Part shown: one piece after another, positions 1 to 64,000 of the stretch
Numbering within the stretch: the stretch's first letter is position 1
Layout: each line of letters begins with the position of its first letter
NCBI GenBank assembly: GCA_964016885.1
Contig: OZ024740.1
Location: forward strand, 82,522,001-82,586,000
DNA from: Eledone cirrhosa
Taxonomy: Eukaryota
DNA length: 64,000 nucleotides
Direction: 5' to 3'
The notes under the pieces: model-generated
What the model was told of the DNA's origin: nothing
Seen by the model: only the letters and a program-made list of their open reading frames with translations
The model's database searches: none
Made by a program: the position numbers and the translations under genes

Positions 1-249
1 GATATGTAATTTTGTAGTCCAGAGGATTTTAGTGTGCTAAACTAGGTGGATACTTGCTGTTTCTATTGTTGGATTTGCGATGATTTTAAAGTTCTTCCTC
101 TGTTAATCCGGTCATACAATAATTACATTGTTTTCATAGCTTTAGGCCTTGGCTGGGATCATGTTTTACAATTACTCTTTTGCGTATGCTGCAGTTAATT
201 TTGGTGAGAAAATTGTAAACAAAAAGATCGAAATCACTGGATATCGATC

Positions 250-305
<56 letters not shown>

Positions 306-314
<9 letters not shown>

Positions 315-873
315 CGTAAGATAAGAAAATAATTTTTAAAACATTTTTAAAAAAATTCTTTACTTACTTACTTAAATTTTCACTCCAACTAATTAGTTTC
401 TGCAATGGGATAAAGACAGTTACGTAATCCAACTGTCGAGAATTCATTGCGTCATCAGGGAGTCTATTCTCAGCTGAGTCTCCAGGCAATGCGCGGACAC
501 TGGCGGCTCATATAAAAATAATAATAATTCGGTAGAAAGAACAGCTGGCGAGGACTGGATTCGATGTACTGAAATTCTCACTGCTTCTAGTCAAATGGCC
601 GATTCTAAAGAATCAATCACGTGACACAGAGGCTAGTTAGAAGGAATGTGATGGTAAAATGACTGACGCCTACTAACACCCCCAAACAAATTTAGAAGTG
701 GTTTTGGCAGGTTTGCTCGACAAATCAGTGATTTGGAGATAAATAGTTGGATTACGTAACTGTCTTTATCCCATTGCAGAAACTAATTAGTTGGAGTGAA
801 AATTTAAGTAAGTAAGTAAATAATTTTTTTAAAAATTTTTTTTAAATTATTTTCTTATCTTACGTCTTTTATA
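306..873. mobile_element. Fold-back PLE pseudo-LTR insertion in (TA)n (arms ~306-433 and ~745-873)
   Basis: AAAGACGTAAGATAAG...TAATCCAACT is repeated in inverted orientation; abuts (TA)n at 252-308; carries a hammerhead motif. Confidence 0.75.
382..463 (-). ncRNA. Type I hammerhead ribozyme
   Basis: Minus strand: ACTCC-CTGATGA-CGCAATG...CATTGCA-GAAAC-TAATTA-GTT-GGAGT; stem I ACTCC/GGAGT, stem II GCAATG/CATTGC, palindromic loop III, GUU site. Confidence 0.85.
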
Positions 874-989
874 TTATTGTTCTGCACCCTCCTGCATTGA
901 ACCACCTAGGTACTATGACATAACCTGTGTATTTGCTGGCATGGACGTGCATCTGTGCGCCTATGTTAGTTGATATATTAAATTATCTA

Positions 990-1026
<37 letters not shown>

Positions 1027-1028
<2 letters not shown>

Positions 1029-1210
1029 CAAAGAGGGTGTGGTAAGATACCAGGTGGACCATAACGCACCAGAGTAATCAATACTTAGGGTAGTGGATTG
1101 GGAAATATGAAAAGAGTCAGAACGCCGACAGCTGAGCTCCGGCCCACTCGATATGTGAGATATTAAGAGTTTAAATGTACGGGCCTTATTCTTCAGTTTT
1201 GTGACCTCCA
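1027..1210 (-). mobile_element. Decayed PLE pLTR/tail fragment, same family as 49556-49745
   Basis: Reverse complement matches 49620-49745 (CCCTAAGTATTGA..TGGTGCGTTATGGTCCACCTGG); abuts (TA)n. Confidence 0.6.
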
Positions 1211-2208
1211 TATATTTTGTTTGTGCATCATGTTAACAGGATTTTATGTTGTTGAGAAAAGCAACACATGGTATTCCTGATGTATGTTGAGCAATCTAAA
1301 ATGAAACAGAGAAAATGATTATAATATGGGTACACAATATATGAAAGACGTGAAGGTGAAATGACTTATATATGCATCTACATATGTAACAGCTTGAGAT
1401 TAGTGGTCTGTATCTGGATCCAATATTAATGAGTGTTTAATATTTCTATGATATAAACATTACAAGAAATCGTGTCATATATTTCAATAAACTAGAATTA
1501 ATTTGCTTATGTAGATCGTCTACATCAGGTTTGTGTCTTCCTTGCAATGAATCTCTAATCGATTGTCACCTTAGTTTAAACTAGTGGCGGTGGAGAAATT
1601 AATTTCTACACATCAGTCGTTTATCTTTTATTGAATTGTGTCCCTCCTGCTGAAATATAGTCCTTCTACTTTATGGAAACTGAATCCATATATTTTATAT
1701 TAGTAAGCAGGATATGTATTTGTGAGTCTCACTCATTTGATTACATAATTTGACTCATCTCTTTAAATAATTTTGCTCTCCTCCCAGTCACTCACAGCAG
1801 ATTGTTGTTGGCAACTAAATATCAATATTCTTCCAACTTACTTTTAAATACGAAACGCTTCTAGTAATATACATAGATTTATACCAAGCGAAAAGTAATC
1901 AATAATGTTTAGATTTATTTCATTTAGTTCAAATAGCCCTCAAATAGCATTTATTTTTCAGCGGGCATTAGTGACATTTCATGAAATCTTTAAAACACAG
2001 TGGATGGGATATTTGTAGTATAAAGCCGCATGACCTTTATTGACGTTGATATTTAACTTATGGCATTGAAACAGAAAGACGGACCTAGTTGAGGATATGG
2101 TGATGACGCCTTCTCCATAGGTTTGATTGGTATAGTAACATGAAATTTGTGACGATACACAATAGGAAAAAGAACGTAAAATACATACTATGCGAAAATA
2201 TACAATTT

Positions 2209-2239
2209 CACACGCGCGCGCGCACACACACACACACAC

Positions 2240-2275
<36 letters not shown>

Positions 2276-2376
2276 ACACATACACACACGCACCCCCCCC
2301 CCCACACACACACATACACACCCACCCACACACATACACGCACGCACGCACACACACACACACACACACACACCAA

Positions 2377-2420
<44 letters not shown>
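2209..2420. repeat. (CA)n microsatellite
   Basis: Direct inspection. Confidence 0.97.
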
Positions 2421-2421
<1 letters not shown>

Positions 2422-2630
2422 ATACAAGTATATATATATATATATATTTAATATAAATAAACAGCTTAATTTCCTTCACGCTGTATTGCTATTGCAAAGA
2501 AACGGTTTTTTCTCCGAAAAAATCTCTGAATTTCCATATGTTTAGAAAAATTCCTATATCTTAAACATAAACATTTATTGTATATATATGTGTGTGTATG
2601 TGTATGTATATATATATGTATATATATATG

Positions 2631-2695
<65 letters not shown>

Positions 2696-5222
2696 TAATA
2701 ATATATAGTATTTTTAAATAAAATATATAGATCTTTTTAATAATATATAGGTTTTTTTAATAATATATAGATCTCAATTTTTAATGTATAGATTTCAATA
2801 ATTTAATTGATAAACTAAAAATTTAATCAAATTTAAACATTAGATAATATTCTCCGATTATTATTATTATTTATTTATTTTCTATTCACGTTTATTTACT
2901 CCGCCTAACTCATCCACTAAATATTTATTTTTTTGCTTCATCTTAAAATTTACGTTATAACAACAACCTCTCACTTAGGGTTTTCTCTTTCTCTTTCTTT
3001 TGTTTTCCTTCTTAGAGTTTGCTCTTTCTTTTTCTCCTTTTCTTTTTCTTTTTCTTTTTCTTTTTACTTTTTTCCATACTCCAACGGCCTATTTTAAATC
3101 TATTTTAAATCTACACGGCCCGTCGCGCCTATTTTTTTTTGTTCTTGCATGCATCTTTTGCTCAATTATTTTTTTCATTGATGTGCTCTTTCAGCATTTG
3201 TTCTTGCTGATTCAATTATCTGTGGGTCCTCGGTTTCTTCGTTAACGATTTTCGGCTGAAAATCTGCTCGGAGGTGATGCAGTGACCTACATTCCGCGGG
3301 CTCACATACATTCTCTGTGCGTGATTTGGCTCAGCTCAGCCAATCAGCGCCAGTAGAAGAGGATGTATCCCTACGCGTTCTGAGGGAGAAATAGCCCGCA
3401 AAGATTTGAGGACGCCACCACTTCCAGGCTAGATGACTCGCAGCTTCGACCGTGCTAAGGTAAACAACCATCTTTCTTGCGCCGTGAAATCACTAGCCAA
3501 TATGTAACACAACAATTTAACCACGGCCTGGCAACGCTTCTCTCAGCCTGTAGCCCTTGTCTTTCTGGAATCTTAATTCGTTTGTTTAATTTCTCTTGGC
3601 ATGCCAGCTCAACCTCTGTTAATAAATAATGTAAAACCAAGCTAAAAGTCGTTGTCGATATTCCTATTATATCTTTCTAGCAAACCTGGTTCCTCGTGGC
3701 AACATTACAACAACTTCTGAAATATACTTCTCCGCTAAATCTGGTGACAACAAATCTTTCACCAAATTGGTGACATTATACCTCAACCAAATTGGTGACT
3801 TATATTCAACAAAGAGAAACATTTATTTCCTTTAAATTCATTGGTTAAGGATTCTTTCAGAAGGTCGATCGATTGTGGAAGATCGATATATCGACTGGCA
3901 TGGTATCGGCCACGTTGCTACCTGTTTCAAATCTAGAAACTCCTGGTCATTAGACTGCCCTCTTCACAAAAACACTAAATTGCGATTTTCCCGTTATGTA
4001 TATATATATATATATATATATATACTTAATAGATTAACATAGAAAGCTATTAGCGATACTCCGACCAACTTCCATCTCACTCAACAAACATTAGGAAATA
4101 CCTAAGTATATTTCCAATTTAACGCTTGGGGTCTATACAATCGTATTATGTGGAAAGTCGGCAGTATTATTTTATATGAGAGATAATTAAATAAATCTCA
4201 CTTTCCATACAATCGTTTCGTTATAAGATTTCTACAAGGTAGGAGAACAATATCAACAGATTTACAGATTTACTTGCAAGTGGCTCTTATACCTCTTCAG
4301 TGGAATGCCCAAGCAATATCAATATAAAACAACTACGTCGATATTAATATTCAGCGATATTCACCTTCAGTGCTAGAAGAACCGCTAAGTTTGAAAGTCC
4401 AGCAGTCCTTAAAAAATAAATTCTCACACTGTCCCAAAATGAAAAGGGGAGGTTATCGTTAAATATAAAATAATATACACGCAGGTCAGTGAACCCAGTT
4501 AGGAATCAAAACCACGTGTTAAGAACTCAACTGGATAATAATAATAAAAAATATATGTACTTATTATTTAAGTATACATATAAATATTTCATAAATATAT
4601 ATATATTTTAAATCGACAGTAAATCGGATTTATGTATGGCTTTACTTTTTCAGAGGACAAGGAAAACATACAAAAAAGATAAGTTTTTGTGCTTTGACGC
4701 AATTATTTTGAAGTATATTTTACATATATTAGCGTTTTAAACATGTTTATTTTCACCGTGTGATACCTTCATAGGAGACAACACACACACGTGCTTTCTA
4801 TTTTTCTTGACTACCATACAGAGCATACGTAATCTAATTTTAATTTAATTAAATAGATCTTGTATTATTTTGATTTTTCTGAGGGTGGAGTCTTCGACTT
4901 GGCCTGAGCATAGACTCAAACTCAAATGAAATGAAATGAAATAACATAATTTAATTTAATATAATTTTATTTGTTTTTGACTCTGTGAACATGTGTTTGT
5001 TATTTCTTGTTTGATATGTTGATATTACAATAACTTTCGTCAATCTATACGGTTCCCGTTATTTATATTTGTAAACAAACATTTAGATTCAACTTATATA
5101 CAACTTACATCGTGTTTCTATATCTTTATGATTTCGGTTTCTTCCATTCATTAATTTAATTTAAAATTTATTTTTATTTTTATTTCATGAACTGCTATTG
5201 CTCACGCTGTCTCTCTCTCTCT

Positions 5223-5422
5223 NNNNNNNNNNNNNNNNNNNNNNNNNNNNNNNNNNNNNNNNNNNNNNNNNNNNNNNNNNNNNNNNNNNNNNNNNNNNNN
5301 NNNNNNNNNNNNNNNNNNNNNNNNNNNNNNNNNNNNNNNNNNNNNNNNNNNNNNNNNNNNNNNNNNNNNNNNNNNNNNNNNNNNNNNNNNNNNNNNNNNN
5401 NNNNNNNNNNNNNNNNNNNNNN
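5223..5422. other. Assembly gap (200 N)
   Basis: Run of n next to a (CT)n tract. Confidence 0.99.
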
Positions 5423-5573
5423 CATTCCCACTGTCTCTCTTTCTCCCCTCCACAGTGAAATGGACTGCATGTAGGAAAAAAGCTGAAATTAAGAGTCAAC
5501 GAAACTGGTCAAAGATGGAACTAGCGGTTTTGATCAAGGGGTGGACCATGGCTGATGGTCTCCACCAAGCAAA

Positions 5574-6401
5574 ATGATGGCGGAGAACCTGAAGAGCCAT
5601 GGGTTTCTGAGGGCCCTGGCACAGATAGAGAGAAAGGGAAAAGAAATTGAGAAGGCGCATGTCCTAATAGCGCCATATATGGCGATGCTAAGCCGTGTCC
5701 TCAGGGAGGAGAAAACCGAAGAGAGGGATGAGGAGAAAGAGAAGGAAAAGGAAAAGGAAAAAGAAAAGGAGGACAGCACAAGCACGGACCTGAAAGAAAA
5801 TGATATACCCTCCCGCCACAGCAGGGAGGGCAGGCCGGGCAACCAACAAGCAAAGGGCAAAGGTGAAAAGCGAAATCACCTTCCGAAGGAGAACCAAGCG
5901 CAGAGGGACCCAGTGGACAACTGTTCAAAGGAAGAACAGAAAGCACCGAGGCACTGGGAGCAAACAACCCAAGTAACGTGCAAGTTTTTCAAGAACGGGA
6001 CATGCTGGCATGGAGAGACAGGGATGGGATGCAGATACGCCCACCCTAGGTCTCAAACGAACTATGCCCATCCTACTCGCGCAACATGCCCCAGCCAAAG
6101 CCGAAATAAGCCGCTCCAGAAGTATGCTGTTGTCGCGCGTGCCGCACCAACAAGGAGAAGTCACGCACATGCCGACGAGATACAGATGGCAGCAGCAGAG
6201 CAGAAAAAATATTTAGTGATGGCAGAGAAGATTGTGGGACAGCTGACCTCGCTGCATCGTCTCCAGAGCCAGGGTCATCCACACCAGCACTCGAAACCAC
6301 CACAGTTAAGGGACCCAGAGTGGCCGCCGCTGACACCAGACCAGGTGTCATACCGACAGCCATTACTGGCACCCCAAAAGTCACACCAGTGCTGCTGCTG
6401 A
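5574..6401 (+). CDS. LINE ORF1-like protein with CCCH zinc finger (may be 5'-incomplete)
   Basis: 275-aa ORF with charged coiled-coil-like stretch and CKFFKNGTCWHGETGMGCRYAH; overlaps the start of ORF2. Confidence 0.65.
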   Translation: MMAENLKSHGFLRALAQIERKGKEIEKAHVLIAPYMAMLSRVLREEKTEERDEEKEKEKEKEKEKEDSTSTDLKENDIPSRHSREGRPGNQQAKGKGEKRNHLPKENQAQRDPVDNCSKEEQKAPRHWEQTTQVTCKFFKNGTCWHGETGMGCRYAHPRSQTNYAHPTRATCPSQSRNKPLQKYAVVARAAPTRRSHAHADEIQMAAAEQKKYLVMAEKIVGQLTSLHRLQSQGHPHQHSKPPQLRDPEWPPLTPDQVSYRQPLLAPQKSHQCCC

Positions 6402-8560
6402 ATGTCAGAGGCCTGGTAAAACTCAGTAACATGAGTAAAATGTCCTACCTGGGAGACTTAGCCATAAGCAATCAAGCACTATGCATGGCACTAACTGAAA
6501 CGCACCTGACAAGCAGTATAGCAGATGCAGAAATACATATACCAAAATATACTGTATTTCGTTCGGACAAGAAGGAGAGAACTCATGGTGGGGTTGCTCT
6601 GTATATCCGTGAAGATGTCACACCAATTGTACTGTTGACACATTCAAACTCAGTCTGTGACACACTGATAATACATATGAAGCAACTACAGACAGTAATA
6701 TGTGTCACATATCGGCCGCCCGATGCCCCCAGTCATGAGGGTAAATTTGAGGATAGCCTAAGTAGGATAGAAGAGGTCCTTGACAAACTGGACCAGGGTC
6801 TCAACATCCTACTGCTGGGAGACTTCAACCTACCAAAGGTCAAATGGCCTGAGGGCCACCTCCTCCCTGGAATGACGTCAATAGAACAGAGACAGACGGA
6901 ATCCCTGCTGGCCCTCACACACAAGCTGTTCATGGAACAAACAATTCTCCTCCCAACAAGAGGCGAACATGTCCTGGACCTCTGTTTTACAAACAACGAA
7001 GTGTTCATCCACAATGTAAAGGTGACACAAAACAATTCTCTCGGATCATAACTTAGTAGAGCTAATGATATGTGGTCCAAGAGAACCAACAGAGACAAAA
7101 CTACCAATAAGCTCCGGGACGCTATCCAGCCCTTAACTTCTACAAGGCTAACTGGAAAAAGATTAACAGAGAAATCCGGAAGCAAACATGGAGTGAAAAC
7201 ACCACCACACAAGACACTAACACACAATTTCAACACTTCATAACAAACGATACACACTATATGCAAAAAGTTTGTCCCAGAGAAAGAGGCAAACAGACAC
7301 AAAAAATCTTATTCCCAGAGATAGGAAAATCCTTATGAGACGTAGAACTAAACTCTCAAACCAGTTGAATAGTCACCAAAAACAAAAACAAGAAGGAATC
7401 CTATTTGAAACGTGCACTACTTGACACCGAGATTGCACTCAAACTTTCCCATGAGAATGGGAGGGCAAAGAAAGAGAACAGGGCCATAGAAAACATTAAA
7501 ACAAACCCTAACGCCTTCTTTAAATTTGCAAAAGAAACTGCCTTAGTACACTGCAAGATCGGGCCACTCTTCCATACGGACGGTTCATTAACCGAAAACC
7601 CCCAAGAGATATGTGAAATACTGAACGAACAGTACAAAAGTGTGTTCACATGTCCATTGAGGCACATGCAAATAACGAAGCCAGAGGAGTTCTTTGATGC
7701 CACAACACTACATCAAGAAATGGCAACCATCAACCACATAGACATAACGGAGGAGGATGTGGTGTACGCCATTGATGAAATTAGAACAGACTCGGCTGCT
7801 GGACCTGATGGATTCCCAGCAGTTCTCTTAAAAATAAGTAAGCGGGCCTTAGCAACTCCACTGAAGATGCTCTTCAGAAGCTCCTTGGCTAGCGGTGTAC
7901 TACCCAGGGAGCTGAAAGAAGGCACAATATGCCCTATCCATAAAGGAGGTAGCAGAGCGGAGGCCAAACACTATAGGCCAGTTTCCCTGACGTCGCATAT
8001 CAGTAAGGTCATGGAGCGAGTCGTCAGAAAGAAACTGATCACTTTCCTCGAGGAAAATGACCGCCTGACTAGCACGCAACATGGCCTCCGCCCAGGAAGA
8101 AGCTGCCTTACACAGCTGCTACATCACTACCACTGGGTACTGAGACAACTACTAGACAGCTCACATGTAGACGTGATATATCTTGACTTTGCGAAGGCCT
8201 TTCACAAGGTCGACCACGGAATGATATGTCACAAACTACACGGACTCGGCATAACTGGAAAAGTAGGTGAGTGGCTGCATGGCTTCCTAAGGGATAGAAG
8301 CCAGGCAGTCCCAGCAAATGGGGCCCTCTCGAGGGAAACACCAATAACAAGTGGGGTGCCCCAGGGGAGAGTCCTGGGACCACTGTTTTTGGTGGCTCTC
8401 TCAGACATGCCCTCTGTAGTGCATACAACAACATCCCTCACTAGCTATGCTGATGACACTAAGGTAGCACAGGCAATCAAAACCGCGCCTGAAGCTGCCC
8501 TTTTACAGCAGGATCTGGATGCCATATACAAATGGGCGGAAGAAGACAACATGCAGTTTA
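6320..8560 (+). pseudogene. LINE ORF2 (APE endonuclease + reverse transcriptase), frameshifted
   Basis: NVRGL, LTETHL, GGVALYI, YRPP, GDFN, LDLCF; AGPDG, YRPVSLTS, DFAKAF, GVPQG, YADD. Confidence 0.92.
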
Positions 8561-8699
8561 AGACAACATGCATTGAGGATGACATCAACTTCGAAATCCT
8601 TAACCACTGTGAGTGTTTTAGCGAAATTGATAGCTCTAAGGAGAAGTGGGCCAAACTTCTAATTTCAGGTATAATTCTATCAAGAATCGTTTTACTAAG

Positions 8700-10227
8700 T
8701 CTACCTAAATCGGAGTCCGAGTTAGGTAGACTTAGTAGACTTAGTTAGTAAGCTTAGTAGACTTAGTAAAACAATTCTTGATAGAATTATACCTGAAATT
8801 AGAATTTTGGCCCCTCTTACACTGTGGAACAATTCTTTCGCGGTGATTGATTGGTTCAACGGCATATGTAATAAGGAACATTGCACTTCTCCTTAGAGCT
8901 ATCAATTTCGCTAAAACACTCACAGTGGTTAAGGATTTCGAAGTTGATGTCATCCTCAATGCCCGAAAGTCGGTGATTAATTTCGACGACTCTATTTGGA
9001 TTAAAAAATCCAATAGTACCCCATTCGACGTGAGTATGGGCGCCAGTGACTCTGCGGAGGTTACTGATCTTATTGGTCTTTTCCTTCTTTTCTCTATCAA
9101 GGACGAATTCCCCAACGCGGGCGGTGGTTTGTACCGTGACGATGGTCTTTTGACCATGACTAAGTGCGGACCTCGTGCTTGCGACAGGTTCAGAAAAGAA
9201 CTCACAGCCTTCTTTAAAGGCTTCAACCTCTCTATGCAGGTTGAGGCCAATCTCTCGGTCGTTAATTACCTCGATGTTACCTTCAAATTATTGAATGGGT
9301 TGTATTACCCGTATAGAAAGCCGAATGATACGCTTAATTACATAAGTAAGCATTCCAACCATCCTGCCAGCATAACCAAGAACCCTGGTAAGAAACGTTT
9401 CGTTGAGGCTTTCCCGTCTTTCCACCAACGAGCGTATTTTCAACGACCATTCCACTTATTACAATGAAGCTCTTGCTCGAAGTGTATTTGTCGATAAGGT
9501 AGCATATACAGAGTACGAAAATAGACCTAGAAGAAATAGATCCCGTCGCATTTGTTGGTATATCCCACCATATAATATGGAGGTGGCCACACCATTAGCT
9601 AAGATCTTTCTTTCCCTTATTACGAAGCATTTTCCCCCTACACATAAATATAGTAAAATTGTTAATAGAAATACTATTAAAATGTCTTACTCTACGACTC
9701 CTAACCTTGCACATAACATGACAGCTTCAAATTTAGCTAAACTACCTAGCCGTAGGAACACGTGCAACCCTGTAGTTAGTACTAACTGTAATTGTAGGAA
9801 TCGGGCTGATTGCCCCCTATCCGGGAAATGCCTCTCTCGTAACATTGTCTACAAATGTAAGATTGTAACACCCACGTCCCGTAGGGCCTACATAGGGTTA
9901 ACCGCCAATAGTTTCAAGTAGCGTCTTTACTTGCATACCCATTCTTTTCGTTACCCTCTAAGAAGGAATATGACGTCACTTTCAGCTTATATCTGGAGTC
10001 TAAAAGACAACCACACCCAATATAAGTTACACTGGGAGATCCTAGCTAGGGCTAGATCGTATAACGGAAATAAAAGACCATGTGACCTCTGCGCCGCTGA
10101 GGCCCTGGAAATACTCTACGCCACGGACCACATCTTAAACAAAAAATCTGAGGCAATTTCGGCTTGTAAACATAAATTGCACAAAACTTTCCTGTATTAC
10201 AGCCCCACGTTATACCCTAACGGATAG
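8700..10227 (+). pseudogene. PLE RT + GIY-YIG ORF, disrupted
   Basis: ORF pieces 8847-9467, 9403-9921 and 9931-10227 are homologous to 28837-31158; the FDI motif region is deleted. Confidence 0.9.
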
Positions 10228-11141
10228 TACGATCTATACGTGGATATTTCACGTCTTGATGTGGGACCTAAGTATATGTTTTGTTTATTCCTTTCCTTAT
10301 TTGCATAGGTAAGTATATATTACCCGTATGGTTTGTGAAGGTACGTATACCTTCTCGTACCTATATTTGATTGTTATGGCGTATAATTTTTATATATTCT
10401 GGTACATAGGGTTTGGCTATGTGTATACGGGAGTTTTGCATCTGTGTGAGTATGCAGGTTCGTACGTATGGTGGGTGCGTGTATATGTGTACTTCTTTTT
10501 TTAGTCGACTTACGTCTCCGAACATTCGTGTATTTATATGTAGGTATGGGTGTGCGCTTGTTATATACGTATTTATTTATTTATATACGATTATATATTA
10601 TTATTTATTTATTTGTATACACGCATACACACACACACATATTTATACGTGCGTGGTTTTGTATACCTATGGTAAGGTTTTGCGTATGCTTGTGTATGTA
10701 CGTATTTGTTTGCGTGTATGTATTTATTTATTTCTATTACTTCTGTATTGTATTTATTTACTTTGTTCTTAACTCTGTAGCGGAGATTCATTTGGTCTCC
10801 TAGTTAGAATTTTAGTCTACGACTTCTGCTATACATTTACGTGGTTTTGTCTTTGCGTGCTATTGTTCTCCACGCACCACATATGACGTATAATCTTCGT
10901 TTTTTCGTTCATTGCCAGAGAACGTCTCTATTCACCACCTAAGAGAACATTAATCTACGACCTCTTTTATACCATAAACGTGGTTCTGTCTTTGCGCGTA
11001 ATTGCTTTTCAGCGCTCCTATTAATGACGTATTATTCGTTTTTTCCCGTTCTTTGCCAGCGAACGTAACCACGAACCAAAGTATCGTCTTCCTGTCTTCC
11101 TCCGGTTGAAACGTTTTTTTGAAATACCCAGTTCTGCGTTT

Positions 11142-11217
11142 ACAGATTGACTTTGTTAGTTTCAGAATATCCCGTTAAGGGTGAAAGCAGCGATTCTTTG
11201 CTTAAACTTTAATCTGT
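11142..11217 (+). ncRNA. Hammerhead-like motif, variant core (CAGAATA in this copy)
   Basis: AGTTT-CAGAATA-TCCC GTTAA GGGT-GAAA-GCAG..TTGC-TT-AAACT; distal stem ACAGATT/AATCTGT. Confidence 0.6.
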
Positions 11218-11315
11218 TATTTTAATAAATATTTGCTCTACGGTTCTTATATATTTGATATATATCTATCCTTATCGAGCCCTCTTTGGATTTTAGTCTA
11301 CGAATTTATTATTAT

Positions 11316-11318
<3 letters not shown>

Positions 11319-11401
<83 letters not shown>

Positions 11402-11414
11402 ATATTATATATAT

Positions 11415-11446
<32 letters not shown>

Positions 11447-11495
11447 ATATATATATTATATATAATATATATATATATTATATATATATATATAT

Positions 11496-11527
<32 letters not shown>

Positions 11528-11559
11528 ATTTATATATATATATATTATATATATATATT

Positions 11560-11622
<63 letters not shown>
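11319..11622. repeat. (TA)n microsatellite
   Basis: Direct inspection. Confidence 0.97.
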
Positions 11623-11624
<2 letters not shown>

Positions 11625-11628
<4 letters not shown>

Positions 11629-12252
11629 GCGAGGTCTTTTTTTACAAAATGAAAAATAACCTAGGTGTCCTACACGAGTGAATGTATAAAGAAAAAGAGA
11701 TGAAATCGAAAATGCAACTGGAGTCTTATTTTTTTAAAATAATATATATATTTATTTGGTTCCTTTACCGGTGTCGCAGTTCTTCTGCTTTTCAAAAGGT
11801 GAGTTGAGATGGAGGGTCTGTGGTTTTTCTCACGTCTGGTTGGTCTCTGAATGTTACTTGTTTTATATGGAAAAAGTGGCTCGAAATGCCAGGTTTTTCG
11901 AGAAGTAATTTGATTGGTTTGTCAATAATTATAATAAATTTCGCGCTAGTTCGCGTTACAATAGTTCTTCAAATAAGAGGGGGGGGGGTGGCGAACTGGC
12001 GCGAAATTTATTATAATTATTGACAAACCAATCAAATTACTTCTCGAAAAACCTGGCATTTCGAGCCACTTTTTCCATATAAAACAAGTAACATTCAGAG
12101 ACCAACCAGATGTGAGAAAAACCAACGACCCTCCATCTCAACTCACCTTTTGAAAAGCAGAAGAACTGCGAAACCGGTAAAGGAACCAAATAAATATATA
12201 TATTTAAAAAAAAAATAAGACTCCAGTTGCATTTTCGATTTCATCTCTTTTT

Positions 12253-12259
<7 letters not shown>
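11625..12259. mobile_element. Fold-back pLTR insertion (arms ~11685-11953 and ~11991-12259) between (TA)n tracts
   Basis: ~270-bp inverted repeat; another family copy at 55399-55640. Confidence 0.8.
12146..12183 (+). ncRNA. Minimal type I hammerhead with U3-A8 compensated core
   Basis: CCTT-TTGAAAA-GCAG AAGAA CTGC-GAAA-CCGG-TA-AAGG; all stems pair; palindromic ACCGGT; GUA site. Confidence 0.8.
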
Positions 12260-12322
<63 letters not shown>

Positions 12323-13218
12323 TTGAATCCGAAACAATGCGAACATATACATGTTAAAAGCAACCTTTTAACTTTCCTAACTACAGGAGGATTTCAAAAA
12401 TTATGTACATTTCTTCAAGTCATCATAAACACTGTTAAAATTTGCAAGAAAAAACTAGAGGAAAGTAAATAATGTCTACATCTATTGTGGGTGTTTTATT
12501 CTATTTGATTTTATATATTTGTGCAGACAACATTGTATTTGTTTAATAATTCTCAGTTAGTTAATATAATTAACATCAAATGGTTTTCGCTCATTTCAAT
12601 GACTATTTGTTTTCCTTAATTTAAATTTTGAAAATATGTTAGATATTATTCTCCAATAATATATCGTAATTGATACTTTATTATAAACAACACAGGAATA
12701 TTTTCAATTTGGACGAAGTGTTAAAATATATTGTACTTGAAAAAACGTGAAATAAACTACTCAATTGTATCTACTATATGCTGAACCATCTAGGAAATAC
12801 CTTATGGCACGATGACACTTAAATATAGAAAATATTGAATGATCAATGTTCATATTTCCACTGTGCCACAATTCTTAGAACATACAGCTAAGTAAACCAT
12901 ACTGAAAATTGATTATTGGTCGTATCATATTGGTTATAATGGTTAAGCTCAGATTCCTTTGAGTATATTTTAATACTAAATATATAATTTATCAAATTGA
13001 TATGGGCCGGGCTAACTTGTACAAATTATTTAAGAATGACATGTTAACATGATACAAACTAAACAAAATGTATATTTTACCCGTGCATTGCTGAAAAACC
13101 TACTTTGATATAATTGAAATTTGATATATTGCAGTTACCAAAGTCAGTACATAAACTGAAAATTTAATTTTAAGAATACAAAAACTTCTCATTCGTAAAA
13201 ATAATCCCTTTTACTCAC

Positions 13219-13281
13219 CGTCCAGCGGTTGGAAGTACATGTCCAAATACTACAGCAGATAATTTGAATAAACTCTAGTTT
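13219..13281 (-). other. Candidate 63-nt host exon
   Basis: Minus-strand acceptor TTTTCAG and donor G|GTGAGT in non-repetitive DNA; length divisible by 3; no recognisable protein. Confidence 0.3.
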
Positions 13282-14988
13282 CTGAAAATTAGTTTTACCA
13301 ATCGTCTGAATATAAACATTTTTAATGTTGTTTTACGTCAGTGAATTGACACAGACACAAATCTACACCAGTTTCCAAATATAGCAAGAGTCAAATCTCC
13401 TTTTTAATAAAGGTATTGAAAGATATACTTAGCGTTATGAGAATCTCGCTCACAGGGCATGACATGAAAGGATATCTTATTTATTAAAATACTGTATTCA
13501 TGGTATGATGCGCAGTGCTGCTGATAAACATACATAATATATAATACTATTTGTTTCATGATTAATTGCTATATGCGCTTTGGTAAAAAGGGTGTAGAGA
13601 ATGCTGTTCTGACGAAAATCACTTGGAAAATATTCCAATAAACTTCACTCGGTAACGCAATGTGAAAGACTGTATGCAAACCTGAAGTTGAACCTGCAGT
13701 GGCAGCTGCAAATTCATGTGTGCGCATAACAATTTTAAATTATAAATTGGTGCTTCACAATGCCATACGCACGCTCCTCTCAGATCATCATAGGCACTTA
13801 TTAATATAGAAATAATTTTTACTACGATTCTACATACCTTTGCATGCTGAAATAGCATATTGTTTTTGGTTTTGGTGTATAACAATTGTATACACATTGC
13901 AACAACACTAATATAACATCATATATTGATTTTCTTTCAAGAAATATAGTATAAGTAAGGATATTTGTAGAACACAGTACGTGATTCCATTTCTATTCAG
14001 GACTGAAAGCATTTTACTTCAAACGTACTGATAATACGCTTCAGAAGAGCATGCACGTCATATAATACCTTATCTTTCCCACATACATGTAGTTATTCTA
14101 TTTCAGTAAGAAATATATCATATAAATGCAATTGTACGGGATAAGCCTTAGAGATTCATTTGCAATGCTTTGCAGTAATTCGTTTCATCCGTATACGTTT
14201 AGTTATCACATACAGCCGTCATCGATTTCACTTAAACTACAATTGATACATATACAGTCACATATGAATAACGTTATTCCACATGTCGAAATGCACTCTA
14301 CTAAATATCTGCATGCTTGTCCATGTAATAATGGAGTAATTCTATTGTATGTATGATTATAAATATTGTTACAAGTTTCACATTTTGCGAAGCATATAAT
14401 GGATTACTTCAACCCCAGTGTTTGATTGATACATTAGCTCGATTGATACACTAATCCAAAAGGGATAGAAGCGAACTCATAAAATACAGTGCTGTAATTA
14501 CCTTTGTAAATTACAATTGGCCCTCAAACGATTTTCCATTTGCCATTGAACCTCTTAAATCATGCATATTAGATAGAAATTAGTATTAGTAATTACATGC
14601 AGAAATCAGAAAATTTAGGATTCGAATTTGCTTCTCATTTAACATTTAGTTACTATTTGAACCGACTAACGTTGGACTTATACTCAAAGCGAAACAAACC
14701 CGAATACCAATACAAAACTGGAATGGAAAACGCAATAAACCCATTAATCATTATGTATACAGATGCTTCTGATTGCTTTCGAGTAGGATTCTGGATCTGA
14801 TTGATAAAAATGAGGATGTTCGACGTCCCGACCAGCCAAGTTGTATGCGCTTTATGTGTACGTGTGCGTTACTGTAGAGTGCTAAAATAGATAAGCTAAT
14901 AATGTAGTAAATTGTGGAAGCTTAATAGAATAAAAGAAGAATGAGAGGATAACCTACTAAGTGACGACGGGCATCGTTATCTTGAGCG

Positions 14989-15028
<40 letters not shown>

Positions 15029-15634
15029 TGCGTGTCTCTGTATTCCATTATACTGATCGGTGCTAAACTTAATTTCAGTGAAAAGGGTACGTAAATTGCC
15101 CCCGCCTACATAGTCTTAAATGATTCGTGTTTGCCGTATCAATATATGCCAATTATCATGTTGATATACTCACTAACGAATCAAGATTCCACAGCTATTA
15201 CTCACATTTCTGTACATATATCTTTTAATTGACGCACAGGCGGATGTTCCTTATTCTCAAGCTGAGATACATTGATACAAACATTTCCCAAAACGGCGTC
15301 AAAAGCTGGAATAATTCTAACGTATGCGAACCGGATCAGTATGTTTCACGTAAACAAAATATTGCCTGGCTTCACAGTCAATTGGTTATAAACTATAACT
15401 AAATCAACACAAGAATCGATTTATGTTAACACAAGTCTACCCCAAATGTAGGTTTCACCGTTCGCCTCTCCTGAGACACATCATGAGGGTTAGATGTTCT
15501 TGTAGCAATGATTTACAGCCTGACGTAATTTCTTATTTCAACAGAATACACCAGTTCTTATTACACACGGAGAAATGGAATATATATTTTACACAGGATA
15601 CACATAATATAATGATAGTAATAATAGTAATAAT

Positions 15635-16340
15635 GTCTTTATTCACCACAAGGGCCTACATACAGAGGAAAATACAAAAACACAAGAATAGTGGGGGCTT
15701 ACAATCTAATCAATTAAAACCAAATTAACAAAAATAATTACCATTAAAAATATAACGATACATATTGCCCAATTGCGGGGAGAATCCTCCAGAGGCGACT
15801 CGTGTACCAGAGAGATCCTGAACCATCCATTAATATGTGCCATTCTCACCACATTCATCCAGGGATTAGCAATTGTACCGGGGGCAACACTACTCTCTCC
15901 GCCCTCATCTTTATTTTCAAATGAAACTTGAAAACGTTAATGAGGAATTGGCCAAAGAGGAAAGTCTGACTCCTTGTTCTTTCAACGTGCTCCATCACAA
16001 AACCTCTTTCACTAATGCCATCAGACAGAGGAAAAATGCCTGCTCTTCCTGGCCAAAAGAAAATGCTTCTATTAAAAAGTGAAATTATGTCTTCTTCTTC
16101 TTCTTCTTCTTCTTCTTCTTCTTCTTCTTCTTCTTCTTCTTCTTCTTCTTCTTCTTCTTCTTCTTCTTCTTCTTCTTCTTCTTCTTCTTCCACATATTAC
16201 AGGGAGGGTCATGAGGGTAGAGTCATCAAGCAAGCAGTCCAGTGGGTCCTATCACAAGCAGCCGTCCCCAATTGATGCAGATGGATCCCAAAACGAAACT
16301 AACCGGGCTCCTGAATATTATCCAGCATTATTCTAAAGAA
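15635..16340 (-). mobile_element. L1/Tx1-like LINE 3' fragment interrupted by (CTT)n
   Basis: Minus-strand GQFLINVFKFHLKIKMRAER resembles Tx1 ORF2 C-termini; AATAAA-like signal and (ATT)-type tail near 15610-15645. Confidence 0.45.
16090..16191. repeat. (CTT)n microsatellite
   Basis: Direct inspection. Confidence 0.97.
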
Positions 16341-16584
16341 TCTTCGGATGAGACCCTTTTCAGATGTTTGTATTGTCGATCATATACTTTCAGTTATTAC
16401 ACAAAATGAGGACAATATCTCCCTTCTTGTGACAACCGGATGCTGAAGCTAGCACATTGCTGCACCAGCGGTTGCAATTATTGCTCTGTTATGCTAGAGG
16501 ACAGGTTAAAGGTGGCGGATAGTGATACAACCCCCAGATGTTGTGGTTAGTTGCGTTATAAGCGGGCTATTGCCGGATAAATTA

Positions 16585-17913
16585 CACTGTGTAACATATT
16601 TTTTGTTCCTAGGTTCTAAGTGCCATTTCATGGCTTGTTATATCCCAAGCGGTGGATTGGCAGTATCGGTAGAAGGTTGGACGCCATGCTTTCCAGCATA
16701 GTTACGTCCCTTTACGATCTGAGTTCAAATCTCGCCGAGGTTGACTTTGCCTTTCATCGTCGGGGTCGATAAAATAAAGTACCAGTAATGCACTGGGTAA
16801 TTTCCGGCCTTGTGCCTAAAGTAGAAACAATTATTATTTAATCAGAAGTTTGTGTTTGAGGTCAGGAGTTTGATATTTCGAAATTTTCATATTTTTCAAG
16901 AAAACACAAATAATTTTTTTAATTTTTTAATCAGTTCATATAATTAAATCAACAGGGTACATATTTATTTTATTACACAAGCTTATCAAAAGCAAACAAG
17001 TAAAAACAAACAACACTTATAAAGCAACTTATAAACGTCAGAAATGACTGGATTTCCTGGATTTGCAGTTGTAGTCCAGGTCGCATTCCCACACTAGCCC
17101 CCAGATATATACCCCCATCATTTTTTCATTGTAGTGGCCCTGGTACCTCCGCTCTATATCTTTCACATCTTGGTTGAATCGTTTGCCTTGTTCTTCTGAG
17201 TAGGCGCCCATATTGTCCTTGAATATTTCCAGGTGAGCGTCCAGCATATGGAGTTTAAGCGACATCCTGCATCCCATGGCGCCAAAAGCCTTTATCAGAT
17301 CCTGCACCAGATTCTGGTAGTTTTCAGCTCTGTAGTTGCCAAGAAAGCCCTTAGCAACTCTCTTGAAATAGTTCCATGCTGTTCTCTCAATCCTATTGAG
17401 CTTATTGGACAACTCGGTAGACTCAAACACATTCTTTATCTGAGGTCCAACAAACATTCCACCATTGATTTGGCCTTACATAACTTCGGGAAGAACTCAA
17501 GAGGGTACTTAAAAACTGTTGATTCTTGGTTGAGAGCCTTCACAAACTGCTCTATCAACTCCAAATTAATGTGCAGTGGCGGCATGAGCACAATCATGGG
17601 ATCAACCAGTGGCTCCCACATGACTTTCCGGGTCCCAGCTACAAATTATGTTTGCTGCTCCCAGTTCTTTCTTTTGTAGTGGTCAGAGGTGGCTCTGCTG
17701 TCCCAAAGGCAGAGGAAGCATTGGAATTTGATAAAGCCTCCTTGGAGTCCAAGCAGGAAATCCACGATCTTGAAGTCTCCAGTGATTTCCCAATTGTACT
17801 GGTTGTATTACAGGGCTTCCAAGAGGACTTTCACACTAGTAATCTTCCTTGAGGCAGAGTGAATGAGCTAGGGTCAGTGTCGGGAACTTGTTTCCATTGT
17901 TGAGGAGGACAGT
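16585..17913 (-). mobile_element. Chapaev3-like (CMC) DNA transposon, 3' part with terminus; transposase pseudogene ~17038-17913
   Basis: PPLHINLELIEQFVKAL, FVGPQIK, MSLKLHMLDAHL, SEEQGKRFNQD..ERRYQG motifs; terminus CACTGTGTAACA at 16585. Confidence 0.75.
16648..16836 (+). mobile_element. tRNA-derived SINE (family A) nested in the Chapaev element
   Basis: A box TGGCAGTATCGG, B box GAGTTCAAAT, core GACTTTGCCTTTCATC..GGGGTCGATAAAATAAAGTACCAGT, (ATT)n tail. Confidence 0.85.
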
Positions 17914-18555
17914 AAGAGATATCCACACAGTTATCCTTCTCTTCTCCACTTTTGCCCCACCCCACCTTGAATACTGTTGTCCACTGTGGTCTCCCCACAC
18001 GAAACAAAGTATCATGAAAGTTGAAGCGCCCTAAAGATCGAGTACAAAAAAGATAGTTGGCATGACAGGACTTGACTATTGGAGTCGATAAGAAAAGCTC
18101 AAACTTTATTCCATCCAACGTCGCCGTGAGTGCTACATTATCTGCATGATTTGGAAAATATTCCATCAGCCTTGCCCAAATAATGTTGGCATCACCTGTA
18201 TTGTACATCAAGGCTTGGGCCCCATGCTATCCTCCCAGGACAAAAATTTCAATAGCATCTCATCTCATAACAACAATACGGCACAATCATTTCTCCTCAA
18301 TTGGCCCTGCTCTCTTAAAAATTACACCAAATGACATTAAAACAGAAAGAGACCCCATAAAGTTAGAAAAATTCCTTCAAGAAATCCCGGATAAGCCCCC
18401 TACATCCGGATATGCCTCCGTAAACAATAACTCGTAGCTCGAGTTGGCCATGGTACAAAAACCCTGCTTTGTAAGTCTTTGCCAGGTGGTGCTATTTAGT
18501 TAGACATGGCCTGGGTTAATACTGGCCGAAACTTATCGATGTTATCAAAGTTATA
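17914..18555 (+). mobile_element. 3' fragment of a CR1-like LINE (same family as 43095-45065)
   Basis: Colinear with 44434-45065 (LEYCCPLWSP..., 3' UTR GCCAGGTGGTGCTAT); ends in (TA)n. Confidence 0.85.
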
Positions 18556-18574
18556 TATATATATTAAGGAACCA

Positions 18575-18752
18575 TGGTCTTTCGTCAAATCGGACCGAGG
18601 AAACAAGGTTTCCGCTGGTCTTTCCAGTTGCTGGTACTATCTATTGGTCGCAACCTCAGGTAGAAGGAGCAACATGAAATAAAGTGTCTTGCTCAAGGAC
18701 ATAACGCATCGCCCGGTGCAGGAATCGAACCCACAACAAAAATGTTGTGAAT

Positions 18753-18755
<3 letters not shown>
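18575..18755 (-). mobile_element. tRNA-derived SINE (family B), 5'-truncated
   Basis: Matches 62558-62775; B box GGTTCGATTCC and TGTCCTTGAGCAAGACACTTTA core. Confidence 0.75.
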
Positions 18756-18800
<45 letters not shown>

Positions 18801-18812
18801 TTATTTATGTAT

Positions 18813-18847
<35 letters not shown>

Positions 18848-18864
18848 TAAGACTGTCTATATTG

Positions 18865-18930
18865 TATTTTGTCTGAAGAAGGCATAACATATTGTTAATA
18901 TGATATCCCTGAAATATATATAATGAAATA
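18865..18930 (+). ncRNA. Type I hammerhead ribozyme in a solo pLTR fragment
   Basis: TATTTTGT-CTGAAGA-AGG..CCT-GAAA-TATATA-TA-ATGAAATA; same family at 47384, 52793 and 55213. Confidence 0.8.
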
Positions 18931-18996
18931 AATATGGTTTTATAAATATAATTTCCATTTATTTAATATCGTATACATATGTATATATTTATATAT

Positions 18997-19530
18997 TCAT
19001 TTGGTCTCCTAGTTAGAATTTTAGTCTACGATTTCTGCTATACCATTTACGTGGTTTTGTCTTTGCGTGCTATTGTTCTCCACGCTCCACATATGACTTA
19101 TTATCTTCGTTTTTTCGTTCATTGCCAGAGAACGTCTCTATTCACCACCTAAGAGAACATTAGTCTACGACCTATTTTATACCATAAACGTGGTTTTGTC
19201 TTTGCGCGTAATTGTTTTTCACCGCTCCTATTAATGACGTATTATTCGTTTTTTCCCGTTCTTTGCCAGCGAACGTAACCACGAACCAAAGTATCGTCTT
19301 CCTGTCTTCCTCCGGTTGCAACGTTTTTTGAAATATCCAGTTCTGCTTTTACAGATTGACTTTGTTAGTTTCAGAAGATCCCGTTAAGGGTGAAAGCAGC
19401 GATTCTTTGCTTAAACTTTAATCTGTTATTTTAATAAATATTTGCTCTACGGTTCTTATATATTTGATATATATTTTCCTTATCGAGCCCTCTTTGGATT
19501 TTAGTCTTCAATTTTATTATTATTACTATA
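18997..19530 (+). mobile_element. Solo pLTR of the 8.6-11.3 kb PLE family
   Basis: Near-identical to 10787-11320; partial inverted tail copy at 19620-19707. Confidence 0.85.
19351..19426 (+). ncRNA. Hammerhead motif with CAGAAGA (U4A) core
   Basis: AGTTT-CAGAAGA-TCCC GTTAA GGGT-GAAA-GCAG CGATTCT TTGC-TT-AAACT plus distal stem ACAGATT/AATCTGT. Confidence 0.7.
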
Positions 19531-19964
19531 TGGCAGCGATAATGAGGGACAGAGACCGCTGAAGAGAACTCGTCCATGGATCTCGGGAATTTTACCCGCC
19601 TTAGATATATATATATATATAGTAATAATAATAATACATTTGAAGACTAAAATCCAAAGAGGGCTCGATAAGGATAACTATATATCGAATATATAAGAAC
19701 CGTAGAGTTTCAGAAGATTCCGTTAAGGGAGAAAGTATATATATATGGGGCCCAAGCCTTGGGTGTATATTAAAGGTGATGCCAACATCATTTGGACAAA
19801 GCTGATGGAAAATTTCCCACGTCATACACATAAAGTAGCGCTCCCGGGGACGTTGGTGAGAATAAATATAGCATCCTGTAGCCGATTTTAACAGTATATA
19901 CGGCACAAATTTGACCCAACTCATTACAGTTGAAAATTGCAAACTTGACTATCACCACAGAATA

Positions 19965-20003
19965 TGTACCTGAAGATTGCGAAAGCCTGAAAGTACTTGT
20001 TCA
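19965..20003 (+). ncRNA. Minimal hammerhead, 5' pLTR copy (slightly decayed)
   Basis: TGTAC-CTGAAGA-TTGC GAAA GCCT-GAAA-GTAC-TT-GTTCA. Confidence 0.75.
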
Positions 20004-20215
20004 ATTAACACTTAACATTTAATATTCTACCCTAGTATTTCATTCTAATACCATTATACATTTTAAAGGATTGTAAATATAACAATTAAATTTGACAAAG
20101 TTGGAATTCCTTTTATTAATATAATCTTTTATACTCAATCATACACACCCGTGTATAATTATTTATATAATATATATATATATGTATATATATATTCCTA
20201 TTGTGTATATGCCAA

Positions 20216-23200
20216 CATGTCTGGAAAGCAAAAAATGAAATCAACAGAATCAGAAATAATTCTAAAGGAGATATCATCGAAATTATCAACACTTATCATG
20301 ATGATTGACACACAATCCTCTATTTTAAAGCGAATAGAAAAACAATCTACAGACGGAAAACTTATAACTGAACATATAAACTCTCAAATTATACCCACAG
20401 TTATCAAAGATGCAAGAGTAAGCCTACCACAACCCCCTTGGATGTCAGAACTAAACGAAAGAAATTTGGAAAACAAAACACATCAAATAAGAAAAGAAAT
20501 GTGGAAGACATGGAAAACATTTCTTAACATAACAAAACAAAATTTCTGGAAAGTATACAAATGCGAAAATTATGTCGAAACACATTCGAAATGGCTCTCT
20601 CTAACGGCACCCATACTCATTCGTAAATACCTAATTCCAGAAATTGCAGGAGAACCAGAAGAAGAAACAAAACTCCGATACGAACTTACATTGACAAAAT
20701 TCAGGACCGACATCTCCATTTCTCAATGTAAACAACCCCACTACAAAACCAAATATGAAGCTATTAATGACCAAAGCTAGCAACTGGTAATATGGCTAAA
20801 AAAACTACGAGAACTATGGATCAGAGATACCCCAAAAGAAGAAAGGAAATCAAGAAAGTTATGGCAGCAGAAACAATTATTTCTCGACGAATATGCTGCA
20901 AATTACGGTAAAGACTCTGGAACTCCGAGAAAAAGCATTAAAAGTGGACAATCTCATCAACACAACATATGCCAGAACACGTGCCAACACAAACACTCAC
21001 CTTACCTTGAATCTAAGAAGAACTACGGTAAGAACTATTCGCTTTTTCTACAAAAACACCCTAACGCACACAACATGAACAAAAAGCACAAACACGATAG
21101 ATATTCCTTTGGCCAGACCATGAGAAGTAGAAAAACCAGGAAATCATTCTGAAGATCTCAACAGAGACTACCCACAAGGAACGGGAAAAAAACTGTAGAA
21201 TAACCAGATCACTCTCAAGATCTCAACAGAGATTACCTTCAAGTAACTGGGCGAAAAAGCAATCTAAACCTGAAAGCAAACCTATGTCATTCCCCAGATT
21301 GTTAAAAATAATGCTAACAAGAAATGGAAAAATAATAAACATAATACCAAAAATAGGACAAAAAGCATGACGAAACCAAATATAATATCACGACCAGCAT
21401 GAATATAAATCCTGAACAGAGATAAATCCATTTTTTAACGTCAGGACAAAAAAAAACGGAAAAAGAAAAACTCCAGGAGGAAACATATCCAAAACAACTG
21501 TACACGTAGATCCTAAAATAATTAATTTATCCAAAACAGATCTTGACAATGATGAAATGCAAATTCTGTCAAAAAGACTGAAATTCACACCGACTCCAAC
21601 AGTCAACCACCAAGAACTGAAGGAGGATACCCGAGAATTCTGTCGAAAATTACGACTTGTAGAATTCTTCGCTGATAAAAGTAATTAGAGTGATGAATCA
21701 CTACTAAAGAATAAATCAAATTTCATCCGCCAAAAGGAAGAAATATCTTTCTCGACCAATACATTGACATCATGTCTAAATTTCCTCTTAGACGTAATAC
21801 TAATGTTAGGCCAAACATTAACAAATCAGAAATGTCTGCACTTAAACGTATACAAAATGATAAAACAATAATAATTAAACAAGGAGATAAAGAGGGTGCA
21901 GTTGTTATAATGGATGCTGAATACTACAAAGATTTGGTTGAGGAACAACTGAAAGACACAACATTCTATCATGAAATACCGTCAAATATAGACCACAACA
22001 TCATGAAGAAGATCAACAACCTGGCTTCAACATACCACAACTCACTTACTGATAAGGAAAGAGACTACATCACCAATTTTGAGCCAAACCCCAGCAACCT
22101 GTATGGCCTACCGAAAGTTCATAAGTCAAAATAAATTCAACTGGCAGAAAAAAAAAATAGTGAGTACATTCAATTACTACAACCAAAATACTTAAAACTT
22201 AGACCTCTTAGAGCTGGTCCAACATTCCCTAGCCACCGTCTAAGAAATTTTGTTGACATTATTTTGAAACCACTATGTATTCACATACCCAGTTTCATCC
22301 GGGATGATATCGACTTCCTGTCCCATCTTCCCCAAACCACGGAAACGAATTCACCTCTACTTAATTTTGATGTGGTAAGCCTTTACACCAACACTACAAA
22401 TTATTTAGGAATAACGGCGGTTAAATCCTGGGTTGAAAACATAGAGAGGTGATACCCAGCAGATTCACAGCGCCATTTATATTAGACTCACTCTAACTTA
22501 TTCTGGACAACAACACTTTCTTCTTCAATTGAAAGAATTACATCCAAATTAGAGGCACAGCGATGGGAACGAAGTTTGCTCCCGTTTACGCGAACTCTGT
22601 AATGGGATACTTTCAACAACAACTCTACCAAGAAATAGAGGAAAATATAGCACTGACTTTAGAAAGTACATTGACAAATCTTGGAAGAGATATCTTGACG
22701 ACTGTTTCATCATCTGGACAGAATCTCTAGATACTCTGGATGAGTTCAATATCCTCTTGAATAACCTACACCCATCTCTCCAATTCACAAAAGAGCTGAG
22801 TAGTACAAAATTACCATTCCTAGATATAATGGTAATCAAAAACGACACCACCATTACCACGGATATATATTATAAACACACATACACCCATCAATATCTG
22901 AATTTGAAGTCGTGCCATCCACCTCATACAAAGCGCAACATTCCATACTGCCTAGCCAGAAGAATCTGTACCATTGTAGAATATACCAATACCAGGAACA
23001 AACGCCTAACAAAACTGAGAGAATTTTTGCTCAAATAAAAATACCCATCACTACTTATAGAAAATGGCAGACAGCGGGCTATAAAAATACCTATACAACA
23101 ACTTAGGACAACCCAAGGAAGAAGAAACCAGAACACTTCAATACTGCCAAATGAATTAAAAGGCTTAATTACAGACTGATTTTTGACACTTAGGAAAAGA

Positions 23201-23646
23201 CAGCCGAAAAATTTGAAGCAATTACTAACAAAAGCAAAGTTTGACCTTAACAACAAAGACCAATCGTTCACTGTATCTAAATGCAATGATAGTCGATGTG
23301 GCACATGTCAATCCATACACAACGGTCAATATATGAACACAAAAACTGGAAAAATATTCCCAAATGCAAATATGAACTGCAAAGAAGAAATCTAATTACC
23401 TGCATTAAATGCCCGAATTGTGAAGAACTATATGTCGGTCAAACTGGAAATGCACCATGGGAACGTGCACGCGTGCATCAACAGCAAATAAGAGACCCAC
23501 ATGTCCGTCAGATACCCCTGAGTAACCATCTAGCAATATGTGGTCAGAGAATATTTATAATATTTCCATTCTACAAATTACACAGCCCAAGTGAAATCAA
23601 GAGAAATATCGAAAGAATGTTATTGATAAATTCCAACCCAAGCTAA
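20216..23646 (+). pseudogene. Neptune PLE polyprotein (N-terminal helical region + RT + GIY-YIG), many frameshifts and stops
   Basis: ORF fragments 20151-20780, 21772-22134, 22264-22452, 22757-23038, 23183-23646. Confidence 0.82.
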
Positions 23647-24039
23647 ATGAACAAGAATATTGGGGTATTACTCCTACTATGACTATGACTACGACCATGT
23701 CATGTCGACTACCTCCACTAACAACAACAACAACAATAATAATAATAAAAGTGATGTTGATGGTGATGATATATAGAAAATGCTATTTTCATCATTTCTA
23801 AAAATAACAAAACAATTTATGCTTTGGATAGGGTCAAACAGTAGTCGTTAGACATGCTCAACCAACCGTGACGCCTAAACTAATCAGCTTTAGTAAACCA
23901 GCGAAATTACACACCGATTGGTCGAAATACAGTTTGCAAAATATACCATTCTGTAGCCGCTTTTCATTGTATATAAGGCACAACATTTACCCATCTAATT
24001 ACATTTGAAAATTGCAAACTTGACTGTGACCACAGAATG

Positions 24040-24078
24040 TGAACCTGAAGATTGCGAAAGCATGAAAGTACTTGTTCA
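24040..24078 (+). ncRNA. Minimal type I hammerhead, 3' pLTR copy
   Basis: TGAAC-CTGAAGA-TTGC GAAA GCAT-GAAA-GTAC-TT-GTTCA; GNRA-capped stem II; palindrome AAGTACTT. Confidence 0.87.
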
Positions 24079-24230
24079 AATAAAACATAACATTTAATAT
24101 TCTACCATACTATTCCATTCTAATACCATTATACATTTTAAAGGATTGTAAATAAAACGAGTAAATCAGACAAAGTTGGAATTCCTTTGATTAATATAAT
24201 CTTCTATACACAATCATACACACCGGTGTA

Positions 24231-24280
<50 letters not shown>

Positions 24281-24536
24281 TACACCGGTGTGTATGATTG
24301 TGTATAGAAGATTATATTAATAAAAGCAATTCCAACTTTGTCTCATTCCAGATGATTTCTAAAGAATGAAACAGTTCTATTCTTGTAGAATCTCATCTAT
24401 ATTAAAACTGTTATACTATGCTATGTATTGAGTACCTTACTTACTGTGGTTACCTCCGATTCAACCCGGAATAACGTATATATATATATATATATATATG
24501 TGTATAGTAATAATAAAAAATATGTATTATATATTG

Positions 24537-24590
<54 letters not shown>

Positions 24591-24605
24591 ATAATAATAA
24601 TAATA

Positions 24606-24649
<44 letters not shown>

Positions 24650-24728
24650 ATATATAATCTATAATGTATATATAATATATATGTATATTATATATATATA
24701 TTGAACATATATATATATATACATATAC

Positions 24729-24778
<50 letters not shown>

Positions 24779-24952
24779 ATGTGTGTGTGTGTGTGTAGAT
24801 AAATCTAGCAAAATATAGCAATCCGTATGAAGGACTCAATGTAATCCCAATATAGAAGATATCATAAAAAGTGAAGATGCATTCAAAAATTTACGATAAG
24901 CGTCATAAGAAAAGAGAGTCGAGACAAATTAATAAAAACAATGAAATAAAAA

Positions 24953-25089
24953 CATCATTTCTGAGAACGGCTGGTATATGTGAATGTATCTATATTTTCT
25001 CTGATAATTTGTAATATTTTTCCATAGATCTTAAACATGATAAACATACCAAAGCACATATACATCCCAGAAACGATCGTAAAATGATG
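24953..25089 (+). ncRNA. Degenerate hammerhead with long loop II
   Basis: CATCATTT-CTGAGAA...GAAA-CGATCG-TA-AAATGATG; 8-bp stem I, imperfect core. Confidence 0.55.
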
Positions 25090-25275
25090 AATTTGTTGAT
25101 ATAAGGAACTTTTTCTTTGCTTTTATTTCATTGTTTTTATTAACTATTTATATATAAATATATATAACAGTCGCCGTGTTTTTGACTGGTGTGTCTCCAT
25201 ATGAGGGAATGAATTCTGTGAGAGGACACCGTTATGTTTTCTTCTTCATATCAATAATTTGAAGACAATTCATTT

Positions 25276-25349
25276 TCACCTGATGAGTTCAGTGATAATC
25301 GATCATGGCTTCACAATCGATCTATCTCTTATTGAAACATGTGTCGTGA
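25276..25349 (+). ncRNA. Type I hammerhead ribozyme
   Basis: TCAC-CTGATGA-...-GAAA-CATGTG-TC-GTGA; GUC site; base of stem II imperfect. Confidence 0.7.
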
Positions 25350-25359
25350 TTAAATTATT

Positions 25360-25592
25360 GGATTTTCAAAAATAATTTTGAGATACAGCGCCCGTGATGT
25401 TTGATTAGAGCAAACATCACGGGCGCTCTATCTCAAAATTATTTTTGAAAAGCATTAGAAATGCGCCACCGGTAAAATTAAAACCAAAACTGAATAGTAA
25501 CCAATACTATTACTAATTTTTACTTATTCCTAATTTAACTATTTTTCACTGAGAACAATTTGTCAGCATTTCCTTTTCCTTTTACCAATCTC
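25360..25592 (+). mobile_element. Short fold-back pLTR fragment (arms 25362-25403 and 25411-25451) with UUGAAAA hammerhead-like motif at 25441-25478
   Basis: Homologous to 57070-57262; ATTT-TTGAAAA-GCATT AGA AATGC-GCCA-CCGG-TA-AAAT. Confidence 0.7.
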
Positions 25593-25657
25593 TATATATA
25601 TATATATAGAAAGGATGAATATAAAATGAAAGTGCTTTTGTTAAAAAAGGAATTTAT

Positions 25658-25775
25658 TAGGTATTGACATATGTTTCTGTAACAGACCGAATACCTATGT
25701 ATCGCTGCTTGCGTAATCATATAATGTTAGCAAGTATTCGATAGCAAATGTATAATCAGTTGTCACTTCTTCAGA
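25658..25775 (-). ncRNA. Atypical hammerhead (copy in inverted arm)
   Basis: Reverse complement of 28513-28630. Confidence 0.7.
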
Positions 25776-26247
25776 GATTTTGGATAAACTGGATAAAATC
25801 AGAAAAATTGAAGTATTTATATTAGTAAGAGAGGAAGGAACAGAGGGGATAGAATATGACAGATGGTAAAATAATTTACTGCTAAACAAGTATATAATGG
25901 GTTTTTAATGAGAATACCATGAGTAAATCTAAATAAGAATTTTGGGGGTGCCGATTTTAATCTCTACTTGACCAACTGGACAGTGGACAGGGCTGGTCAT
26001 TTGGTGCAGTAGTATTAATCATAAAGTGTCAATTGGGGAAGGGGGAGATTTCGATTGCTACTAAATAACATCAATGCTAGTAGTCAGCTGGTATTTGCAC
26101 TAGGGAATTGAATCAAAAAATCAGAAATCTCATTTTATCTATAGCAGTTTGTATTAAAAGGTAAATAATAGAAGAGTTGATAGAATTAAGACTAATAAAG
26201 AATGTTCATATCTATTTTGACAATCAAACGGGGATAGAGACAGGCGT

Positions 26248-28174
26248 TCAATCCTGGTAGTATTTATAATATGAAAATGTAGATTTTAAGCGATGGTTAC
26301 AGTATAACGATCGCTCTATTCTGTTATTTAATAAAATGTTTTTGGATTTCATAATACAAAATAATTCTACATTACATAATCTACAAAATTCCTGTCCATT
26401 GGAATATGGGGGGGGGGCAGTCGCTATTATATCCCATTTTAGGTGAAATTGTTGGTTATTTTCACGCAGCTGCCAAGCCTTGTCTGCGAGTGTTGTTACA
26501 TAACGCTGGTTTTCATGTTTTATCGAATAACGATGTCTATAAAGGCGTGATTTAAAGGAGGTGGCTGTAGATCCCACATAGTACCACTTCTGTCTATCCG
26601 ATTCGATAGTACATTTGTATACGATGTTGCGTTCAAGACACTGATTGTTCAACGGACACATTCCTGGTTGGACACAGTTGCAATTACAATTTTGCGTTGT
26701 TGTATTGCCATGGATGGGTTGATGAGGTTGCTTATGTAGGACAGGATGTTGTTTGTTGTTTTGTGATGTTATAGCTAATGTTTTACGTGTATTGTTATGT
26801 GTTGGAAGGCGTTTATACAACCGTTTTGCGTTAAGCATTTTTATATGTTGTTCAATATTAGGGGCGGTTGAATATGAAAGTCGGATGGTGTTAGGGTTTA
26901 AGATTTTATTATATTTATGTGATGTTGGAAAGTGTTTTCTAACTAATCGAAAGAATTTTGAGGGTAGATTGGTTTTAATAGATTTGTTATAGACCGGGTT
27001 GTACCAGATATACTCCTTACATCGCCTTCTGTTTGGTGGTGTGCGACTATTATTGTGTCTATTGCGGTAGTGTATGTATGGTGGTGATTCTGTGCTATTT
27101 CTACTCCTATGTGATTTATTTTGGGTGTTTTGGTGATCATTGACTATATACTCTATATTATCTAGGTGACCGGCTTTCCTAAGTGCATCATCATAATACT
27201 CGGCATGTTCTTTGAAGGTTTGTTGGTTGGACGATAGGCGGGAGATTCTAAGAGAAACATTTCTAGGGATGGATTTAATTATAGAGAGTGGATGGTTAGA
27301 ACTCGTATTTACATATTTAAGGTTCTCATTTAGTTTATGGAACGGTTTAATCGTATCTGTATTGAGATTGAAAGTAACATCAAGGAAATTGACCTCTTTG
27401 AGGTTATATTCAAATGTAATATTTAATCCTAGTTCTTTAAAAAGTTTTCTGATATTTTTACGCATCCTTTCTAAATTCTGGTTATTCATATTCTTAACTA
27501 ATAGGAGCGCATCGTCACGGTAAATTCCACCGTGGAGATCCTTGAATTTTCCTTGTAATCTGTGGGTGATATAAATTCCCACAAGATCTGTTACCTCCGC
27601 CGAATCATTAGAACCCATAGTGATATCAAAATTAGAAGGTCTATCTTTGCGAACCCAGTAGCTATCATCGAATTTAACTATAGTTTTTCTCGCTTCCATA
27701 ATAATTTTAATTTCAGCATCCGTAAGGTCGGAATTATCCTTAGCGAACGAAAGAGCTTCATGTAGAGTATCAGGTGAAATTGAGGAATAATATTCATCAA
27801 TATCAAACTGAATAAATTTTGATTTTTTCTTATCAGTAATGTTGTTGAACCATCTTATTGCTTCATGAGTGTTACCCCATAGTTTAATCTCTACTTTAAC
27901 CTTAACTTGGGGGATAATTCTGTCTAGTATATATTTGCTAATTTTACCTATATCAGATTTAGAGGGGCATATAAGTCTAATATTAGGGTTAGTATCGAAG
28001 TTTACCTTGTGGTCCTTCAGGTTGAAGGATGGTATAGCTGGTGTTAAGGGTTGCGTTTTATCGTCAATACAAAGTTTTTTAACAATATCACATGCCGAGT
28101 TATTGATGTTTTTAAGTGTGGCTTCATTAGTTTTCCTGTATTTTTTATGCAATTCCTTACGGATGAAGTTATTG
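26248..28174 (-). pseudogene. 5'-truncated inverted copy of the PLE ORF (frame open)
   Basis: Same protein as residues ~133-773 of 28837-31158, two visible substitutions. Confidence 0.92.
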
Positions 28175-28512
28175 ATTCAATTCCCTAGTGCAAATACCAG
28201 CTGACTACTAGCATTGATGTTATTTAGTAGCAATCGAAATCTCCCCCTTCCCCAATTGACACTTTATGATTAATACTACTGCACCAAATGACCAGCCCTG
28301 TCCACTGTCCAGTTGGTCAAGTAGAGATTAAAATCGGCACCCCCAAAATTCTTATTTAGATTTACTCATGGTATTCTCATTAAAAACCCATTATATACTT
28401 GTTTAGCAGTAAATTATTTTACCATCTGTCATATTCTATCCCCTCTGTTCCTTCCTCTTTTACTAATATAAATACTTCAATTTTTCTGATTTTATCCAGT
28501 TTATCCAAAATC

Positions 28513-28630
28513 TCTGAAGAAGTGACAACTGATTATACATTTGCTATCGAATACTTGCTAACATTATATGATTACGCAAGCAGCGATACATAGGTATTCG
28601 GTCTGTTACAGAAACATATGTCAATACCTA
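28513..28630 (+). ncRNA. Atypical hammerhead: perfect core, long stem II, no canonical stem I
   Basis: CTGAAGA-(A)GTGACA ACTGA..TTGCT..CTTGC..GCAAG..AGCGA..TCGGT C TGTTAC(A)-GAAA-CATATG-TC-AATACCTA. Confidence 0.72.
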
Positions 28631-28836
28631 ATAAATTCCTTTTTTAACAAAAGCACTTTCATTTTATATTCATCCTTTCTACATTTCTCCGGAATATAAT
28701 TTATACTCGTTGAGCAAACCTGCACGTACGCTGTTCATCTCTAACGTAACGATATATTATCACTACATTATTGATAACCTGAAATTTTATTAATCTCCTA
28801 TACAGTTGAGCAACTAATTCAGCATACGCTTCTAAA

Positions 28837-31158
28837 ATGGAAAGGCACCAATTGGATATGTCGTTAAAAAACATACCTATTCAGGCAAAAAGGGAATATA
28901 TTCTAGGTATGATACGAAGGACCAATGATTTTATTCGACGAATCAGATGGAAAACATTCCATTTTGACAAAAGACGTATAAACCAAACATCGGATCTTAA
29001 CAAGGATAAATTTGGATTTAAACCTTACAAGAACCCACCCTCAAACCCACTTTTGGATGCATTTGAGCAAGACCTAATGGATATGATCATGGAGATCAAA
29101 TTTACAAAACGTAAGAACAATAAACTACAGAATGACATCACGGCACTGCTCAATAATCTAAAAAACGCCAATGGAGTTATTGTTAGAGCAGACAAAACAT
29201 CAAACGTATATACCATGGATGTGGACACTTACAATAACTTCATCCGTAAGGAATTGCATAAAAAATACAGGAAAACTAATGAAGCCACACTTAAAAACAT
29301 CAACAACTCGGCATGTGATATTGTTAAAAAACTTTGTATTGACGATAGAACGCAACCCTTAACACCAGCTATACCATCCTTCAACCTGAAGGACCACAAG
29401 GTAAACTTCGATACTAACCCTAATATTAGACTTATATGCCCCTCTAAATCTGATATAGGTAAAATTAGCAAATATATACTAGACAGAATTATCCCCCAAG
29501 TTAAGGTTAAAGTAGAGATTAAACTATGGGGTAACACTCATGAAGCAATAAGATGGTTCAACAACATTACTGATAAGAAAAAATCAAAATTTATTCAGTT
29601 TGATATTGATGAATATTATTCCTCAATTTCACCTGATACGCTACATGAAGCTCTTTCGTTCGCTAAGGATAATTCCGACCTTACGGATGCTGAAATTAAA
29701 ATTATTATGGAAGCGAGAAAAACTATAGTTAAATTCGATGATAGCTACTGGGTTCGCAAAGATAGACCTTCTAATTTTGATATCACTATGGGTTCTAATG
29801 ATTCGGCGGAGGTAACAGATCTTGTGGGAATTTATATTACCCACAGATTACAAGGAAAATTCAAGGATCTCCACGGTGGAATTTACCGTGACGATGCGCT
29901 CCTATTAGTTAAGAATATGAATAACCAGAATTTAGAAAGGATGCGTAAAAATATCAGAAAACTTTTTAAAGAACTAGGATTAAATATTACATTTGAATAT
30001 AACCTCAAAGAGGTCAATTTCCTTGATGTTACTTTCAATCTCAATACAGATACGATTAAACCGTTCCATAAACTAAATGAGAACCTTAAATATGTAAATA
30101 CGAGTTCTAACCATCCACTCTCTATAATTAAATCCATCCCTAGAAATGTTTCTCTTAGAATCTCCCGCCTATCGTCCAACCAACAAACCTTCAAAGACCA
30201 TGCCGAGTATTATGATGATGCACTTAGGAAAGCCGGTCACCTAGATAATATAGAGTATATAGTCAATGATCACCAAAACACCCAAAATAAATCACATAGG
30301 AGTAGAAATAGCACAGAATCACCACCATACATACACTACCGCAATAGACACAATAATAGTCGCACACCACCAAACAGAAGGCGATGTAAGGAGTATATCT
30401 GGTACAACCCGGTCTATAACAAATCTATTAAAACCAATCTACCCTCAAAATTCTTTCGATTAGTTAGAAAACACTTTCCAACATCACATAAATATAATAA
30501 AATCTTAAACCCTAACACCATCCGACTTTCATATTCAACCGCCCCTAATATTGAACAACATATAAAAATGCTTAACGCAAAACGGTTGTATAAACGCCTT
30601 CCAACACATAACAATACACGTAAAACATTAGCTATAACATCACAAAACAACAAACAACATCCTGTCCTACATAAGCAACCTCATCAACCCATCCATGGCA
30701 ATACAACAACGCAAAATTGTAATTGCAACTGTGTCCAACCAGGAATGTGTCCGTTGAACAATCAGTGTCTTGAACGCAACATCGTATACAAATGTACTAT
30801 CGAATCGGATAGACAGAAGTGGTACTATGTGGGATCTACAGCCACCTCCTTTAAATCACGCCTTTATAGACATCGTTATTCGATAAAACATGAAAACCAG
30901 CGTTATGTAACAACACTCGCAGACAAGGCTTGGCAGCTGCGTGAAAATAACCAACAATTTCACCTAAAATGGGATATAATAGCGACTGCCCCCCCCCCAT
31001 ATTCCAATGGACAGGAATTTTGTAGATTATGTAATGTAGAATTATTTTGTATTATGAAATCCAAAAACATTTTATTAAATAACAGAATAGAGCGATCGTT
31101 ATACTGTAACCATCGCTTAAAATCTACATTTTCATATTATAAATACTACCAGGATTGA
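28837..31158 (+). CDS. Penelope-like element polyprotein: reverse transcriptase + GIY-YIG endonuclease (intact, 773 aa)
   Basis: ADKT, KDHK, RLI, QFDIDEYYSSI, MGSNDSAE, IYRDDAL, FLDV, CNCVQPGMCPLNNQC (CxCx5Cx5C), IVYKC..YYVGS..R..H, CRLC..E, LLNNR. Confidence 0.95.
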   Translation: MERHQLDMSLKNIPIQAKREYILGMIRRTNDFIRRIRWKTFHFDKRRINQTSDLNKDKFGFKPYKNPPSNPLLDAFEQDLMDMIMEIKFTKRKNNKLQNDITALLNNLKNANGVIVRADKTSNVYTMDVDTYNNFIRKELHKKYRKTNEATLKNINNSACDIVKKLCIDDRTQPLTPAIPSFNLKDHKVNFDTNPNIRLICPSKSDIGKISKYILDRIIPQVKVKVEIKLWGNTHEAIRWFNNITDKKKSKFIQFDIDEYYSSISPDTLHEALSFAKDNSDLTDAEIKIIMEARKTIVKFDDSYWVRKDRPSNFDITMGSNDSAEVTDLVGIYITHRLQGKFKDLHGGIYRDDALLLVKNMNNQNLERMRKNIRKLFKELGLNITFEYNLKEVNFLDVTFNLNTDTIKPFHKLNENLKYVNTSSNHPLSIIKSIPRNVSLRISRLSSNQQTFKDHAEYYDDALRKAGHLDNIEYIVNDHQNTQNKSHRSRNSTESPPYIHYRNRHNNSRTPPNRRRCKEYIWYNPVYNKSIKTNLPSKFFRLVRKHFPTSHKYNKILNPNTIRLSYSTAPNIEQHIKMLNAKRLYKRLPTHNNTRKTLAITSQNNKQHPVLHKQPHQPIHGNTTTQNCNCNCVQPGMCPLNNQCLERNIVYKCTIESDRQKWYYVGSTATSFKSRLYRHRYSIKHENQRYVTTLADKAWQLRENNQQFHLKWDIIATAPPPYSNGQEFCRLCNVELFCIMKSKNILLNNRIERSLYCNHRLKSTFSYYKYYQD

Positions 31159-31630
31159 ACGCCTGTCTCTATCCCCGTTTGATTGTCAAAATAGATATGA
31201 ACATTCTTTATTAGTCTTAATTCTATCAACTCTTCTATTATTTACCTTTTAATACAAACTGCTATAGATAAAATGAGATTTCTGATTTTTTGATTCAATT
31301 CCCTAGTGCAAATACCAGCTGACTACTAGCATTGATGTTATTTAGTAGCAATCGAAATCTCCCCCTTCCCCAATTGACACTTTATGATTAATACTACTGC
31401 ACCAAATGACCAGCCCTGTCCACTGTCCAGTTGGTCAAGTAGAGATTAAAATCGGCACCCCCAAAATTCTTATTTAGATTTAATCATGGTATTCTCATTA
31501 AAAACCCATTATATACTTGTTTAGCAGTAAATTATTTTACCATCTGTCATATTCTATCCCCTCTGTTCCTTCCTCTTTTACTAATATAAATACTTCAATT
31601 TTTCTGATTTTATCCAGTTTATCCAAAATC

Positions 31631-31748
31631 TCTGAAGAAGTGACAACTGATTATACATTTGCTATCGAATACTTGCTAACATTATATGATTACGCAAGCA
31701 GCGATACATAGGTATTCGGTCTGTTACAGAAACATATGTCAATACCTA
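31631..31748 (+). ncRNA. Atypical hammerhead (3' pLTR copy)
   Basis: Identical to 28513-28630. Confidence 0.72.
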
Positions 31749-31900
31749 ATAAATTCCTTTTTTAACAAAAGCACTTTCATTTTATATTCATCCTTTCTAC
31801 ATTTCTCCGGAATATAATTTATACTCGTTGAGCAAACCTGCACGTACGCTGTTCATCTCTAACGTAACGATATATTATCACTACATTATTGATAACCTGA

Positions 31901-32362
<462 letters not shown>

Positions 32363-34432
32363 AGAACACAATTTCAAACCTAAATTCCTTAAAAAATGTT
32401 TCAGTCCACTCTGACAAAACCAATAATTTATATGGTATTTCCAAGGATAATTATAACAACCTTATCCTAAAGGAACTTAGGAAAAAATATCGTAAAACCA
32501 ACCATGATAATTTAGAATCCATAAACTTTGAAGCCATTGAGATTATGTCAAAACTTGGCATCGGAAAAAAAGACGAACCATTCCTCCCAAGAACTCCGAG
32601 GATAAATCTCAAGGATCACAAAAACAATTTTCGCACTGAACTACCTGTTAGATTAATCGCCCCCTCTAAATTAGATCTGCGGGTTGTTAGTAAAGCCATC
32701 TTGGATAGAATTCTCCCACAGGTTCGTTCTAATTGCTGTTCTTTGAACTAAAATTTATGGTTTGGTACTTCTGAAGTGATTGACTGGTTCAACAACTTGA
32801 ATAATAAAAACAAACTAAAATTTGTTCAATTTGATATTGCCAGCTACTATTCTTCTATTTCGCCTTCACTTCTCAACAATGTTCTATCTTTCGCATTTAA
32901 ATATTCTGACATCACCACAGATGAACTTCACATCATTCTCACCGCACGTAAAACCATCCTTGAGTTCAACAATGAATATTGGACCAGAGTTGATACCTCT
33001 AACAACTTCGGCATCACAATGGGAGCATCCGATTCATCCCAATTGACAGATTTAATCGGTATCTTTATTTTGAACTCTTTGAGTTGGAAAACTCCTCAAC
33101 TTCGCGGTGGAATTTATCGTGACGATGGACTGTCTACTATCTTAAATTGCAACATAGTTAACCTTAATATTATTAAGAACAATATACTTAATCTCTTTAA
33201 CCAACATAACCTGAAAATTGAATTTGACACTGGCCTATATTACCCTTACTATAAAAACAATGAGAACTTAAATTATGTTAATTTTAAATCTAACCACCCT
33301 ACTAATATTAAGAATGCTATAGTTAGTAATATTGGAAAAAGAATATCTAACCTATCATCTAATAAAATCATCTTCGATGCTAACGCCAATTACTATAACG
33401 TGCTTTCTAAAGCCGGCTATCCTGATAAAATCTAATATAATAAAGAAACAAATTCTAGAAAATCTTACAGTAGAATAATTAATTATGATCATTCCAATAA
33501 CTTTAATAAAAGACCTAGATACAAAAACATAATCTGGTATAATGCTCCTCTATTAATAATAATATTCCTAAATTATTCTTTAGTGCCTTAAATAAATGCT
33601 TCCCTCCCTCACATATCTGTAGTAAAATATTTAACAAACACACTATAACATTTTCCTATTCAACATCCTCCAACATTTCCAACATTATCTCTAAACACAA
33701 CAATAAAATACTAAATACTAAATACTAAATCTCTTCCTTCCAACACTGAATATCATAATAATAGTAATAGTACTCCCGACGTCATTGTAAACCCTAGGCT
33801 AATTTCTGCAAACCCAAGTACAACATCAAACACAACTTCGCTAAATGTTCTTAATCCCTTTCTAAATCAAGAAACTATTATTCCTATCGCAAATAACTTC
33901 TCCAATCCAATTCCTTCTATAGATAACACTAGGTCACTCGTTAATAATCTCTCTAATCGCAATTGCAATTGCCCTGCTAAAAATAAATGTCCTCTCAACA
34001 ACCATTGTCCTGATAAAAACTTAATTTACGAATGTAAAGTTATAACTGACACCAATTCCTTCACCTATTTTGGCTCCACTTCCACCTCCTTTAAAGCTCG
34101 TCTTTATAATCATCATTCGTCTTTTAAATATAAACTTAAAAGAACCAACACGGCTCTCTCAGAACTCATATGGTCCTTGAAAGACAAAAATATTAAATAT
34201 AACATGTCTTGGAAAAAGGTTTCCTCTGCAGCTACATACTTGAACAGTTCTCTATCCAAGACTTGCAATCTCTGTTTGAATGAAAAATTTACCATTATAT
34301 CTAATTTAGATTCTATAATAAATAGACGCACTGACTTGTTTTCTATCTGCTTGCATAAATTCTACAGAACTTTCTATAAAGTATACAGCTAATATCCTAA
34401 ACTTTATCAATTCAGAATCCTTTTTTCAAAGG

Positions 34433-34531
<99 letters not shown>

Positions 34532-34889
34532 TTCTTTAAAAAATATACCCATCTTTCTAACTTATTTCAAAGTTATTTATCATATTCTATATCATTCCTA
34601 TTCATCACTTCCCTTTCTTCCTTTTCCTTTTCTTTTCTTTTTCTTTTAATTTCTAACCCCTAATCTGTACCTTTTCTTACTGTGCCTAACATAGAAACAA
34701 TTATTACACAATACACTATATTCTTACTTTATATCACCTTGAAAAAATAAAAAAATATTCGTAAACATAAACATTTTTTTGGACGTCAGATTATTCATCC
34801 TCTATTCATTATTTTTTTCTCACTTTCATCTAACTTATTCATGCTCATCTCACAATATATCCTTACTTACATTACTTCTGTTTTTTTAA

Positions 34890-35060
34890 TAATACATATC
34901 AATATTTTCTTTCCATCGCACATATTATTAAACCCTTAAAATTATTCTTAATATATATTAACATTTCCTTTCCATCGCACATATCATTAAACCCTTAAAT
35001 ATTATTCTTAATACATATTAACAATTTCTTTTAATCGCACATACTATTAAACCCTTCAAT
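34890..35060 (+). repeat. Three ~60-bp tandem repeats in the PLE 3' UTR
   Basis: TAATACATAT..ATCGCACATA..ATTAAACCCTT repeated three times. Confidence 0.85.
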
Positions 35061-35409
35061 ATACAAACCTTAACTTTACATTATTTTTCTCTTCGTTAAT
35101 TTTCAAATTCTTTTAATTTATTCATTATCTTCCAACGGTTTTTCAACCTCTCTATGTAAAACAATATATTTTTCTCAGTTATAAAAGCTATCTCTCTCTC
35201 TCTATCAGCCATCTCTCCTCCTATCTCATCCTTCCTCATTATACTACTCTCCCTCCACTTTTTACTCTCATCTCCTCCTCTTTGTCATCCCCCCCCCTCA
35301 AACAAAATATGTTTCCCCAATATCACACATCAATCTAAAACTACTTTTCATATGTTGATTTCAAACTGCACTATCCACAAGTGTTTTTAACCTTCATATC
35401 ATGTCCTCC

Positions 35410-35480
35410 TATTTTATCTGATGAAAACACAAATGTTATTGCATGATGATATTTGTTTTTGAAATGCGCATAATAAAATA
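35410..35480 (+). ncRNA. Type I hammerhead ribozyme
   Basis: TATTTTAT-CTGATGA-AAACACAAATGTTATT..GATGATATTTGTTTTT-GAAA-TGCGCA-TA-ATAAAATA; perfect 8-bp stem I. Confidence 0.88.
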
Positions 35481-35512
35481 CATGGAACTCATTTAACCAT
35501 CTTTTGATCTTA

Positions 35513-35586
<74 letters not shown>

Positions 35587-35603
35587 CTATATATATATAT
35601 ATA

Positions 35604-35648
<45 letters not shown>

Positions 35649-35667
35649 CTATATATATATATATATA

Positions 35668-35730
<63 letters not shown>

Positions 35731-35895
35731 GCATATATACATATAGAATATAAACCGAAATATCAGTGATGCATCTGGACTCAGTTTATTGTGTGTTACA
35801 ATTGTTTCGCCGGCAGATAGCTCGAGACACGATCATCGTAGGGATCTGTCTGATTCTAGATCTGCAGGTTCTTTGGATACAGGCAATACTTTCGG

Positions 35896-35973
<78 letters not shown>

Positions 35974-38296
35974 CGTGAGTGTGTGTGAGTGAGTGCGTAT
36001 GGGTGTGTGTGTGTATTGATATTTATGAAAAAATGAGAAGATTCATCTTACTTTTGTGAAGGTTTTTATATAATGGTGTGTATAATCTTCCAAAAATAAA
36101 AAAAATGCAAATTGTTACGTGTTGACGTGCACCTACACCTTCATACATAGTGTGCCAAAATGCTTCCGTTACACCAACGTATGCGACCCATTGTTTGCGG
36201 AGAAGATTATACGTACATTTTCCATATGGATGTTTCTTTATCATCTGGTTAACATAAGACGATATTCCTTGCCTTTATCTCCGGTTTCTCAAATTTCTTA
36301 TTCCCTATTTGCTTCTCATTTTCTTCCGCATTACGTAACGCACCATGTAGCTACATTGCTGTCCCTTTCAGCAATTTACCCTAAAAAGGGAATAACAATC
36401 ACATCTCGTTCTTATGAATGTGCGCTAGCTCATGAAACCTTTAGTTGCAAACATATTATTATGTGTAGGAACTATAATAAATTAATATAAACAATGTTTA
36501 TTTGAGAATATGGAAAGCGTGGGCATACACACACACAGATACGTATAATATATATATATATATAAACATTGCTTATGAGATATAATATGCACGATCACAT
36601 TTATAGATGTGTGTCATTTGGAAGTAATCCTGAATTACGTGTTTTTCTATAATGTTTCCTTATAATGTTTCTGAGGAAAATGTTTTAATGTCACGTAACG
36701 CAGGTGCTGATTTTATTTATATAATATATGTTTCATTCTTGTGCCGTCTACATTAATGTGTACTTTAGAATATTTTTTTCTTTATTAAAAGGAATGTTAT
36801 ATTTGTATTCCTACATATTGATACATTCATATTTAGAATTCCTCTAGAATGTTATGCAGCACCTGTTTCGGATTTACGTTAATTTTCTATAATTTCTAGT
36901 GTTACACTATTCATTTCCATCTTTGCTCTACTTATGCCCATACACTTTACCCGAACACATTTAACATCATACACCCTCTTTCGCTTTTCTTGCTTTTGCA
37001 GTGCTTTATATGAACTCTGGTCAACCTGCGCATACACGAAGCCTATGTGGGAAGTCTTTTCCATAATACTTTCATAAAAACTGCCCAAACTGAGAATATG
37101 AGATACTTTATTAACTTTATGGTAGTCATTTGTATGTGATAGGGACTGTGAAATATTGTTATAAATTGTTGAAAACTCGAAATGGACTCCACACTGGCTC
37201 GTAAATGCTATACTAATTTATATATTAATATGATGTTTCACTCTCATTGCAAACAAACATAAATCAGCTTAAAAAGTCCCTGATCCATTCTCCAATGGGT
37301 CTCTGTTTATAAAAATAATATATAAATTGTGGAAGCCTCTGCCTGAATGCTTGAACTGCAATCATATAGCAGAATATATTGCATTCTCTTTGCTGAAATG
37401 TTTTATCGTTTGTTATAGACGTCTGGTAGATGAATTCCTTCGCGATTTCATAAATGTTCCGTCATCTGTTTCATAACGTGAGCAATGGTTCATCTGTCAT
37501 TGCTACATATGAAGGGTTTTATTCTAGTCAGAAGGTACGAGATGCGAAGCAGCTACATTTTCAAAGGTTGAGGCACGATGTAGCAGATGTCGTTCGGTCA
37601 CGAATTATATTTTCCATGTACCCTTGTTCCGTATCTTTTTCTTACTTCATTTAGTTTTTGAACAAACACTTAAATTAACATTTCTATGTTTTGTCAACTT
37701 CCCTCTATTGCTACAGGGGAGTTCGTATGTATTCGAATCTTCTCATATAATATAATATGTCTGTCCATGTGGGAGCACTGACATGTTCTGATATTCTCAC
37801 AACAAAACGATTGTTGCATGATGACGATCAAATGTATTACAGCCTGGAATACTTGAATGACTGATTAAATTTGTGTTGTTGGAAGTCAGACTAATGTATA
37901 GACAGATATCTGAAATATGATTAATTTCTTAATCACTTATGGCGATCTTTGTTCACTTAACTCTTGAAATCCACGTTGGATTTCTTGCAAAATATGATTG
38001 AAAACACATGATTAAAGCTTCAGCGCATTTAGGTTTAATTATAAATAATGCGACTACATAGAGAGGTACAGCATTTTACAAGCAAACATTTAAGTCTTTA
38101 TACAAAATTCTCCTGTCTAGTGTTTTGAATGTGTTTTCAAAGTAATTTTGAAATCGATTATGTTTCTACGAAATACATGTGCATATAGGAATTGTTTATT
38201 TACTAGAGAGATTCTGTGTATATCACGGAGCGAGTCTACCTGAAACGGAAAAAGACGTTTTGTATATAGAGCTATACATGTGCGCTTGCGGATACC

Positions 38297-38327
<31 letters not shown>

Positions 38328-38337
38328 GTGTGTGTGT

Positions 38338-38416
<79 letters not shown>

Positions 38417-38439
38417 TGTGGGTGTGTCTGTTTAACAAT

Positions 38440-38560
38440 CTGAGTTCAAATCCCGCTGAGGTTGACTTTGCCTTTCATCCTTACGGGGTCGATGAAATAA
38501 AGTACCAGTAATGCACTGGGTAATTGCTGGCCTTGTGCCAAAAAGTAGAAACAATTATAT
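38440..38560 (+). mobile_element. SINE family A, 5'-truncated
   Basis: GAGTTCAAATCCCGCTGAGGTTGACTTTGCCTTTCATCC...GTAGAAACAATTAT. Confidence 0.85.
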
Positions 38561-40459
38561 TTTCGAATGAAACTAAGAGAATGTGTGTGTGTATATGTAA
38601 GAAAAACGTGTGTGTGTGTTTGTAAGTACGCAATTGTGAGCAAAAATATGTTAATAAAAGGGAGTGTGTGTATGTATACAGAGCTGTGAAGAGAAATGTA
38701 GTGTGTGCGTCTATTTTGTTGGTCTGTATCAGCTGTAGGAGTATAATCTTTCTAACCATAAGAGAGCCATAGGCATCTAGGGGTGATTGTACAAGCGCGT
38801 GTGTGATAACGATCATGGTAAAAGTGACGGAGGCAAAGGGTAGAGAAGCAAGCACGGACGTATATGTGTAATATTAAGGAAATTGGGTAGGGGATTTGAG
38901 TCCATGAATGAAACAGGATCCAAGGCGGAAAATCAGACTCTCTTCAGTCCTGCTGTGCAATTCGATTAAATTGATTCTTGTTCTTTCTTTTAAATGCAGA
39001 TGTTGCAAATACCATCATTTGCAGGCTCGGTGTATATCATAATATCAAGTTTACATACGTATAAAACTAATTATTTAGTTCTGCTTAACAGATTGTGGCT
39101 ATTCTATAAACCGTTATAGAGGAGGTTATCCATATAATATGCTCATTTGTGTCTAGCACTTCTTAATTTGCCTTGGTAAACATTCTTTAAATAACGAATA
39201 CGAAACGCAGCTATATTTATATGCATACATATGTTTATCCATAACTAGATATTTTCAACAAACCTCTAGAGAAAAGAGTAACATTGGGTAAGATTATAGA
39301 GCAACGGCCATTGCGAAAGTTAAATTATAGATAATAAAAACGGAAACTCCGATAATCAATACCGTTAACTCCGTTCATAAAAATGTAAAAACGTTAGATA
39401 AAATTTTGTCATTATATAGTCATGTTTCAACTTTATGTATCTTTTAGAGATGCAAAATGATAAAATATATAGACAATACGAATATCTCTGACACTAAATA
39501 TACATTTTCAATGACAATGCACTATATTTATTGTTTTTCATAAATTATCTGATTAAATGCAAATGTTTGTAATTTTTTCTATTGTCAGACAGATACAGTA
39601 AAATATTTATTGATCAGATACCTCTATGAATGTTAGGATTTTAATGAATGTGATTTGAAATCGAAACTTTTAGGACTTGTCTCTTTGCCATAATAGTGCA
39701 AATATATTAAACCCCCAACGAAATGTTCCGTAAGTAAAATAAATATTCAAACAGTAGATCATGATGGTAGCGATTATACAGTCGGTTGTAGAGTCGTAGG
39801 AGGCCATCTACCTGAAATCATGAAAGGTATGTTTCCCTTACTCTCGTGGATAAACAATATCTCGCATACATACAACAGTCCATACTCGTCTTTTCTTTTG
39901 TTACAAAGGTTGTCCGCATATCGGAGAGGTAGGTAGGTACGAAGGTCACAAGGTGCAAGGTGTTGAATGCTGTACATAAATAATATGCACCCTGTGTAGA
40001 CAAGAGCAAATTATATTTTAACCATATCCGAACATTTCACTATTATATTTGAAAATAAGAAATGGCATATTACTATCTTCATCTAGAAACTTACATTGTC
40101 TGTGTGTCATTAATTAAAAAATCCAAGGGATGCTTAATGATCTTTATGATGGCGTGTGAGGAGACAGGCATTGTGATATCACCACGTATATTTACGTAAC
40201 TACCGTGGATCCACAACTGCATATATGCTGCTTACAGATCCAGAGTTTTGGCATAAGAGGGAGGAAAAAACGACGTTGCGCGTACTATCGTTGTTTAACT
40301 GATGCACAGTTCACACAGCGAACACGGCGATGAGACTGGAAGGAGAGATGAGGAGAGTGGGAGAGACGGTGGCAGTGACAGTGGGAGTTTGGTTCCTTTG
40401 TGTTCGGATCTGATCTATATGTATATATTTATTTACCTCCCTATATACTTAATATTACT

Positions 40460-40550
40460 TTCTGAGTTCAAATCCCGCCGAGGTTAACTTTGCCTTTCAT
40501 CCTTACGGGGTCGATAAAATAAAGTACCAGTAATGTACTGGGTATTTGCT
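40460..40550 (+). mobile_element. SINE family A fragment
   Basis: B box plus core. Confidence 0.8.
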
Positions 40551-41341
40551 ATTAGTGTCATAGGCATCATGTGGAGAGTCAGAATTTAAAAAGATGTTCT
40601 GCTTGAGAGAACACAATTACAGACAGCACTGGTTGAATTTGTAAGAGGTATAAGTGAAAAGCACAAGCAAGAAAATACAGGCAAAAAGGTTATAATCAAG
40701 GAAAATTGGTGTACAATGCAGGAGTCAACACAGTCACTAAGGCATGTATGAGGAAAGAGTTATAATACAGTTGAAATAAACATATTTTGTGTGGGGAGTT
40801 AAAGCATGTTATAATTGTTAGAAATATATCTATTTATATGCATATATATATACATACAAAGTGGTAAAACGATCGAATTTTAGTTTAGAACATTTATTTG
40901 CTGACAATTAAACATCGTAACGGTTTACCAACAGCTTAATAGCGGTTAATACAAACCCTAGAAGAGATAATTTCTACATAAAAAATGCATAATATAATAT
41001 ACCTACAATAACAACATGGCCAGTAATTCAGTGGAAATTACATTTAACAAACAAACACCTATTGACTATAAACGACTCAAAATAATCCCATGGTTAATGG
41101 CTGTGAGTTATAAACAACATATACACATACATACGAAGTACAACGCAAAAACACTTCAATTAAAATAACATATCCAACTCTATCACGTTCTTTGCACCAC
41201 ACCTCACATAACAAATACCTACATTATCACCACATGCATCTCTAACAAATTGAAAACTATCTTAAACTTTTCTAACAATTATAACATATATATATATATA
41301 TATATATATGAAAAGTGTAATTTTCTACACAAAACGAAGGT

Positions 41342-41552
41342 TATAGAGAAAATTGAGGTTGGTAATGGCACATGGAATATATAAGAAACAGAATACTTTT
41401 TTGTGAAAAAACATAATTTTATAAGGTAAGGAAATAATAAATTATACCCTTTATTATTTCCTTACCTTATAAAATTATGTTTTTTCACAAAAAAGTATTC
41501 TGTCTCTTATATATTCCATGTGCCATTACCAACCTCAATTTTCTCTCTATAT
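41342..41552. repeat. ~100-bp-arm inverted repeat with 10-nt spacer, next to (TA)n
   Basis: GAGAAAATTGAGGTTGG...GGAAATAATAA / TTATTATTTCC...CCAACCTCAATTTTCTC. Confidence 0.85.
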
Positions 41553-41619
41553 ATATATATATAGGAAAAAGTATGATCCCGACGGCAGAACTCAAGCCGC
41601 TCGACGGCTATTTCTGGAC

Positions 41620-41689
<70 letters not shown>

Positions 41690-42151
41690 AGATCGATGAT
41701 TTCCTTCGAATGAGACATTTCTATACCCGTAGAAGCCTTTTCCATATTAAATAATATATATATATATGTATATACAAATAGGTCTACCTTTGCGGTAGGG
41801 TCTATATCGTAGTAGAAACTCAGTGTAATCCGTTAGCAAGTAATGCAGGAAGATCCAGAGATATATACCTATTCATATCATTGTTTTACGATTGTTTAGG
41901 AGGGTTGATCATATTGACATATTGTCTAATATATTGCACTAATATATGTATTTCGCTGAGTCAATCGATTAGATAGAGTCTGTTATATTAGATATTAGTT
42001 GAACAATTATACTAATTTCCGAAGACGACAGTATGAATGATACTATATATTATGTCTGATAGTATACATTTCTCTAACTGCTTAAATCAGTCAATATATC
42101 AATATGATCAACCCTCCGAATCGATGGTAATATAATGAAATGGATATTAAA

Positions 42152-42332
42152 ATAACTGTTTCTACTATTGGCACAAGGCCAGATATTACCCAGTACATTA
42201 CTGGTACTTTATTTTATCGACCTTGTAAGGATGAAAGGCAAAGTTAACCTCGGCGGGATTTGAACTCAGAATGGCAAGAGCCATAACTCTATGCGTCAAA
42301 GCATGGCGTCCGACCCTCTACCGATAATGCCA
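42152..42332 (-). mobile_element. SINE family A, near full length
   Basis: Reverse complement resembles 60714-60910. Confidence 0.85.
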
Positions 42333-42407
42333 TCGACAAATGGATATTAAAATAACTTGCCCTCGTTGTTATCATCATTGTTAAACTAATATCGAATATA
42401 TATACAC

Positions 42408-42485
<78 letters not shown>

Positions 42486-42522
42486 TAATAATAATATATA
42501 TATATATATGTGTGTGTGTGTG

Positions 42523-42597
<75 letters not shown>

Positions 42598-42688
42598 CAT
42601 TAGATATTAGTTTAACAATGATGAACCTCATAGTAACACTTTGTACTGCACTCTTCGTTATTGTTTTTGTCTTTTGTTTTAACAAACT

Positions 42689-42719
<31 letters not shown>

Positions 42720-42966
42720 TTATATATATATACATATATATATATATATGCATATATATATTAAAGCTAAAAAGTTGATCCTGTTACTCTGGAGCTTCGC
42801 CTCTTTATCACAGAGTCATTTGACAAGAAGTCTTTTCTGATATCCCAGTGAAAAACAGGCGAAACCTCTGAGTAACCAGACTCATATTTTAGCCTTTAAA
42901 CAAATGAATATGAAAACTCTACTTCAGTATTTAGTACTCCAATCACTTAGCCCTCAAAAACATGGT

Positions 42967-42998
<32 letters not shown>

Positions 42999-43094
42999 TA
43001 TCAGAACAGTAAAAAGAACAAACAAAAAAATTAACACACTAAAATACTGCCAACAGCAACACACATATTCAATGGCTATTACCCTGCTTGAGTA

Positions 43095-45065
43095 AATAAA
43101 ATATAACCTCCAGCAATGCATGATGACCATCATCAATAACCAGAGAATAGCGCGGAAGAGAGGTGGGCCATTGAGAAAATCAAACTCAAACCCAAAGTGT
43201 TCTTCTCATTCGCTAAAAAACACAAAGTCACCGTCTCCACTGTTGGCCCCCTAGTTGATGAAAATGACACACTCCAGGACAATGCCAAAATCATGGGCGA
43301 GATACTGCAGAAACAATACTGCTCTGTTTCAGTAACCTTGATATGGCCGATCTGGGCCATATCAGCGATATTAACCCCCAACACACTATATCATACATAA
43401 CGTTTGGCGCCCCTGATGTCTTAGCGGCATTAAACGAAATTAAACACAATTCAGCAGTACGCCCCGACAGGGTCCCTGCTTGTGTTCTGAAGGTGTGTCG
43501 ACACCAACTTGCAACTCCTCTTGCTAATCTGTGGAGGAACTCACTGGACACAGGCTACATTCCTGAAAACATTCTGTCCCAGTCCGTTGTCCCAGTCTTC
43601 AAAAAGGGAAATAAGTCCTTGCAGTGAACTACCGTCCGATCTCTCTCACCTCTCATATTATCAGGGTATTTGAGAGGGCGGTGAGATCACGAATAACCCC
43701 CTTTCATGAAAGCAACGGCCTGCTGAACTCAAACCAACATGTATTCCGTAATGGAAGGGACTGCCTAACGCAGCTCCTGTATCAATTTGACGATGATTTG
43801 AGAGCCTTGGGAGAGGGCTCTAACACTGATATCATCTACCTTGATTTCAGCAAGTCCTTCGACAGGGTTGATCTTAAGATTCTACTGAAAAAAAACTATC
43901 CAATGTTGGTGTCTCTGGAAGGTTACTATAGTGGATCAAATGTTTCTTGTCAGGCGAACCCAGCATGTTGTAGTCGAACGAGTAAAATCAAGTTCTACCA
44001 AAGTCAGCAGTGGTGTCCCACAAGGCACTGTGTTGGGCCCACTTCTTTTCATCATTTACATTAATGACATTACTGACATCATCAAACACAGCAACATCCG
44101 AAACTTCGCAGATGATTCCAAGCTCCAAAGGGTCATCAAAGAGGTGGGTGACCGGACTTGCCTTCAGTCAGAACTACTGGCTGTTATCAATTGGGCAGAG
44201 ATGAATAATATGCTGTTGAATGAGGATAAATTTGAACTAATCCACTTTGGAAAAAAAGGATGCCCTGAAACTACCATACTCACTTCCTTCGGGTGAAACT
44301 CTAGTAGCTTCCAATAATATCAGAGACCTGGGAGTAATTGTGGACAACAATATAAGCTGGGCCACTCATATAAACAGCAAAGTTGATATCGCCCGCAGAA
44401 TGTGTTCCTGGATTCTCAGAACTTTCCAGTCGAGAGATATCCACACTATTGTCCTTCTCTTCTCCACTTTTGCCCGACCCCACCTTGAATACTGTTGTCC
44501 ACTGTGGTCACCCCACACGAAACCAAGTGTCATGAAAGTTGAAGCACCCCAAAGCTCAATTACATAAAAGATAGTTGGCAAGACAGGCCTTGACTATTGG
44601 GGTCGATTAGAAAAGATAAAACTTTCTCTTCAACGTCGTCGTGAGCGCTACATTATCTGTATGATGTGGAAAATATTTCATTAGCTTAGCTCAAATGATG
44701 TTGGCATCACCTTTAGTGTACACCCAAGGATTGGGCCCCGTGCTATCGGCCCACGACAAAGATCCCACTCGCATCACATAACAACAATACGGCACAATTA
44801 TTTCACCTTAATTGGCCCTGCACTCTTTAACATTACACCAAAACATATCAAAGCAGAGACAGACCCCATCAAGTTCAAGAAGTCTTTGGATAAATTCCTT
44901 CAAGAAATCCCGGATAGGCCTCCTACACCCAGATATGCCTCCGTAAACAATAACTCTCTGCTCGAGTGGGCCATGGGGCCAAAAACTGATTTGTAAGACT
45001 TCGCCAGGTGGTGCTATTAAGTTGGACATGGCCTGGCCCAATACTGACCGAAACCTATGAAAGTT
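43095..45065 (+). mobile_element. CR1-like LINE, 5'-truncated, decayed RT, intact 3' end followed by (TA)n
   Basis: NYRPISLTS, DFSKSFD, GVPQGTVLGP, FADD, RDLGV, RPHLEYC motifs. Confidence 0.92.
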
Positions 45066-45088
45066 ATATATATATATATATATATATA

Positions 45089-47598
<2,510 letters not shown>

Positions 47599-48353
47599 GA
47601 GAGAGAGAGAGAGAGTAATAATAATAAATTTGAAGACTAAAATCCAAAGAGGGTTCGATAAGGATAAATATATATATGTGTGTGTTGTGCGTATGTGTCT
47701 GTGTATATGTATTCACATATATATATATATATATAATTGTGTATATGTGTGTGCATGTGTGTGCATGTGACGAAAGTTACCAATCAAAATCAAGAGACAT
47801 AGGTGGTGGTATATATTTATATAATGCCTTCGATTCCAAATGCAATTAGTTGCACTATTGATAAGATGAAATGAAGTGAAGAATCAGCTGGTGTTTATAA
47901 GTGTCCATTAGCCAAATCTTTGAAATGATACAATCAAGATAGACATCCAGGCTGAATTATGTTGATTTGTTTATTTCATTGCCGTCAACACATTGATATG
48001 TAGATTACTTCAACATGCTGCAAATTCAGCAATTAGTCTGCCATTCACCTACAAATTGATGAAATCTAATCTTTTACTAAGAAATACTATTTCACACTAT
48101 ATTAATCCCAAACCAATATAAATAGAGTCGTACACATGCTGGCATGCATCTGTATGTTTGTGTGTTTGCAAATTCGTACGTGTTTGCATGTGTTTATACA
48201 TGTCTGTGTGCTGGCATATTTACATATACATATAACACGCGCATACATACATGCACATACACATACACACACATATATATGCACATATGTAGTCTTAAAT
48301 AAACGAGATCACTTTAATTTATCAATATATTTTCTGCTTATTATTTATCATAA

Positions 48354-48515
48354 CGGGCGGTGAATTGACAGTATCGGTACAGGGTTGGACGCCATACTTT
48401 TAGCATAGGTACGTCGAGGTTAACTTTGCCTCGTCCTTATTGGGTCGATCAAATAAAGTACCAGTAATGTACTGAGTAATTGCTAGCCTTGTGCCAAAAG
48501 TAGAGACAATTATTT
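48354..48515 (+). mobile_element. SINE family A with internal deletion
   Basis: A box and 3' core present; B-box region missing. Confidence 0.75.
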
Positions 48516-49426
48516 ATCATGAATACCAACGTTTTCTAAGTTACATAGGACATTTCCTACGTAGATGTCGCTATCCTTCGTTTAAGATCCGGATATATAT
48601 TTTAGATATCAGACAGTGGAATTCGGAATAATTTTATATTATACCGGAATATTTTCAACTATTATACACATATTCCATGAGCCGAATTGTTAAGAGCCAT
48701 CTACTTTCAAGGATTCACAACGTATTATTCTTTATTTCCATTGTACCCATTAATATAATGTGTTTTTTTTTTTGTGATCAGTGGGTACCCCCACACAGCT
48801 TCCTTCTGATACCTCAATCAAATTAATCATTGATGGAGTTCTCACTAGAATCCAAAGAAAACGCGGGAAAACTCTCCCAAGTACACTATTCCAGACAATA
48901 TCGATTGATATTATTTGCACAGTTACGTTTCAGATGACTTTAGCGACAGCACATAAATGTAAACCTCTTTACATATAACTCATTCCAATAAAAGTTTCTA
49001 TAGGAGAAATCATATGAGGTTAATGTTACAAAATGGTAAATTCCGAAATAGAAACACATCTAATATACACACTTATCGTTTAATATATATTATTTTATAA
49101 TATAACCTGTCGTATCAAATTAGATATCATTGCCTCACTATAACAATGATCAATACATAAACACACATACTGACAAACACACATAAACAAGGTGGAGAAA
49201 CATAGAGATACAACGAATATCTATCTATCTACCTATTTACCTATATATTATATATGTCTATATAACTAATTCCCCTCTCACTCTCCCACTCTCTTTCTAT
49301 ATATATACGTGTATGCGTCTTTGTCTGTATGAGTATGTCTGCGTTAATGTGTGTCTGCGTATGTGTGTGTGCGTGCACCATTACAGAATATGTATTACAC
49401 AGGAATGGGACACCGCATCTATATTT

Positions 49427-49745
<319 letters not shown>

Positions 49746-49843
49746 ATATATATATATATTTGCTCTTCGGTTCTTATATATTTGATATATATTTTCCTTA
49801 TCGACCCCTCTTTGTATTTTAGTCTTCAATTTTATTATTATTA

Positions 49844-49880
<37 letters not shown>

Positions 49881-50012
49881 ATACTTTGGGACGGTCATGT
49901 TGCCAATAAGAAACACACGCACCAGTTGCTTTCACTTCAATTTATTATATATTTATAAATTTACAAATTTATAAATTTATAAATTTCTGGTTGGTTGGTT
50001 GGTTCCACAACG

Positions 50013-50047
<35 letters not shown>

Positions 50048-50089
50048 TAAGGTAATGAATTATTTTACAATAAAAATAATTACAACCAA

Positions 50090-50360
50090 ATCGAGTTATT
50101 TTCCTATTCATATCATTGTTTTAGGACCGTTTCAGAGGGTTTATCATATTGATATATTGTCTAATATATTGCAGTTATATAACTTCCTATATAGGTTCGA
50201 TCAGCCGTATTTCTTCGGAAACAATCATGCTATATATTAGACAATCTGCGTTATATTAGACAGCATATCAATATGATCAACCCTCCGAAACGATCGTAAA
50301 ACAATGATATGAATGGGTAAATAATTCGACTTTGTTGTCATTATTTTCATTGTTATATTA
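50090..50360. mobile_element. Decayed fold-back pLTR fragment with HHR 3' half (GAAA-CGATCG-TA)
   Basis: Arms ~50090-50170 and ~50250-50345; homolog at 41865-42140. Confidence 0.6.
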
Positions 50361-50643
50361 ATAGATAATATCTAACACTGTATCTAAATAATTAACTCAG
50401 CGGAATACTGAAGCTTTCTATGGATTACTCACCAAAAGATTACATTGAGTTCAATCTACGGTACGGACCTTACCACCAAGGGTAGATAACACTGAAACAA
50501 AATATATATACATCCATATATATATAAAATGGCCTGCTGAATCCGCACTTGTATTCTTCATCTCCCCCAATTGTTGATCCACATTCCCTGTTCGTTCCTC
50601 TAAAGATTATTTTTCTTTCTATTTATCGACTACTTCTAACACT

Positions 50644-50681
50644 ATCTTCTGATGAAGTACTATTGTCCGATACGTTAAGAT
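50644..50681 (+). ncRNA. Degenerate minimal hammerhead
   Basis: ATCTT-CTGATGA-..-GATA-CG-TT-AAGAT (GAAA changed to GATA; weak stem II). Confidence 0.45.
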
Positions 50682-50791
50682 TCCCTTCCTGCTATTTCAA
50701 GATTTAAACTAATATAATTCTTGCTGTAATGTGCCATATGTTTTATTTTTGCGATATCAGATTACCTTTGCACACCCACACACACGCACAC

Positions 50792-50887
<96 letters not shown>

Positions 50888-51096
50888 ACACACACATACA
50901 CACACATACACACACACGCATACACACACACACACACCTACATACACACACATATAATAGACCGCCCGAAACACCCGTCGGGTCACGTTCGCTTGAAAAT
51001 GATCTTTAAATAATTAAAATATACAGATTTGTATATAATGTAAAAGGAATTTAGAAAGCCCAAACGCAAACACACACATATATATATATACACACA

Positions 51097-51832
<736 letters not shown>

Positions 51833-51871
51833 CCTCATTACACAATGCTTCAAGTGAACTATAACTTCCTC

Positions 51872-51914
<43 letters not shown>

Positions 51915-52041
51915 ACACACACTTACGAACGCTTCATGAGACATATGAATTAATTTTCAGTGGAACTCTAGCTAGATACATTTATGCTGTATTCGATTCT
52001 TTCAAGTTACTTTTTATAATTTTGTTCAATAACACTACCAG

Positions 52042-52131
<90 letters not shown>

Positions 52132-52792
52132 ATCTCTATCTATCTCTCTCTCTCTCTCTTCCATTTTATTTTCTGTCTCCTCCTCTCTTTCTTCATGCCT
52201 CTATTTCAATCTACTGTCTCATAACCATTATTTGTTTCTTTCGTTCAATAAAATAAAGTACCAGTAATGTACTGGTTAATTCCTGGCCTTGTGCCTAAAG
52301 TAGAAACAATTATTTCTTTCTTTCGTTCTTTCTCCCTCTATATTTATGAATGTATCTAGAAATTCCTAGGGAAACCTTGCTACGCTTTATGCGAAACATG
52401 TTTTATTCCATTTGTATTCCCATACACACACATACATCCCACGTATGCACGCACACACATATACACGCATCACACACATGCATACACACATATACTTATA
52501 CATATAATTATGTACGTCTGTAAGTATATTCGCGTGTGCACAGACATATTTCTAGAAGGACCAATTTAGCGAACTCCCGTAACAAAATATTCGTTAATAT
52601 TAATATACTCGATTTATATTTTGTGAAATATATTGCAGCTGACAGAAATATATATATATATATGCAAAAGTTTTATTTAAAATGTTGGGTTACAACGAGT
52701 AAATATTTTATAACTGATATAAAAGCACTCAACAGATTTTGGAGTATTTTACGATATTAAACAAATGGAAATTACATTTATAAAACCATATT

Positions 52793-52858
52793 TATTTCAT
52801 TATATATATTTCAGGGATATCATATTAAAAATATGTTATGCCCTCTTCAGATAAAATA
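52793..52858 (-). ncRNA. Type I hammerhead ribozyme
   Basis: TATTTTAT-CTGAAGA-GGG..CCCT-GAAA-TATATA-TA-ATGAAATA. Confidence 0.82.
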
Positions 52859-55212
52859 CAATATATAGACAGCTTTATGAATAAAATTTGACATACCTTA
52901 GAGTTCACAACTTCCATTTAAAAAGTTGTACGGTAGTGAAAATGTTAAGGACGGTTAGAAAGAAAGACGGAAAGAAAAAAGGAAAAAGAAAAAGAAGAAA
53001 AGAAAAAGAAAGAGCGGAAGGTGAAGAAGTTGAAGAAATGTATGTAAAGAGAAAATCACCAAATGAGAGATCTATGAGGGAAGGGGGTACTGTAATTATT
53101 CATTTGTTTATTTATTTATTTAGTGTTAAGGATACGGGGAGAAATAAAAACAAAATAAAGAGAGGTAGATCGAGTAATATCTATTATACGAGGCGGGAGA
53201 GATAAGGGAGGGGTGATATACAGGAGATAGAGTTAAAACAGCTGATATAAGAGTAGAAGGGAGGAGGAGAGGAGATATACTTAGAAACAAAAATGATAGT
53301 TTTAAAATATTATGTTTCATCAGTCTATCAATTCCTATGAATTATAATGTAAACATCAATATTCATGAATGAGACACATATCAATAATGTGTGAAAAAAT
53401 AGTGACTATATGTTTAGTTTAAAAATTCATAGGTTTATATTCAAAATCTGAGATAAAACCTCAAAAAAAATACTGGAATACATAGGTATATATGTATTTT
53501 CATGAAAAAAGAGAAAAGAGAAAGAAAAAGAGAAGGTTATCTCAAACTGACATTATAGACACATGTGAGTTTACATGGTCAGCTCTGTAAATTTTTATTT
53601 CACATCGAACTCTTCATTGCGTTAAACAGATTTTACCATACACATAAGTGTACATACATATATATATACATAAAATATACATTATTAATAATAATAATAT
53701 TCTTGCTCTTTCTTACATGATTATCGTACAAGCATAGAATAGAACAGATATAAATATATTAAAATATTAAAAACGCCAAGAATATTTTCCTCCCCAGAAT
53801 ATCTAGGGCCGTAATAAAAACACAGTGGGCCCAGCGTATCAATCAATCCCTCCAATTTATTTGACAATACTGCCAAGTTTATTAGAAGCAATCAGAGTCA
53901 AAAGCAAACAAAACCAAAATTATTCACCAAACTCATTTAGCAGAAATCATTCAAAAAAACTTTAGGATGCTCGGTTGTTCTACAGATGCTCTTATATTTA
54001 TTCTAGAAGTTTATCTAGCATAAAAATTTTATTTGAATAACATTTTTATGCTAGATAAACTTCTCGAATAAATATAAGAGCATCTGTTGAACAACCGAGC
54101 ATCCTAAAGTTTTTTTGAATGATTTCTGCTAAATAAGTTTGGTGAATAATTTTGGTTTTGTTTGCTTTTGACTCTGATTGCTTCTAATAAACTTGGCAGT
54201 ATTGTCAAATAAATTGGAGGGATTGATTGAAATGCTGGGCCCACTGTGTTTTTATTACGGCCCTAGATATTCTGGGGAGGAAAATATTCTTGGCGTTTTT
54301 AATATTTTAATATATTGATATCTGTTCTATTCTATGCTTGTACGATAATCATGTAAGAAAGGGCAAGAATATTATTATTATTAATAATGTATATTTTATG
54401 TATATATATATGTATGTACACTTATGTGTATGGTAAAATCGTTTTAACGCAATGAAGAGTTCGATGTGAAATAAAAATTTACAGAGCTGACCATGTAAAC
54501 TCACATGTGTCTATAATGTCAATTTGAGATAACCTTCTCTTTTTCTTTCTCTTTTCTCTTTTTTCATGAAAATACATATATACCTATGTATTCCAGTATT
54601 TTTTTTTGAGGTTTTATCTCAGATTTTGATTATAAACCTATGAATTTTTAAACTAAACATATAGTCACTATTTTCTCAAACATTATTGATATGTGTCTCA
54701 TTCATGAATATTGATGTTTACATTATAATTCATAGGAATTGATAGACTGATGAAACATAATATTTTAAAACTATCATTTTTGTTTCTAAGTATATCTCCT
54801 CTCCTCCTCCCTTCTACTCTTATATCGGCTGTTTTAACTCTATCTCCTGTATATCACCCCTCCCCTATCTCTCCCACCTCGTATAATAGATATTACTCGA
54901 TCTACCTCTCTTTATTTTGTTTTTATTTCTCCCCGTATCCTTAACACTAAATAAATAAATAAACAAATGAATAATTACAGTACCCCCTTCCATCATAGAT
55001 CTCTCATTTGGTGATTTTCTCTCTACATACATTTCTTCATCTTCTTCACCTTCCGCTCTTTCTTTTTCTTTTCTCCTTTTTCTTTTTCCTTTTTTCTCTC
55101 CGTCTTTCTTTCTAACCGTCCTTAACATTTTCACTACCGTAACAACTTTTTAAATGGAAGTTGTGAACTCTAAGGTATGTCGAATTTTATTTATAAAGCT
55201 GTCTATATATTG

Positions 55213-55278
55213 TATTTTGACTGAAGAGGGCATACCATATTTTTAATATGATATCCCTGAAATATATATAATGAAATA
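55213..55278 (+). ncRNA. Type I hammerhead ribozyme
   Basis: Mirror copy of 52793-52858. Confidence 0.78.
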
Positions 55279-55318
55279 AATATGGTTTTATAAATGTAAT
55301 TTCCATTTGTTTAATATC

Positions 55319-55368
<50 letters not shown>

Positions 55369-55398
55369 CTGTTAGCTGCAATATATTTATATATATAT

Positions 55399-55506
55399 TA
55401 GAAAGTGATTTTTTTTACAAAATGAAAATTAACCGAGGTGTCCTACACGAGTGAAAGTATAAGGAAAAAAGATGAAAACGAAAATGCAACTGGAGTCTTA
55501 TTTTTT

Positions 55507-55565
<59 letters not shown>

Positions 55566-55640
55566 TTCCTTCATCGGTTTCGCAGTTCTTCTGCTTTTCA
55601 AAAGTAGAGTTGAGATGGAAGGTCTGTGGTTTTTCTCCCA
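55399..55640 (-). mobile_element. pLTR fragment of the 11.6-12.3 kb family
   Basis: Colinear with 11625-11832; decayed UUGAAAA hammerhead at ~55566-55603. Confidence 0.75.
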
Positions 55641-55705
55641 TTGAAAATTAAGTCATATGTATCATGAAGCGTTCGTAAGTGTGTGTGCATATATGTGTAT
55701 CTGTT

Positions 55706-55775
<70 letters not shown>

Positions 55776-55802
55776 AAAGAATAGAGGTGTAACACACAAG
55801 TT

Positions 55803-56618
55803 ATTATATATTGGTAAACGGAATAGGAAATGCTGACAAATTGTTCACAGTTGAAAAATGGTTTAATTAGGAATAAAAGAGTATTAGTGATTGTATGGGT
55901 TAGTATTCAGTTGTGGTTTTAAGTTTTTAAGTCTTTACCGGTTGCGCATTTCTAAATGCTTTTCAAAAATAATTTTGAGATAGAGTGTCCGTGCTGTTTG
56001 CTCTGATCTAATTAGTTTTGGGAATTGTACCTGTTTTTATGTTAAAAAAGTGGCTCCAATTTGCAAAAATTCTTGTGGTCAAAACAATTTTGATTGGTCG
56101 GTAGAGGTCATGTGAATGTAAAAAATTGATTTTGCGCCAAGACTGTTTTTATGTTAAAAAAGTGGCTCCAGCAAAAATTCTTGTGGTCAAAACAATTTTG
56201 ATTGGTCGGTAGAGGTCATGTGAATAAAACATTGGTTTTGCGCCAAAAACAGCCTCCTCCAACGCATGACTGTCCATATATCCCAAATCAAAATACGGGA
56301 ATACAGGAAAATACCACCGAGTGAACACATTGATACCTGTGCCGCCCCAAATCATCCCAACTTCAGAATCTTTCCCCTCTACAAATTTAAAGATAATACC
56401 ACCCACACCCAGCGCATCAGCAAGGAAGCTTACTTCATTAACATATACGGACCCCGTCTAAACACTTCTCCCTAAGACGAACCCACAACATACACACGTC
56501 AACATACATACCTACATCAGCACACATCTCTACCCATATATAAACACAATGACATACGTAAACACACATGCTCTATGGTGCAACACAAGAAAATATATGT
56601 GCACATATATATATATGT

Positions 56619-56652
<34 letters not shown>

Positions 56653-57262
56653 ATATGCGCTGGGTGTGGGTGGCATTATCTTTAAATTTGTAGAGGGGAA
56701 AGATTCTGAAGTTGGGATGATTTTGGGTGGCACAGGTATCAATGTGTTCACTCGGTGGTATTTTCCTGTATTCCCGTATTTTGATTTGGGATCTATGGAC
56801 AGTCATGCGTTGGCGGAGGCTGTTTTTGGCGCAAAACCAATTTTTTATTCACATGACCTCTACCGACCAATCAAAATTGTTTTGACCACAAGAATTTTTG
56901 CTGGAGCCACTTTTTTAACATAAAAACAGTCTTGGCGCAAAATCAATTTTTTACATTCACATGACCTCTACCGACCAATCAAAATTGTTTTGACCACAAG
57001 AATTTTTGCAAATTGGAGCCACTTTTTTAACATAAAAACAGGTACAATTCCCAAAACTAATCAGATCAGAGCAAACAGCACGGACACTCTATCTCAAAAT
57101 TATTTTTGAAAAGCATTTAGAAATGCGCAACCGGTAAAAATTTAAAAACTTAAAACCACAACTGAATACTAACCCATTCAATTACTAATACTCTTTTATT
57201 CCTAATTAAACCATTTTTCAACTGTGAACAATTTGTCAGCATTTTCTATTCCGTTTACCAAT
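55803..57262. mobile_element. Complex fold-back of a Neptune-type PLE 3' end: pLTR arms plus GIY-YIG C-terminal fragment (56266-56475 +, 56657-56806 -)
   Basis: Arms ~55810-56415 and ~56656-57262; TVH..QI...YRKIP.SEHIDTC..F.IFPLYK..R..KE.YFI....PRLN resembles 23296-23646; ~115-bp internal tandem duplication. Confidence 0.82.
57102..57141 (+). ncRNA. Hammerhead-like motif with UUGAAAA / GCAA core (mirror copy ~55932-55970 -)
   Basis: ATTT-TTGAAAA-GCATTT AG AAATGC-GCAA-CCGG-TA-AAA. Confidence 0.6.
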
Positions 57263-57280
57263 ATATATATATATATATAG

Positions 57281-59981
57281 TTATGGAATTATTGTCAGAG
57301 CGGACAAAACAGCAAATGTGTATAGGATGGATGTTAATACATACAATAGCTTCATACGGAAGGAATTACATAGGAAATATAAAAAAAATAATTAGGCGGC
57401 ACTGATAAACATCAACAACGAGGCACACAATATAGTCAAACACCTAGGAATAGACGACAGAACGGAGCCACTTAGACCATGTACACCCACATTTAATCTC
57501 AAAGATCACAAGGTAAATTTTGAATATAACCCCACAATTAGACTTATATGCCCGTCCAAATCGGACATCGGGAAAATTAGTAAACTTATATTAGACAGAG
57601 TGATAGCGCAAATGAAGAATAAACTAGCGATTAAACTATGTGGTAACGCTACCGAAACAATTAAGTGGTTTAACAATATAGCTAACAAAGAAGTATCTAA
57701 ATTTATACAACTTGACATTAACGACTATTACTCCTCTATATCCCCCAACACCTTGGATAAAGCCTTAGCATTCGCCAAAGCCAATACTGACCTAACAGAC
57801 GACGAGATAAAAATCATATTAGCTGCTAGGAAAACAATAATTAAATTTGAAAACGCCTATTGCGAACGTAAGGATAGATTAAATAACTTTGTCATCACGA
57901 TGGAGGCTAACGACTCGGCTCAAGTCACAGATTTAGTAGGTATTTACATAGCCCATAATTTACAAAGTGAGTATAGCGACCTTCACGGTGGAATCTTCAG
58001 AGACGACGCCCTACTCCTAGTTAATAACCTAAATAACCAGAGCATAGAAATACTCCGTAAGAATATTAGAAAGACTCTCGGGAAACTATGCCTTAGCATA
58101 ACATATGCATATAGCACTAAAACAGTTAACTTTCTAGACGCGACGCTTAACCTAAATACGGGACATATAAAATCTTTTCACAAGATTAATGAACACTTAG
58201 CATACATCAACTGTAACTCAAACCACCTACTATCCATAATTAAATCCATTCCATGCAGCATATCCCTTAGGATCTCCCGCCTCTCGTCTAACCGACAAAT
58301 CTTCGAAGAAGATGCAGGATACTACAATACCGCATTAGACAAGGCAGACCACTTAGATAGAGTAGAATATATAGATGAAAGCTTCCGTGAAGCGCACACG
58401 AACACGCATAACACAAACTCCGGTACCACACGCACACACGCAATTAGGCATAGAACTGCAAAGTATACGGCAAATAGAAATACAACATCGAAATCAAACA
58501 AGTCACGCAGTAGAAAATATATTTAGTATAACCCCATATTTAACACATCTATTAGTACTAACCTACCCTCTACCTTCTTTAGAATAATAAATAAACACTT
58601 TCCAGATTCACATAGATACAGCAAAATCCTTAACACTAAATCTATTAGACTATCTTACTCCACAGCACCAAATATAGAGGCACACTTTAAGATGCTTATC
58701 GCTAAAAAGATACATAACAACACCAGAACACAAATTTTCAACAATAACAATACAATCACCATTGAACACAACAGAATATCTAATACACAACCACCCACTA
58801 ATAGGCAAACAAAACGTAACACACTTGTACAGGCATCGCAGCCTACCAATAATGCCAAAGTTGCCCATGACAAGAAATGTAACTGCCACCTACCTGAAAC
58901 CTGTCCATTACATAAATAATGTATGCAGTCTAATCTGGTTTACCAATGCACAGTGGAATCAGACAACCAGGAATGGTATTACATCGGAGCGACTGGGAAT
59001 ACATTTAAAGCCCGTTGGTATACACACCGTTACGCAATGAAACATTCCCAACATCGTTATGTAACTACCTTTGCAAACAAGACCTGGCAACAGATGGAAA
59101 GTAACCATCAATACACTCTGAAGTGGAAAAATTATCGACGCGCCCCCATATCGGACTGCTATGAGAAGCTGTCGATTATACGAACTTGAGATGTTCCACA
59201 TCTTGAGTTCGAAGAATAAGTTACTCAACAATAAAATCGAAAGATCAATTTATTGTAAGCATAGACTCAAAGAGAAGTTTTCGCACTACAAGTGCAAATC
59301 GAACCCTTAACCTCTTACGACCATCTGACAAACTGCATATACTTAGACTTTATACCCTCTTGTTGTATCTAAACCCTTTGAATTACCCACAAAACCAATA
59401 CATATATCCTCCATCTCCTTCATTCCACTTCTATTTCTTCGTTTTCTTCCTTCCTTCCCCCTTTTGGCTATCTTTTCTTTTCTTCTCCCCCCCCCCTCTT
59501 TGCTTTTATTTTTGTCATTATTATCTTTATCTTTATTTTTTATATATATATTTATCTCTTTATATCTCCCCCATCTCTTTCTCTCTCTCTCTATACATCC
59601 CTCCCACTATGATCAATTTAATTCTCTTTAACTCACTACATTCCACGACATGAAGTCTACTTACCAAAACTGATCAAGGAATCCTTTCACCTCTACACCT
59701 CCTTCCACCTCTACCCCTTCCTCTCTCTCTATACTATTCCGTCTGTACCTCACCTTCTGATGCCTCTCTCTCTATACTAGTAAATACAATTCCAAATAAA
59801 TGTTTTTCTCTATATATTAAGAATTATTTCAAGAGTTACTTACTCACTATTTTGGACTGTGAACAACAATTATAATTGAGTGGCTGCTATTTGCAGTATA
59901 GCAATATAAGGTTGCATTTACCAATGAAACGGTTGTAAATACCCGGATAAAATCCTTCTCTTAATGCTTACCGGTGTTTTC

Positions 59982-59985
<4 letters not shown>
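57281..59985 (+). mobile_element. Hydra-clade-type PLE, 5'-truncated and decayed; closest relative here of 28837-31158
   Basis: GIIVRADKT, CPSKSDIG, IFRDDAL, CNCHLPETCPLHK, WYYIGAT; degenerate HHR ~59849-59946; both ends in (TA)n. Confidence 0.9.
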
Positions 59986-60045
<60 letters not shown>

Positions 60046-60337
60046 ATCGAGTATACCATTAAGCATGGTTTGGCGTCGCATATATACTTTTCTTATTAGT
60101 AGTAGAAGATAAGCATTGAGTTAGGAAAATATGTTGTCAATCCTTCTAAATTTAGTCTGTAAGAAAAGCATGCTTAGCGAAAGATTAGCCGAAATAGAAA
60201 CATTTTCAGAATACTTTTGATGGTAATTCGTGTGCTATTTTGTCAGAAATATGTTTATCCAATTCAATTCTTCATGTAAACAAATCTGTTATATATTTCG
60301 TAAAACATTCATGTATTCTTGACAAACATTATTATAA

Positions 60338-60910
60338 GGGCTTGGCAGAATCGGTAGAGGGTCGAACGCCATGCTTTCCAGCATAGTTACGTCCCTTTAC
60401 GAATTGAGTTCAAATCCCGCCGAAGTTCACTTTGCCTTTCATCCTTACAGGGTCGATACAATAAAGTACCAGCAATTCACTGGGTAATTGCTGGCCTTGT
60501 GCCTAAAGTAGAAACATTTATTATAAGGGCTTGGCAGTATCGGTAGAGGGTTGAAAGCCATGCTTTCTAGCATAGTTCCGTCCCTTTACAGTCTGAGTTC
60601 AAATCCCGCCGGTTAACTTTGTCTTACATCCTTACGGGGTCGATAAAATAAAGTACAAGTAATGTAATGTGTGATTGCTGGCCTTGTGCCTAAAGCAGAA
60701 ACAATTATTATAAGGGCGGTCGATTGGCACTATCGGTCGAGGGTCGGACGCCATGCTTTGACGTATAGAGTTTCGGCCCTTGCAATTCTGATTTCAAATA
60801 CCGCCGAGGTTAACTTTGCCTTTCATCCTTACGGGGGTCGATAAAATAAGTACCAGTAATGCACTGGGTAATTGCTAGCCTTGTGCTAAATGTAGAAACA
60901 ATTATTATAA
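60338..60910 (+). mobile_element. Head-to-tail trimer of SINE family A (~188-bp units)
   Basis: Units start at ~60338, 60527 and 60714, each with A box, B box, core and AAACA(A)TTATTATAA tail. Confidence 0.9.
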
Positions 60911-62276
60911 ACGCGTCTTCTTTAGATGATTGTGTCCCTATGTAGAACTGGAAAACGATAGGCATCTATTCCCCACAGTCACAAATCTGTCACATGTCGG
61001 CGTGCATTCTAGTTACAAATCTCACCCACATCTTGAAGGATTTGTATGAAATCCTACTCCACTATTCGGCGGTCATTGTTGGAAGACCCTTACTTGTACT
61101 TTTGTAAATATGCCTAGCCCCTGGCCAGATAACTTACGCTGTCTTTCGGTGAACGTATCGAATAGATTACTCAGTAATTCTCTTTCCATTCCATCCTTTG
61201 TGATGTGGTCACATCAAAAACTTTGTGCATAAGATAAATGAAAAATGTATAGTAAATATTTACAAGTTCGTATTGCCTATTGCTATTATTTCTTGCTTCG
61301 CAAGCATAAACCACAGCTGTCTCATGGATTGTCGCAAACAGGTGAACATTTATATATTATCTAATAAAGCAGTTGAACCATAAGTGATATCGGCAAAATC
61401 ATATACTCGAGGACACAATATCCAGATTTGAGAAAGTATGCTGGTTCCCCATGTGACTCAACAGTATGAACTAAAACATCGGTAGGCAGATATCGGCCCA
61501 CATTATAAGATAATATTTGGGTAAAATTGACTGAAGGGAAATAATATACAACCGTCGAACTCTGAGGGTGCAAGTGACAACTAAACGACTAGAGGTTTAT
61601 CAATGATATTTGAGTATCTAATACTCCCTCAATAGGTTATGAACACATTTTGATTTTTCGCTGGGAAAATATAGATTTAATAGACCCCAGATAATATAGA
61701 TACATGTTTTCATATTGATATAGTAACGGCTTAGCCTTTTTTAATATAAATAATCGTTTGTAAATGAAAGGAGCGTATCACACTAAGAAATCTGATCAGC
61801 TCATCGACTCGATAAATTTATTTCAATATTTTGCTTACCTGATTAAACTTTGAATGTGACTAAGGAATAATGGTTAAATGATTAATCAATAGGAGTAAAG
61901 ACAATTATATGCTACACGTGAGCTTCCCAACAACAGAAATTTGGGCACGTTTGCATCACGCGGGAATTTGAGGTGCTATTTTCAAATATATTGTCGGTGA
62001 GTGACGTAGGATAGATGTTAATTGAGACTTGGTAGAGACTGTTTTTGATTTTATTGATATATTCAATTTACGGGCTGTTTTGAAAACATTTCAGTAGCAA
62101 TAATTCGGGGCAGCACTTAGACCTAGGAACAGCTTGAACACTTCTATAATGAGTCATAGAAGTCCAAAAATGTCATGGACATACACACACACACCTACCC
62201 ACAGGCACACACACGTGCACACACATAAAACACGTATATATTAATTTATATATACATATATATATATAAATACATA

Positions 62277-62343
<67 letters not shown>

Positions 62344-62385
62344 CAACAAGGACTAATGGTTTCTTCTTAATTACGTTTATTGGTT

Positions 62386-62470
62386 GGTGACGCGCGTTTC
62401 ACTATTGATCAGCTCAGAGTTCGAACGGTATTGATCTAGCCCGGCTCTGTAATCAATGGCTCGTCGGACC
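62386..62470 (-). ncRNA. Hammerhead motif with CCGACGA core in a solo pLTR
   Basis: GGT-CCGACGA-GCCATTGAT...ATCAATAGT-GAAA-CGCGCG-TC-ACC, followed by AATAAA and (TA)n. Confidence 0.7.
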
Positions 62471-62557
62471 TCTGTGGTAGTAATGACAGAATGAATATAC
62501 ATGGCGTACGAAAAGGTCTAACGTTCCTATGTACACTCCTTGGATATATATATAAAG

Positions 62558-62775
62558 GATCGATCGACTTTCGTCAAATCGGACCGAGGGAACAATGTTT
62601 CCGTTGGTCTTTCCAGTTGCTAATACTATCTATCGGTCGCAACTCCGGGTAGAAGGAGCAACGTGAAATAAAGTGTCTTGCTCAAGGACATAACGCATCG
62701 CCCGGTCAGGAATCGAACTCACAACCTCAACATTGTGAATCCAATTCTCTAACCACTCAGCTACACGCCTCCACA
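62558..62775 (-). mobile_element. tRNA-derived SINE family B (MESC/V-like core), full head
   Basis: GGAGGCGTGTAGCTGAGTGGTTAG A box, GAGTTCGATTCC B box, TGTCCTTGAGCAAGACACTTTATTTCAC core. Confidence 0.82.
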
Positions 62776-62804
62776 CACACATATATATATAATGTATATA
62801 TATA

Positions 62805-63505
62805 TATTGTTATAGTTTGGGAGGGTCATGTTGACAATAAGAAACACACGCACCACATGCTTTCACTTCCATTTATTATAATACATTTATAAATTATAAA
62901 TTTAGGAATTTATAAATTTCTGGTTGGTTGGTTGGTTCCACAACCAGATAGTTGTTTATATATTGTCAAAGTTCTTTCGTCACACATTCTCTGACCTCTT
63001 CAGTGACTGGGGATTCTTTTCTTGGTTTGTGTGCCTCTCCTTTGTTCTGTCCTACGCCAGTTTGTTTCTGTGTGTGTGTTGTGTGCTCAGTCTGCGCATG
63101 CGCCACATCCGGGTGTCTGTGTGTGTTTATATTTCTTTATTTATTTGTTTATTTACATGTTACCGGTTGGTTGTTTGTTCTATGTGTGTGTGTGTTTTCA
63201 TTGTGTCCTTAATGGCGCAGACTGAGCACACAACACACACACAGAAACAAAGTGGCTTAGGACAGAATAAAGGAGAGGCACAAAACAAAGAAAATAATCC
63301 CCAGTCACTGAAGAGGTCACATAATGTGTGCCGAAAGAACTTTGACAATATATAAACAACTATCTGGTGGTGGAACCAACCAACCAACCAGAAATTTATA
63401 AATTCCTAAATTTATAATTTATAAATTTATTATAATAAATTGAAGTGAAAGCATTGGTGCGTGTGTTTCTTATTGGCAGCATGACCCTCCCAAAGTATAA
63501 CAATA
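62805..63505. mobile_element. Fold-back pLTR insertion (arms ~62805-63096 and ~63214-63505)
   Basis: Inverted arms; another tail copy at 49873-50010; abuts (TA)n. Confidence 0.85.
63304..63346 (+). ncRNA. Minimal type I hammerhead (mirror copy 62965-63007 -)
   Basis: GTCA-CTGAAGA-GGTCACA TAA TGTGTGCC-GAAA-GAAC-TT-TGAC. Confidence 0.82.
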
Positions 63506-63560
63506 TCGGTTTCAACACACGATTTCAGATAAAGAATCCTGCTAAACAAATTCAGAAACG

Positions 63561-63609
<49 letters not shown>

Positions 63610-64000
63610 GAGTATGTATATACAAGTTAATATAAATTAATATATTTGATAAACACAAATAACAACATATCCGTCTTTGTATTGTAAAAGACTAAGTTAG
63701 CTAGATTGAAAAATACTAATTATAATAATACAGTTTGCCTGTCTCGATTTAAAATAATAAATCAATAAAAAGAAAGCATATTGGCAAATGGCCGTGGTGC
63801 CTGGACAAATTTAAATTTCAAAATCAAACCTGTTCCGTAGACAGGTTTAAACCTTAAAATCCAAATAAGTTTCGAAAAATGAAAAAGTGAAAAAATACCG
63901 CATTTCTATCTCCTCAGCAAGCACCAGACAAATTGGTATGCTTCACTACAAAATATTTAAAAAGACTGTTTAACGCACATGGTTTTTCACACATGGTTAT

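Follow-up and report, generated by a model that had tools for sequence, protein, structure and literature searches.

The host element and its hammerhead motif

The window, a 64,000-nucleotide stretch of the Eledone cirrhosa genome (contig OZ024740.1 of assembly GCA_964016885.1), contains a Penelope-like element (PLE) whose features are collected in Table 1. Its 773-amino-acid reading frame, described as open by the first-pass annotation, was confirmed. The encoded protein carries the RWK and DKT motifs, the CxCx5C linker, CxxC, CxH and a C-terminal endonuclease, with no CCHH motif; together with the (TA)n target these are features of Hydra-clade PLEs, a placement that compares the ORF motifs with the published description, the RT tree having drawn on this genome's copies alone. 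A Pfam search of the ORF gave no match above the cut-off, and no related locus was confirmed among 96 pattern matches in metagenome contigs. Protein relatives elsewhere are distant (the best 47% over part of the sequence, another 35%), and therefore every comparison was made inside one genome. The load of Hydra-type PLEs in that genome is very large: one distant protein query returned 88,763 first-look candidates, and several PLE families hold open frames of 710-770 amino acids.

Table 1. Features of the element, of its hammerhead motif and of a related remnant, in window coordinates
Feature	Position	Strand	Remarks
Inverted copy, 5′-truncated	25604..28174	-	third identical hammerhead (core 25774)
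Upstream pLTR	28169..28790	+	5′-truncated partial tandem copy
Distal stem I, predicted 5′ strand	28498..28504	+	AGUUUAU (AAUUUAU in older copies); shuffle p 0.07-0.11
Degenerate proximal stem I, 5′ strand	28505..28513	+	CCAAAAUCU (CCAAUAUCU in older copies); U2.1-A1.1, bulged C, 2-3 A-U pairs
Hammerhead core	28514..28520	+	CUGAAGA (C3-A9), from sequence; core 16-mer matched genome-wide
Stem II module, 90 nt	28521..28610	+	A.A mismatch 10.1/11.1, proximal helix 28522-28527/28604-28609, distal hairpin
Helix P, 5′ strand, inside stem II	28535..28538	+	AUAC, partner GUAU 28594-28597; 4/4 pairs changed on both sides across families
Conserved UAG loop motif and helix P 3′ strand	28591..28598	+	UAGGUAUU; candidate pseudoknot or off-state strand against 28623-28630
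GAAA, stem III, GUC	28611..28622	+	stem III ACAUAUGU; predicted cut 28622/28623; 11 genomic copies begin after GUC
3′ tail	28623..28637	+	AAUACCUA (1.1-1.8), then AUAAAUU, the predicted distal stem I 3′ strand
RT and C-terminal endonuclease ORF, 773 aa	28837..31158	+	Hydra-type motifs
Downstream pLTR	31287..31908	+	second identical hammerhead (core 31632); terminates in (TA)n
Family B hammerhead remnant	59850..59950	+	8 nt holding the U3-A8 core missing from the window copy

The hammerhead had been reported as identical in three copies, and this is the case at 28514 (+), 31632 (+) and 25774 (-); the three belong to a single tandem/inverted insertion and hence are non-independent. The core, which had been called perfect, can be read directly in the sequence as CUGAAGA and GAAA, and the palindromic stem III is indeed provided by the self-complementary ACAUAUGU at 28614-28621, with the GUC site at 28620-28622. 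CUGANGA, GAAA and UH follow one another in C-G-S order with an A15.1-U16.1 pair, as in type I hammerheads, and the core, this order and the pLTR location bear out the statement that PLE pLTRs carry hammerheads of this type. The short palindromic stem III and the tandem pLTRs are those of the dimeric PLE hammerheads; the self-duplex of ACAUAUGU amounts to 8 bp, intermolecular, at -9.0 kcal/mol (25 °C). Stem II adjoins the core through a 6-bp covarying helix beyond an A.A mismatch.

Stem I departs from the type I pattern of at least two contiguous pairs beside the core. Contiguous pairing consists of U28513-A28623 alone, as had been noted. A site block elsewhere in the transcript, as in a non-circularly permuted hammerhead, was rejected along with a longer stem III (at most 3-4 pairs on both stems anywhere in 28169-31908), and splicing was ruled out as the source of a new stem I strand, with no AG adjoining the core. 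The motif had been described as lacking stem I altogether. The contiguous loss stands; total absence was an overstatement, since pairing is possible in a proximal register with a bulge and in a distal helix of 7 bp. With C28512 bulged, three A-U pairs are predicted in the young subfamily, to which the window copies belong, and four in an older one. The distal helix (28498-28504/28631-28637) is predicted, A-U rich and close to chance expectation (shuffle p 0.07-0.11); the sole change between old and young subfamilies within it keeps pairing as G-U, and its tail strand AUAAAUU overlaps an AAUAAA motif common to the whole clade. One further proximal pair has been lost in the young subfamily (T28509A). 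A hammerhead-competent monomer lies some 7-8 kcal/mol above the minimum-energy fold.

An Rfam scan of the window at E <= 5 returned no hammerhead and only repeat-driven miRNA noise. Nine other PLE-family hammerheads, with ordinary stem I and likewise not detected by Rfam, lie in the window at 18873, 19970, 24045, 25280, 35418, 47392 and 55221 (+) and at 52850 and ~458 (-). Ahead of the hammerhead of another PLE family, its 3′ UTR contains a 58-nt unit repeated three times in tandem (34883-35059).

The core 16-mer gave 1,894 matches (947 + 947) in the 3.0-Gb genome, corresponding to some 1,900 copies of this family, here family A. Among the first 30 matches by position, 15 were of the young window type (AAAATCT), 11 of the older type (AATATCT) and four of other types. 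A second search was for copies that lack the C at 2.2. Of its 60 matches about 29 are, by eye, variants in a single base; an older subfamily with an intact stem I was sought among these 60 and not found. Neither search produced a restored-stem-I subfamily; the reduction of stem I is therefore fixed in the family rather than decay, which agrees with the earlier judgement that decay is unlikely to explain the loss next to the core.

Two further properties of the family A copies were observed. Numbered from the predicted cut, the copy ends that adjoin (TA)n fall at +62 (31 HSP ends) or at +168, both of them fixed sites (window 28684 and 28790, and 31802 and 31908). At 106 nt the tail exceeds the 30-40 nt given for PLEs, and the pair of sites fits two RT starts. 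In about 29 of 81 matches, on old as well as young backgrounds, the palindrome has lost 2 nt yet remains self-complementary (ACATGT), which probably reflects recurrent slippage.

Sister families, stem II and the 8-bp match

Sister families B, C1-C4, E, F, G, H and J were found with degenerate patterns on a C-terminal peptide motif, and one representative copy of each was chosen by hand. Contiguous stem I comprises 3-7 covarying pairs in 12 of 12 sister representatives, compared with one in both A subfamilies. In a tree of this genome's copies only, A groups with E and F (support 88/87, inner order unresolved), and the loss of stem I is therefore derived. The sister stems are themselves not robust: duplex energies for stem I were +0.8 kcal/mol in B, -0.8 in F, +0.9 in A-old and +2.0 in A-young, which makes B and F no less marginal than A-old. 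A proximal stem followed by a bulge or loop and a distal stem is also predicted in C1, C3, C4, G, J and H2, and the extended stem I of no family is significant (p 0.06-0.66).

For the covariation analysis 15 representatives were aligned; F and J were misaligned at the tail and were partly set aside. The loci of alignment A1 were L032, L077, L153, L162, L163, L166, L193, L194, L198, L205, L231 and L235. The canonical fold, including the inner helix of stem II that we call helix P, was paired in 87% of cells with 66 two-sided changes, a score reached in none of 500 shuffles. Pairs 2.2-1.2 and 2.3-1.3 were broken in two rows only, as expected for the two A rows. RNAalifold on the alignment recovered the proximal stem II only.

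The long, multi-segment stem II described earlier holds up as a fold: none of 200 shuffles folds as well as the 90-nt module (z -4.2), while folding of the whole 161-nt region is unremarkable (z -1.46). One of its segments does not, since UUAU/AUAG is the energy-minimum pairing but the sister families support AUAC/GUAU, that is, helix P. Five of the six proximal pairs of stem II have changed on both sides among families, and helix P reads ATAC/GTAT in A, TTAC/GTAA in E, CAAC/GTTG in B, CAGT/ACTG in G and ACAGC/GCTGT in H; within the lineage of family A its pairing has been kept with both sides changed. Stem II measures 72-91 nt in all sister families and carries conserved AGC and TAG motifs. 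Common to this whole subclade of Hydra-type PLEs is a stem II in which AGC is invariant and TAG nearly so, and whose inner helix, 13-15 bp from the core, covaries. We found no description of a conserved 72-91-nt PLE stem II in a literature search that covered older subscription papers poorly. The conserved module is a candidate for the site at which the element's protein binds.

The first-pass annotation had also pointed out that UAGGUAUU (28591-28598) is exactly complementary to AAUACCUA (28623-28630), which is correct, and had proposed that this pairing replaces stem I as a pseudoknot or acts as a switch. An exact 8-mer complement arose in 56 of 20,000 shuffles of stem II, and in about 1% of such shuffles a run of at least 8 could pair within the tail's first 12 bases. 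Five of the pairs, UAGGU/ACCUA, are inherited: TAGGT also occurs in E and F, and AATACCT in B and C1. Eight base pairs are reached in A and E only, the 11 other representatives having 3-4. In family E, UAGGUAAC pairs with GUU-ACCUA in a perfect 8-bp match that differs from A's by two compensated pairs; it spans the cut site and therefore cannot belong to the active fold. Across the alignment the eight pairs form in 47% of cells, a score reached by 209 of 500 shuffles, and the covarying stem I-stem II helix that marks pseudoknotted hammerheads is lacking. The match is lineage-specific, however, and for that reason the clade-wide covariation test does not dispose of a recent innovation. An AGGT/ACCT pairing as a clade-wide pseudoknot, an idea taken from family B, was rejected, the conserved part being TAG and helix P. 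As a nested hairpin the 8-bp pairing destroys proximal stem II; its predicted occupancy is 0.94-0.99 in A-old, 0.01-0.03 in A-young and 0.00-0.01 in E.

A decayed relative at 59926-59943 had been cited in support because it too has AATACC after its cleavage triplet. The AATACC is present, but the relative is no evidence for a pseudoknot or switch. It is a family B copy that lost its core through an 8-nt deletion, and at 29 other loci of family B the U3-A8 core is intact, stem I is a normal TATT/AATA helix and TAGGTATT is missing. The U3-A8 core also occurs in family G and in an unrelated short-stem family, and the stem III of family B is self-complementary via tandem G-U pairs. Other core variants are common to several copies with intact stems, namely CUGAUGU (A9U) in family C2 and CUGGAGA (A6G) in family J.

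Conservation of the motif and 5′ ends of truncated copies

Majority bases were compared between 24 old and 21 young distinct copies of family A. Against 60 differing positions of 465 in the upstream UTR (Fisher p = 4e-5, or 5e-4 once the 24 bases by which copies were selected are set aside) and 38 of 514 in the ORF end (p = 0.008), the stretch from core to cut site has 1 of 109. That sole change in the young subfamily, C28600G, strengthens the extended stem II. Contigs of run X1, which possibly derive from the assembly's own sample, have one variable site in 28510-28647 and 18 in 28204-28509. These sequence comparisons indicate that the RNA motif, which is probably functional, is under selection, whether this acts on catalysis or on the stem II module.

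On a template cut after GUC, reverse transcription that begins at the +62 and +168 starts should run off at +1. Junctions were collected by pattern searches for copies with a foreign upstream flank and were checked on fetched loci. Within +1..+7, where all 28 matches were checked, position +1 accounted for 10 of the 23 junctions; it accounted for 9 of 36 in -11..+1 (81 matches; 59 loci checked, the remainder internal indels by eye), and in -29..-18 there were at most seven junctions per position (59 matches; 44 loci checked). The two +1 sets overlap, and their union of 11 events places +1 at the top of 30 positions against a background of 2.6 per position over 29 positions, with paired or duplicated rows merged (Poisson p = 0.002, negative-binomial p = 0.012). 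Three of the 11 events abut (TA)n and could be +2, and nine of the 11 copies are not of the youngest type. Control families with a normal stem I, scored by eye at +1, gave 5/30 in F (p = 0.18), 7/38 in H (p = 0.08), 3/23 in E (p = 0.42) and 6/84 in B (p = 0.87). Since none of these has a significant excess, the +1 pile does not count as a validated signature of cleavage; at a position fixed beforehand, and weakly reproduced by the controls, it is a hint of in vivo cleavage.

Two inversions in family H have their junctions at the cut site (C4:114730608 and C552:85128). The strands of the family's stem I give microhomology at these junctions, and stem I may therefore guide template switching. 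Counting the starts of truncated copies offers a genome-only route to in vivo cutting by PLE hammerheads, for which RNA-seq failed in the Anolis element.

Readings of the reduced stem I and known hammerheads

The reading we favour, at a confidence that falls just short of even, is a weak type I hammerhead, dimer-dependent and probably protein-assisted, with an interrupted stem I. According to this model, two pLTR copies on a single transcript would pair via ACAUAUGU; the tail would be held by U2.1-A1.1, a bulged C, two to three A-U pairs and, past an internal loop, the 7-bp distal helix; and the cut would fall after the GUC ending at 28622, between 28622 and 28623. The element's own protein would probably aid folding, by analogy with the Anolis PLE, for which the available text of PMC11167929 reports protein-assisted hammerhead cleavage. 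The 8-bp match would be a by-product of the inherited UAGGU/ACCUA and of drift of helix P to GUAU, and at most a competing inactive fold. The covariation of the canonical fold, the occupation of GUAU by helix P, the marginal stems I of sister families, the conservation of the motif and the +1 ends argue for this reading. Against it stand the weakness of the distal helix on its own, the T28509A change, the energy of the monomer and the control families without a +1 excess. A further objection is that family A alone has lost proximal stem I and alone has a perfect match to exactly 1.1-1.8, a coincidence that we estimate at a few to ten percent.

It is this coincidence of register and loss that speaks for a strand-swap pseudoknot, which we regard as unlikely but as the foremost of the alternatives. 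Here UAGGUAUU would leave stem II and pair with 1.1-1.8 (or 1.2-1.8), replacing proximal stem I; the new helix would stack on the 7-bp distal stem I, and CCAAAAUCU would be unpaired up to C3. The match begins exactly at 1.1 and stops exactly where the distal helix starts, and both of its strands are unchanged between old and young subfamilies. Its rough energy of about -33 kcal/mol, before any pseudoknot penalty and with the duplex term taken at 37 °C, compares with an interrupted stem I at -28.2 in the young and -25.5 in the old subfamily. There is a precedent in stem I-stem II pseudoknots, which according to the accessible part of PMC3088659 are present in ~40% of hammerheads and rescue a stem II of 1 bp. 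The pairing nevertheless lacks clade-wide covariation among the 15 aligned representatives and needs helix P, which covaries and persists in the lineage, to be melted at ~12 kcal/mol; the young C28600G change stabilizes the competing stem II by ~4 kcal/mol. It would also break the rule, stated for all known alignments in the text available of PMC10085705, that CUGANGA is contiguous with a stem I strand. The pseudoknot proposed at first is thus unsupported by clade covariation and not excluded by the energies, and is the less likely reading. As a recent strand-swap from a canonical ancestor that survives in the sisters, it would form a continuous 15-bp helix, toggle with the off-hairpin and have left a record of cleavage in the 5′ ends; this fuller version seems to us equally unlikely.

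Rather improbable, too, is a retired ribozyme, in which cleavage would have gone with stem I, stem II would be kept for protein binding or another step, and the +1 ends would reflect RT stalling or template switching. The single contiguous pair of stem I fits such a history, as do the weak controls of the +1 test, and at the UTR rate the roughly 20 core and stem III bases would remain unchanged by chance with an estimated probability near 0.06. In the portions available of the respective papers, hammerhead mutants were without effect on insertion in vitro (PMC11167929) and Naiad PLEs thrive without canonical hammerheads (PMC8557442). However, the core, palindrome and GUC are perfect in both subfamilies, and the 5′-end excess falls at one pre-predicted position, not at the helix 3′ edge expected for stalling (profiled to +7).

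Least probable in our estimation is a selected off-switch, with the nested 8-bp hairpin lying over GAAA and the cut site until a dimer or protein restores stem II: in the older subfamily this hairpin is predicted to be the ground state, a separate perfect match crosses the cut site in family E, and damped cleavage could be favoured because uncleaved RNA is the main insertion template of the Anolis element, as far as the text of PMC11167929 is accessible, but predicted occupancy is near nil in the young active subfamily and in E, E's two extra pairs have a ~6% probability by chance, and most +1 copies are not of the youngest type, though older copies should be the more inhibited. The switch proposed earlier thus keeps some support from A-old and from E, and none from the family B relative.

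If the motif cleaves, it would set a lower limit for stem I in natural hammerheads, and the nine or more sister families form an evolutionary series that points to the exact mutants; if the pseudoknot is real, it would break an assumption behind the enumeration of hammerhead topologies. No description was found of a hammerhead that lacks stem I, or of a proximal stem I supplied by stem II, in a search with poor coverage of older subscription literature. As far as the available text of the sources goes, PLE pLTR hammerheads, stem I-stem II pseudoknots and a 1-bp or absent stem II are already in print, the U3-A8 core variant is known from PLE hammerheads, and a 2-bp helix I and dimer cleavage have been published for them (PMC4209133).

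The type I hammerheads of Hydra-clade PLEs (Craig et al, 2021; PMC8557442) are, from the accessible sections of that paper, alike in their pLTR position after the ORF, CUGANGA/GAAA core, frequent core-side base mismatch of stem II and short self-complementary stem III, and their elements are alike in (TA)n targets and protein motifs. In each of the 26 Hydra rows listed there stem I has at least 3 (near-)contiguous pairs and stem II is short, with 3-10 nt in its loop, whereas here stem II takes up 90 nt and contiguous stem I 1 bp. The minimal PLE hammerheads, including that of D. virilis (Cervera & de la Pena, 2014; PMC4209133), share the dimer-dependent design and the palindromic stem III; in the portion of the text available, helix I of the D. 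virilis hammerhead is 2 bp, conserved in 97 of 130 copies and likewise short, the U3-A8 core occurs, as it does in families B and G, and activity is low. Their helix II is 6-8 bp and the same portion describes no 8-bp tail match; the present element has no core-adjacent splice acceptor.

Pseudoknot-stabilised hammerheads (Perreault et al, 2011; PMC3088659) resemble the strand-swap in a Watson-Crick contact that links stem I to stem II and in a 1-bp core stem that can be rescued. In the parts available it is stem II that is weak, with the pseudoknot supplementing stem I, whereas here the pseudoknot would replace proximal stem I, and without covariation. The non-circularly permuted SGC and CSG hammerheads (Eckert et al, 2023; PMC10085705) are alike in their unusual, pseudoknotted connectivity of stem I/II strands but, in the accessible text, keep CUGANGA contiguous with a stem I strand; the motif described here has the ordinary C-G-S order. 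Finally, the Poseidon PAc element of Anolis (PMC11167929) is a PLE with two RT start sites that give two 3′ ends, comparable with +62 and +168 here, and while the available text reports no RNA reads at its cut site, genomic copies of the present family are enriched at the predicted site.
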